64,000 nucleotides of DNA from Octopus vulgaris (Eukaryota): contig OX597815.1 of NCBI GenBank assembly GCA_951406725.2, forward strand, positions 136,152,001-136,216,000, in the 5' to 3' direction. This document shows, one piece after another, positions 1-64,000 of the stretch. The notes under the pieces were generated by a model. The model had not been told where the DNA came from. It made no database searches and saw only the letters and a list, made by a program, of their open reading frames with translations. Made by a program: the position numbers and the translations under genes. Position 1 is the first letter of the stretch. Each line of letters begins with the position of its first letter.

Positions 1-117
1 TTTTCTTTCTCCCTTTTTTCTCTCTCCCTCTTTTCTTTCTCCCTCTTTTTCTCTAATTGCGTGAAAGAGTTACTGACGGGCTAAGTTACGCAATGACAAG
101 CAAAATTATTATAAGAT

Positions 118-148
118 CTGTCTATCTGTCTATCTATCAAACTGTATG

Positions 149-215
<67 letters not shown>

Positions 216-357
216 GTCTGTCTGTCTGTCTGCCTGTCTGTCTGTCTGTCTGTCTGCCTGTCTGTCTGTCTGTCTGTCTATTTGTATGTATATATGCATG
301 TGTGTATGAATGTACGTTTCTATGTATGTATGCATGTATGTATGTGTGTATGTATGT
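118..357. repeat. Compound microsatellite (TCTA)n/(TCTG)n/(TATG)n
   Basis: Direct reading; explains the spurious ORFs 57..359 and 146..373. Confidence 0.95.
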
Positions 358-777
358 AGGTATAATCATCTAGTATAGCATTCTAAGATTTTTCCAGCCA
401 TGATGCCAAAGTTTAGGGGACTATTTCCTCTTCATGTTGTATTCTCTAGGAGACAGAAAATTCTTGGTGTAGTGAAATGATATTCGTAGAGATCTTTATA
501 AAAACAAACAGAAAAGCAAGCAATAATTTATTATAAACACTAAATGGGTATCAAATACACAATGACTAAGCCAATTACAAGCTGTTTCAACGAACGGATT
601 GTTCATTGAATTTGAATTTGTTTTATTTTATTTATTTATTTATTTATTTATTTTTTTTGTAATTGTCATTTGGTATAGATTTGTTCAGTCGGAGTTAACA
701 ATGGTTTTCTTTGATTTATTTGGTGTTTTCTTTTCATACGGATAATTTTTCTCTTAACTTTATTATTTTCCTGTGTA

Positions 778-940
778 GGCGCAGGAGTGGCTGTGTGGTA
801 AGTGGCTTGCTAACCAACCACATGGTTCCGGGTTCAGTCCCACTGCGTGGCATCTTGGGCAAGTGTCTTCTGCTATAGCCCCGGGCCGACCAATGCCTTG
901 TGAGTGGATTTGGTAGACGGAAACTGAAAGAAGCCTGTCG

Positions 941-990
<50 letters not shown>

Positions 991-1222
991 AGTGTGTGTG
1001 TGTGTTTGTGTCTCTTGTTTGTCCCCCTAGCATTGCTTGACAACCGATGCTGGTGTGTTTATGTCCCCGTCACTTAGCTATTCGGCAACAGAGACCGATA
1101 GAATAAGTACTGGACTTACAAAGAATAAGTCCCGGGGTCGATTTTCTCGACTAAAGGCGGTGCTCCAGCATGGCCGCAGTCAAATGACTGAAACAAGTAA
1201 AAGAGAAAAGAGAAAGAGAAAG
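778..1222 (+). mobile_element. Full-length tRNA-derived SINE (octopus-type) with internal (TA)n(TG)n microsatellite
   Basis: A-box-like TGGCTGTGTGG and B-box-like GGTTCAGTCCC head, internal microsatellite, tail GGCGGTGCTCCAGCATGGCCGCAGTCAAATGACTGAAAC; second copy at 52477-52945. Confidence 0.9.
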
Positions 1223-2552
1223 AGATATATGTGTATGTGTACGTCGCTTTATAACTATTGATTTTCGTGAAATGGAAATAAATGTCAGATTTGAAATAAT
1301 CCTTCAAAGCTACGATCGGAGTTTCTCTAAACGTGTGTGCATGCATATGTGTGTATGTTTCTCTCTCTCTCTCATTCTCTTTCTAAGAGAGATTTTAGAA
1401 AACGTGAAATTAGTAATTAGAAAAGATACAATTGAAACATGAAAATAATAATAAAACGGAAATTTGGCACTGAGGTTAAATGTTGACAACTGTAAACTTA
1501 AAGATTAGAAGAGTGTGAATAAATGTTTGCGAATGTGTGTATGTGCATGTGGTTGTGCGCGAGTCGATTGGTATTGCTAGCTTTAGAATTTTAGATTATA
1601 GTTAAAATTTTCATAGATGTGTACTGCTGCGTCTGTTGTGTTGTAAATAAATAATCAGGTTCGTGTGAAATGTGTGCTACTGTAGTTGCACTTGTTATTA
1701 AGGTTTGAAACATTCTAAATTAACGAGATTTACTGCATTTCCCCTAACTTCGTTTGCCATTTCTACAGTTGTAGGTGAACATGGATTTCTACGACTTCTT
1801 GCGGGACACAAACCTTAACATATCCGTTTGACATTGTATGCATAACTTAAGGTTTGAATATTCACAAGTTTTCTTGGGAATCATAAAACACTGTTGCATT
1901 TCCTAATTGCCTTCTGTCATCAAATTTATACATCACCCTACTAGTCATCTGCTCTTCAGAGCTCACCTTCACGAAACAGAGCCTATTTTACCATGAAATA
2001 CAGGAGCTAATTCACTAGTCGTCATCGAATACATGTACACTAATGTGTCAGTGTGAATTAGATCTATGGACCGGAACTCAAACTTTTATATCCATCGTTT
2101 GTTATTTACCTCATAACCTGGGCACCAGACAAGTAATAATTCTCAGTATTAGGGGACTATTAGAAGGAGTTGTGATCTTATGGTAACTCCATACTTCTTC
2201 AAACTCCTGAAACGCTGGATTAGCGCTGTTTTATTAAATTAAATATGTTCTTAATATTTCTCTCTGCTTGTGTATGACGATTGACTCATCTTGTCAGATG
2301 ATAACCGTCTCAAATACAAATGATGATGTGATATCGGTCCGTCACTGGATTTAAGGGACAAAACTTGTACAACGTTTTTGCCACTCTCTCGGTTGCTATA
2401 GTACGTTCCAGGGTTAAGCATTGCATGATGGCTGGTAACATTTTGACTGCAAGTTTTGTCAGAGCATCTTTCTCCTAGAGGAGCTGCCTTCTGTTTTTTC
2501 AAAACTAATAGGAGTCCTCTTTATCACTAGGGAATATATTTAAACCATAGTT

Positions 2553-2695
2553 GGGACACTGACGGATACTACATTTCCGTGTTAGAACGGGCCTGGGTGT
2601 AATGGTAAATAAGGGGTGACTGCTCGTTCCCCTACACTCCAGAACTTTCAAACTGGATTGTTACCCCTGGATATAGTTTAATGCCATATCTAGGA
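2553..2695 (-). mobile_element. Degenerate interspersed repeat (SINE-like) fragment
   Basis: GC-richer island resembling a cephalopod SINE body as recalled from memory; no second copy in the window. Confidence 0.35.
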
Positions 2696-3488
2696 ATTAT
2701 GGAGTTATATAGCAAAGTATATAGTTACCAAGGATAGGCCAATCTTGAATTTCACTGTTTTGGTAGGTATGGCTCCATTCTCTCTTGAATATCGAGGCCC
2801 TCAACAATTTTATGTCCTTAAATGTTTACATTTCCCAAAGTAGAAGTTGGGGAACTTTTGCATCCCTTATTTAATTTCTTACATATAAATTACTTGTAGT
2901 AATCAATTGCTGTATAGTCTTCCCTTCTTCGCGTACTTCATGAGTACTCCGTCATATTTCTTTGCGTTCCGCGATTTGGTTACTACACCTAGTGACCAAG
3001 AAATGTATATCTTCTATGCAGAGCGCGTAGCAATAGGGTACATAAGAGGAAAATATATATAGTTCAATCCACATTTCATGTTCAACTAAGCTACGGATAC
3101 ACCTGGTCGTTACTCCAGGTTCTAGCTAAATTCTTTTTACTTACACATAGATACCACAAGATATTTAACAAAAACACAGTAAAAGTATCACACGCAATAA
3201 CACCGAAATTGGTGGCAAATTTAGCTTCTATGAATAACAGGAAGCTATATACTTAGACAAATAGATACCCACAAAAAGAACATACAAAGCTCCTTTGCGG
3301 TAGTTCAGTGGACCACCCATATTACGATTGCTCGTAATATGGGTGACTCCCTTAAGCTATGTAAATGGAGAATTCCTTCTAATTACACGCTTGATAATCA
3401 GCGCCTTAGTAAGAGCATACATTTTAAGGGTAGTTTCCACAAATACAGATAATTTCTTTCATAAAGGTGCCACATCATTTTGATTTAT

Positions 3489-3543
<55 letters not shown>

Positions 3544-3545
3544 TA

Positions 3546-3578
<33 letters not shown>

Positions 3579-5546
3579 ATATGTATGTATGTATGTATGT
3601 ATGTGAATACGTGAGTGTATCTTTCTATATATCTCAATATACATAGATATATATGCATGCATCTATATATGTATGTGTGCATATATGCATAACTACACCA
3701 AAGCACATCTGCTGTTATATATTTATACACTTTTAAATATCTTCTTATACTGTCTAGTTCTCCATTTAACCTTTTAATTACATTACTCTTAAAATATGAA
3801 GAAACCATTAGTGAGTTAACCTTAGTGTTTTCAAATTGAAGAAAATAAAGAAATGCAAATAAACACAGATAGTCGAATCTTCATGTTTAACGTATTAGTT
3901 TAATAGTAATAATAATGATAATAATATTGATGGTGATAATGGCAATGATGGTCGTGATAAGAATGATAAAATTTGAAACAAACAATGTGAAAATAAAATA
4001 GCATAGTGAACACAACATCCGGATAAATACGCAGCTTTTAACCCCACCAACCCATGTCCAATATTGATAGAAATAATCGAGTCATCAGAATTAACAGGCA
4101 ATAATAAATTCCACGAACAAAATATATCCATTTTCTAGTATCCCCAAGCCGGATATTCAAGTAGTAATGAAGAGCCTTTTACATAATTCAACGAGTAGGC
4201 TTTCCGAGAATATTTACAAGGCATAAAATTAAAAACAAATTTTTAAACATTTTAAATAATAATTCTAATAATAACGACAACAATAATAAGAACTTAATGA
4301 AAATGATTTTGTAAATTCCATTATCATTTTAAACCCGAGCTTAATCCATTTATTAAACATAATTCTGAATGTTGAATTATAAATATCAGTTAAAACCACA
4401 GAAGCACAAATCTATATACAATATCATATTAAAGTGAAAACATCCTCCGATGTTTAGGGAAATGTATTTTACCCCTGATTCTTACATCTCTTATTGGTAT
4501 GACTCTCTCCGATGATCATTCCTCAAGACAAAAAAAACAACAAAACAAACAAACAAAACAACAACAAAAATTAAATATATCCCTACCAATTCAGAAGGGA
4601 TGGGTATGTTATATTATATTGTCCTGTATCGTCTGAAACGAGAAATGTAACAATAAATCTATGAAAAACACAAATAATGATGGATCACGGTTACTCGCAA
4701 TGGATCGTACTGAAGATAAATGACAACGAAAGGAACAACCTACGATGAGTTGTTTCTCTGCATCACTTTCCGCAAATAACTCATCCACTTATTAAAATAG
4801 CAAAACGTGGATAACTTAGATGACAAGATTCGTTCCTGTTTACAACGGTGTGTGCAAATTATGTAAAGAAATAGAATGCAATAAAATGGCTCAATTTCTC
4901 ATATAGGATTTTCGAGTTTTGTTAAATATGATTCAGTTTAGTTGTCGAAATACTTTGTGAATCGATCAACCGGTCTGTAAATGGAACGTGTGTAGGCAGG
5001 AGACGTTGTTCATTAAGTGAACAATAACTGTATTACTATAATTAAAACTAGGCAGGTATTACAGCGCAGTATTTCTGTATATTTTTTGTTTTGGTTGCAA
5101 ATTTATGACCTACGAGTGGTTATCAAATTTCCAAGTATATATAACATAATTGCTGTTAAAGACCCCGCGGAAAAGGTGTTAAGCTGTGACATGTAATAGT
5201 GAAGCTTTGTTGTAAGTTCCTATGCTATTTGATGTCGGCTATCACCTCTTTATTCCATCTCCCAGGGTAATCCAAACAAATGTGTACACACAGGAAAAAT
5301 CTTTCAGCTTAGAATAAATGTAATAATAACAATAATAACATGCAGATGGAAATTCATAGGCTATATTAATGCATAAACCATATGTTTCTACACCCCTACA
5401 AGATTATTAGGTAACAATTCTCCATATACATATGATATTACTTAAGATTACTCTTAATAATTATGAATTAGAATCTTTTCCTTGGCTGCATTTGCAGTGC
5501 GCGTGCTTCTTCAGGCAGTACCATACACACACTAACACACACACGC

Positions 5547-5628
<82 letters not shown>

Positions 5629-5651
5629 GCTTACAACATATTCGCTGTTAC

Positions 5652-7551
5652 GACGATAAATGCTATGAAATTAAATCTAGCCTCGGAAAGCAATAATCAC
5701 CATTGGCTAACGGAGGCCATAAATTGTTTACACAAATTAAAAACGTAACTCAGCATAAAATGTTGCTGGATGTCTAGACGCAAATGAAAATCCATTGTTA
5801 AATGAAGCAGACAGAAGGTTCTGATGTTGAAAATATTAATTTTTATTGATAATGTGAGTTATTAAATGAGTCAAATATTACCGGGTAAGTACATTTGATT
5901 GCAGATATAAGGTATAAAGTGTTAGTATATTTAGTTCAAGTAATACACATAATAGATTTAACAATGAACATAATGGAAAGGGAATGGCTTGAGCATTCCA
6001 GAATAATAATTTACCATATGACTTTTGCTAACTCGTTCGATTTGTTGATTGTATCTGCATGTAAGAATTTTAAAACAACAGCGGATGTCCCTTTTAACGT
6101 ATTCTGAAAGCTGTATTTGCGTTATTCAGTCTTATGTTGCCATAAGGTTTGATTCTGGCAAAATCAAAACTATTCAAAACTATTTTAAGAGCATGTCTTC
6201 GTTTCAAACCGAATTTGTTATGCAAGGAAGTTACATAGGTGTTTAAATTGCACGGAAATATCTTATATATGATAATAAAAAGAAACTCCATTCAAAATCT
6301 AATGTGCACAATGCACATATTCATTTAGAGTTACGATCAAAGACAAATGCTTGCTTATTGGTAAAAAATGTTTGTTATCAAAAGAACAGTTCAGGACACA
6401 ACATTACGAGCCCCGGCGTTGCAAGTTTAAAACAGTTACGTTAATGCTTGTAACTTGTGTGCCGGTGAGAAACTTAATTTACTTTCTCTGCAAGCCAATA
6501 TTTAGAAGAGCAGTAAAGAAATATTTTCTTGTTTGCATATAAGAAAATTAGAATTACAGACTTCAAAAAAACCTCCCTGTCCCGGGCACATTCCCATTAT
6601 ATTAAGATTAAGTGCCTGAAGCTCGGTTCTATAATGTTAGCCATGTAATGTTAATTACGCAACACAAAATTTGAAATTGCTACCTCTATGACACACTTGA
6701 ATCTTATTTGCTATTCCCTAAGCGGAACTCCGTGGTGGTCGGTCTAAGATTTACGTGCTTTGTTGTTTTACAGGGTGGGATAAAAATGATGAAGACAAAC
6801 GCCTTATTGCACAAGCTACTTAAAAAACTAAACATTAATAAATAAATGATGATATACTTCATATCATTTAAATTACACATTGTTCATTCAATGAACACGA
6901 AATCTCCTATGAGATAATATCAACGAAGTGTTTACGAACTTAGTCTTCAAACGATTGCGCTCGTAGTGTTCTGTTTGACAATAAAAAGAAATTACATCCA
7001 CTTGTAACATAATGTAGCTCCGCCCGTGAAAATCTCAAGGAACCTATTACTAATAAAGCAATCAATCGCAAGAATAGATATTGAGATATATTTTTTGCTG
7101 CAATAACGAAAATCCTACTCCAGTCCTGTTACTTGATTATAAATAAGTAACCCCTGATCGTAAGTACGCCACTCGCATTAACTTTGAGATAATTTATCGT
7201 AATTCATTCTGTAATGCTCAAGCCATTTCCTTTCTGTCATGCTCATTGTGAATTTATTAAGTGTATTATTTGAACTAAATGTACTAACGCTTTGTACTTT
7301 ATATCTGCAATCAAATGTACTTACCCAGTAATATTTGACTCATTAAATAACTCTCGTTATCAATAAAAATTAATATTTACAACATCAATACCTGACTTTA
7401 AATGTCTGCTTCGTTTAACAATGGATTCTCATTTACGTCTAGACATTCAGCAAAAATTTATTTTGGGTTACATCTTTAATTTATGGTCTATGTTAGCCAA
7501 TGGTGATTGTTGCTTTCCGAGGCTAAATTTAATTTCATATCATTTATCGTC
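5652..7551. repeat. Long inverted repeat: arms ~5652-6004 and ~7206-7551, ~1.2 kb spacer
   Basis: Arms align as reverse complements over ~350 bp, e.g. GACGATAAATGCTATGAAATTAAATCTAGCCTCGGAAAGC vs GCTTTCCGAGGCTAAATTTAATTTCATATCATTTATCGTC. Confidence 0.92.
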
Positions 7552-8009
7552 ATCACTTATCAACTAAACAGGAAGTACGAATATAGAAAATTTGAATAGT
7601 GACTTCGGATGACATTAGGCGAATGAATTTAATGATCATATTTACGTACGCTGCGTAATATTTCTCCACTTTCTTAGTAATAGTATATAGACTTACATGC
7701 TCGCTCATATGCACATGTACATTCTTACACAAATATATACATACATAAGTATATATGAACATGTCTAGATATGCAAGTATATGCATGGAAAGACATAATA
7801 CTAAACGTGCAAATCTGCATTTATATATACATTCATTCATTCATTGGTTCACTCATTCATTCATTCATACATACATATATACATACATACATGCATACAT
7901 ACATACATAATACATAAATAGAACTGACCACTATCCCCGTACTACGACTATGGTAAATAGCAGACGCAACCGCAACGATTATTGTAGTAGTAGTAGTAGT
8001 AGTAGTCAG

Positions 8010-8665
8010 GATTATATGTCGGTGAAATGTGCCCTTACTGAAACTTTCCGATAAAAAATAACTTTGGCTTTGAAGGACTCTCTCGAGGAGAGAGTATTCT
8101 CTACCAAAATAAGTAAAAAAAAACCCACCAGATACGGTATTAAAAGCTAATAACGAAATTGATGATGAGCATTTACACAGTGTGATGAACCCACATACTG
8201 GTAGATTAACGCCTGTCTATATGCGCTGGCTACTACTGTAAAACAGTACATGAATGATATTCAAAAAGTAAACAACACTGAAATAACAAAGAAAGTACCA
8301 CGATGGGTTTTGAAGACAGAGACAAAGATAGCTGGTTTATGGAAGACCATCAGTCATGTAATGATGCTTATGGTATGCAAAGAAGCAAATCGCTGTACGT
8401 TCCAGCAATAGAAATTAAAGATGCTGAAATTTCAGTGAAGGAACTTTGGCTCTAGGTTAGAAACCTGTTCTTTCTCCATTGTCAAGAAATATTTAAACAA
8501 ACTGAATAATGACATACATACATAGATACATACATACATACATACAAACAAAAATATCCCGTTGTTGATGTTGAAATTCCAATGAAGGAGCCTTGGATCT
8601 ATGTAGGAAACTGGCTCTTTCTCTATTGGCTTGAAATCTTGAAATAAAACTGAATAATGATATAC
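8010..8665 (+). mobile_element. Internally deleted R4/Dong-like retroelement remnant with two tandem 3' ends
   Basis: Translation INACLYALATTVK...KKVPRWVLKTETKIAGLWKTISHV resembles the R4/Dong pre-RT region; 3'-end units (~8430-8512 and ~8545-8665) match 57185-57295 (-). Confidence 0.6.
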
Positions 8666-8674
8666 ATATTTCCT

Positions 8675-8870
8675 CTGCGGCGGTCATGCTTTTGCATACC
8701 TTGAAGAATTATAGTCGGATGAATCGATCCATTATCTATTTTTTTAAATTCTAGTACCTATTCTATCGGCCTTATTTGCTGAATCGCTAAGTTATGGAGA
8801 CGTGGGCACATTATCACCGGTTCTAAAGCGGTGAATGAGTAGGGTGGACAAGCGCAGACACAAAGGCACA
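8675..8870 (-). mobile_element. Degenerate SINE 3' half (family of 778-1222)
   Basis: Reverse complement matches ...GATAGAATAGGTACT... and ...GCATGACCGC... of the SINE tail. Confidence 0.6.
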
Positions 8871-9256
8871 CATCGAAAGATATGAAGAGTCTTAAATCTA
8901 TTCACAAGGCATTATTCAAAATATGTCGTCCGTGAGAGATATTCTTATTGTGAAATTTGCGTTACAGGAGTTTTGTTTTCTGTCATTTATATGTTTTGAG
9001 CAACAAAGAAAGAATTCTCTGAAAAACTTTATTTCACACTTAGTATGAATGTAGAATGTCACAAATCACTAATACACTGTAGCTACGTATGCACTATATG
9101 GACATTGCGACACACACAGAAATATATATACACACACACACACACACATTCACATATGAAAAATTATATTTGAATTTATTTTCACTTATGTAGATAAAAA
9201 TATTGCTTTATATCACTGGCTTGAATTGCAAATGCCTCAATGAAACAGTTGTAATG

Positions 9257-11169
9257 GTGAATAAATGATGCCAAAATGTATTTGTTTCAATCTCCTGTTT
9301 TGATATATTTATTATGGATGTGTGTGTCTACAAACAAATTGGTCTCGGCGCAGAGCCTACTCGTTACACATGCGGAAACACGTTTCTAAACATATGTAGA
9401 TAAGTGTAACGAATAATACTTGGCTCTTTAAAAGTTTAGGATGTAAAACATCTAAAACTCTCCAACAAGAGAGTATAAACAGAATAACATGAGGAATAAT
9501 TTTAAAACATGCATTATGCCTACATAAACACACGTGCGCATACAGACATGCACGCACGCATTTAATGCACGTTAGCGATATGTTTTAAGCAAAGCGTTCA
9601 GAGAAAGCAAAGAGCTATGAGGGGAAAACAAAAAGGATACGTTGTGAAAAAGATTGTGTACTGACATTGAAAAAGATAAATAAATAAAACGGCATCTAGG
9701 ACAGAAAGGAAATGTAGTAAAAACTCAAATGCCTTTATAGAAAATATTTTATCAAAACAATATCAACAAACAAATAAAAGAATATAATTTATATAAATGC
9801 ATACTGTATAAACGCATATGCAACAAATATCGATTATATAAGTGTTAACTACTACAGAAAGAAAGGTTTATCGTTATACAGTGACAACTTGCCGTGTAAT
9901 TAAACATGAAAAAATATTGCATGTCACTTTCAGGATATGCTTGTAAAATTGCGATGATGTTAACATGAGATAGGTAACTAAAATGCAATAAGATTAGAGT
10001 TGAATTCGTGGAAGATAATAAATTATATTTAAGTAGTAACAATAAAAAAACATGATTCATTGAATTATGTGACAATCCACCTATTGCAGTTTCTTTATAT
10101 AAAGGCAATGAAATCAGTTTTTTATGCTATAGATTTGAAACATTCGAGCTAGTTATACTCCAAAAAGTAACCGATATAATGAAGGTGGTGACGGAATTAA
10201 CAGGTAATATAATTCTAGAAAAGTGACACGGATGTATCCAAAATCCAGTCTTTAGTGATATTCATAATATAAGGATTGGGTGTCTGTATGAGATCAGACT
10301 ATCTCATACACACAGATACATATATGTGCATAACAAAATAACCACATACATGTTCATACAAGCACGTAGCAAAGTTTCCAAACGTGTAGTTTCATATTCG
10401 TTTTCAATGTTTGTCTTCCATTATATAGCCTCTGGTTGACCAAAGTTTTGGTAGTAGATATGGAAGATGGAAACTGAAAGTCATATATATATATTTATAT
10501 ATATATATATATGCATAGTATGTGTAGTAGGAGTATGGCTTTGTGTGCGAGGTGGCTGGGGAAGAAACTGGCTTCTGTAAGTTTATATTTACGGTTCTCC
10601 TGTGGTAACAGCGTTGTCATTCCTCCTGTCCCTTCGATTGAGCCTTCGATAATTTTTGAAATAAAATATTCCCTACTTGAGAAATAAGAAAGGGTTTGTA
10701 ACATGAATGTAACAGGTTGTAATAAATTGTCTAAATGATGTTTTCCTGAGACAAAAGAAGTAACGCATACACGCATCTAAAAATATATAAATATATATAA
10801 ATATGTGTGTATCTTTTGCAGATAGGGTTATAATCCACGCTCTGTGCTGTTGAAGCACACCTGCTTAATCCACTACCTCAAAGTTGTATGGAAACGTCAT
10901 TTTATATGTGTGAGGTATGCATGAGAGTTGAAAAATACTGGAAGCTATTTTTTGCAGAGTACTGTCTGAAGTATTTCTAATAGGAGATATCTTACATGTT
11001 TCTTCGACATGTGCAATTTTGTAACTCCTATTAGCAAATGAAACATAACACTTATAATAGTGAATAAATGATGCGAAAATGTATTTGTTTCAAACTCCTG
11101 TTTTGATATATTTATTACGGATGTGTGTGTCTACAAACAAATCGGTCTCGGCGCAGCGCCTACTCGTTA
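9257..11169. repeat. ~110-bp direct repeat (9257-9366 and 11061-11169)
   Basis: GTGAATAAATGATGC...GGTCTCGGCGCAG.GCCTACTCGTTA occurs twice with about 5 substitutions. Confidence 0.92.
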
Positions 11170-11430
11170 GTGTCCTGTATTTAGGATAGCAAGATGGTAA
11201 TTTCCAGTCCTGAACCAGGCGGTATGTTATGTTCTTGAGCAAAAAAACTTAATCTCGTGTTGCTCTGATAGCACTTAGACACCTGGCATGAGGCACGCGT
11301 AGGCACCTGTTAAGGTAACGTCGATTTGATGAAGGGAGCGAGCTAATATATTTGATTTCTATAAACAAATGATTTATGCAGGTTGCTCAGCAAGAAATTG
11401 CACAACCATCTTACCGCTTGTCTTGGACTA
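11150..11430 (+). mobile_element. Degenerate tRNA-derived SINE
   Basis: GGCGCAGC...GTTAGTGTC head, decayed B-box TTTCCAGTCC, then TGTTCTTGAGCAA body. Confidence 0.55.
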
Positions 11431-13245
11431 CAAAACTACCACCATAGACAAATTGGTAGGCTCGTTAATGTTTCGATAGTATATATAGAATTCATTCTGG
11501 TCGTCTGCTATCTGAGTTCAAATCGCACCGGGTTCAACTTTGTTCATCATAACTTCAGGTTCAATAAGTAAAGTTAATAACTAAATCCCCTATCCCCCCC
11601 CCCTCTCTCTCCATCTCGCTAACTACTTGTTTGTCTGTCTATCTGTCCGTCTATTTATCTAACTATTTCAGAAAGAGATCAAAAGGGCTTAGACTTGAAG
11701 AGGGGTTATTTATGCCACGCACTCTATGTCACGAATTTAATGCAGGATCTATAACTAAAATTCAGTCATGCAACCGGTGAAATACAACATTTAAAGAAAG
11801 TTTAGAAATCTTCACAGGAGTAAAAGTTTCCCGGCGCAATATGTGTGCAATATCGAAGACACCCTTTGCTATCGCGGCCTGAGATTTCCTGCCCCATTTG
11901 GCAGTGTATTGCATGGCGAAACGAGAGACCCGCTCTGATAACATTATTGTACTAATGGAAAAATGTAAAAGATGGAGAAAGAAGCTGTCGTTTTAAGAAA
12001 CTAGTTCTAAATACTTCGTAATGTTGTCTAATGTGAAAACTACATAATGTATCCTTTTCCTCTGTTAAACTGCGACAGCAAATTGTCATGTAAAATAAAA
12101 CGTTCACTAAGGCATTTCATCTTGACAATCATATTCGATGCCTTTCCTATTTCTGATCGAAGAAGGAAATTATTTTAATTACGATTGAGTGTAAAGTATA
12201 GTACTAATTACTCTCTCAGGCTCCTTGCCAGATGGGTGGCAAAAACAATGATTCAATGTAGGTTACGTTCACTTGGAGAATCAATAAAATGTTGGAGAAG
12301 ATATCGTGCGAAATTTAGGTACATCTCTTTACGTTCTAAATTGATTTTTTTCCAGGTCAAATAACCAGATGCAAGCTAAATAGTTATGCTATATATATTG
12401 ACTCTTTTCGAAGCAATTAAACATGTCTGAGGCTATTTATACAGTCGAAGTTTACGAATAAGATTTTCTGCCAAAATAACCTCCACTTCATATACACGTA
12501 TCGTATACACTCCGTATAATGTTTACTTGGCATTGTAAAAAGGTCTAACACAAGACGCATAAAACAATGACCATTGGCATAAACAGTGTTTGGAAAAGAA
12601 ATTTAATAAAATGCAACTTCCACATTGGTGAATCTTTTGAAAACTTGACCGAAGTGAACTAAATGGAAAATGAAAAACAAAAATAATTCTTTACTCTTTT
12701 CAAAGGAAATCAATATTGCTGTCTTCAGTGAAAAGCTGAAGTAAAAATGTATGCATTATTCTATGGCCGATTTTACAGTTGTGATTTGGATACAAACTGT
12801 GGATGAACAGCTGAAGTTAAAGAGGATACAATTGCAATGAGATGAGAAAGGCTTAGCGTTCAATTGCCATTGTTCGTTGGATATAATATGCACATTCATA
12901 GTTTATACTTATGTAATCAGAGATTTTATGCTTTGGAGATTAAACATGCCTACATACACACATACACATGCGTCCATATACATATACATTTAAAAAATAT
13001 ATCAGCTCGAGTCAGTTCCAAATAATTATCTTAGAGTAGTAATTTATCCGGAGAACTTGAGCAGATATATGCATTATAAGGTTTCTGCCATTAAATTCAG
13101 TTTCTACTGATTCTTCAATGAAACATATTGCTCGTATTTAACTTTTGTTGCACTGCTTTATGTTACTTGTACAGTTTTATCTACGCAGAGACTTGTCCAC
13201 ATGAACAGGGACTTCCTTCTGTCTATCTGTCTGCTGTCTGTCCGA

Positions 13246-13360
<115 letters not shown>

Positions 13361-13362
13361 TT

Positions 13363-14138
13363 ATACATTCCAAGGATATACAACTCTCTCATCTTCAAAT
13401 TAAGATTTCTCTGCACTTGTAGCATTCCAACCACTTGGTGAAGGCTCCCATAGAAATCTTCCAATGTGAACTTGTTATAGCCTCATTCATTTTCTCAGTG
13501 TCTTACAAATGACTTTCCTTAAGGTTCTTCTTCAGTTTAGGGAACAACCAAAATCCACAGAGAGTAAGGTTTGGATAATTAGGAGGGTGAGGAATAGTTG
13601 TGAGGCCCAACTCTGTGAAGCTACCAGAATGGAATTTTGGATTAGTGCATTATCCTGAACTCCCTCAAACCCTCAACAAAGTGATCTTTGTTGACCATCT
13701 GGCTAGAAGGAATCGAGGGGATGTAGACGATAACCTTGCGTTTGAAAAAGGTGGTCATCATGAGTATCCCGGTGCACTTACTTTGCCTGACCTCTTGTGC
13801 CAGCGTAAAACAGATACTTGGCTCATGCAAGTTAAGCCATAAGCATGTTGGAGTATTTCATAAGTTTCTGTAGAGTTTTTGACCAATTTGACACAAGATT
13901 TTATTATACAGCGACTTTATAGTCTTCCTGTCCCGACTGCATTCAGAAAACTAGTCAACTATGATAGGGGGGGGATGTTACATTCATCTTCTTCAATCTG
14001 GAACAATAGAAGTTAGCATCTCAGCTTATTAAATTTACAGAAATGTTATACTAAAATTGAAAAATTTACAATTATTTAGAACAGTTATAATTGACTCTCC
14101 TAAAATATATTTGCAAAATTCTGGAATGCACCCCGTGT
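13363..14138 (-). mobile_element. Decayed mariner transposon
   Basis: Minus-strand remnants QDNA and PHPPNYPNLTLCGFWLFPKLKKNL (decayed YSPDLAPCDFWLFPKLK); TIR-like CATTCCA at both ends. Confidence 0.75.
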
Positions 14139-14344
14139 GTATATCTAAACAATTAATCGATCGTTTGCTGGTTAAATAATCAATCGGCCACTAAATCACT
14201 GAAAAGGTCGCCAACAGCGACGAAAAAACTTTGACTAGCAAACAACCGATTGCTTGTTTACTCAGCAAATTAAAAAAATTTATTAGTTGCTAAAATATTT
14301 AACCAATTGGATATCAATAAAGAAGTGGAGTTGAAACTGTACGT

Positions 14345-14830
14345 GTATTATTATTCTTTCCTACTCTAAGCACAAGGCCCGAAATTTTGGGGAACGGGGG
14401 GCCAGTCAGTTAGATCGTCCCCATAACGCAACTGGTGTTTAATTTATAACTGGTACTTAATATATATTATATATAAGGCGGCGAGCTGGCAGAGACCTTT
14501 GCACGCCGGGCGAAATGCTTAGTGGTTTTTCGCCTGTTTTTACGTTCTGAGATCAAATCCCGCCGATGTCGACTTTGCCTTTCGGGTTCGATAAATTAAA
14601 TATCAGTTGCATACTGAGGTCGATCTAATCGACTGCTGCATCCCCCAAATTTTGTCCCTCCTGATGCTGGAGTGTTTACCTCCCTGTAATCTACCGGTTC
14701 GGCAATAGACACCGACACAATAAGTACTAGGCTTGCAAAGAACAGGTCCGGGGTCGATTTGTTCGACTACAGGCGGTGCTCCAGCATGGCCACAGTCAAA
14801 TGACTGAAACAAGTAAAAGAATAAAAAGAG
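14345..14830. mobile_element. SINE cluster: partial copy (-) at 14345-14460; tRNA-SINE (+) at 14477-14660 joined to the tail of the 778-type SINE (14660-14830)
   Basis: GGCGGCGAGCTGGCAGA...GATCAAATCCCGCC head; tail nearly identical to 1090-1200. Confidence 0.8.
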
Positions 14831-14961
14831 TAACAGAAAAAAAATACATGTTTGTGTGTATGTGTATGTGTGTCTGAGTGCGCGCATGTGTGTGTTTGTT
14901 GTAAATAATTGTTTTGTCAAGCAGTGCTTTTAATTACAATATTCTAAAAAAGAAAACATGT

Positions 14962-15290
14962 CTGGCCATGTGTAAAATATTACGTTGCTCGAAACTGAAC
15001 TGGTGAACTTCGGCGTCAGGAAGGGCACCCGGTCGTAGAAAATTTCCATTAGAGAATTCCGTTCAGTCTTGGAAGCATGGAAAGTGGACATTACGTCGAT
15101 AATGATTCTTTTAATCTTTATCTTACCTCTTTCAATCATTTGATTTGGTGCCATACTTGCGTTAGAAGAATTTAGTCGATCAAGTCGAGCCATCTACTTT
15201 TTATAAAAATTCTGGTACCTATTTTATCGGTTTTCTTTTGCGTACAACTACGATGCTTGGACTTAAGTAATACATCTTTTGTTAAGCGAC
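14962..15290. mobile_element. SINE fragments: RTE-type tail (+) ~14962-15105 and 778-type tail (-) ~15130-15290
   Basis: GGCGTCAGGAAGGGCACCCGGTCGTAGAAA...AAGCATGGAAAGTGGACATTA; reverse-complement similarity to the SINE tail. Confidence 0.55.
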
Positions 15291-15509
15291 GCGGAGAAAC
15301 ATTTGTGATATGCATTTGCATTCATACTCTTACTGCCTCTTTCGCTTATATGTAGTTATTATCGTCATTAATTTGTTATTTGCTTAACGTTGTTTTCGTT
15401 TGCTTAAGTACTGGCTATGTGGATACTCTGAATATCTGGCTATGTGGATACTCGTTGAATACTCTATTAACACATTGCCCTGGTCATTACCGTATTGATG
15501 CAATTACTG

Positions 15510-15724
15510 AAGGTTTCAAATTTTTGCACAAAGCCAGCAGTTTTGCGGAAAGGGTTAAGTTGGTTACATCAATCCCATTTCTCAACTGGTCCTTATTTTA
15601 TAGATATCGAAAGAAAGAAAAGGAATGTTGACCTCGGCTGAATTTGAACTGAAAACGTGTAGACGGATGAAACACTACTAAGCATAGTGCCCGGCGTGCT
15701 AACGATTCAGCCAACTCGTCGCCT
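15510..15724 (-). mobile_element. tRNA-derived SINE (family of 14477)
   Basis: Reverse complement reads GGCGACGAGTTGGCTGAATCGTTAGCACGCCGGG...GTTCAAATTCAGCCGAGGTCAAC. Confidence 0.85.
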
Positions 15725-15954
15725 TTTTTGTTGCATATCATAATGCCGTTACTTTTTGTGAGGCTAGCTTGCTTTTATGAGTCGGATTAGTGATTTTGTG
15801 GTTTCTCTAAGTTTTTGTTACTTTTACTGCAGTAAAAAATGATTATCACTGCAAACGAATTCAAAGCATATTTACAAATGCCGTTTAATATTACTACCAA
15901 AACCAAATTCATCACAAAAATTATCTGAGGAGTTAAAGTTTAAGTTTTAATAAT

Positions 15955-16578
15955 TGCAGAATGTGGAAAGAGTGTGAACATATAAATAGCCTACAGCTTC
16001 TAGCTGCCTGAACTTAGAGAACAGAAAATAAAACAGACACGCTAGAATTTATGGTTTCATAGTCTGGAACTATATAGTGGTTATGGGAAAAAACCATAAG
16101 AAGTAGTACGAACTTTAATCACAAAAATTTTATAACAGATCACGTACATAATGTTCTTTTTATGAGATTATTCACACAAAGTGGAAGGTTAATTCTCCAG
16201 AAGTTGTTGCGAAAGACCAAAAGAAAAGGTAAGTTTTAATTGCATATTACTTATAAAAACTATCAAGTGATAGAGGTATCAAAAATGTAAGAATTGAAAG
16301 CAGAAACAATCCAAATAATAAAGGTATCTTGAGAAAGCTTAAAAAGAAATTCTTAAAATTGTATAACAAAACTGTGATTTACAAATTCACTCATCATAAA
16401 ACTGAATAGCAGTACGAAGCAATGTATACATACACGTACATACATACGTATGTACATACATGCATACGTACATACATACATATATACATACATATATATG
16501 TACAAATATATTCATGAACACATACATAAGTGCGTTTGTGTGTTTACGCGTATGTGTATACATACATACATGCATGCA

Positions 16579-16612
<34 letters not shown>

Positions 16613-16662
16613 CATACATACATACATACATACATACATACATACATACATACATACATACC

Positions 16663-16696
<34 letters not shown>

Positions 16697-17400
16697 TGCA
16701 GAGTACTTTAAGAACATTTGATGTTACTGTGTTGAAAATAATTAAGAGAATCCTTTCAAAGAATGTTCTGTAGAGTAAAAAGAAAACAATAGATAAAATT
16801 CAAGTGATGAATATTTATATATGAAAATGATGAATGGTGGAAATAGTGTGAAGGGTTCAAAGTTAGAGTTGAATTTTTTATGCCAAGTAAAATGTGTGAA
16901 TACAGAAGAAATGCGTGACAGAAAAAGATTAGGAAATAAAATTGTTCTATGAAAAGACAAACAAAATACAACGTTCAACTTAGCAGCAAAGGTGAAATTT
17001 GATGATTGAGAAATCATAAAATATTCAACGGTTCAGGGATAGACAATGAGTGGAATGTGAAAGCCATAATGCAAAATATGTCTGCAAAAATGATGCATAC
17101 GGAGAAAATAGAAAATAGAACATTTGAAAGAGAAACTGCAAAAGATAAAACAAATGAAGCGTACACAGTTCAAATATAAATTGCTATCGATTGAAATCTT
17201 TAACGGCTTATATAAAAAAAACAAAATCAGCGGATAAATTGTGACGTCAATTTCAGGAACCATTGTAGAAATGTTAAAAACAAAGACATGGGGAATGTGA
17301 CCGACATTGAATACGTGTATTTAAACTATAGAAATATATAGGTGTACAGAAGAAATAGAGTCGCTCATGTTTGTTATATGGATGTAATTCACGTGATGGT
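15955..17400 (+). mobile_element. Highly decayed R4/Dong-like retroelement fragments interrupted by (TACA)n
   Basis: RH-containing CCHC/RLE-like remnant near 15960-16110 and a YMD remnant near 17370; many stops. Confidence 0.35.
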
Positions 17401-17529
17401 AACGTTTGTGTTAGCAACCATGTTCTTCATTAAGACAACTAATATATATATAGGACAACTAACAAAAAGGGGTAAATTATTCGGAGTAGTACAAAATTTG
17501 ATGCATTAATTAGATGATACTAAGCCAGA

Positions 17530-17675
17530 CAAAATACTTTGCAGTATTTCGTAGGTCTTTCTGAGCTCAAATACCGCCGAGGTCGACTTTGCTTTTCATC
17601 TGAGTAGTAGGGTTGATGTAATCGACTTCCCCCTCCCCCAAATTGCTGACCTTTGCTAAAACATGAAACCAATAA
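17530..17675 (+). mobile_element. 5'-truncated SINE (family of 14477)
   Basis: GCTCAAATACCGCCGAGGTCGACTTTGCTTTTCATC...GATGTAATCGACT. Confidence 0.75.
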
Positions 17676-18570
17676 TTAGATGATACTAGAAGATAAAAGA
17701 AGACTATTTTGAGATTATGAATAGCACAAGCCTAAAACTATCAGCAAAAGGATGACAAGCATGGGTATTTTGTATGAGTCATTGTAACGAATAGAAGTAG
17801 GTAGCTGAGAGGTTCGAAGTTCTTTTCTTGTCGATGGTATTGTGTTATACCAGTGACTAAGCTTTTGAACTATTTCAATATTTCAGCTTGTGTATCTATA
17901 ATGTGTACCGCAGTTTGGAAGGAGTCGTTCCAGCTGTGAATAATTCGTTAGCCTGCGGGGCAATTTTTCCGTTGGAAAAATTACAAGCGCCGTTCTCGCA
18001 GAATTTATGTTAGGAATGATGGTGTTCAAAATCAGAGAATGCTGAACATTGTAATTTGAAAAACCATAATTTTTTTTCATTGAAAATCTATATGGAAACT
18101 TAGCTGTCCCTAGAGATAAAAACACGATAATCATCCTTAGAATAGAAAGAATGGAAAACGGCTAGAGAAATTTTGAAATGTAGAAAGAAAAAGCTCGCAT
18201 TAAATGGAGAATAATATATAGATATAATAGTATCTTACAAAAAGAAGAGATATTTCAAGATTATTAAGGTACGGAACAGGAAAAAATTACCAGCATAAGA
18301 AAGGCAAATGCCTCTTTCTCACTGTGGCATCAAAGGAACGGATCAGAGCAATCTTAGTACTATTTCTAAATGAACCATTCAATTTCCGAAATCATCACTC
18401 GATTCTGTCCCTACAGCTCTTTGATCCATTCCTAACTCACCAACTCACTATAACACTTGACAGGGAAATTTTATAATTTAGATACTCTTCTAATGACCAC
18501 GGCACCTATATTATGCAACATGATACATAAATCGCATCAAATTTCAAGCTACCCGCAAAATTTATGCCCT

Positions 18571-19690
18571 GTCCCTCATGAAAAGTTAATAGGCTGATCA
18601 AAATATTCTCACGGATTGGGACCAAATGAGATTTACTTTTCAACATAGTCCCCCTTACAGTCGACTCACGTCTTTCATCGTTGTCGCAGCGCTTGGATCC
18701 TATCGGTTTAGTAGCTTTCAACCTGTTAGTAAAAAAAATTATGACCAGCAGATATGATGTCACGACCACAGCGATACTGGTTTCCACCAAGTCCTTTTTC
18801 ATGTTGGGGAACGAATGATAATCAGATGGGATCAAATAAAGAGAATAGGAAGGGTGATCAACTAGTTCAGAGCCATAGTCACGCACAGCAGCCATTGAAA
18901 CTAAGGATTTGTGTGCTGGAGCATTGTCCTAATAAAACAAGACCCCTTTCTTTAGTTTTCCTGAGCGCTTGGCCTTGATATCTTTTCGTAACTTTCTCCG
19001 CAAATTGGCATAGTTCTCTCCATTGATGGTGTGGCCTTTTTGGGGATATTCAATAAACAGAATGCCTTTTACATCCTCCAAATCTGAGGCCATCACATTC
19101 TCTGCAGATAAAATGACCATGATCGTCTTTGAAGCAGGAGAGGATGGGTGTTTCCATGGCATGGTCTGTTTCTTTGTCTCTGACTCAAAGCGATGAAAAT
19201 GTTCAAGGAAACAATATCAGATATTCTCTTGATGTGATCAGCTTGGAGCGCTTTTGATCGAATGTCAGAAGAGGTGGTAGCTATCGAGCAGAAACCTTGA
19301 TCGTGCCAAGTTCATCGTGCAGAATATATTCAATTCTCTCACGGGATGCGCTAATAACGTTGGCTATATGTAGTTAATCACCTGTCTTCAATCAGCATAT
19401 AGTGAACACGATCAATGTTTTCCACCGTGGCGGCAGTACTTGGGTAAAACTCAAGACACTCCCTTCCCTTCCAAAATTCAGTTACCTGTTTAGCTCATTT
19501 GATAAAGCATTTGAAAAGCATCCCTTTATGTAGCAACCATATTAGCATGAATACCCTTGGGGTCTAACCCGTTATTCTTCGGCTACTTCATAACACCGAA
19601 ATGGCAAATTTTGTCCATTTTCAAGAGAGTTCGCCACTAGATACTTCTGAAATCTTCTTTGAACAATCAGATGTCAGTTAACCCGTCAAC
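18571..19690 (-). mobile_element. Decayed mariner (DD34D-type) transposon
   Basis: Frameshifted transposase: WKHPSSP...KGILFIEYPQKGHTINGENYANL...KGVLFY; HPSYSLYLIPSDYHSFPNMKK; terminal GDYVEK*. Confidence 0.92.
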
Positions 19691-20113
19691 TGAATGAATA
19701 CTGGGATCACATTGTTAAAGATAACAAACTACTTACAAGCTCCCAAATATGTGCGATCGATAGTAAGCAATTCAAAAATATAGTTAAGTACAATCCCTGA
19801 CACAATTTTACGTAGAAAAGCTTTTGGAAGAAGTGTAGTGGAAATATCAGTAACAACAATCCAGTAGAATGGAATACAATGGAGACTAAATTAAAGTGAA
19901 ATTAATAAATAACATTGGAAAACATTAATGAAGTGCATCATATAGGAAACGCATTGACTAAGGTAACAGATGACCTTTCTCACTGAAAGACCATGAATTT
20001 GACAAAACGCTAATTCGCTTAAATATCTTATATAGAAGCTTATGCGAGTTTGTTATTCGGAAGGTATAACCATATATATGTATATGTGTGTATGTGTGTG
20101 TGGGGGAGGGGGG

Positions 20114-20237
20114 TAGTGTAATGTCTCGATATACGAGTTAATTTGCTCTCGGACAACGCTTAGAAGCTAAAACTCGTAAAATCTCGTAAACCCGGGGCCT
20201 CGTAAATTGGGCCATCGCAAAGTGAGGTATTACCGTG
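20114..20237. mobile_element. Mini Tigger/pogo-like MITE
   Basis: Imperfect TIRs GTAATGTCTCGATATACGA and (reverse complement) GTAATACCTCACTTTGCGA. Confidence 0.45.
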
Positions 20238-20238
20238 T

Positions 20239-20297
<59 letters not shown>

Positions 20298-20740
20298 AAT
20301 CTGACTGTTGGGTATGTTATCTGTATGGACTTCAAGATAATTTAGGAGATATAGGTTTACTTAAACAATTATTAATTACAGGTATTTTTTTGTACATGGG
20401 TAAATGTGGTTTCATTGTTGTAGTTTAATTAATAATGTTAGTATTTAATGCTTCCTAGAATTAAGATTGAATGAAGGTCGTGATATCTAAGGTATGTTTG
20501 TTCCTAAACAGCACTTATTTTAGTGCTGTTGACATCACTAGATTGAATGGTACAGCTCAGGTATCAAAACCATAGTGATATCCGTGGGGCAGCTGATAGG
20601 TGTGTTGGATTGATTTTATGGCTGTCATTGTAAGTGCGGAATAATTTTATGAGATATCCATTATATATATATATAAGATTTACAAATTGTTTAGATCAAC
20701 ACATGTTCTAACGCTCTGTGCATCTCGAATTAACAAAGGC

Positions 20741-20820
20741 GTCTCGCTGATGAAACCGGCCTTAGCAAACATATTCTGTCTGTTTTGCTAGAAAGAGGTA
20801 GAAACTGATCAGTCCGCGAT
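20741..20820 (+). ncRNA. Type I hammerhead ribozyme motif (PLE-type)
   Basis: Stem I GTCTCG/CGCGAT, core CTGATGA, stem II ACC..TAGCAAAC/GTTTTGCTA..GGT, GAAAC-TGATCA-GTC with palindromic stem III; predicted cleavage after C20814. Confidence 0.8.
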
Positions 20821-21010
20821 ATATCGTTAATGGTAAATGTTTTTGATCTTCACTCTCGATGAATTTATCCCTTTTTTTGTGTCCCTAGCACTTGGCATCC
20901 TTATTTGGGAGCCCTTAATTATATTTCTATATTAATAATATTTTGTCTAATGACTAATTCATCTATTGTGCTGAGCCACTGGTAGTAATCTATGTTATTA
21001 CCGTTTTTTC

Positions 21011-21048
<38 letters not shown>

Positions 21049-21049
<1 letters not shown>

Positions 21050-21220
21050 CGGGAAGATTTATGAAAATAGACAAAAGACGAAGGCAGGTGGAAAACAAAC
21101 AAACAATTGTATTAGTATGGCGCTCAGGAAATATAAATAAAACAAGTCTTTAACGTTTCGAGCCTACGCTCTTCAACAGAAAGATACACAGAGAGAAAAA
21201 AAACACAGAAAGAAGGAGAT
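21049..21220 (-). mobile_element. Short PLE-LTR-like module between (TA)n tracts, with variant hammerhead motif (21146-21185)
   Basis: Reverse complement TCTTT-CTGTTGA-A-GAGC-GTAG-GCTC-GAAAC-GTT-AAAGA; homolog at 43770-43955. Confidence 0.75.
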
Positions 21221-21484
21221 ATATATATATATAAATGTCAACACTCTCAGCCATTCCAAGAACAAAAAAAACTATATCTGGTTTGTGATTCCTTTCGGGA
21301 GACAAATCAGGTCTAATCTCCTTTACAATTCCGTGAAGCCGTTACTAAGAATTTTCCTAGGAATTCTAGATACTACTCCACTATAAATTCGCATAAAGTA
21401 AGAATAGCATTCTCAAATACTAAAAATCTTTCGCAGATAATAGCTTCCCACAATAATAAGCTGCTAAATAGGGTCTCTCCACCC

Positions 21485-22249
21485 ATGAGTAACGACACCG
21501 CCTTTACCCATTCCAACGTAACATACAATAATGATAATAATAGAAGTAGTATGGATATTAGCAACATTCATAGCAGCATTAGCGTTAGCAATAGTAATAA
21601 TGATAATAACATTAGCCAGATTATGAACAGTGGTGGTGTTAGTGGTAATAGTACCAGCATTCTTAATAACAGTTATATTATTGATGATAACAATCGCAGC
21701 ATTCCTATAGCCAGGGAATTTGCCGACGATATTACAACTAATAGTAATGATAATAAGATGAATAGTGTCGTGGCCAAAGCCAGCAACAATTTTTACACCT
21801 ATCACAACAATAAAAGCTCTGTCTTAGTATCGGAAACCAACTCCAACAGATTAAAGTTCTTATCCAAAAATTCCAAAATTAGAAACACCACGTACCAATG
21901 CAAAATCTCTTCTGGAACCGATGTCTACTTCTATATTGGCGCAACCTCTTTTAAATTAGCCCAAAGGATCTCCAACCATTTTTCCACTTTCAGAGATAAG
22001 AGAAAGCAACACAACACGGGGCTAAGCAAATTAGTCTGGCATCTGAAGAACAATAACACTACGTTCAAACTCGAATGGTCCATTTTGTCGGTATCCTTCC
22101 CGTTTGATAAAGGCAGAAAATTTTGTGGCATCTGTAATTCCGAACTTTTTCATATTTTGTTCGCCAAAGGCCCTTTAATAAACACAATCGTCGAAAGATC
22201 CTACAGGTGTTTACACTGGAAAAGACACACCTTTCACTCATATAAATAG
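21485..22249 (+). CDS. PLE GIY-YIG endonuclease domain (partial ORF; frame is open upstream to ~21325) with Asn-rich insertion
   Basis: TTYQCKI...YIGAT...QRISNHFSTF...NTGLSKLVWHLK...LEWSIL...CGICNSE...LIN...RCLH matches the PLE GIY-YIG pattern. Confidence 0.85.
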   Translation: MSNDTAFTHSNVTYNNDNNRSSMDISNIHSSISVSNSNNDNNISQIMNSGGVSGNSTSILNNSYIIDDNNRSIPIAREFADDITTNSNDNKMNSVVAKASNNFYTYHNNKSSVLVSETNSNRLKFLSKNSKIRNTTYQCKISSGTDVYFYIGATSFKLAQRISNHFSTFRDKRKQHNTGLSKLVWHLKNNNTTFKLEWSILSVSFPFDKGRKFCGICNSELFHILFAKGPLINTIVERSYRCLHWKRHTFHSYK

Positions 22250-22801
22250 TGACTAATATAGATAACCCTCGATTTCTAAAAAAATTTTTTCTATATTTCA
22301 CCCCAATATTCAAAAAGATTTTCTTATATTCCCAATTACTACTATCCATTCTTGCGTTGCCTCTCACCTCGCCCGATTCTTTCTCCCTTTCACTATCTAC
22401 TTTCCTTTCTCTACAGTAAACATAATCGAACACACAGACATAGACCTTTCACCTCACAGCTGTCAGTTTTCTGACATCTACCCATCCACAAACACAATCA
22501 CGCATTCAGACACACACATACACACATTAAGACAGTTATATACAGTCACACACACAGGCACTCATTCACAAAAGAAATCATTTAAACCCACCATTCTTTT
22601 GACCTGCACTCTCTCACCTTACTATTCTTATGCCTCCCTCCTCCTACTTCGTTTGAACTCTTGAACCTTTAGAAACTTCTAGATTCTTCTACATTCAGCC
22701 GCTCTGACGTCACTCATTATAAAGAGACACTCATTATCGCCATGGGCTCCTTGAGAGCGGTCAGCTAAAAGTTTTTTGTGCATTTTGATGTCGACATAAG
22801 T

Positions 22802-22898
22802 TCCTTGATTTTCCTGATGCGAAATCTGCATAATGTACTCCTTATTCCTTCGGAATTAGGAATATGCAGCCTTCGAAACATATGTCGAGAATAAAGGA
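22802..22898 (+). ncRNA. Type I hammerhead motif in PLE 3' region (A9C core variant)
   Basis: Stem I TCCTTGATTTTC/GAGAATAAAGGA; CTGATGC; long stem II GAA..CTGCATA..ATTCC-TTC-GGAAT..TATGCAG..TTC; GAAAC-ATAT-GTC. Confidence 0.8.
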
Positions 22899-24140
22899 TA
22901 TTTGTTAACTAGTCGTTCAACTCCATTCTTTCATATACTTATAATTTTAAAATAAACATACAAATTTCCGCACGAAGACACGTAGTCTATGCCCTAGGGA
23001 CGTAGCTTCAACCGTGTTCTTTCTGATGTGAATTTGCTACCTAGGTACCGGTTATCTTTCGAATTATCCTTAATAAGATAATTCATTCAATTACTCAAAT
23101 ATATATATATATATATATATATTGGAGGTGGTGGTGGTGGTGGTGGTGATGGTGATGGTGATGGTGATGGTGATGATGATGATATATATATATAAGCCAT
23201 AGTTTATAATTATTCAAAAGAAAATTAAGAAAATGGAGATATAGCATTTAATAAAATCTTATTATCTGCAAAAATCAGACACATTCTCCTACAGCTATTT
23301 CAATTAAGCCTAAACATTATAATAGCTGTAATTAAGTCATTATATAAGGCAAAACTTTCTCACTGTGGATAGAAAGAATGAATACCGTTAGATTATTTGG
23401 TGTTATATTTTAGAAGCATCGCAGTAGTCTAGTTCGGATACTTATTGATCAGACCACGTATGTGTGTGTGAGTGAGAGAGAGAGAGAGAGAGAGAGAGAC
23501 GGGGGGGGGGGGAGAGATTACGTGCGTGTGTGTGTGTGTGTATGAGTATAAACTTTTGTAAAATATTATTTGGGCACTCACAATATATGAAGAAATAGTT
23601 TCTTAAATAAAAATTATAATGATATAAATATCTGAAAACCATGGCATAATGACACGATACTTTTGTGATGAGATTTTCGCACTGTGTTAAGTTCCTTCGC
23701 TCTTTACAGCTTTTCAGACATGCACGTTATGAGGTAAAATTGAACACCTTCGTTTCAGTAGAGGTGTTTACTATTTCTAGTTCTGCATCAGATTTGGAAC
23801 CATTAATCTGCTCTTGCCTTTTGTCATTGACTGTTTTCTTCCTTCGATTTCAAAAAGGAAATCTTTTGAATTTTCCATTTGCAAAAAAGTATCTATATGT
23901 TCAGTACATGGAACACTTCTAAGGGATGATTCCTTGATTTGCTGAGGTTGCGTCAAAAGTATTCAGTCCTAACATCTGAGGTCTAATATCACTATGCAAA
24001 AGCAAAATCGTTATGTATGTATATATATTAAAAATTATAATTAAGGGTATCTAAAAGATACCACCATGCTAGAGATACCAGTCAAAGCTTGACTCTAAAA
24101 CCGCATTATGTATTCATACGGCATCAAGAGAAAAGACAAA

Positions 24141-24173
<33 letters not shown>

Positions 24174-24176
<3 letters not shown>

Positions 24177-24385
24177 CCACTTAAATGTAGCTAACAACTA
24201 CGAGTAGATACTACTGTAGCTTGTAGCCCCAGGAGAACATCTTCTCCAGCTGGCTATTTACACACTTTCTGTGCCCTATCAGTATTTGCAAAGGAAAGCC
24301 ACCCTTCACATCGTTGACCTGGCGTGATACGGGTTTCTGAGAATTTACCCGTCATCAGCGCACGCATTCCTCGTTCAGAGATTTA
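24174..24385 (-). mobile_element. (TA)n-bounded module with degenerate hammerhead (~24322-24366)
   Basis: Reverse complement GCGTG(CG)-CTGATGA-CGGGTAAATTCTCA-GAAAC-CC-GTA-TCACGC; shares GGAGAACA/TCCAGCTGG blocks with 27770-28150 and 63830-63950. Confidence 0.55.
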
Positions 24386-24394
24386 TTATATATA

Positions 24395-24458
<64 letters not shown>

Positions 24459-24634
24459 TGTGTGTGTGTGATAATATATACGTCTGTATATATGTGTTTG
24501 TATATATATAAATATATATATACACATTATATATGTGTGTGTTGTGTGTGTACACTATATATATATATATATGTACACACACACAATCATACACACCCGT
24601 GTATATGTGTGTATGTGGGGGGACGTGTTTAAAT

Positions 24635-27167
24635 AAACAGTGTATTGGAGAATGCAAAGTAAGCCTGGTGTGGATATCTTCGGAGTAGTGTCTAGGTAGA
24701 TAAAAATTTAAAATCAAACTCCATCATCCAGGATTGTACCACTGGCGTGAAGAGGCAGCTAAATTAATGGTTTCGTTGAGCTGGTATGGCATTAGAAAGA
24801 CAGATAAACGCAAATCGGCTTAATACCTATATTAACACAGAATTCAAAAGACAAAGTAAAGAATAAACGAATACATAGTATACGAAAGTAGTTACGTAAC
24901 AATGTTATCATGACAGCTGTTTGGAGAGAACCGTGAATTATGCCGTAATCACGTACACCCATTACATAGGTGTATGCAATAACATAAGTTCCTCTGTGTG
25001 TGTGTGTGTTTGTACGTGGGTGTGTTTGTGTTTGTGTTTATGTTTATTTGTTTGTGTGTGTGTACACATATAGTGCGGAGTAGATTTACTGACTTTATAA
25101 ATTTACTCTATTGCACTTTAACACAAATTTGTTGAATCGGTACTGATTTGGAGTTAAACATAGCACGGCGGCGAGATTAACTACTCCCAATTTCCCAATA
25201 GTCAATATTTGTAACTCGATCTGGCAACGAATTAGCGATGAACAAATGCCATCAATGGGCTACTCAAAACATGCTTCAGTTAGGATGTAATATATAATAA
25301 ATGACTATAGTTCTCTACTTACAAATATGGGGTTCAGTTTACACCATGATATTGACCGTGCGAAAAATGAATCTAGGTAACAGTCACTTAGTTGTCGCTC
25401 GAAGTTCTTTAATAAATAGCAAATTCCACCCTGTTGACTAAAGAAAAAGTAAATATAATAATGTGGTTCTTGTAAATACCATTGTTCTCGAAAAATGACA
25501 GGTGAGATGGCTGATTACGTCTTCAAAAAAGGTCTGGTTGAGCAAGAAATCTCTCGTTTTAAACAACAAGAAATATGATTTGCAGTTCTTCGCAAAGTTT
25601 TCAAAAACATGCTTTGCAAACTATTTCTAATTGTTTGAACAAATTTTATCCCCATACTTTTAACCGAAATGAATCAAAGTGTTTTTATTGATAATGCTTA
25701 CCCCATGACCAACTCAGAGGTATCTGACTTATCCTCAAAACACATTTCAGGCTTGACCATTCTATCATTTTAAGGATACCTTGCATTATCTTATCCAATG
25801 TCTTCTTTCTTAACTTTTTTTAAAGACGGTCGAGGTGTTTTAATGGAATTCGATTCCTACACTTATAATATCGTAAAACCATGCAGATGTTCGACTTTGG
25901 ACTCATTGTTACTGCAGCTACTTATGCTAGGATTACACTGAATGTCAACTCGACTGGAGGAAAGAGATGGCATTTTCGGATTGAAACGTGCCATAATGAT
26001 CATCATCAGCATCATAGACATCGTCGTCTTCATCATGGTCATCATCATGATCCTCTCTAATAACGCGGTCATTAACATCAGAATCACCAGTAACAACTTC
26101 TAAATTCCCTCAACCCACATCCTCATTCCAAACATCACCAACAACATCATCCTTCCAACCTCATCATCATTATAATCCTCATGAAATTAAAGTTTATAAT
26201 GAAATGTCTATCTTTTGTTCTTAGAAATTCACATCATTTTATTGTTGAAATTTGTAGCCGATTTTGCTGTTGTTAGGATTGCATGAAATTTAAATTTTAC
26301 TATGGTTTCTGCTGAAAATTAATTGGTTTTCTGTATCGCTCAATAAATTATTGGTGTTTGTGTTATTGCTGTTGTTGATGCTGTCATTTTTGCTGTCATT
26401 GGTCGGCAATGGTAATGAAATGATGATGATGATGATGATGATGATAAAGAGGAGGAGGAAGAGATGAACAGAAGAAGATGGGCATCAGTATTGCTTCGTA
26501 ATATTGTTTGTTGTTTTCGCTGTCGTTCTATTCACTTCTATTCGTGGTGTTTACGTTTTAATTTATTGTTCTTAAGATGCTTTTCTTTTTTGTTCGTGGT
26601 TGCCGTATGTGGGCTGGTTTGTATTGTTATTGTTGTTGGTGCTGTTACTGTTCTTATTCCCCTCTTGCTCCTCCGCCTCTACTATACCTCCTCCATTCCC
26701 CCCACAAATCCCCCTCCTCCTCCTCTTTCTTTGTTTCTTGTTTACGTTGATATTGTTGCTTGTTGATGTGATTTCTCGCTTTTGGTGTTTGTTATTAGCC
26801 GGAGCTTTTCTATATTTTTTCTTTCTTATTGATGCTGCACATGTCGTTGACTGTGTTGTTGTTGTTGTTGTTTTTGTTTTTGTAGATGACGATGTTTTCA
26901 TTCTTTAATTTAATTGTTGGTTTCGTTGATGCTAATGTGGTTCATCGCTGTTGATGTTGCTGTTGCTGTTGCTGATGATGACGATAATGATGATAGCCTT
27001 GCATTATGTATGTTTCTGCTGGTGGTATTTGATTTTTACACAATGTTTCTTCTAATAAGGTTTATTACGTTTTACAGATGTAGTTTGTTAATTGACTTTG
27101 TTGGCTGGTTTCTTGTTGTCATGGATATAATACTACTACTAGTAGTAGTGGTGGTGGTGGTGGTGGT

Positions 27168-27217
<50 letters not shown>

Positions 27218-27570
27218 TAGATGCTTCCTATATTTTTCCTTTTTAATTTACTGATGTACTGATTGAAACGTGTGATAATGATCATCATCAGCACTATAGA
27301 CATCGCTGTCTTCATCATGATCATCATCATGATCATCTCTAATAACGCGGTGGTCATTCACATCAGAATCACACGGGTGACAGCTTCTCAATTCCCTCTA
27401 TCCGCACCCTCATCCCAAACATCATCCCAAACACCATTAATTTAGCTGCTTTTTCCCCGCCAGTGGTACCAACCTGGATGATGGAGTTTGAATTTAAGTT
27501 TTTATCTACCTAGTCTCTACTCCGAAGATATCTACACTACGCTTACTTTGCAGTCTACAATACACTGTTT
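24635..27570. repeat. Inverted repeat (24635-24771 / 27433-27570) enclosing a ~170-bp direct repeat (25979-26145 / 27261-27432)
   Basis: Direct alignment, e.g. GCAGCTAAATTAATGGT vs ACCATTAATTTAGCTGC; GATTGAAACGTG...TCTCTAATAACGCGGT occurs twice. Confidence 0.9.
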
Positions 27571-27770
27571 TACTTGTTTTATTATTATGTAGATTGTTGT
27601 TGATGCTAATATTTTTGTTGTACATTTTTGAAAGCCTTATATACAGCATCGATTTTATTCAAGACGTACGAGTCGTTAGATACAAAACAACAAAACTATA
27701 ACCAACCAAGCCTACGGTTACAATTCGCAGAACTAGCACTCCGCATATATATATATATATATATATATAT

Positions 27771-28155
27771 TTAGGAAATCTCTATAAGAGATGTAAATAT
27801 TAACTATACTGAGAAGTAATTCTTATCGCCATATCAGCATGGCTATTCGACGTAACAACCGTTTTTAACGCCATGAAGAACCTCTTCCAGCTGGTTATCG
27901 ATGCAATCAGCACCCGGTATATATTGCAAGCGCCCGGGTGTTCACCACTGACAATGGGTACAAATAGCCCCAAACCGTTCGGTTGTGGATCCCATCGTAT
28001 ACTAGAAGGTGGAAGGGGTTCACGCTGCTATTTGCAATATATACCGGTTGTAGATTGCATCGATAACTACGTGGAAGAGGCTCTTCCTGGGGGTTGAAAA
28101 TGGTAGTAATGTCCAACAGTTAGATTGATGATTGATGTGCCAATAATCATTACTT
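27771..28155. mobile_element. (TA)n-bounded module with decayed hammerhead-like motif (~27943-27990, +)
   Basis: CTGACAA-TGGG..CCC-CAAAC-CGTTCG-GTT, two core changes from consensus. Confidence 0.4.
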
Positions 28156-28210
28156 TATACATATATATATATATATATAATATTATATATATGTTGGGGT
28201 AGTGGTATGT

Positions 28211-28252
<42 letters not shown>

Positions 28253-28272
28253 GGGTGTGGTATGCAACTGCG

Positions 28273-28368
<96 letters not shown>

Positions 28369-28559
28369 CACATATATAAATATATATATACCTACGTCAT
28401 TTCAACTCTGCCAAAAAAGTCGTATATCTTTCATCACAAAAGCTTATCTCTCCTCATTCAGAAAACATTGTAAGTTCTCTTCCTTCATTATATTTTCTCG
28501 TTATTTTTACTGATTATAGATATACCTAACAATATGTGTGTGTGTGTGTGTGTGTGCAG

Positions 28560-30780
28560 TTTGTTGTAGAACATATTACGTAATACGCTTTTGTAGGAAT
28601 CTTTTCTGATGATATTATATAGATCTGATGTAGGTTTCTGCTGCGTCTGTATACCTAATTCATTTCTGGCCAAAAGCAATGTGATTGACTATTTCTTTAT
28701 AACCTTCACCTATTCTGATTGCGTCTTATTTTTCTGCTTTATTTTGTTTTCTGGTTTCTGATTGGTATAGTTCAGTTTGAGGTTTTCAGTATGTCCAACC
28801 GGTGCAACGAGTTTTTTCCTTATTCTCATGCATGTTGCACAATCTTGGAGGGTATTTTTCATAGCCTAAATATATTTTTTAAATAGATTTTCTTGTTCTG
28901 TCAATTTTATGATGGTCGTACCTGTTACTCCAACTTGTCTCCTGTTTGTTCGCCAGAGTGTAACAATTATAAATTGTTTAGTAGTTAGTTTCGTACTCAG
29001 ACAATTATTAGTTTATAATAGCTTTCCAGTTGAGAATGTTAGATGTTTAATTTATTTCCGAAACATCTTTCATATTGATTCTATTACCATGCGTTCAACA
29101 TTAGCATAATTTTGTATATTAACCTAGTGCATGCATGATAAAGCCTCTTCACATTTTCTTTCATTTATGTGTGTTGTACAAGGTCTTCTTCGTTAATTCA
29201 TAAATTTGCGTAATCCCGTGTTTGATCTCATTCTCATCTCTGTCACGTTCTTCAGTACAATATTAGAAGTTTCAATTAATTTTCACATCTTCAACAGAGA
29301 TTTGGCGCATTTATCTAAATCTAATTTCGCGTGAATTCTTCAATTCATTCCGTGGAATGTCTGCAGAAGTGTTTCCAGTGGTCCGTCATCTGCAGCATAG
29401 AACGTCGTCCATAGAATGTCGTCCATGTATAGGAAATGATTATCATACCATAGTACATATAATTTGCATATTGTCTTGTTTAATGCTGTGTGCAAATGTA
29501 TTTGTCGCAAGCTTAAAATAGATGTCTGGTGGGGGAAGATTTTGAATATTTTTCCTATAATGTGCTGTCGATTTGACTTGTATCAGTCTGTCTTTTTGAA
29601 TTTGCAGGCTTGTCATTTATTGTAAAGTGTTTGGTAATCATTTGTTAATGATTCTACTTTGATGTTTCGAAAATCCTTGCATGGAAATAACAGTCTCAAA
29701 AACTAGCTCCCAATAAATACATATCATGCTGAATCTTTTGTTGCTCACCTAAATCTCTCAGTTATAACATTGTTGATCATAATCTGATATTTATACCCAT
29801 TTGGATTTTGGCGGCTTTCTTTCTGTCCCATGGAAGGTGTACCATGTAAGAAATTATCAATTTTAGACGTGTTGCACTTAGTGAATTATATACTGTAAAA
29901 ACGGCTGCTTATATTTTTCCAAATTTGAAACTATGAGCTTCGCTATTTCTTCATTATTGAAGTTGAGATGGCTTTCTCTTCTGTGCGTCACATTTTTTCT
30001 AACACTTTCAAAACATCATTGAATACTTTACAAGCTGTTTGTGGGTATCAAGTAGATATTTCAGATTGCCTTTTCGAGCTTTATCCTTTCCTTTTGTTTT
30101 CTAAATGTTGAGGTGCTACTTCTTTCATTATTATTTCTCTTCTCCACTTATCTTTTGCTGCATTAGTTTGTTTTGTATATTCTTGCCGGCGAAGATCTAT
30201 CATAATCTCCATAATTCTCATTTCAGATTTTGCAATTTTCCTCTTTGTTAATGCTGATTCCTGTTTTGTTTATATCTACTTATTGATAAAATCGTTCAGG
30301 GATTGGCTTGTTCAAAGAGCTATTGGCACTTTTCATAATGAATGATTGTTTGCAATTTAGTGAGAATCTTTGTTTTCGACGATCCTTGATTTTAAGTAGT
30401 TTTTATAAAATGTAAAATTTCTGTAGTATTTGTATCTTTTTATCTAAATTTCCTACATGTCTTTTACCTGTTGTTTTCGCTCAGAATTAAGAGATCCTTA
30501 TTTATAGCACTATTTTTATTATACTGTGTTTTTATATTTCACGTAGTTTCCTAGGTTTACATATGAAAATTTTTATGGAAGTACAAATTTACCCTGTGAA
30601 TAATTGTGGTGTAGCTTACATCATTTCATTTACTAAGATATTGTTGATGTTCCTATCATATTCTGGAAAAGCTACGGTAACCATATTGAATATCTTATCG
30701 TTGATACCATTTTAGAGCTAAGGTTAATCTTTCATTGAAATATGCTCCTGTGATGTCCTTTACCCTTTTCCTCACAACTG
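28560..30780 (-). mobile_element. Decayed R4/Dong-like non-LTR retroelement (RT region)
   Basis: Minus strand NHFLYMDD at ~29420-29442; remainder heavily disrupted. Confidence 0.55.
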
Positions 30781-30821
30781 CTAATCTTGTACCTAAATTT
30801 TATTATTATTATTATTATTAT

Positions 30822-31376
30822 TGAGTGAGAGAGCAGTGCATGCCATCAAAGTGACACTGGGGTAAAATATACGAAGCCCAATATACCCATCATGACTACC
30901 CGTCTGATAAAGGTACACCAGGCACATGCATCACAACCATATGTGCGCGACATGGTGCTCTCATATCAAGATAAACAGCACATGACCTTGCAGGTGGGGC
31001 CCAGTTAGAATTTTCTACAGGTTGAGTAGCCCATCCCGCTCAAAAGGTCCCTGAATAAGGGTTGTTTAAGGGTGTTGAAAGAACCACCCATGTTTCCAGA
31101 GGTGAATTATTCAAACCCCAAAGAATCCCTCTCAACACATGGCTATGATGCTCCCCCACTACTTCTGCTCGTGATCAGAGATGCACATATCGTCAGCCAC
31201 TAAGGGACATGCTCAACTGGTTAAGGTCAAACAACTGACAAGCAAATCTGTGGTATTGAGCAGAATATTTGCTGTAGCCCATCTTTTATACCAAGACAAA
31301 ACAATGTACATGATAACACTTCCAATCAGTTAAGATCAGAAGCCATGAGAACCACTGCCTGGTACTGCATCAGGGC

Positions 31377-31379
<3 letters not shown>
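30822..31379 (-). mobile_element. ~555-bp non-coding element embedded in (TAA)n
   Basis: Sharp GC-richer block with (ATT)n on both sides; no ORF, TIR or tRNA head seen; strand assumed from the adjacent Dong-like element. Confidence 0.65.
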
Positions 31380-31436
<57 letters not shown>

Positions 31437-31469
31437 CATCATCATCATCATCATTATTATTATTATCAT

Positions 31470-32900
31470 TATATATTTGACTTTTGCTTTGTACTTGTAC
31501 AAGTTGACTCCAAGTCTCGCCCAGGGACGTCAAGAGACAACTAGTTAGAAGTTCAACTTGGCGTTATGACTAGGGTGCCATATATTTGGTTTCGCACAAA
31601 GTATTGTTCTAGAGAATATTTAAGAAAACGTAAAAAGTTTATAAGTTTGTTTTAAATTTTCGGATTACATTGACAGTATTTTACGTAGCACATGGGCAGT
31701 TCCCATGACCACTCTCATTTTTTTTATCTTTCTTTTATAATAAGTTGATCTACTGGTACTGCCACGTCGATTATTAGGGACTCTAGTTTGTTCTTCCTAA
31801 AGGTTACTATATCTGGCCTTCGGTGCTCTAACACCTTTTTCTGTCTCGAAGTCAAAGTCCCAGAAGATTTTGTCCTTCCCATTTTCGTCCATTACTTTTT
31901 CCGGTGTATGTTGGTACCAAGCACCCGTAACATCATATCCATACTTGCGGCATAGTAGCCAGTGGAGATTTGGGGCTAGCTTGCGTCTGTGCTTCTACTC
32001 TCTCTACGCAAGATTTTCACAAATACTAACGATATGAGTCACATTTTCGACCATCTCCCCATACATTCTGCAGAGGTTCATTGCACTTCTGTGGAATATC
32101 CCTCTTTTCACTTAGTTTTTTATTCAATGCCAGGTCCTGGGTAGGGATGATTAGGCTTTTAGTATTCTGTTTCAGGTCACGCTTGATGAGCCACCTCCAT
32201 GATGCTTCCTGCTGTTTTCATTTCCTCAGTTCACGGTGGAACTGACCATGTAATTCCATGCGGATTAGGATTTCTTCTTTCGCTGTGGTTATTCGTGATC
32301 GGAATTCATACGCACTCTCAAATCCATTTTTAGTAAATCCTTCTGTATTAGCAGCAAACTGTAGCAGGTCTTGTTTACCAAATATCCTGACATGCTTCTT
32401 CTTTCATTATCGATGCACTCTTTTATGTCAATCAGCGCAAATCCACTTTTACTCCTCTTCATGTAAAGCCTGTGTACGTTCGCCTTGGGGTAGAGGCCAC
32501 CATGTATTATCATCGTCTTTCAGGTGGCGGAACCGAGTTGGTTAATCTCCGCTTGTGTCCATTTCAAGATGAGTGCACTGTAGCGGTCTACAGCAACAGC
32601 CCATATATTGATAGCTGTCGCAAGGTTCTCTGAGTTCTGTTTTGAATTCAAGAGAAGTTTGAGGCGCTTCAAATATGAGGTGATGATTTTGTCTTTCATT
32701 TCTCTCTTTAAGATATTATTTAGCTCCAAGATCCCAAAGTACTTGTTCTCACACATTCCAGGTCTTCCATTCTTTCTCCGTTTGGCAATTCTATGCCCCC
32801 ACAATCTGCTGTTTTCCCCGTTTCAAAGTGAACACCGCGCACTTCGAGACACCGGCTTCCATGCTTTCAAAGTGGTCTCACTGACCGTTGTTTCCCAAAT
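31470..32900 (-). mobile_element. R4/Dong-like RLE retroelement, 3' part, ending in (TAA)n
   Basis: KRLKLLLNSK...AINIWAVAV.RYSA..LKWT; HGGLYPKANVHRLYMKR; CRM..EMVENVTHIVSIC; LHWLLCRKYG; KIFWDFDFET..HRRPDI. Confidence 0.88.
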
Positions 32901-34011
32901 TTGAGACATTGACCGGTAATTTTATATTTATCTTAGAAACATGAGTGGCGAAGTGAACCATGTCATAATTCAGACGAAATAATTAAGGAATACAAATACA
33001 TACAACATTATATTTAATACTGCACAGTACTCTTTTTGCCAAGTTATGGTAATAATGAATGTCGTATAAAAGCAATATTATAAGTCCATAATTACTAAAA
33101 TATTCAATACGAAAAATGCATTAACACTTACACACATACCTCATAGGCACAAAGTTATACACGCATAGAAACATACAAAGATAAAAGGAGAAAAATTTAA
33201 AAGCCAATAAAAAGAATTAAACAAGAATTAAAATTATACTAAATAGAAAATTAATAACGTAATAAACTGGAATTTTTGCTTTATAAACTAATCTTTTTAT
33301 TTCCGCTAAGAATGCCGCTTCCGTTTGCCATAACTGAGTCACGAATTTCAGGTAATTTTCCACGTTGGATAGTTTCGAAATTCTCTGTAGAATGGAAGAA
33401 CCACCTTTTCCCGAACCCTACCCCAATGGAAATGTGCCACTAAAATCAAAATGACATATCGAAAAATATTTTTGTTGATTCTTAGCTATTGTTATTTTGG
33501 ACACATTTTGCCAGTGCTTGGCTATGTGTACATTAGCGATGTTTATATTAGCGATGTGTAATGAACATCAAGTGTGTGAACTTGAAGTTTAATCAATATG
33601 TAAGATAGTGATAAAAACATGTGATATCAATGATGAAGTTGATACGTGTGTATATAATGTGTGTTTATACGAAGTGTTTAATATCGTCTGCAATGATATT
33701 AACATATAAAAATAAAAATATGACGCATGCAGTTTAATACATTTGATGCGCATTATTGCAGTGATGTCTATACATGTATGTAAGTGAACATGTATTTAAA
33801 TGGAAATTTTTAGTTATTTAAAATTTAACATTGACTCCATTTTGTGAACATATTTTGCGCATTTTATTCATTAATTCTTTTATTTAGGTAAATATCGACT
33901 TGTCAGTTATCTCTTGTCTTTTTCTCTCCTCATGTGTGTATCAATATTTATATAATAATCTTTGGAAAATGTTTTAAGTATTAATGATTATCATCTCCAT
34001 CACTATCATCA

Positions 34012-34040
34012 GTATAATGATAATAATAATGATGATGATG

Positions 34041-34119
<79 letters not shown>

Positions 34120-34121
34120 TA

Positions 34122-34154
<33 letters not shown>

Positions 34155-34262
34155 ACATACAGAAAATTGCACTACTAGGCATTACTATTACTTTATTATC
34201 AGAGCATTATCATCAGATCATCGGTTGAATTATTATTATTATTATTAATAATATTATCATCA

Positions 34263-34326
<64 letters not shown>

Positions 34327-34375
34327 CTATATTACTATTATCATTATTATCATGTTGTTGTTGTTGATGATGATA
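34012..34375. repeat. (AAT)n directly followed by (TAT)n arrays (inverted trinucleotide tracts)
   Basis: Direct reading. Confidence 0.95.
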
Positions 34376-37300
34376 ATGTGGATGACAAGCGAAAGTAAAC
34401 AAAAGAGAATAAAAAGATGAGGAACCGTAGTAATAACAACCACAGCAGCAATAATCATAGCACTCGGATATGCATTAGTCCCAAGGGCTCAGAGAGATGC
34501 AGGTAATACAAAGACATGTTAAAGAGGGAGCTAACAGTGTTGTATGTGTTTAGATTAAATACGCTATAGAATATAAAGGTTACCATATTCAAAAAATTAT
34601 AAAGCACATAATTTATGCGGAAATTAATTTTCAAATTGTAAAAAAATCAGAATGAAAACGAGATATTTATATAAAAATTAAATTGTTTGTTTTCTCAATC
34701 AGGTTAGCTCACATTTCCTGACCATGCATTCACCATGCTAAATTCGTCTGTTGCTCAGAATTAGAGAATGTAAACATTTTTGAGAAGTTTCTGTGTTATA
34801 GTGGGCAAAAGAGAGCCACATCTTCTGGACCTTTGAAATATATCTCAAATTTGAAGTGTTTTCCTGTATTTTTAAACAGTTTAAACTGTAATCCTATTCT
34901 TTCTCTATGTGTGTATATCGTATAATTATTTTCATAGAGCTTTCTTTTCTTTACGAAGCATTATGAGGGTTTTCCTTCATATGGTACGAGTTCTTTCACA
35001 GCAGAGAATCTTTCTTTTTTAGTTTTTCCTTGCGTCAAGTGTATCTCGTCTCGCCTTTTATAGCTTTATTTTGCCGTTGGATAAATTTTCGCTTTTATTC
35101 TATTTTAATTACTAAGTAAATTTTTTCTTCCTTATTGGCCTCTGTCAGGCACCCTTCCTCAAAAGTGGGTGGGTTGGTGTGGCTCTGAAGGAATATTTTC
35201 TTGCTTATTGCTAGCTGCCGTTTTTGTTATGAGTAACTCACTTTGTTTTCACCTGTTGTGACTTAGATTTCACGGCTACGTTTTGGTTTCGAAAGCGAAG
35301 CAATTTCACTTCCTGATTCGCAAGAAGTACCTGATGCAGCCCCAACCCGCCCAAACTTCATAGTTTATAGTTATTGTTTGTGTTCATTTGAATTTTCTAT
35401 GGAGAAGCTTTGAGATTGATATTGCTTTCACATATGTAACAGCTGGAGCATCTACCTTCCATGCTGAACTTTAAGATCACCTCAGTAACAACCACAATAC
35501 ATTGTTCTGGTAGCGTTGCGTAGTCTTGTAGAGTCAGGAAGACTTGTGTGTCTATGATAGTACCATCCAACGATGTGTAGCAAAATGCAACGTCCATACG
35601 GACTGATCATCTGCTTAATTGTAAAATTATATTCATGATGACCATCACTTCTTTGGTAGAAGAATCTACTCGGGATTGAGCATATGAAGATATGTATCAC
35701 ATACTGAAAGAGGAGATTTTCCTGTGTCCTCAAGAAAACAAATAGACCAAACTACTGATTCCATATTGAATATAGAAAAGAAAACATGCTGAGATTTTGC
35801 ACGAAATACCTGCTTACGAGCTTATACCCCGGAGGATGGAGCAGTGAAAGACAAGTGCAAGAATCAAAAGCAGGAAATACCAGTGAGCACTAGTTCGTTG
35901 TTGACTTTGTAGCGCAATATAGACGGTTAATAATTGCACAAGTAACAATAAATGGTCCGGAGCGACCACTAAATACGTGAATGTCCTTATGACTTTTCAA
36001 AACCACCGATTCATAATGGAATGCTAGAGGCAGAATTTCATAAGCGTAATTTTATAATATATATCAAATGCTGTATTGAAAGAAAAATAGTCAACTCATG
36101 GACTCTACCTTGCTCCGACATTTCGGAACGTCATATTTTCAGTATCTGAAAGAAGTAAATAAGGGTAAGTTGAAGATAATCGTTGTGGAATGCGGTATCC
36201 AAACATGGTGGATTCATGTTTTTATAAGATACAGTTTTAATTATTCTATATCTTCTCATATAATTTCGTATTTTTCTTTCATTACTTATCAATTTTTAAA
36301 ATATTCCTTCCTCCTTTTTTTTATATAACAATACCAAATCTCGCATGTGGTGTAACCCTTCTGCCTTTAGTGTTTATTGCAGTCGTGTGTTTGACCTTTA
36401 ATTATCACTTAATATGACTTTTTGTTCTGTTTATGGTTTAGTTTCGTGATAGTTCATGTTGTGTTCTCTTTACTTGCTATATTAGTCGTAATCAACACCG
36501 ATTCATGTTTCCCATTTTGTCGCTGTTTGGATTTGTTTTCCGTTGTTTGTACTAGATATATTTGTACTTCAAAATTTATTAATTCATAATAATTTTCAAG
36601 TGAAAACATATTTCATCTGCCCTATATTTGTAAGTAATATACCAGTTTTCAGTTCGGAAGGAGCGGTATAATGAAAAGTAATCTCTTAATATATTCCGTT
36701 TCTCACAGAAATATAAGTCCTTTTAATAGTTCCCTAATTTGTTCGTAACTGTAGAAATGTTTGCTATTTATTCATTCACTCATATATCTGTCTCTAAATG
36801 ATTCCATTTCTTATTAAGAACGCTTCTGAAGTCAATAAATATTGTAAATCTATCAAAACATGTTATGCTGTGATTAGAGTCCTCATTCTCCCTCTCCCAC
36901 TGACGATTACAGTTAGCTGATCAGAATTATATTTGTTACAACACTCCTTCTACATTTCCGGAAGTGACTTATGTGTCAGGTAACCCTTCTTCCTGAACAA
37001 TATTATTGCACCTATGTCGATATATGTTGGAAAGAGGCAGATTATGTTACTTTAGTTTCGACAATTAAGAGGGTTTTCAAGTCGCTGTGTCAGATATATG
37101 TCGAATCTGGCTCTCTCACAAGATAGCCATAACCAAATATTTTTGCAAGCACTGTATATGAGAGTGTTAAATATTTCAGTCGGATGCTTAAAGTATCATT
37201 TTCGCTTGGTGATTTCAAGTTGTGGATTAAATGTGTCACTTGTAATGCTGAAGTTGATATGGCATTCTACGTCTGTTCAAGTGATGCACGTGTTTTGTAC

Positions 37301-37907
37301 ATTGTCATCTGTAGCAATGACATCACTCATAACACTCACTCATATCATTCAAAATATTTGTCCCACTTGCTGAAGGTGCTGTAATGATTATATTTTCACC
37401 TATATCTTGATAAAAGTTTCGTTGTACTTGTCTGACTAGTTATTTAAACTGGCCGGTGTGTTGAATCTTAAGGATTACAGCGTGGAAGGCTCATTAGCTA
37501 TTCAAAACCACAAAAAACCTGTTAAATCCACTCAAATATTCATTAGTTGGTGTTAAATAATTCGTCACTGGTCACTACCACAGTTTCACTGCAGTGAGTT
37601 CGACGAAAACTTTGACACCGTGTCGAACTGTGATTTAGCAAGATTTCCCTTTCCTGGGATCCTTTAATTTCAGAATCGTTTTGTAACGTTAAAATTGCGT
37701 AGTATTTGTATTTAAATGAGACGGCTCTGGGCGATTAATAAGACTATTTGCAATGCTTTGTTCATATTTGCTAAATGTAAAAATGAATAAAATTTCTATA
37801 ACAAAGTGATGCATTACTCGGCAGTTTCAGTTTTGAGTTATTTATTTATTTATTGGTTTTCTTACTTGTTATCGATGTCAAAGAATGCATTTCGATAAAG
37901 TGAAATA

Positions 37908-38116
37908 TTGCTTTCAAATTTTAGCACAAGACCACTAATTTCGATGAAAGAGGGGGAAGTCGATTACGTCAACCCCAGTGCTTAAGTGTTACTTAATTTA
38001 TCGATCCCAAAAGGGAATGAAAGGCAAAGTCGAACTCGGTGAAATATTAACATAAAATGTGAAGATAGACGATACTTTTCTCGATGTGCTAACGATTCTG
38101 CCAGCTCACCACCTTT
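37908..38116 (-). mobile_element. tRNA-derived SINE (family of 14477)
   Basis: Reverse complement GGTGGTGAGCTGGCAGAATCGTTAGCACATCG...GACTTTGCCTTTCAT. Confidence 0.8.
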
Positions 38117-38285
38117 ATTTAGTGAAATATTAATTGATATTTTCTCCAAATCCCGATGCTAATTCTCCCTCGTACTTATTGATACTTCTTTAAAAAATAT
38201 ATTAGTTTTCTCTCCCCGCTATATTAATTTTTACCAAATACAAATACTGTTCTGTCCGGCGCTACCGAGATTTAGTATTTCATTA

Positions 38286-38497
38286 AGGCGGCAGAGTTGT
38301 TAGTACATCGGGCAAAATTCTTTGCAGCATTTCGTCCGACTTCACGTTCTGAGTTCGAATTCCGCCAAAGTCGACAGTGCCTTTCCCTATTTTGAGGTCG
38401 ATAAAATAAATACCAGCTGAACAGTAGGGACGATGTAACCAACTTTGCCATTTCCACACCAAATTGCTGGCTCTGTACCAAAATTTGAAACCAATAA
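38286..38497 (+). mobile_element. tRNA-derived SINE (family of 14477)
   Basis: GGCGGCAGAGTTGTTAGTACATCGGG...GAGTTCGAATTCCGCC (good B-box). Confidence 0.85.
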
Positions 38498-38699
38498 TTA
38501 CGTTAGTAGTGTAAAGTACATGACAGGTGATGGTGTTTAATTAAGTTATGCAGGAGTTTCAATAGTACTCTTTCAATGTCTATTGATCATGTAAAGTGTT
38601 ATGTGAATTATGTTATTGCATTGTGTAACATATGTGTAGAGTATATGTTGTGTAAATAACTGTACTGTTTGCGTTTTTATCTTGATTCAAAATGCTTTC

Positions 38700-39160
38700 C
38701 GTATGCTGTGGGCCGTTCTCAGCTGGTCTCCTTTTCGGACCCTGTGTAACATTTTTCTGACATTATGCCTTTGTTCATATAGTTTTATCATCCTAGGTTC
38801 TTGTATTTTGACAGATTATCTAAAACTTATCGGACGATGTTTCTGTTAGAGGGATCGCGATGTAAATCAGCGAACACATACTTTCGATCCAGTTCTTTAT
38901 GATATATCTGGACGCGTGACTTCATCATTTTCCTCAGTTTGGGTAAGCATATGCCAAATCGTGGTAGCCAAATGATAGGTAGGTACCGTACTTATTACAT
39001 GTTTGTAGCACTTCTTATACCTTTTCATGTCGAAATGTCAGTATATTGCTCAGTAGACGAGATCGTGTCTGTGAAAATAGTAAGACTTGGGAAAGATTGG
39101 GCAACAGGAAAGGATGTAGTCAACCGTTTCATTGTACTGGATGTATAATCAGCACTGAAA
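38700..39160 (-). mobile_element. R4/Dong-like CCHC/RLE remnant
   Basis: Minus strand ETVDYILSCCPIFPKSYYFHRHDLV. Confidence 0.6.
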
Positions 39161-40438
39161 TTTAGTTCCGGCTTCAGTATTTTAAATTTGGATTTATTCC
39201 TATGTTGGCAGTTAAAAATTTTGTGCAGTTAAAAATCACATTTTCTGTTTTTACTTTTAATCCTGAGATATTGTACGCATTCAATTTAGCTTACGTTCCC
39301 TCTGTCAAGTCTTGCTGTTGGCCATTAGGTACTTAAACAATATTTTTTACAACATATTTGAAATTTCGGTTTAGTTTTTTTCTTCTTTTCATTTTCTCAT
39401 ATTTCGTCCGAATATGCTCAACTATAACCTAGAAAAGGGGGTGGCTACTTAAAAACCGAGAGCTATAAACAGCCCACCAGCTTTATTGGACATATGACGT
39501 TGCATACAAAAATAATAATATTCATTCTTTTACTGACCAGAAACGTGTACTCATTTGGTAAGTATATAAAAGTTCACTGAGGCGTAATATTTCAAGCAGT
39601 AAATGTCTTCAACCTTTTAAATGAATGTTGAAACAGAGACTAACACCATTTGAGACGCTGTATGAAAATTGTTTACACGAATTATCGATTCTAAGGGAGG
39701 AGATGGTGACATAAATGTTCACTTATCCTTTGAGAAATGCATTTAAAGTTGCTGATTGCACATTTATCTCACAGCTACAAGTGCTTTCATTCAGCCAAAC
39801 TAAAATATCTCAACTGCTTCCTGCATGCTGTGTAATACAAAGTGTATATCAATTTTTACGCCATTAAATGCGTAACGATTCCCTGGTTAGAACAAGTTCT
39901 TGATAACCAAAAACAAAATAACCTGTTTCTATAGCCTTGTACGATCATGGTTTCATGTTATATTTCCTTTGTCGCGCAAAAATAAAAAAAAATATTTCCT
40001 GTCTGGCTCAGCTTCAAAAATGTTAGCCAATAACCTGTTCTGCAATATTCATTACGAAAGTTGACGATTAATAATGGTATCAGTACTTACAATACAGCCA
40101 ATACGAACATAAACATACAGGTAGCGTACAATAGTGGGAAACAAATGAATTATCTGTTTTCTGACGAGTACGTATAGCCTGCCGAACAAAAGCCGCATTC
40201 TGGTGTATTGTATACACTAGTTGTACCGGGTCTATTTACTATGAACAGGCATTAAGAGACACAAAAACCATTTCATCATGGAAAAGAGATTAAACGTTGT
40301 TGATGGCATTTGGAACCTTAGTGCTTCCAGGAAATCTAAGGAATTCATACGAAAACATGAGAGAGAAAGAAAAACAAGATAAAACAGAGAGGGTATACAG
40401 TCGTATTTTCAGTATAATACACAAACACATACGCAAAC

Positions 40439-40470
<32 letters not shown>

Positions 40471-40562
40471 ATACGGAGAGAAAGAAAGAGGGAAAGATAT
40501 ACATATATACATACGTTCATATATGCATATGCACACATACATACACACGTATAGATACGTGC

Positions 40563-40597
<35 letters not shown>

Positions 40598-41034
40598 AGT
40601 ATGTATATGCATATATATATATATGTATGTATATGCATATATATATATATATATATATATCAGTGAATTATTGCTAACACATTCGTAGTGGTACAGGTAG
40701 TGTCAATTTTGAATGGAATATGGTGGATTATAGAAACGCTAGACAAATGAAGCCATTCGTTACTTTGGAGATTTTTACATGTTTCTTAAAATTCATTTCA
40801 AATGGACATTAACGTACTGGAAACATTATCGATGAAAACATTTGCAGCTTTTATGGCACATTTAACTGAACCATGATGTTTATTTTGTATGAAATCTTTT
40901 ATATTTTGTAATTCCCATAGTGCATCGATATTTTTTCGTTCTTCGTAATGTCGTTTATATATAGACTCTGGAATTCGTAAAGGATGTAGTCGTAATGTAC
41001 TACTTCGTCAATGGAGTTTAAGGTAAATCAATTT

Positions 41035-42153
41035 ACAGGGTGCGCCGTACTTTTTTTTTTTTTTTTGAGGTCATTTGTATGAATTTAGGCGCATAACTCG
41101 TAAAAGAAAAGCTGTATTTGAAAGGAAAATGGTACGAATAATCTGGAGAATCTTTATTTACATGTATTCAGTGGCTGCTTCAATATGGTGTTGGAAGCGT
41201 TGATATACCTGAATCAGATGATCTCTATCAGTTTCGGACATAAAACTGGTTATGGCAGATTAGAAAAATTTTTGTAGTTATGGGGATGTTGAGTAACCTC
41301 TCTGTCGACTACATCCACAACGTAATAGTCCAGTGGATTGAAGTCTGATGAGCTGTGAGGCCATTTTCGGGGGAGAACAGGATCATAGAGATTGGTACAC
41401 TTCCATGTTTGAGTTGTCCTAGCCATATGGCATGTCACAGTGTTTTATACGAAGACATACGATCTTCTATTGTGCTCCAGACCCTCACAACTCTGTTCAA
41501 CCTATTCATGTGGACATTGATTCTCAAGTCTTGTGAAAAATAGTGAGGAGGCATGACATCTTCCTTGTTGCTGATGCCACCCTGCAGCATCACATTTGCT
41601 GGGAACGTAGTATGCATGAATGTGGAAAACTCATTTGGTTCTCAGCATAACTATATGTTGCACTGTCGGTTTATCTTATGATCTTCATCAAAGTTTTATC
41701 TCATCGGAGAAGGCCCAAAGTATTCCAGTCTTTTGATGTCGTAACTTGTTTAGCACGAACCGAACGACTCTCCCTTTTTACATCCGACCTCGACATAAAC
41801 AGAAACTCTTTGCGTGTGACTGACTTTCAGTGGGGACATTATAGATTATATCCTGATCATTTGGTACAAAATTATGCGCTCTGATTGTATTAGGACCCTG
41901 TGCAGACAGTTTGGTTTAGCTGCCGAAGTTGCATCCCTATAAAATTATTCCAGTTCCTTTCAGACTTTGAAGGATCAGAAAACTTTCAAGAAGAAGCATC
42001 CATTGTGTCACTATTCTGTGTTTTGAAGGCAACCATTACGGCGTGCCTTTTGATTTCCTGAGTCAACCTGATGTCTGACATTATTTTTCTGAAAAAGTTA
42101 AAAGAATGTTAGAGAACTTGAAAAAATCAACCCCAAAAAATCGACGCCCTCTA
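41035..42153 (-). mobile_element. Decayed Tc1/mariner-superfamily element, maT/DD37D-like
   Basis: TTFPANVML.GGISNKEDVMPPHYF and WPHSSSDFNPLDYYV motifs; imperfect TIRs TACAGGGTGCGCCG and (reverse complement) TATAGAGGGCGTCG. Confidence 0.85.
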
Positions 42154-42384
42154 TATTGATTATATGGTTCATTTATGATTTGAAAATTACCATTACACTT
42201 ACATACACACACACACACACACTCTCTCTCTCTCTGTCTCTCTCTAACACACACACATAAGTATATGTATATATGTATTTATATTATATATATATATATA
42301 TACATTCGATATATATATATATATATATATGATAATATAAATAATATATATATATGTATATATATGCATATATACCTGCATATG

Positions 42385-42831
42385 TGGGTACAGGACGTCA
42401 CAAACAGTAAACGACAGGAAATATAAAAACAAATGAGTTCAATACGCAAACAACGAGAGAAACAATTGGAAAATAGGACATGTAACAAAGAATGAACCTT
42501 CATCAGTTGTCGGCTGTCTATCTACTCCTCATTTCGAGCATTGAATGACAATATGAGTCTTCGAAGACAGTCGCTCCTATTTGTACCAAAATATAATTTG
42601 GGATTTATAGAGGGTCAAAGTTGGTATCAAAAACAGGACAGTTGAGAAACACAAGGAAAGCGATCGAAAACAAACATGGAGTGTCGTTAGAGGGTGAAAT
42701 GGCGAACGCTGAAGAAATATTTTTCTTGACAAGAGAAAAGATAGATGAGAGAGATAGGATAAGTCCCGTCCTTAGGAGAGTCCTGAAAAAAAAAGATGAT
42801 CACGTGCGGATGGACGATGCTCATGTGTGAG

Positions 42832-42892
<61 letters not shown>

Positions 42893-43070
42893 TGGGGATA
42901 GAGAGAGTGACAGATAGAAAACGGTGAAGGAAAGAAAAAAGGTCATTAGAGAAAGGATGAGAGAGAAAAGTATGGTAGAGAAAACAGTATAGAGTAGAGT
43001 CGCATCAAAATGATTAAGATAAACTTACTTAGAAATGGATGCGTCGCATTCAATCATATAATAATAAAAA
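42385..43070 (-). mobile_element. Probable PLE-LTR-like module; terminal GGGTACAGGACGTCAC repeated at ~43208
   Basis: Bounded by TA-rich tracts; shared 16-nt terminus; only partial HHR-like motifs. Confidence 0.4.
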
Positions 43071-43115
43071 TAATGTATGTATATATATGTGTGTGTGTGT
43101 ACACACGCACTCACA

Positions 43116-43156
<41 letters not shown>

Positions 43157-43614
43157 TATATATATATATACATATATATATATACATATATATTTACATA
43201 CATATATGGGTACAGGACGTCACCCATAAATGCACGTGTATATATGGGCACCGTCTGTGAGAAAAACAACATCATGACGCGATTCACTCAACCAGAATTC
43301 TGGAAATGACATGCTCTGCTGCTTGATCGTGACAAGCATACACGATTGCAAACATAGTAAACCAAGCTTTTCCCATTCACTACACCAGCACGCTTAAGTT
43401 CTTCATGCAGAATACGTGCTCTGTCAAAGGTGATTTTTTTGGGGATATATGAAATATTTGTTTGTTTCCTTCTTAGATCATTATCGTTTTATTTTCTTCT
43501 GTCCTTTTCTACTATATCCAGAACTTCGTAGAACAAACCGCTGCTGTCTTGAAAGTTGACCACAACAAATAACACTGTATATATGCATGTATATATAAGT
43601 ATTATATATACACA

Positions 43615-43699
<85 letters not shown>

Positions 43700-43712
43700 T
43701 ATATATATGTAT

Positions 43713-43748
<36 letters not shown>

Positions 43749-43769
43749 TATATATATACATACATATAT

Positions 43770-43955
43770 AGGGAGATTTTACGAAAAACACAAAAGACGA
43801 AGACAGGCGATGTACAAAACAAGCAGATGTATTAGTATAACGCTCAGGAATAGAAAAAGTCTTTTACGTTTCGAGCCTACGCTCTTCTACAGAAAGGGAC
43901 ACAGAAAAAAAACAAGGAGAGAAAAATATTTGTGTAGTGGCTAACGATTTATCAT
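43770..43955 (-). mobile_element. Second copy of the variant-hammerhead module (motif at 43861-43896)
   Basis: Reverse complement CTTT-CTGTAGA-A-GAGC-GTAG-GCTC-GAAAC-GTA-AAAG; colinear with 21049-21220; abuts (TA)n. Confidence 0.78.
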
Positions 43956-43973
43956 ATATTGTGTATGTACACT

Positions 43974-44007
<34 letters not shown>

Positions 44008-44681
44008 CACATATATACATAAATATTCAAACAAATACGTATATAAACAAAGAAATATAAGAAATAGAATTCTCTTTTTACGATTTCCTTGCGTCCAACG
44101 TAATGCTTCGGATAAACAACGACAATATTTATTGTCTGCTATTTCTTAATTTATTTTTTTCAATCAATCCAAAATGTCAACGTTCTCCATAAGGCGTATG
44201 TCATTGGTCAATGTCCTATCAATATTTTTAATGCTTACTATTAGACGTCTGACACTCACTTTACTGAACAATTTAACACTCTTTCTTTTTAATGTTCATT
44301 TTAATTATACCTTTCCATTTCCTTTTTATATTATTCACTTTTTATTTTTATCATTTTGTTCAGTTACAACACCGCGATGACAGTCTGTATTACACATGAC
44401 ATTAAGAGTGAAAAATGCCTTGAAATGATAAGAAGTTAATTTTAAATTGTGGTTTGTTACTTAGAATTGCATAGTTACTCTTTTATCTCAGTTGCTTTTC
44501 CTGACCTTTTAAATACACATAAATATGGCATTCCTTGACATTGCCCAGTATTGTAAGCAATTATTTGTTTATCGGTCAAACAACACAAAAAATGACCCTT
44601 CATAAGTTGTTGACTGTTTTTCTACTTCGTATATCGAGAGTTGCACAACAAGATACGTTTTTGACATAACAGTTGCTCCCG

Positions 44682-45010
<329 letters not shown>

Positions 45011-47371
45011 ATGTATATATGCGTGTTTCTCCATATGTGTTTTGTGGTCCATAGTGTTTGTAAAGAAACGTGTGGATTAATGATTTGCTAGTGTATTCAG
45101 AGAGTTTTTTTGTAATACTTAAGAATGGTACGGAATATAAATGTATATTTTAACCATGTGATATATATTGACACACGTGCAAAATTTCCGTTTAAGTATT
45201 ATTCTATTGCTGAAATGAAAAAGGACATTAGCCGACTTTTTTTCAATCTTGCTTTAGGATTTCATCAAAGATTGATTAATCTCTCTATCTTTACCGATAC
45301 AAAAAATCATGTAGAACGAATTAATTATATGACGCATCCATGACAGTGAATGCAATTAATATATCACTGGTGTACCAATAGTGTTTGGTTTCATTGCTAT
45401 GATTTACTATTACTTTTCGAGATAGATGCAGGCAATACATTATATAAATTAGCCTATTCAATTTATTCAGATTATTTTGCGTCTACAAGCTGTATCAACG
45501 TGATCCATTAAAGTGTACAGCCGGTCATTGATGAAATTCCGACGAAGATTTGAAAATAGAAATGATCCCTGGAATGTTTGGACAATGGAACGCTTCATTA
45601 TCTTCTTTTGTTAAAATCTCATGACCTAACTCCAAAAGATGCATTCATAGAAACTTTTAGTCATATCTCGACCGACCGTCTTACCACATGACTAACAAGC
45701 ATCTTTATCTTTGCATTTGTGTCTGCATTGTGTCATCTAGTGTATTTATATAATATTCTTCCCGATACTTCATTAATAATTCATCTAGATGGAATTCCTG
45801 TAACACATTATTTTGCTATTTTTATTATTACAACATTTCGCATACAAATAAACGAGGTCAGGCAATTTTATCTTCACTGGTGTAAATAAAAATATAAGTC
45901 CGTTTAATTTTTTCCTATAATCATCCCTTTATTTATATATATATTTTAAGAATCGTAAATTATATAATTTAAGACGTGCTTTTCATAAAATTGCTATAAA
46001 GTAAATTGATTCATATTTTGGAACAATGTTTCTGTAAAATCAATGGATGATCCCGTGTCCAGCTCCTTCTGATACAAGTGTAAGACTTTAAATAACTTAT
46101 TTGATAAACGTTTCCTTGTTTACAAATCATAATTGCAAAGGATAAATTTATTATTGATAACTTTTTTTCATTTATCTGCTATTATATATAAGATTATAAA
46201 CACGTCTTATTTACAGTAATATCTCTTACATTTCTTAATCTTCTAAGTAGTATCAATATTAATGAGACATACAGTTATAATCCTGTAGTTAATTGTGGGT
46301 AATAGAAAATATGTCAAGAGTTACAGATTTATGACTATATTAGAATTTGCAAGAAATTTATTTATCAAATTGATTAATTCTATACTATTGTCACCTGCGG
46401 CTAGGCACCCTTTTATCGACTATTCTACTTCAGATATAATTTGTCACGAAATATATACAGATAACATTTAACTAGAAATAAGGTGAAGTCATAAATATTT
46501 TAAATGAGTATTAATTTGAAATGAGTATATATTAAATAACTTTAAATTGCTTAAAACGTGTAAAATAAAGAATAATGTTTTTAAATAATGAGAATATACT
46601 TTCATTTACAGTATAACAGTTGACATTGGCCTCCAAATCTATTTTCACTTTGATACAATACAGAATAATGTCTTGATACAAAACAGAATAATGTCCTGTA
46701 GGAACTACATGTAAAGAAACGATCAATTTGAATAAATGGTAATCTGTGCAGCTATAGTAAAATGTCGCCTTAATCAACTAGCAAAAATACGAAATAATAA
46801 ATTTCTTGTATCTCCAAAACAAGAAACAAGATACGTTATTTTATATAGTGGGAGAGATTGTTACGCTCACCGGTTTAATACCACTACTTGTGGCACCTTC
46901 AATGCGTGCTCCACTCTGTTACAAGCATTCGAGAATGGTTCACCTTTTGAGTATAGATTCCCGTACTTTGCAATAGCCATAGAGGCACTGTAACAAGTAG
47001 TGCATTCCCTCCTAACTAACAGATAAACATATGTTTTTTGGGGTTTGCAATATTCGTGATGTGAAATTGTGTAGTTAGAAAGATATTATTATATCTGGGA
47101 AGACAGAATGAACTAAACAGAACAGGTGGAGACACGTGAGACGGAGAGTCTTTGAAGAGATCACAGGATGTGTGACGAACGATTTCCTGGCAATGGACAC
47201 GAAATTAAAATAATAATAGAGTTGAAGTGAGGACTAAATATATAGATCAATTGGGAGGATTATGGCCATTCCCAAATATACATACATTTATACAAAAACT
47301 CACACACATGCAATCATAGACATACATACATGCATACATACATACATGCATACATGCATACATACAAACAT

Positions 47372-47655
47372 ATCACCGTGATCACCGTGACCGACCAGAC
47401 TATCAGATGTTGCTACATAGCCCTGGTCACAATGCGCCTCGCATTGTTTTAGCCGTCAAATGACGCCACTCCGCTGGCTAAGCGAGCAGGCGAACAGAAG
47501 AAAGAGTGAGAGAAAGTTGTGGCGAAAGGGTACAGCAGGGATCGCCACCACCCCCTACAAGAGCCTCGTGGAGCTTTAGGTGTTTTCGCTCAATAAACAA
47601 TCATACCGCCCGGTCTGGGAATCGAAACAGCGGTCCTACGCCATTGCGCCTCCAC
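47372..47655 (-). mobile_element. tRNA-derived SINE (third family) with deletion in the head
   Basis: Reverse complement GGAGGCGCAATGGC...TTTCGATTCCCAGACCGGGCG; tandem (TCACGGTGA)-type tail. Confidence 0.75.
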
Positions 47656-47979
47656 ATACATACATATATTGGGATTTATTACGGTAAAGCGGTCTGAAGT
47701 TAGCAGAAATGGTATCTAACTACTTGAAGTGTATAATAGAGAGGGATTAACTTAGGGTTTTATGGGATTTTACTGTTATAGACGCCCTGGGTACCGTTAC
47801 CGACATATTGGGTAGTTTCCTTACTAAAACCGGTGTAACTACGAGAGTTGCAGTAATACAGAAATCTGTTTTATTAGGAAAGCAAATATTTTCCCAAAGG
47901 TCCTCGAAACTGGTTGTAACCCGGTATCAAGAACACCGATTCAAAATGAAACTCAGTTAAGCATATTATATAATGATGA

Positions 47980-48078
47980 CAAGTAAAAGTAAAAGGAGAA
48001 GTAGAAGTAGAAGAAGAAGAAGAAGAAGAAGAAGAAGAAGAAGAAGAAGAAGAAGAAGAAGAAGAAGAAGAAGAAGAC

Positions 48079-48110
<32 letters not shown>

Positions 48111-48266
48111 AGAAGAAGGAGAAGGAGAAGGAGAAGGAGAAGTAGTAGTAGAAGAAGTAGAAGAAGTAGAAAAAGAAGTAGAAGAAGAAGAGGAAGAAGA
48201 AGGAGAAGGAGAAGGAGAAGGAGAAGTAGTAGTAGAAGAAGTAGAAGAAGAAGAAGAAGAAGAGAA

Positions 48267-48298
<32 letters not shown>

Positions 48299-48353
48299 AG
48301 AAGAAGAGGAAGAAGAAGGAGAAGTAGTAGTAGAAGAAGTAGAAGAAGTAGAA

Positions 48354-48396
<43 letters not shown>

Positions 48397-48490
48397 GAGA
48401 AGAAGAAGAAGAAGAAGAAGAAGAACAACAACAACAACAACACCAACAACAAGCACAAGAACAACAACAATGGCAACATCAACAACAACT
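47980..48490. repeat. ~500-bp purine-rich (GAA)n compound repeat with higher-order units, then (CAA)n
   Basis: Direct reading; explains the poly-R/E/F/S ORFs. Confidence 0.95.
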
Positions 48491-48911
48491 GAAGAAGGAA
48501 ATAAATTAATGGAAAATTGAAAACGGTGTATTTGGAACACTTGAAGCTTGTATTGAAGTCTAAACTTCAAAAGAAAAATAGTGATAAATGCAATGAATTT
48601 ATGGACAGTTGGTGTGCGGCGATGAGATGGTGAATTGACTAAGAGACGGAATTTGAAAGAAAATGAGAAAAACATGCACTATGTAGGGGGCACTTCACCG
48701 AAAGGCAAATGTCAGTTGTTTATACATGAAAAGGGTTATTGGTAAAAGAAGACAAACATGCAAGTGTTTGCACCCCTTCAAACCCCCTCATATTATTTGA
48801 GAGCTTCTTTCTGTATAATGCTTTCCGTTCATATTTAAGAGTTTACTTGAAGGAAAAGCAGATGAAAGACATTGTGCAATGAATTATGATGACGACAATA
48901 GCAACAATAAT

Positions 48912-49110
48912 AATAGTTTCAAATCTTGACATAAGACCGACAGTTTATTCGGGGGAGGGATGTTTCTGGATGACATCTGTCCTAGTATTTGACTGATATT
49001 TTATTTTAACAACCCCGAAAGGATGAAAGACAAATTTGACCTCGAGGAATTTGAACTCGGACCGTAAAATGCAGGAAGAAATGTTGCAAAGCATTTTCCC
49101 GATGCTCTAC
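48912..49110 (-). mobile_element. Degenerate SINE (family of 14477)
   Basis: GAAAGGATGAAAGACAAATTTGACCTCGAGGAATTTGAACTC. Confidence 0.7.
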
Positions 49111-50552
49111 TGACCCTTTTAACAGTAAATTAAAGTGAAATTTTCCAAACGTGTAGATTTCAGATGTGAATTACACATATGTAAGATCTAGAGAATATAC
49201 TATCAGTTTAATCTAAATGATTGTAGCTTATATCTATAATGCTTTATGGTATGATTCCAATGCAAAATGTCATCGAAAAAATTCCAACCTATATTCAAAC
49301 ACAACACATTTATGTCAACCGAGACCCATTTATTCACGATTATTTCGAAACAAGTCACCAAAGAAGATAATCTTATAACTAAGAAATGTAAATTTATCCA
49401 AGGAATATCACATGATATGTTTCAGGTCAACGGGAACTCTTGCGTTTGTTATTCAATACAAGAATGAAGGATATGACTTCACAATTTCGCTCAGTTAGAC
49501 ATAGCCTCAAGCAATACTAAACGAAATTTTTCTTTTTTAAATTTTAGATACATATATACGTTATACTTTAAATTCATAACCCATGAAATGTGCGTACATA
49601 CGATTTGGACTCTGAAATGACTTTAGTTTTATTGTGTGGTATTATTATGGGATACTAGAATGTGCGAAGAAAAGCGGAAACAGAAATATCTGATGGTAAA
49701 AGTATGGCATCTAGGTAGTAATTACATTTATATTTTCAAAACAAAAAAAATATTGAGAGAACAAAATAACAATTCACTTAATTTATTTTATTGTACTGAA
49801 TTTCGTTGTTTGTAGCTTTTACAATTTAAACATCCCTAGAGTAACATTTTTCTCTACAGGCTGCTTGAATAATATTGGTTAATCGTAGTTTATCAACTCA
49901 TTATATGACACATGTAAAGACCTACTGTATGCTTGTATGGAGTTTGTTTTCACCATTTATCAATCATGGAAATTCTATTTTCAAAACGTATTTTCAAAAA
50001 TTATCAAGAGTCAATAAAGACTCATCTACAATATTTCAAGGAGTACAGAGTCAGCATGTGCAGTGGGTGAGAGGAGCAAAACTGATGACAAATCGCTACA
50101 TAATATAATCCTAAACAAATTCTCTAACATAGGGCAATGTACGCTGTGTGTAAGTAAATATTATTTAGGTCAACGGAACTTGTATTGCGGTACTTTTCAA
50201 TTGAGTGTAACTACACTAGTGCAGTTTATCAGTCGATTTATATAACAGTTGTCAGAAATGTCTTGCATTTTAAAATTTTTGTTGAATTTTTATAATTATG
50301 GGCGCCTTGTCAGCGCTTATATGATTAATACACGCACACATACGCATGCACAGGCACACATGGGTGTTTTTAGTTAACATTAAGCGCTATCTCACTCAAA
50401 TTTTCCATTTCAATTTAACCTGATGTCTGTTCATTCTCATTTACTGTTTTTCTCCTGTTTTATCTTTATGACTCACCACCTTTTCAGCATAATCATTTGC
50501 TCTGTACATAACGTGTGGGTGCGTGTGTGTGTGTTTATATGTATATGCATGC

Positions 50553-50598
<46 letters not shown>

Positions 50599-51150
50599 AG
50601 AGAGTGAGAGAGAGGGAGAGAGATACATATATACATATATACATGTACATATATATATACACATATATACATGTATATATATATACATAAATACATGTAT
50701 ATATATACATACATATATATATGTATGTGTATGTGTATATATATGGGAGGTGCGTCTCTGTGTGTGTGTTTCTATCCGTCTATCCGTCTGCCTGTTTGTA
50801 TGTATGTACGTGTGTATGAGTGTATTGTATTTATGTGTTCATGCGTTTTTGTGCGTCTGCCTGTGTATCTAATCTTTGACTATGTATATAAGACATCGCT
50901 CATATCATTACACCATTACTGGCATACCCTTAAATAAACATCCACGCTTATATTACATATAGGAGTGCACATTTTCATATTACCACTTGTTTCAGTCCTT
51001 TCTCAGTATAAGAGAGAAAAAATAATGGCTGCTTTATGCCTAGTAAAATATATTGAAAGCAGCTTACATTTCAAGGTTGCCTTGACTATGAGATAATACC
51101 TTACTACTCTCTGCAGATTTACTAAATAGCACATAGATACAATACTTATA

Positions 51151-52290
51151 TATTAGGTAATCCCATAAGTTCTGTCCGAAATTTGAATAAAGAAAACAAG
51201 TGATAAATTGAAATTTAATCATCAATGTACTTTGCCTGATTATCTAGGACTTCCTTCCATCTATTTACAAGCTTTTTAATCCCATTAATGTAAAACCGTT
51301 TCGATTTCAAAACGGAGAGCTCTGGAATGACAGTTTCGCCCTCCTCCTGGCTTGCGAAAATTATGTCCCCCAAATAATTCTGTAAACTACAAAACAAATT
51401 GTAGTCTGAAGGAGCAAGGTCGGGAGAATGAGGTGGATGAGGAATGTTTTACCAAGCAAGCTTTTCGATTTTCTGTGATGTGATCTTTGCAGTGTGGGGT
51501 TGCGCATTGTCCTGATGAAACATCACTCCTTTTCGATTCACTAAAACAGGTCTTCTTCTCTTCAAATCTTCGTTCAAACGCCTCAATTGCTGACAGTAGA
51601 CTTGAGCATTGATTGTTTCATTAGGTGGTAACAATTCAAAGTGAATTGCTCCTTTGCAATCCCACCAGATAGAGAGATGAACATTTTTTTCCATGAATTT
51701 CCCTTCTCGGTTGTGGTTGAGCTTTTTTTTTCCTTTTACCAAGCCACATTTTACAACGTTTAACATTTCGATAGAAGATCCATTATTCGTCACCAGTCGC
51801 AAGTCTATCCAAAATTGGTGAAAAGAGTTCGCGAGAATGGAGAGAAGAGCAGATGGCAACTTGAGATTTGCGATTGCTTTCGGACAATTCATAAGGCATC
51901 CATGTTCCAAGTTTAGGAACCTTTCCAAGTTGTTGAAGATGACGATGAACAGTTGTATGATTTGAACTAAGCTTTATTGCCAGTTCTTCAACTGATTATG
52001 CAGGATTTTCTTCAAGGAGCTTAGCATCAAACTCAACTGGACGTCCTGTTCGATCTTCATCTTCAAGGCTGAAATCTTCACTTCTGAATTTTGCAAACAA
52101 TCTTCTGCAAGTTCTTTCATTCAAGCATTCTTTCCCATAAACTGAGTGTATGTTTCGAGTCGCTTCGGCTGCAGAGTTTCTATTTTTTTGTTCTCATAAA
52201 GCATAATGTGCTTCAAATGCTCTTTGGATACTTTCATGTTAGAAAGAGTTTTAATCAAAGAATTTTTAATTTTATTATTCTGTAAAATAA
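51151..52290 (-). mobile_element. Mariner transposon (Hsmar1/cecropia-like), frameshifted
   Basis: WMPYELS; LSIWWDCKGAIHFELLP..TINAQVYCQQL; HQDNAQPHTA; HPPHSPDLAPSDY; one TIR TATTAGGTAATCCCATAAGTTCTGTCCGA. Confidence 0.95.
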
Positions 52291-52414
52291 TATTTAATTA
52301 GTTTAAATGTACACAAATGCATTAAATTCCATTAGACATTCTAAAATATGAGTATTTACACACTGACAGAAATGTGCAATGTAGAGAGTATATACACTAC
52401 ATAATATATACAGC

Positions 52415-52447
<33 letters not shown>

Positions 52448-52476
52448 AGGTATTTATATATAGCTATTTGTACATA

Positions 52477-52945
<469 letters not shown>

Positions 52946-53168
52946 AGAATAACGTGGACTGCTGGCAATTTTTTCCCTCCTCCTCCTGCCTCTTCTTTTG
53001 GACTTTCCGGTCTCTTGTTTCCAAAGAAGAGCTTGATCGAAACGTTAAACAACCACTCTTTCTTTCCTTCTCTGAGCGTCTTATTAATACTCTGCATATA
53101 CCACGTCCTCGCGTAATTGTCTTTTTTTTTTCTGTTGTCACGTTCTCTCCGTTTCTTAAATTATGTAT

Positions 53169-53640
53169 ATCTCTTATATAAAATTCGTTCTGTCTGTGTG
53201 TGTGTGTGTGTGTGTGTGGCTTCTATGATCACGGGCATCTTCCATCCGATTGAGCTCAAATTTGGTATGTAGATACCGACGGTATCAGGGCGTGTATAAG
53301 TCTTGAAAAAATTACAAAAATCGATTTCTGTATAAAGAATGTCATAACTTGAAACTGGGAGACTTGAATTCGATGCGCCTGCTTACATAGTTATATCCAT
53401 ATTTCACTTCTTTTGCTGGTGTCTCAAATTTAGCGAAATAAAACCTTCCAAGTACTTCCCTGTGTGATATGCATCACACCTAATTATCACTTCATACAGC
53501 TTCACGGACTCCCGAAAACAGCAAAACAGACGAAGACTATATAAAGTCAAACAGCAACCCTAAGTACAGCCCATTCGGACGAATTCGAATAAGCAGAAGC
53601 TCCGAAGTCACTGTTAAACCTCTTGTTTTGAAAGTTCAAT
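53169..53640 (+). mobile_element. Probable non-autonomous Helitron-like 5' fragment
   Basis: TCTCTTATATAAAA...TCTGTCTGTG(TG)n...CCGATTGAGCTCAAATTTGG pattern typical of Helitron-N 5' ends; similar start at 63954. Confidence 0.45.
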
Positions 53641-53890
53641 ATATATATGCTTTACCAAAATGTATTGTGTAAATCTTCAGATGATTTTAAATAGTTTATA
53701 AATAATTTTACATAAAACATATATATTTGTGTAAAGTGTTTCTCTCTTTCTCTCTCTCTCATTCCCTCTCCCATTCCCTCTGCCCCTCCCTCTCTGTATA
53801 TATATGTATATATGTGCGTGTATATCTATGTTTGTATGTATGCATATACAGATATATGTATACATACATATATATGTATGTATGTATGTA

Positions 53891-53937
<47 letters not shown>

Positions 53938-54961
53938 GTGTCTGTATATGTGCGTGTACATATTGTGTGTAAACATGAACTCATATAATAACACCATGCT
54001 TCCATATTTTGACAGGATTTAATATATTCTGATTTGAGCAGTACATTTTCATATAAATTTTACAACTTTTCTCAGTTTTTGAACTTCATACAATATATGA
54101 ATTTCTTTAGTATTGTTCAAGTGAGATACGCAGAATATATGAGACATTTATTGTCTGTGTTTGTTTCTCGAGCGAACAAATGTATCATATTAATTTTAAA
54201 TCGAATACTCTCTTGGTGTTTACGGTTTAATTTCGCACTTTCAATAGTACGATATAGTATATTTATTATCATATACAGACTTCTTTATTTTATATTGTAA
54301 ATGGTAACGCTATGGCTTTATGTTTCTTTCATTTTATAAGCAGTAGTATATCAGATAATACTAATACATTGAAGTCGAGTCAAGCTATTGTTTCTCACAA
54401 TAAGCTCTTTCTGAGATGTTAAAGAATAAAATCAATATGAATATTATCTGGAAGAACCGCAATAGTTCCGATGTCGTTTAGTCTCAGATCCGCTCCGAAA
54501 TACAAACGTGTGATGGAAAGGGCTTTAATAAACAACGACTATTGTTTTACAGAATAGTGGTTGTCTATTAAAATGTACAGAAGCAGATTATACATCAAGT
54601 TTATTTTTGAGACAATAAAATGTTGTTTGAGGTAAATTTGTTTGGTATTTCCAAAACGCAACTGTTTCATATGCGCGCACACGTTGGCTTAACTGCTATC
54701 ATGATGGCAAAATGTTAGTTCTGTGTGGGCTGAGACTTTGTCAGGGTTTCTATATTTTTGTTTCTATATTTTAATTCCAGTTATCCTTCAGACCATTAAG
54801 TAGCCTCCTGCTTGAACATTTTATTAGTATAGGGAATTAATCGAATGGTAATTGCAACGAGGAACACTTAAATGTAAAATATTGACTAGAAATGGAATGA
54901 CAGGGCTCCATATGACTCACTTCATATTCTAATGAGAAATAATCGCCCTCGAAATTTGAGG

Positions 54962-55285
54962 TTCGCGAACGAAGATCAGGAAGGCTGTCCACGTCGCGTG
55001 CATGCACGCTCATGACTGACAAGTCCGATATGAGAAAGGCAGGTCTGTGAGCAGTGTCCACAGACGAAGGTAACATCCGGTGTGGTGTCAGAGGCGGCCC
55101 GCGCCTTCCTCCTGCATCTCTTGTCTTTAATAAGTGCATCTCTTCTTTGTTTCTCAAACTTGCTGACTGCGTTGAAGATCGTGTGGCGCCAAACATCACG
55201 GTCCGCAGCCAGGTCTGACCAGCATTGGTGGTTAATTTGACATGCTGTTAGAGACTTCTTGAGGCAGTCTTTGTAGCCTTCCAAA
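54962..55285 (-). mobile_element. RTE-clade LINE 3' end
   Basis: YKDCLKKSL..CQI....WSDLAADRDVWR...FVCGHCSQTCLSHIGLVSHERAC (C-terminal Zn finger), followed by a short 3' UTR. Confidence 0.9.
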
Positions 55286-56398
55286 GATTGCTCTATTTGG
55301 CGAACTCTCCACCGGCCACCGATACATACACATAAACACACACATATATATATACATGCACACACATAATCATATACACATACATTCATACACACACACG
55401 CGCGCACACAAACACACAAGTGCACATGCACACCAATGCTTACACATAGAAATAAAGACACGAGCGTAGTAACTGTGTGATGAGTCTCATTCAAAAGTTG
55501 TAAAACATAAGCCAGGTCACCCTGAAATTCAAATCCCCGTCATATAGATATATAATATTAAACGAGAGACAAAGATATACTGGACCAGATTGTGTGAATT
55601 TATATGCCTGTGTATGCAAAAGATATATCTTAAGTGTGCTTGTGAGTATGTGTATGTGCCTATGATGTTTGCAAGTGGTTTTGTTTTTTCTCTTGCGCTT
55701 GTGTTTATGTGAATAAGTGTGTGATTTAATATGTTTGCAATAGTATGTTTGTTGATGTGAGTATTTATATGTGTAAATGGGTTTGTGTATTTTGTACGCT
55801 TACCTAACAAGGTATTTGTATGGAAATATATGTGTGTTTTTATATGAGCCCGCAAATGCGTGTGTACCAAAAATGAATGCGCAATGAACACTTCTTTTGT
55901 TTAAGTGAGAAAATTAAAGCTTGCCTGGTGTCATATTAAATTTGTCGACACTTCAGAGAAAAAGGACATGAATGAGAAATACGAGATGAAAGAAAAACTT
56001 AGGAAGAGGGCAGGAGGACAGAAAAGTAAAGTATAGAGGCGGGAAGTGGAGGAATAGACAAGGCTACGTTAACAGAAGTGTCTGCATTTCTCTTAGGATA
56101 ATTGAACGAGTGTGATAGAATGATGTGAAGTAAGAAGGAAATAGATAGTGAGTGAGAGGTGAGGGGGAGAACGATGCAAGTATTAAGAATAAATTTGATT
56201 GATAAATAATAGTAGACAGACAGTAAGATAGAGAGAGGTGGGGAGGGGATGACAACGAAATATAGAGTACAAAATGAGAGGTACATGTATATACGCAATA
56301 GATAATTAGCAAGTGAGTGAAAATGTGACAAAATTGAAAAATTTAGACTGTGAGGATAGAAGTTGAATGGTAGTATTAAGGACACACGCACACACACA

Positions 56399-56431
<33 letters not shown>

Positions 56432-56648
56432 TAATCTGTAAATACAGAGATTTGAAGAGAGATTTACGTTAAAGGATGTTGAGAGACTGTGGTAAGTAGA
56501 AATATCAATATGCAACAGAAATGATATAGACTGATTGAAGAATAAATGTCTTAAAGGATACTGTGGAAAAACGAGAGTAAATTGTTATACAGGCAGAATT
56601 AAGGCACGAGGAAGAGTAACAATATAGCTGTTAGACTTCCTAAGAAAG

Positions 56649-56690
<42 letters not shown>

Positions 56691-57184
56691 GGGAGTGGTA
56701 TTGAAGAGAAATTGTGTGCAACAATGAAGATTAGAGCACGGTGGATAATATGAAAGTATTTATTTTGCAATAAGAGAGACCAAAAGAAAGGATTAAATCG
56801 TCGAATGTGATCAAACTGCAAATGGATTAAGTGAATAATTCGATTTGGGAACTTCCGACTAATCTAAATTACTGCATGGTAATATCCTTGATTTGGTCAA
56901 TAAGCAATGCAAGCAATTTCGATGGTGATCAATACGGAAATTACATGAATTTGTTGTCTTCTTGCCATCCTAATGTTTAATTGTCGCCCATACATGCATG
57001 CATTCATACATATATGCATTTACATATTTGTATATATATATATATATATATACGTACATATATATGCATATACATGTATATATTTTTATATATATGTACA
57101 TATATATATGTGTATACATATATATATGTATATATATATATGAGTGTGTGTCTGTGTCTGTGTGTGTTTATATGTATGTATGTC

Positions 57185-57990
57185 ATGATTCAATTCGCTT
57201 CAAGATTTTTTGCCAATTGAGAGACGACCGGTTTCTAACCTAGATTCAAGTTTTCTTCATTGGAATTTCAACAACAACAACAGGGTATTTTTGTTTGTTT
57301 GTATGTATGCATGTATGTATGTAGTGCAGATTTGTATTTTTTATATATGTATTCTCAGGTATATAGTTGCATAGTTAGACATGCTCATATATATTTAAAT
57401 GATAAATGGAAACTTTTACAGATTTTTACAGTTCCAGTGAGGGATTGAATCTATTGTCTTCCAATTAGCTTTCTCCTTTCTGCTTTTGAGAAGCCTAATT
57501 TCTCAAGATTGGTATTTAGGCAGTGTGTAACATATTTCAGGGCCCTAATAATTACAGGTATAAATATGAACTTGTCATCTGGATAGAGTAACTGCAGATT
57601 TCTCAATAGTTCGGCACGGTTGTTCTTTTTGTCACTTTCTTCAGCTTTATGTTAACATCCGCTGAGAAGCTAATTTTAACAAGCGTGCACAGTTTCTCTT
57701 CTCTATCCCAAACATCATATCAGGTTTGTTGTGCTTATATTTTATTGAGGTCTTCACTGGTACATTCCACGAGTATTCTTTTTATTATGAGTGGATATAG
57801 CTTCTACCATATTCTGGGTTCTTATTTCTTTATTCTCGGGACGGATTTCATTACAGAGTGACTTAGCTACAACGTCATGTTTCATCGGTAGATAATACCG
57901 CGATGACGACTGCTTATGTTGTAGGTCATATCTTCTGTGTGAACTCCACAAAGTCTGCATCGGTCATCACACTTTACAGCTTTTACCTGC
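57185..57990 (-). mobile_element. R4/Dong-like 3' fragment ending in (ACAT)n
   Basis: CKV..DADFVEFTQKI, SSRYYLPMKHDVVAK; 3' UTR homologous to 8545-8665. Confidence 0.7.
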
Positions 57991-60700
57991 ATCTCTATCT
58001 ATATATATATGTGTATGTACATATATGTATATATATGTATTAATATTTCTTTTAAGCATAGAGAGACTAGCAGTAAGCTCAATATACGTATCGTACATAA
58101 CACAATGTTAGATGAGTGTACACTGGTATCACTTGCCATTCCTCAAACCATGATCTAGTAAAAAGCGTTAATTTACTTTCAACAGTTGCTGAAGTTATTG
58201 AAATGTTTTTTTCTTCCTGTGGATAGTTCGAAATATTCAAGAAGTGCCCTAATCTCCATAGCATTCGTGTAACAGGATAATCAGCGATTGTGATACCGAG
58301 GTTGGATAGGAAATTCTAACAAAATGAAATGAAATTACAGAATAATGTAAATGTCTCTAAATTTAGTGTCTCATATAGATCAATATTGGATAATTTTGAT
58401 ACGTTTATCGCCCAAATGTAATGTGAAAGGAGGAAAATGTTACCAGAATACAAAACAGCAAACATCGTTTCATGAAGTTTGAAAGAAATCTTACTGAATT
58501 CTAGTAACCTAACTTGAACTATTCCTTGTTTACAATTCTACTCCTCTGGAGCAATGAAAGGTTTCTCCACACTTAATGTGTCTGGTATATGCTACACAGT
58601 AAGATTCAAGTTGCGCGGTATTGATTCATCAGTTCAAACGTTGCCATGAGAATAAATATATTTAATCAGAGGCTCTTCTAAATTTGGACAACCCACCTGT
58701 CAGAGTTTCGAATCTCATTTTACTCCAAATGCTAGTAATTATCAAATTCTTTTGCATTCAACCAAACAACTTTGCTGCAAGAATTTATACAGTTATTTCC
58801 ATTTTCAACTATTTGAAAATGGAAATAATTGATTCCAGCAATTTGTGATAAATATGGATCCTTCAAAAGTTTTGGAATACAATATGCATGCACTAAAAGT
58901 ATTAAAGACGCATAGGAAAACCTTAAACTTGCATGTCTCATATCGAGGCAGAAAAACATATACCTCGATATAATTAAGGAAGCCGGTAGTATAGAGAATG
59001 AAATCTATAATATTAATAGTTTCGTGCTCATGGTATAAAAAGTGGGATAAAAAGTAGTTAATGAAATCGATATTTAGAATATATCGGATGCTGATAACCA
59101 TCAGCTGTAAAGTCTATAAAGATGAAAAGACACACAGATATGAAATACTGAAACCTGTTTTTAAAAAATAAAATAAATATCTGAAAAAACGACTCATGCT
59201 TTCAAGCAACTTCAAGAAAAAGAGTCGACATATCAACAAATAACAAAAACTTAAGTTATCTGCAAAAGTTTAATTACCAAATAGAGCTAGTAGTAGCAAA
59301 TTTTTTTTTGTCATCATCTCATATTTTGCACAAACTAAGATGCCAATATGTTTAATTGATTACCGTCTCTATTTTAAGTTGTATATTTTAATAGTTGATA
59401 TGTAAGTTCATGCAAAGAATTTTTTTAATATACACTTGTGCAATGTAAATCAAGGGAATTTTATGCAAGTGTATGCTGCACTCCGTAACTAGAAGAACTT
59501 AAAAATGATGCCTCACTTCTCTCAGATGAAGCGGTCTATGATAGCAAAGGAAAAATATAATCTAAGACATGGTGTATACTTAAATAAATAAATACCTAAG
59601 TGAATAAATACATACATATACCCAAACAGATATGTATTCACATACTATCATCCAGATATTTGCAAAACAGCCAGAAATGATCTCACACAGACACAGACAC
59701 AGACACACAAACACACAAACACGCGCGCGCAAACACACACACACGCATACACACATACATACACACACAAACACACAAACATACGCACAATCACACGCGC
59801 GGGAACACATATACACGTATGCAGGTATATATCACGTAATCACATGACTGATCGAACAATCAGATGTTACACCTCACTGACTACAATGCGCTTTACATTG
59901 TTTCAACCTTTGAATGACGCCACCTCGTTTCCAATGACACATACACATGCAGACACACATACATGCATGCACGCACGCACACACACACACACACACATAT
60001 ATACACGTGCACATATAGGCACTAACATTCTCTCTCTCTCTCTATATATATAAGGATGTATGTGTATATATAGCAATATATATGTATGTGTTTGTATAAA
60101 TATGTGTGTGTGCTGTGAATGTGCGCTTATATATAATGATGCACTTACTCTATGCAAACATTGATATGTGTTCTGTTGGGAAAATTATTCAAGGAAGCTA
60201 CTTTCCAACAATTAAAGAAGCGCAACAATTAGGGATTCATTGATGCGGAAACATGAATTCGTGAATGTAAGTCTGTTTGTCAATGTATATACCTATATGC
60301 TTGGAAATAGATGCGTGGCGTTCGATCATATTATTTATGTTACTATGTTTATATATTATTTATGTTATTATATATATATAATTACTGTTATTTTTATTGT
60401 ATTTTTGTTTTTAGATTCGTGTAACGTCGTCTGTTTTTCTGTCTTTGTATTCGTATACATTCGATGCTTTTTCCCAAGGAATCTAATGCTCTTAGCTTAG
60501 TTTTTCCTTGGGGCTGGCCAGATTGTAGCAATTTCAAGATTAATCAGCGGAAATTGCGAGAATGATCCGATTCTTGACTGAAGATAAAAGTCTTCGAATG
60601 ACTCGTCCTTTTTTTTGTATCGTCTATCTGGATGTTTTGTTGTCCTTTTTGTATCACCTAGTTGTCCGCATGTTTTGCGTTCTTGTCCCATTTTCTATTT

Positions 60701-60748
<48 letters not shown>

Positions 60749-60829
60749 CAAAGTGGAGTTGTAGGGTACCGCACGAATGGAATTATATACGAAAGAAGGT
60801 TTGAAAATGCAATTTTAAAAGATGTTTAT

Positions 60830-60874
60830 TTACTTTACCAGTTTCACTCTTTGGAAAAAGATTGTCAAAAGTAA
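60830..60874 (-). ncRNA. Decayed minimal hammerhead motif in a (TA)n-bounded module (~60748-61110)
   Basis: Reverse complement TTACTT-TTGACAA-TCTTT-TTCC-AAAGA-GT-GAAAC-TG-GTA-AAGTAA; perfect stems I and II; core is two transitions from CTGACGA. Confidence 0.6.
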
Positions 60875-61212
60875 CATGTAGAAGTTTGGTTGCGTTAATC
60901 ATTGGTTATTACAAATTGCTACATTACATATATACAGTCTTTGGTAACATATTGGGCACAAAAGATTACTACTTAAATAATCATTCTCAAGAACATGCTT
61001 AAGGTAGTTTCCAGAAGGAATTATTAAAAAGTTCAGTGGGATATTGGTATTGGTATTGTATCTGTATATTCAAACACGCACAGAATATTGGTTGACACAG
61101 AGTACTATAATGCATATATATATATACATTCTTTGGTGACAAGAGCATGTTGAGAACATAAAAAAGTTTAACAAGTTCATTGAAATATTGGGCACAAATA
61201 TATATATATATA

Positions 61213-63678
61213 TTTTTTTTCCTCTAGTTTTAGCTCAGAGCTGCGGCCATGCTGATGCACCGCCGTTTTGTGCTACACTGTTACTGCGAAGAACCTCGTC
61301 TAATATGTGGCACTTGGTGAAGAATGGAGTTTGATATAGCAACTCTCATTTGCACCTCTTGCCGTGAGGTAGGTTCATTTGGGACTCTCGACAGGAAGAT
61401 GTCCAGCTTTGATTTAAAAACCGCTACATCTACTTTGTGCAAGTTCCTCAGACTCTTTGGGGGGATATTAAAAAGCTGTGGGCCCTTGAAACCCAGGCTG
61501 TTGCAAAGAGACGATCTTCTTTGTAAATCTTCTCTGGATTGCTTCAAGGTCCGCTGTTAATTTTACACTGGTGGGTGATCATACACTGTGAGCAGTAATC
61601 CAGGCGGCTGAGGACGAATGTCCGCCAGAGGACCATCATGGTTTCCTTATCTCTGGTTCTGAATGTTCTTAGGATCCATCCAGCCAGTCGTCTGCACTTT
61701 GTCGCCATCCTGGTATTGTGCACTTGGAAAGAGGTATCATCACTCATGTCGATACCCAGGTCCCCCACAGAAATAGGCTCTGAGATTAAAATTCCCTGTG
61801 GACCGGTGTATCCTGTAAGTTTAATATTCAGTTTTGGATGCTGGTAGCGCATGGCCTGGAATTATCATCAGCCTATCTGTAGATTGAGTCCAACTCCTGC
61901 TGGGGTTCTGTATTTTCTGTGAGACTTTCGTATCGTCTGCATAGCTGGCCAGAGTAGCTATCCGGGCATTTGAGGGCATATCTGAGAGGGCCACTATAAA
62001 AAGCAGTGGTCCCAAGACAGTGCCCTGTGGAACACCGCTCGCTATTTGTGTGTTCATAGAGGTGGCTCCATTAACCACTACTGCCTGACTCCTATCTTTC
62101 AGGAAGCCATGCAACCACACTCCAAGTTTTCCAGCTATGCCGAGGTCACGCAGTTTGTGGCATATCATACCATGATCCACCTTGTCAAAAGCTTTTGAAA
62201 AATCAAGGTAGATTACGTCCACATTTGATTTGTTGAGTAACTGCCTCAACACCCAGTCATAATGTTGTAAGAGCTGGGTCAGGCAGCTCCTACCTGGCCG
62301 AAAACCATGCTGGGTACCACTCAGCAAGTTATTTTCCTCAAGGAATGCGATTAGTTTCTTTCTGACTATCCGTTCCATGACTTTGCTGATGTGTAAAGTC
62401 AGAGAGATAGGCCTATAGTTTTTGGCATCTGCTCTACTTCCACCTTTATGTATTGGGCATATTATCGCCTCCTTCAGCTTGCTTGGCAGTTTGCAATTCG
62501 CAAGAAAGCTCTGGAAGAGAATCTTGAGGGGTTTTGCCAGGGCATGCTTACACGCTTTGAGGAGGGTGGCTGGGAAACCATCTGGACCAGCAGCTGAGTT
62601 TGTGTCCACTTCATGTATGGCTAGTAGGACATCTTTTTCGCTAATGTCAATACATTCTATTGTAACTGCCTCGCTGGTTATAAGTGAGGTGGCAAAGAAG
62701 TCCACTGGTTTGTTCACTTGTCGGAGTTCCAACGAGGTGGTAAAGACACTTTTGAACTGGTCATTCAGCATCTCACTGATCTTAGTTGGACTGTCTGTGA
62801 GGGAGCCATTCTTTTGGAGGAGGGGTCCTATCTTGTAGTGCACTGAGACTGTTTCTTTCGCGTAATGAAAGAAGGCCTTTGGGTTTGATTTAATATTTTT
62901 TATAACCCAGGCTTCTTTGTCTGCTTTCCCCTTCACATAGGATTGTTGCAGCCTTTTTTCGATCTCCATCAGTGTTATTTTTAGGCGGGACGTTTCGCTT
63001 CTTTTGGGATGTTGGTTGAGACGATTTGCAACCTTCGTCCGTCGTCTCATGAGGATCTTCCTGTCTCTTGGAATCTTGCTCCCATTTGTTTTGGCCTTGT
63101 GCTCTGGGACATATTTCTGGTATACGGCTTGCACAGAAACCATGAAACATTCTAGTTTCATGTGAATGTCCGGTATGGAGAGACATTCCGGCCAGTCCTC
63201 TCTGAGGATCTCTTTTTGGATCGATTTCCAATTTGCTTTGTGGAACTTCAGATTGGAGAGATTTCGGGTGCTTCCTTTAGGCTGTATGCCTCTGGTTACT
63301 TTTGGCCCAAACATAGACAGCTCTATTATGTTGTTATCCGAAACTGATGTCGGTGTCACTTTCACATCATGAATGATGTCCATATTGTTCGTGAAGCAGA
63401 GATACAGAATGTTATTCGCCCTAGTTGGCTCGTGTACAACTTGCTCCATGAATAATGCATTGGTGAGGTTGAGCAGGGACTCCACCTGTACTTGCTTGCA
63501 ATGATTCATTCCTGAGAGTATGTGACCTTCGGGCCATTTAAAGTTGGGGAAGTTGAAATCACCCATAAGAAATATGGTCACGTGGTGTTCCAGATTCATG
63601 AGGATTTCTTTAATTCTTGTGAGGCAATCTTCAAACTTGCCTGTGTGATTTGGGGCATCCGGTGTGATTTGGGGCATA
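61213..63678 (-). mobile_element. 5'-truncated CR1/L2-group LINE inserted in TA repeats
   Basis: EN+RT ORF plus frameshifted C-terminal pieces (61544-61852, 61281-61547), 3' UTR hairpins and a short A tail. Confidence 0.95.
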
Positions 63679-63701
63679 TATAAATATAGGGATGGTATCA
63701 T
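61821..63701 (-). pseudogene. LINE ORF2 fragment: APE endonuclease C-terminal part + reverse transcriptase
   Basis: MGDFN, PTRANNIL, AGPDG, NYRPISL, QHGFRPGRSC, YLDFSKAFDKVDH, SGVPQGTVLGPLLF, YADDTK; deletion/frameshift right after YADD. Confidence 0.95.
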
Positions 63702-63953
63702 TAAAATACTATCACAAGTGATAAGCGAATTATTAGCCTTACAGGCAAATTAATAGAATATATACATAAAATATTAGATATGTACATACAATATAAGATA
63801 TTATATATATATATAGCGAGAGAGACGAAAGCAGCAACTATACTTATCACCACACAAACATGGCTGTCCCGTAGGAACTGACCGTATTACTATTTTTAAC
63901 CCCAGGAGAACACATGCTCTACCTTGTTATTCGATGCAGTATGCACCTCATAT

Positions 63954-64000
63954 ATCTCTCTATATATAAACGGCAGTTTGTCTGTGCGTGTTTCTGTGTG
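63954..64000 (+). mobile_element. Possible Helitron-N-like 5' end (runs off the window)
   Basis: TCTCTCTATATATAAACGGCAGTTTGTCTGTG, similar in pattern to 53169. Confidence 0.35.

Follow-up and report, generated by a model that had tools for sequence, protein, structure and literature searches.

Is a hammerhead core with U in place of the near-invariant A6 a working ribozyme, a signal of another kind, or a relic? The question is raised by two minus-strand motifs in the window, i.e., the whole 64,000-nt stretch of Octopus vulgaris DNA analyzed here, in which a sequence-only reading had seen a constrained variant core rather than decay, acting perhaps as a dimer through an ACGU palindrome or perhaps in a non-cleaving role. 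The features on which the argument draws are given below. Position numbers were inferred from the hammerhead consensus in the excerpted text of PMC4209133 (the papers cited throughout are represented by excerpts), and L105 is the full-length element used as the reference for terminal-repeat identity.

21040..21219, minus strand: solo pseudo-LTR stub, 5'-truncated, belonging to the youngest subfamily and bounded on each side by a TA run; 97% identity to the two terminal repeats of L105 across 178-180 nt
21148..21183, minus strand: minimal type I hammerhead-like motif, copy 1 (U6, U7, U17)
21172..21179, minus strand: core strand C3-A9 of copy 1 plus unpaired base 9.1 (U6 at 21176, N7 at 21175, extra A at 21172)
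21160..21171, minus strand: stem II of copy 1, 4 bp with a GUAG loop; predicted pair probability of 1.0 in a short fold
21152..21159, minus strand: G12-A13-A14-A15.1, the C-G center of the palindrome, U16.1, and H17 of copy 1
21121..21128, minus strand: conserved downstream block of the CYGAGCG type, kept in the A6 sister families too
43760..43955, minus strand: solo pseudo-LTR stub of an older subfamily; 74% identity over ~215 nt to the L105 repeats
43861..43896, minus strand: minimal hammerhead-like motif, copy 2 (U6 at 43889, A7, A17)

Both motifs have the parts that had been described for them, namely, stem I CUUU/AAAG, stem II GAGC-GUAG-GCUC, and GAAAC-GU(U/A), and on the minus strand both cores read CUGU(U/A)GAA, with C3 at 21179 in copy 1 and at 43892 in copy 2. 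N7 and H17 are indeed the sole differences within the motif (34 of 36 positions are identical), and the flanks are more diverged, as had been noted, with identities of 14/20 upstream and 72/100 downstream. Each motif sits in a repeat of ~200 nt, the two copies of which are 79% alike; both stubs are solo, lie 22.7 kb apart, and terminate in TA runs. The predicted cut in copy 1 would fall between 21152 and 21151 on the minus strand. The loop of helix III, which a canonical type I hammerhead possesses, is absent, and an Rfam scan of the window gave 178 matches, the best 150 of which are microsatellite driven and include no hammerhead. No tRNA genes were found in the window. A non-LTR retrozyme (tandem small hammerhead repeats with no coding frame) was considered and rejected, as the window copies are solo and the family has autonomous members. 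A close pair of motifs was seen at one locus (L014).

The element from which the window copies derive, as pseudo-LTR stubs, is a Penelope-like element (PLE) that is young and very abundant and has RT and GIY-YIG domains. The dispersed copies recognized by the sequence-only reading are thus real, but their host, a Penelope-like retrotransposon, had been overlooked. A search of the window with the PLE protein gave no match; in wider stretches around motif loci, motif pairs 4.2 to 4.5 kb apart bracket an RT frame. Of 16,552 candidates in a protein search, 103 RT matches were scored; their identity is ~97% and many of their scores are tied, which indicates that the host family is young. Relatives bearing no clade names were found at 44 to 62% identity. 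U6 motifs are present in all 14 long-frame copies fetched, two of them in 10 of the 14, and in every one they lie in the pseudo-LTR on the sense strand, as do PLE minimal hammerheads. In the element the motif stands in both terminal repeats and has the same sense as the RT/GIY-YIG frame, the start codon of which lies 763 nt downstream. Pfam recognized RVT_1 (E = 1.1e-7) and GIY-YIG (E = 0.0054, below the Pfam cut-off, with the motif also read directly) in the element frame. RT and, at the C terminus, GIY-YIG therefore occupy one frame between direct terminal repeats in partial tandem, which is the arrangement of EN+ PLEs. The RT-EN linker of L105 also holds a zinc finger, CX4CX2C, ahead of GIY-YIG. 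An extra zinc-finger motif in this linker is a feature of the Neptune and Nematis clades (excerpt of 10.1101/2021.04.23.441226), and the predicted protein fits their description. In a comparison directed at circles and template jumps, the 5' and 3' repeats within nine elements differ by a mean of 1.2 substitutions, versus 2.7 between elements. At L118:3237 (plus strand), the 5' end of a young element adjoins an older-subfamily pseudo-LTR, an arrangement that suggests insertion into a pre-existing copy.

The genome searched has 227 contigs and a length of 2.8 Gb. When any base was allowed at positions 6 and 7, the motif had 18,333 exact matches and a reversed control had none, so the window motifs are not the product of chance. 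U is the family state at position 6, in agreement with the proposal that U6 is conserved: a hand count of the first 100 matches listed, from 19,333 obtained with the whole core open, gave U 94, C 3, A 2, and G 1, and a family check found U6 in 68 of 70 copies anchored by their flanks. A6 occurs in 226 of the 18,333 exact matches; 30 of these were fetched and are scattered over all subfamily flank types, which is the pattern expected of sporadic mutants. The older-type A6 copies with a GUAG loop (2 of the 70 flank-anchored copies) may be sporadic mutants rather than an ancestral A6 subfamily. No variant of at least 5% was seen at position 6 in four of four runs (organisms A to D), in which N7 is variable, and in all four runs word depth is highest over the motif.

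Two families that keep A6, both with the same extra A, occur in the genome: one with a 3-nt loop II (5,762 matches, with A6 in 97 of the first 100 listed) and one with a GGCUG stem (2,937 matches, with A6 in 98 of the first 100 listed). The 3-nt-loop family has downstream blocks in common with the U6 family, and its stem I is closed by G-C, versus C-G in the U6 family. The GGCUG stem had been a candidate for a second U6 family, and the U6 copies turned out to be sporadic mutants of the A6 family. A decayed piece like the 3-nt-loop A6 family, AAGAAGAGC...CGAAACGTT followed by a pyrimidine tract, lies at 53010-53070 (plus strand) of the window.

The class to which the motif belongs is the minimal hammerhead of Penelope elements. 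In the excerpted account of Cervera and De la Pena 2014 (PMC4209133), such hammerheads lie in pseudo-LTRs, have no helix III loop, carry a base between positions 9 and 10.1, show low activity as dimers, and follow the consensus CUGANGAH. The octopus motif likewise has a short helix I, a helix II with G10.1-C11.1, an unpaired base after A9, a palindrome at 15.2-16.2, and an NUH site, and its copies are mostly solo and derived from truncated elements. The extra A after A9 and the missing stem III loop, both listed earlier as unusual, are standard in that class and common to the A6 families here, and the ACGU-type palindrome at 15.2-16.2 had already been described (PMC4209133). U6 is therefore the one departure from the class: the whole family has U at position 6, whereas the minimal hammerhead consensus reads CUGANGA, and the core variant reported in the excerpt of PMC4209133 is U3-A8, not U6. 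Stem II is 4 bp, compared with the longer helices usual there. The small Penelope-like variants of Lunse, Weinberg, and Breaker (cited in PMC6765202, excerpt) are similar in their reduced stem III, and dimer cleavage was proposed for them.

There is a precedent for a natural core that is substituted at position 6 and otherwise intact, the hammerhead found in phage Bcep176 (Perreault et al. 2011, PMC3088659; Naghdi et al. 2020, PMC7151607; both as excerpts), which is slow in Mg2+ and better in Mn2+. That case is C6 in a single phage ribozyme, whereas here it is U6 in a family of >18,000 copies. Within the papers covered, a search for a hammerhead A6U found the natural A6C and no A6U; one published "A6U" match concerns twister ribozymes. 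A metagenome scan gave eight hits; two of them, both single copies, combine an NUH site with a stem I of their own, and the other six look like chance. The two are U6 minimal hammerhead motifs with different stems (L353:288-340, minus strand; L355:60-115, plus strand), and the helix III palindrome of L355 is CAUG.

Judged from its sequence, the U6 motif is a real variant of the Penelope pseudo-LTR minimal hammerhead, one that lacks the defining A6 in a thriving lineage. Cleavage by the hammerheads of Penelope-like elements is weak in vitro and proved dispensable for insertion in the one element that has been reconstituted, and here a highly successful lineage has kept all of the hammerhead core except A6. 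If the U6 motif cuts, the accepted core is wider than present search descriptors permit; if it does not, some second task other than catalysis must fall to the motif. For controls, one can turn to the A6 copies that occur naturally in these subfamilies and to the A6 families of this genome.

Conservation was assessed in copies picked by a downstream 19-mer anchor (20,661 matches) and not by the motif. The first 90 were taken, and 70 span the motif; 20 were dropped, 18 being truncated inside or below the motif and 2 aligned too short. All 70 have the extra A, which is therefore conserved family-wide, as proposed. After removal of CpG-type and gapped columns, 2 of 30 motif columns (N7 and H17) and 28 of 72 flank columns are variable (minor base of at least 10%); the contrast has a Fisher P value of 8e-4, or 0.03 at a 15% threshold, with columns that are not independent. 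None of the 28 motif columns that are neither free nor CpG type changed at the subfamily level. Conservation is thus higher in the motif than in its flanks, with freedom at N7 and H17 alone, as the two window copies had implied, and the motif stayed constrained after the loss of A6. All four bases occur at N7, and H17 is G in 1 of the 70 copies. On sequence grounds, variation at N7 and H17 only is the pattern that a hammerhead permits.

This contrast disfavors the least probable explanation, a dead relic on a successful element whose apparent conservation is due to chance or sampling. In its favor, U6 is confined to one lineage and the two other families keep A6; against it, 0 of 28 motif columns versus 28 of 72 flank columns changed in copies chosen by their flanks.

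The same data say less about U6 itself. N7 changed repeatedly where position 6 stayed U. A tree of the flanks, weakly supported, has the form of a ladder; from rung to rung, N7 passes through approximately U, C, G, A, C, U, and H17 flips between A and U. The copies used for the tree and for subfamily clustering were partly selected by the motif and served for order only. Between the youngest and oldest clusters, 28 to 33% of flank columns differ. As 39% of flank columns changed across the anchored copies, one unchanged site is unremarkable, and a single site cannot show that U6 is favored. Stem II shows no covariation within the family, so constraint at the sequence level (a promoter or a protein site) also fits. 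Blocks in the flanks are likewise conserved: YGAGCG (21121-21128) and TAATA (21108-21116), both on the minus strand, are kept between the U6 family and the A6 3-nt-loop families (L239-L268). The TAATA block resembles a splice branch point, but older subfamilies have no nearby AG.

Predicted folds set the U6 and A6 forms apart. In natural U6 40-mers the predicted pairs are U4-G16.2, G5-C15.2, and U6-A15.1, plus U7-A14, and the probability of U6-A15.1 ranges from 0.43 to 0.99 over 14 different sequences of this kind; for 7 natural A6 40-mers it is 0.00. In these models, pairing of U6 with A15.1 would zip the core shut in the monomer and hide the ACGU palindrome, and this closing is predicted to be strongest in the youngest, U7 subfamily. 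The self-duplex of the palindrome is predicted at only -3.5 to -4.1 kcal/mol, and in a 165-nt context stems I and II are not predicted to be dominant in either window copy. A switch in which the YGAGCG block pairs with the 3' arm of stem II found no support, its probability being at most 0.02 in both window copies; in four A6 copies this probability is 0.05 to 0.77.

The ends of insertions were examined for a signature of cleavage in 73 RT-bearing insertions, 72 of them mappable. Of these, 38 reach the 5' repeat: 34 continue through the motif into the sequence upstream of it, and 4 stop between +18 and +167. The other 34 stop further inside the element, and no 5' end among the 72 coincides with the predicted cut (+28). 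All 3' ends observed lie ~100 nt beyond the cut site, which implies that the insertion templates were uncut or re-joined there. Where a short stub abuts a TA run, the junction lies at +27/+28 in ~18 of 50 hand-read loci (73 reverse-strand hits) and, in a control window, at an ATA site in ~20 of 49 (92 hits), a rough comparison, since the cut-site and control anchors cover different subfamily sets; an upstream window gave 50 hits. Because the control ATA site has a comparable share, the peak at +27/+28 can be attributed to microhomology. Sought in these three ways, a cleavage signature in insertion ends was not found, cut-site junctions being no commoner than those of the control. None of the 34 read-through insertions ends at element positions -367 to +17, the 385 nt just upstream of the 5' motif, and many end in a low-complexity region beyond that stretch; the empty stretch may be a mapping or microhomology effect.

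These ends agree with those of the Anolis Poseidon element PAc (Frangieh et al. 2024, PMC11167929, excerpt), for which uncut RNA is the main template and no RNA ends were seen at the cut site. That element also has its hammerhead in the pseudo-LTR and inserts into AT-rich DNA, and its hammerhead needs the protein of the element in order to cut and is dispensable for insertion in vitro. Its start codon lies inside the motif, compared with ~760 nt downstream in the octopus element. Its activity has been measured, and the excerpt mentions no change at position 6.

The explanation we favor, with a probability of about 0.5, is that the motif is a strongly attenuated ribozyme that cuts rarely and with help from the element's protein or a second copy. 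Transposition would run mostly on uncut or re-joined RNA, so that a slow, gated ribozyme could be tolerated; an occasional cut, for release from read-through transcripts or for circle formation, would keep the rest of the core selected; and the protein or partner copy would help the zipped monomer core to fold for cutting. Several observations support this explanation. First, the natural A6C hammerhead is slow but active (PMC3088659, PMC7151607). Second, the Anolis hammerhead depends on protein and is unneeded for insertion in vitro (PMC11167929). Third, variation is limited to N7 and H17, and core zipping is predicted in the natural U6 copies and in none of the natural A6 copies folded. It is weakened by the long insertions, which do not start at the cut site, by the stub junctions, which the control matches, by the lack of stem II covariation, and by the conservation of flank blocks. 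In addition, a saturation study of one hammerhead found low activity for CUGA-turn mutants and no rescue except by a C-G swap (PMC9901934, excerpt).

The strongest competitor, to which we give somewhat less credence, is a motif that does not cleave and serves as a folded RNA signal (protein binding or RNA pairing) or as promoter DNA of the pseudo-LTR, with U6 providing a stable rod-like hairpin. Insertion ends that bear no cleavage signature are consistent with such a signal, as is the predicted closing of the core by U6, most marked in the youngest U7 subfamily. The Anolis element inserts without need of cleavage (PMC11167929), and Naiad elements are reported to spread without detected hammerheads (excerpt of 10.1101/2021.04.23.441226). 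Against it, only catalytically free positions vary, H17 avoids G, and a rod would prefer U7 and allow G17.

A more elaborate proposal is a protein-gated hammerhead, in which the A6U core helix would keep the ribozyme locked and the RT/endonuclease of the element would unlock it, so that the ACGU helix III could form between two pseudo-LTR copies. Cleavage or circle formation would thereby be timed to the transposition cycle, and L353 and L355 would be independent uses of the switch. We consider this unlikely.

A fully competent variant core, in which U6 would be cheap in its setting and the dimer would roughly equal A6 minimal hammerheads in cleavage, is much more doubtful still. The retention of U6 across subfamilies while N7 changed several times would suit it, as would the two of eight metagenome hits that combine U6 with their own stem I and NUH site, but these are single copies that may be sporadic mutants. 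Changes at position 6 are strongly deleterious in Mg2+ in the excerpts of PMC3088659, PMC7151607, and PMC9901934, and the predicted zipping of the core also argues against full competence.

The window holds other sequences besides the two stubs. Positions 776-1244 and 52475-52948 belong to an abundant repeat that matches 164 of the 366 fetched loci, and positions 15512-15729 and 37903-38499 belong to another that matches 50 of the 366. At 14199-14225 (plus strand) there is a hammerhead-like string with a 5-bp stem II, A at position 8, no NUH, and no match in the 366 loci, which is probably the result of chance or decay. More hammerhead-like strings with a canonical core and unrelated stems lie near fetched loci, at L040:minus 254 and L060:minus 2652.
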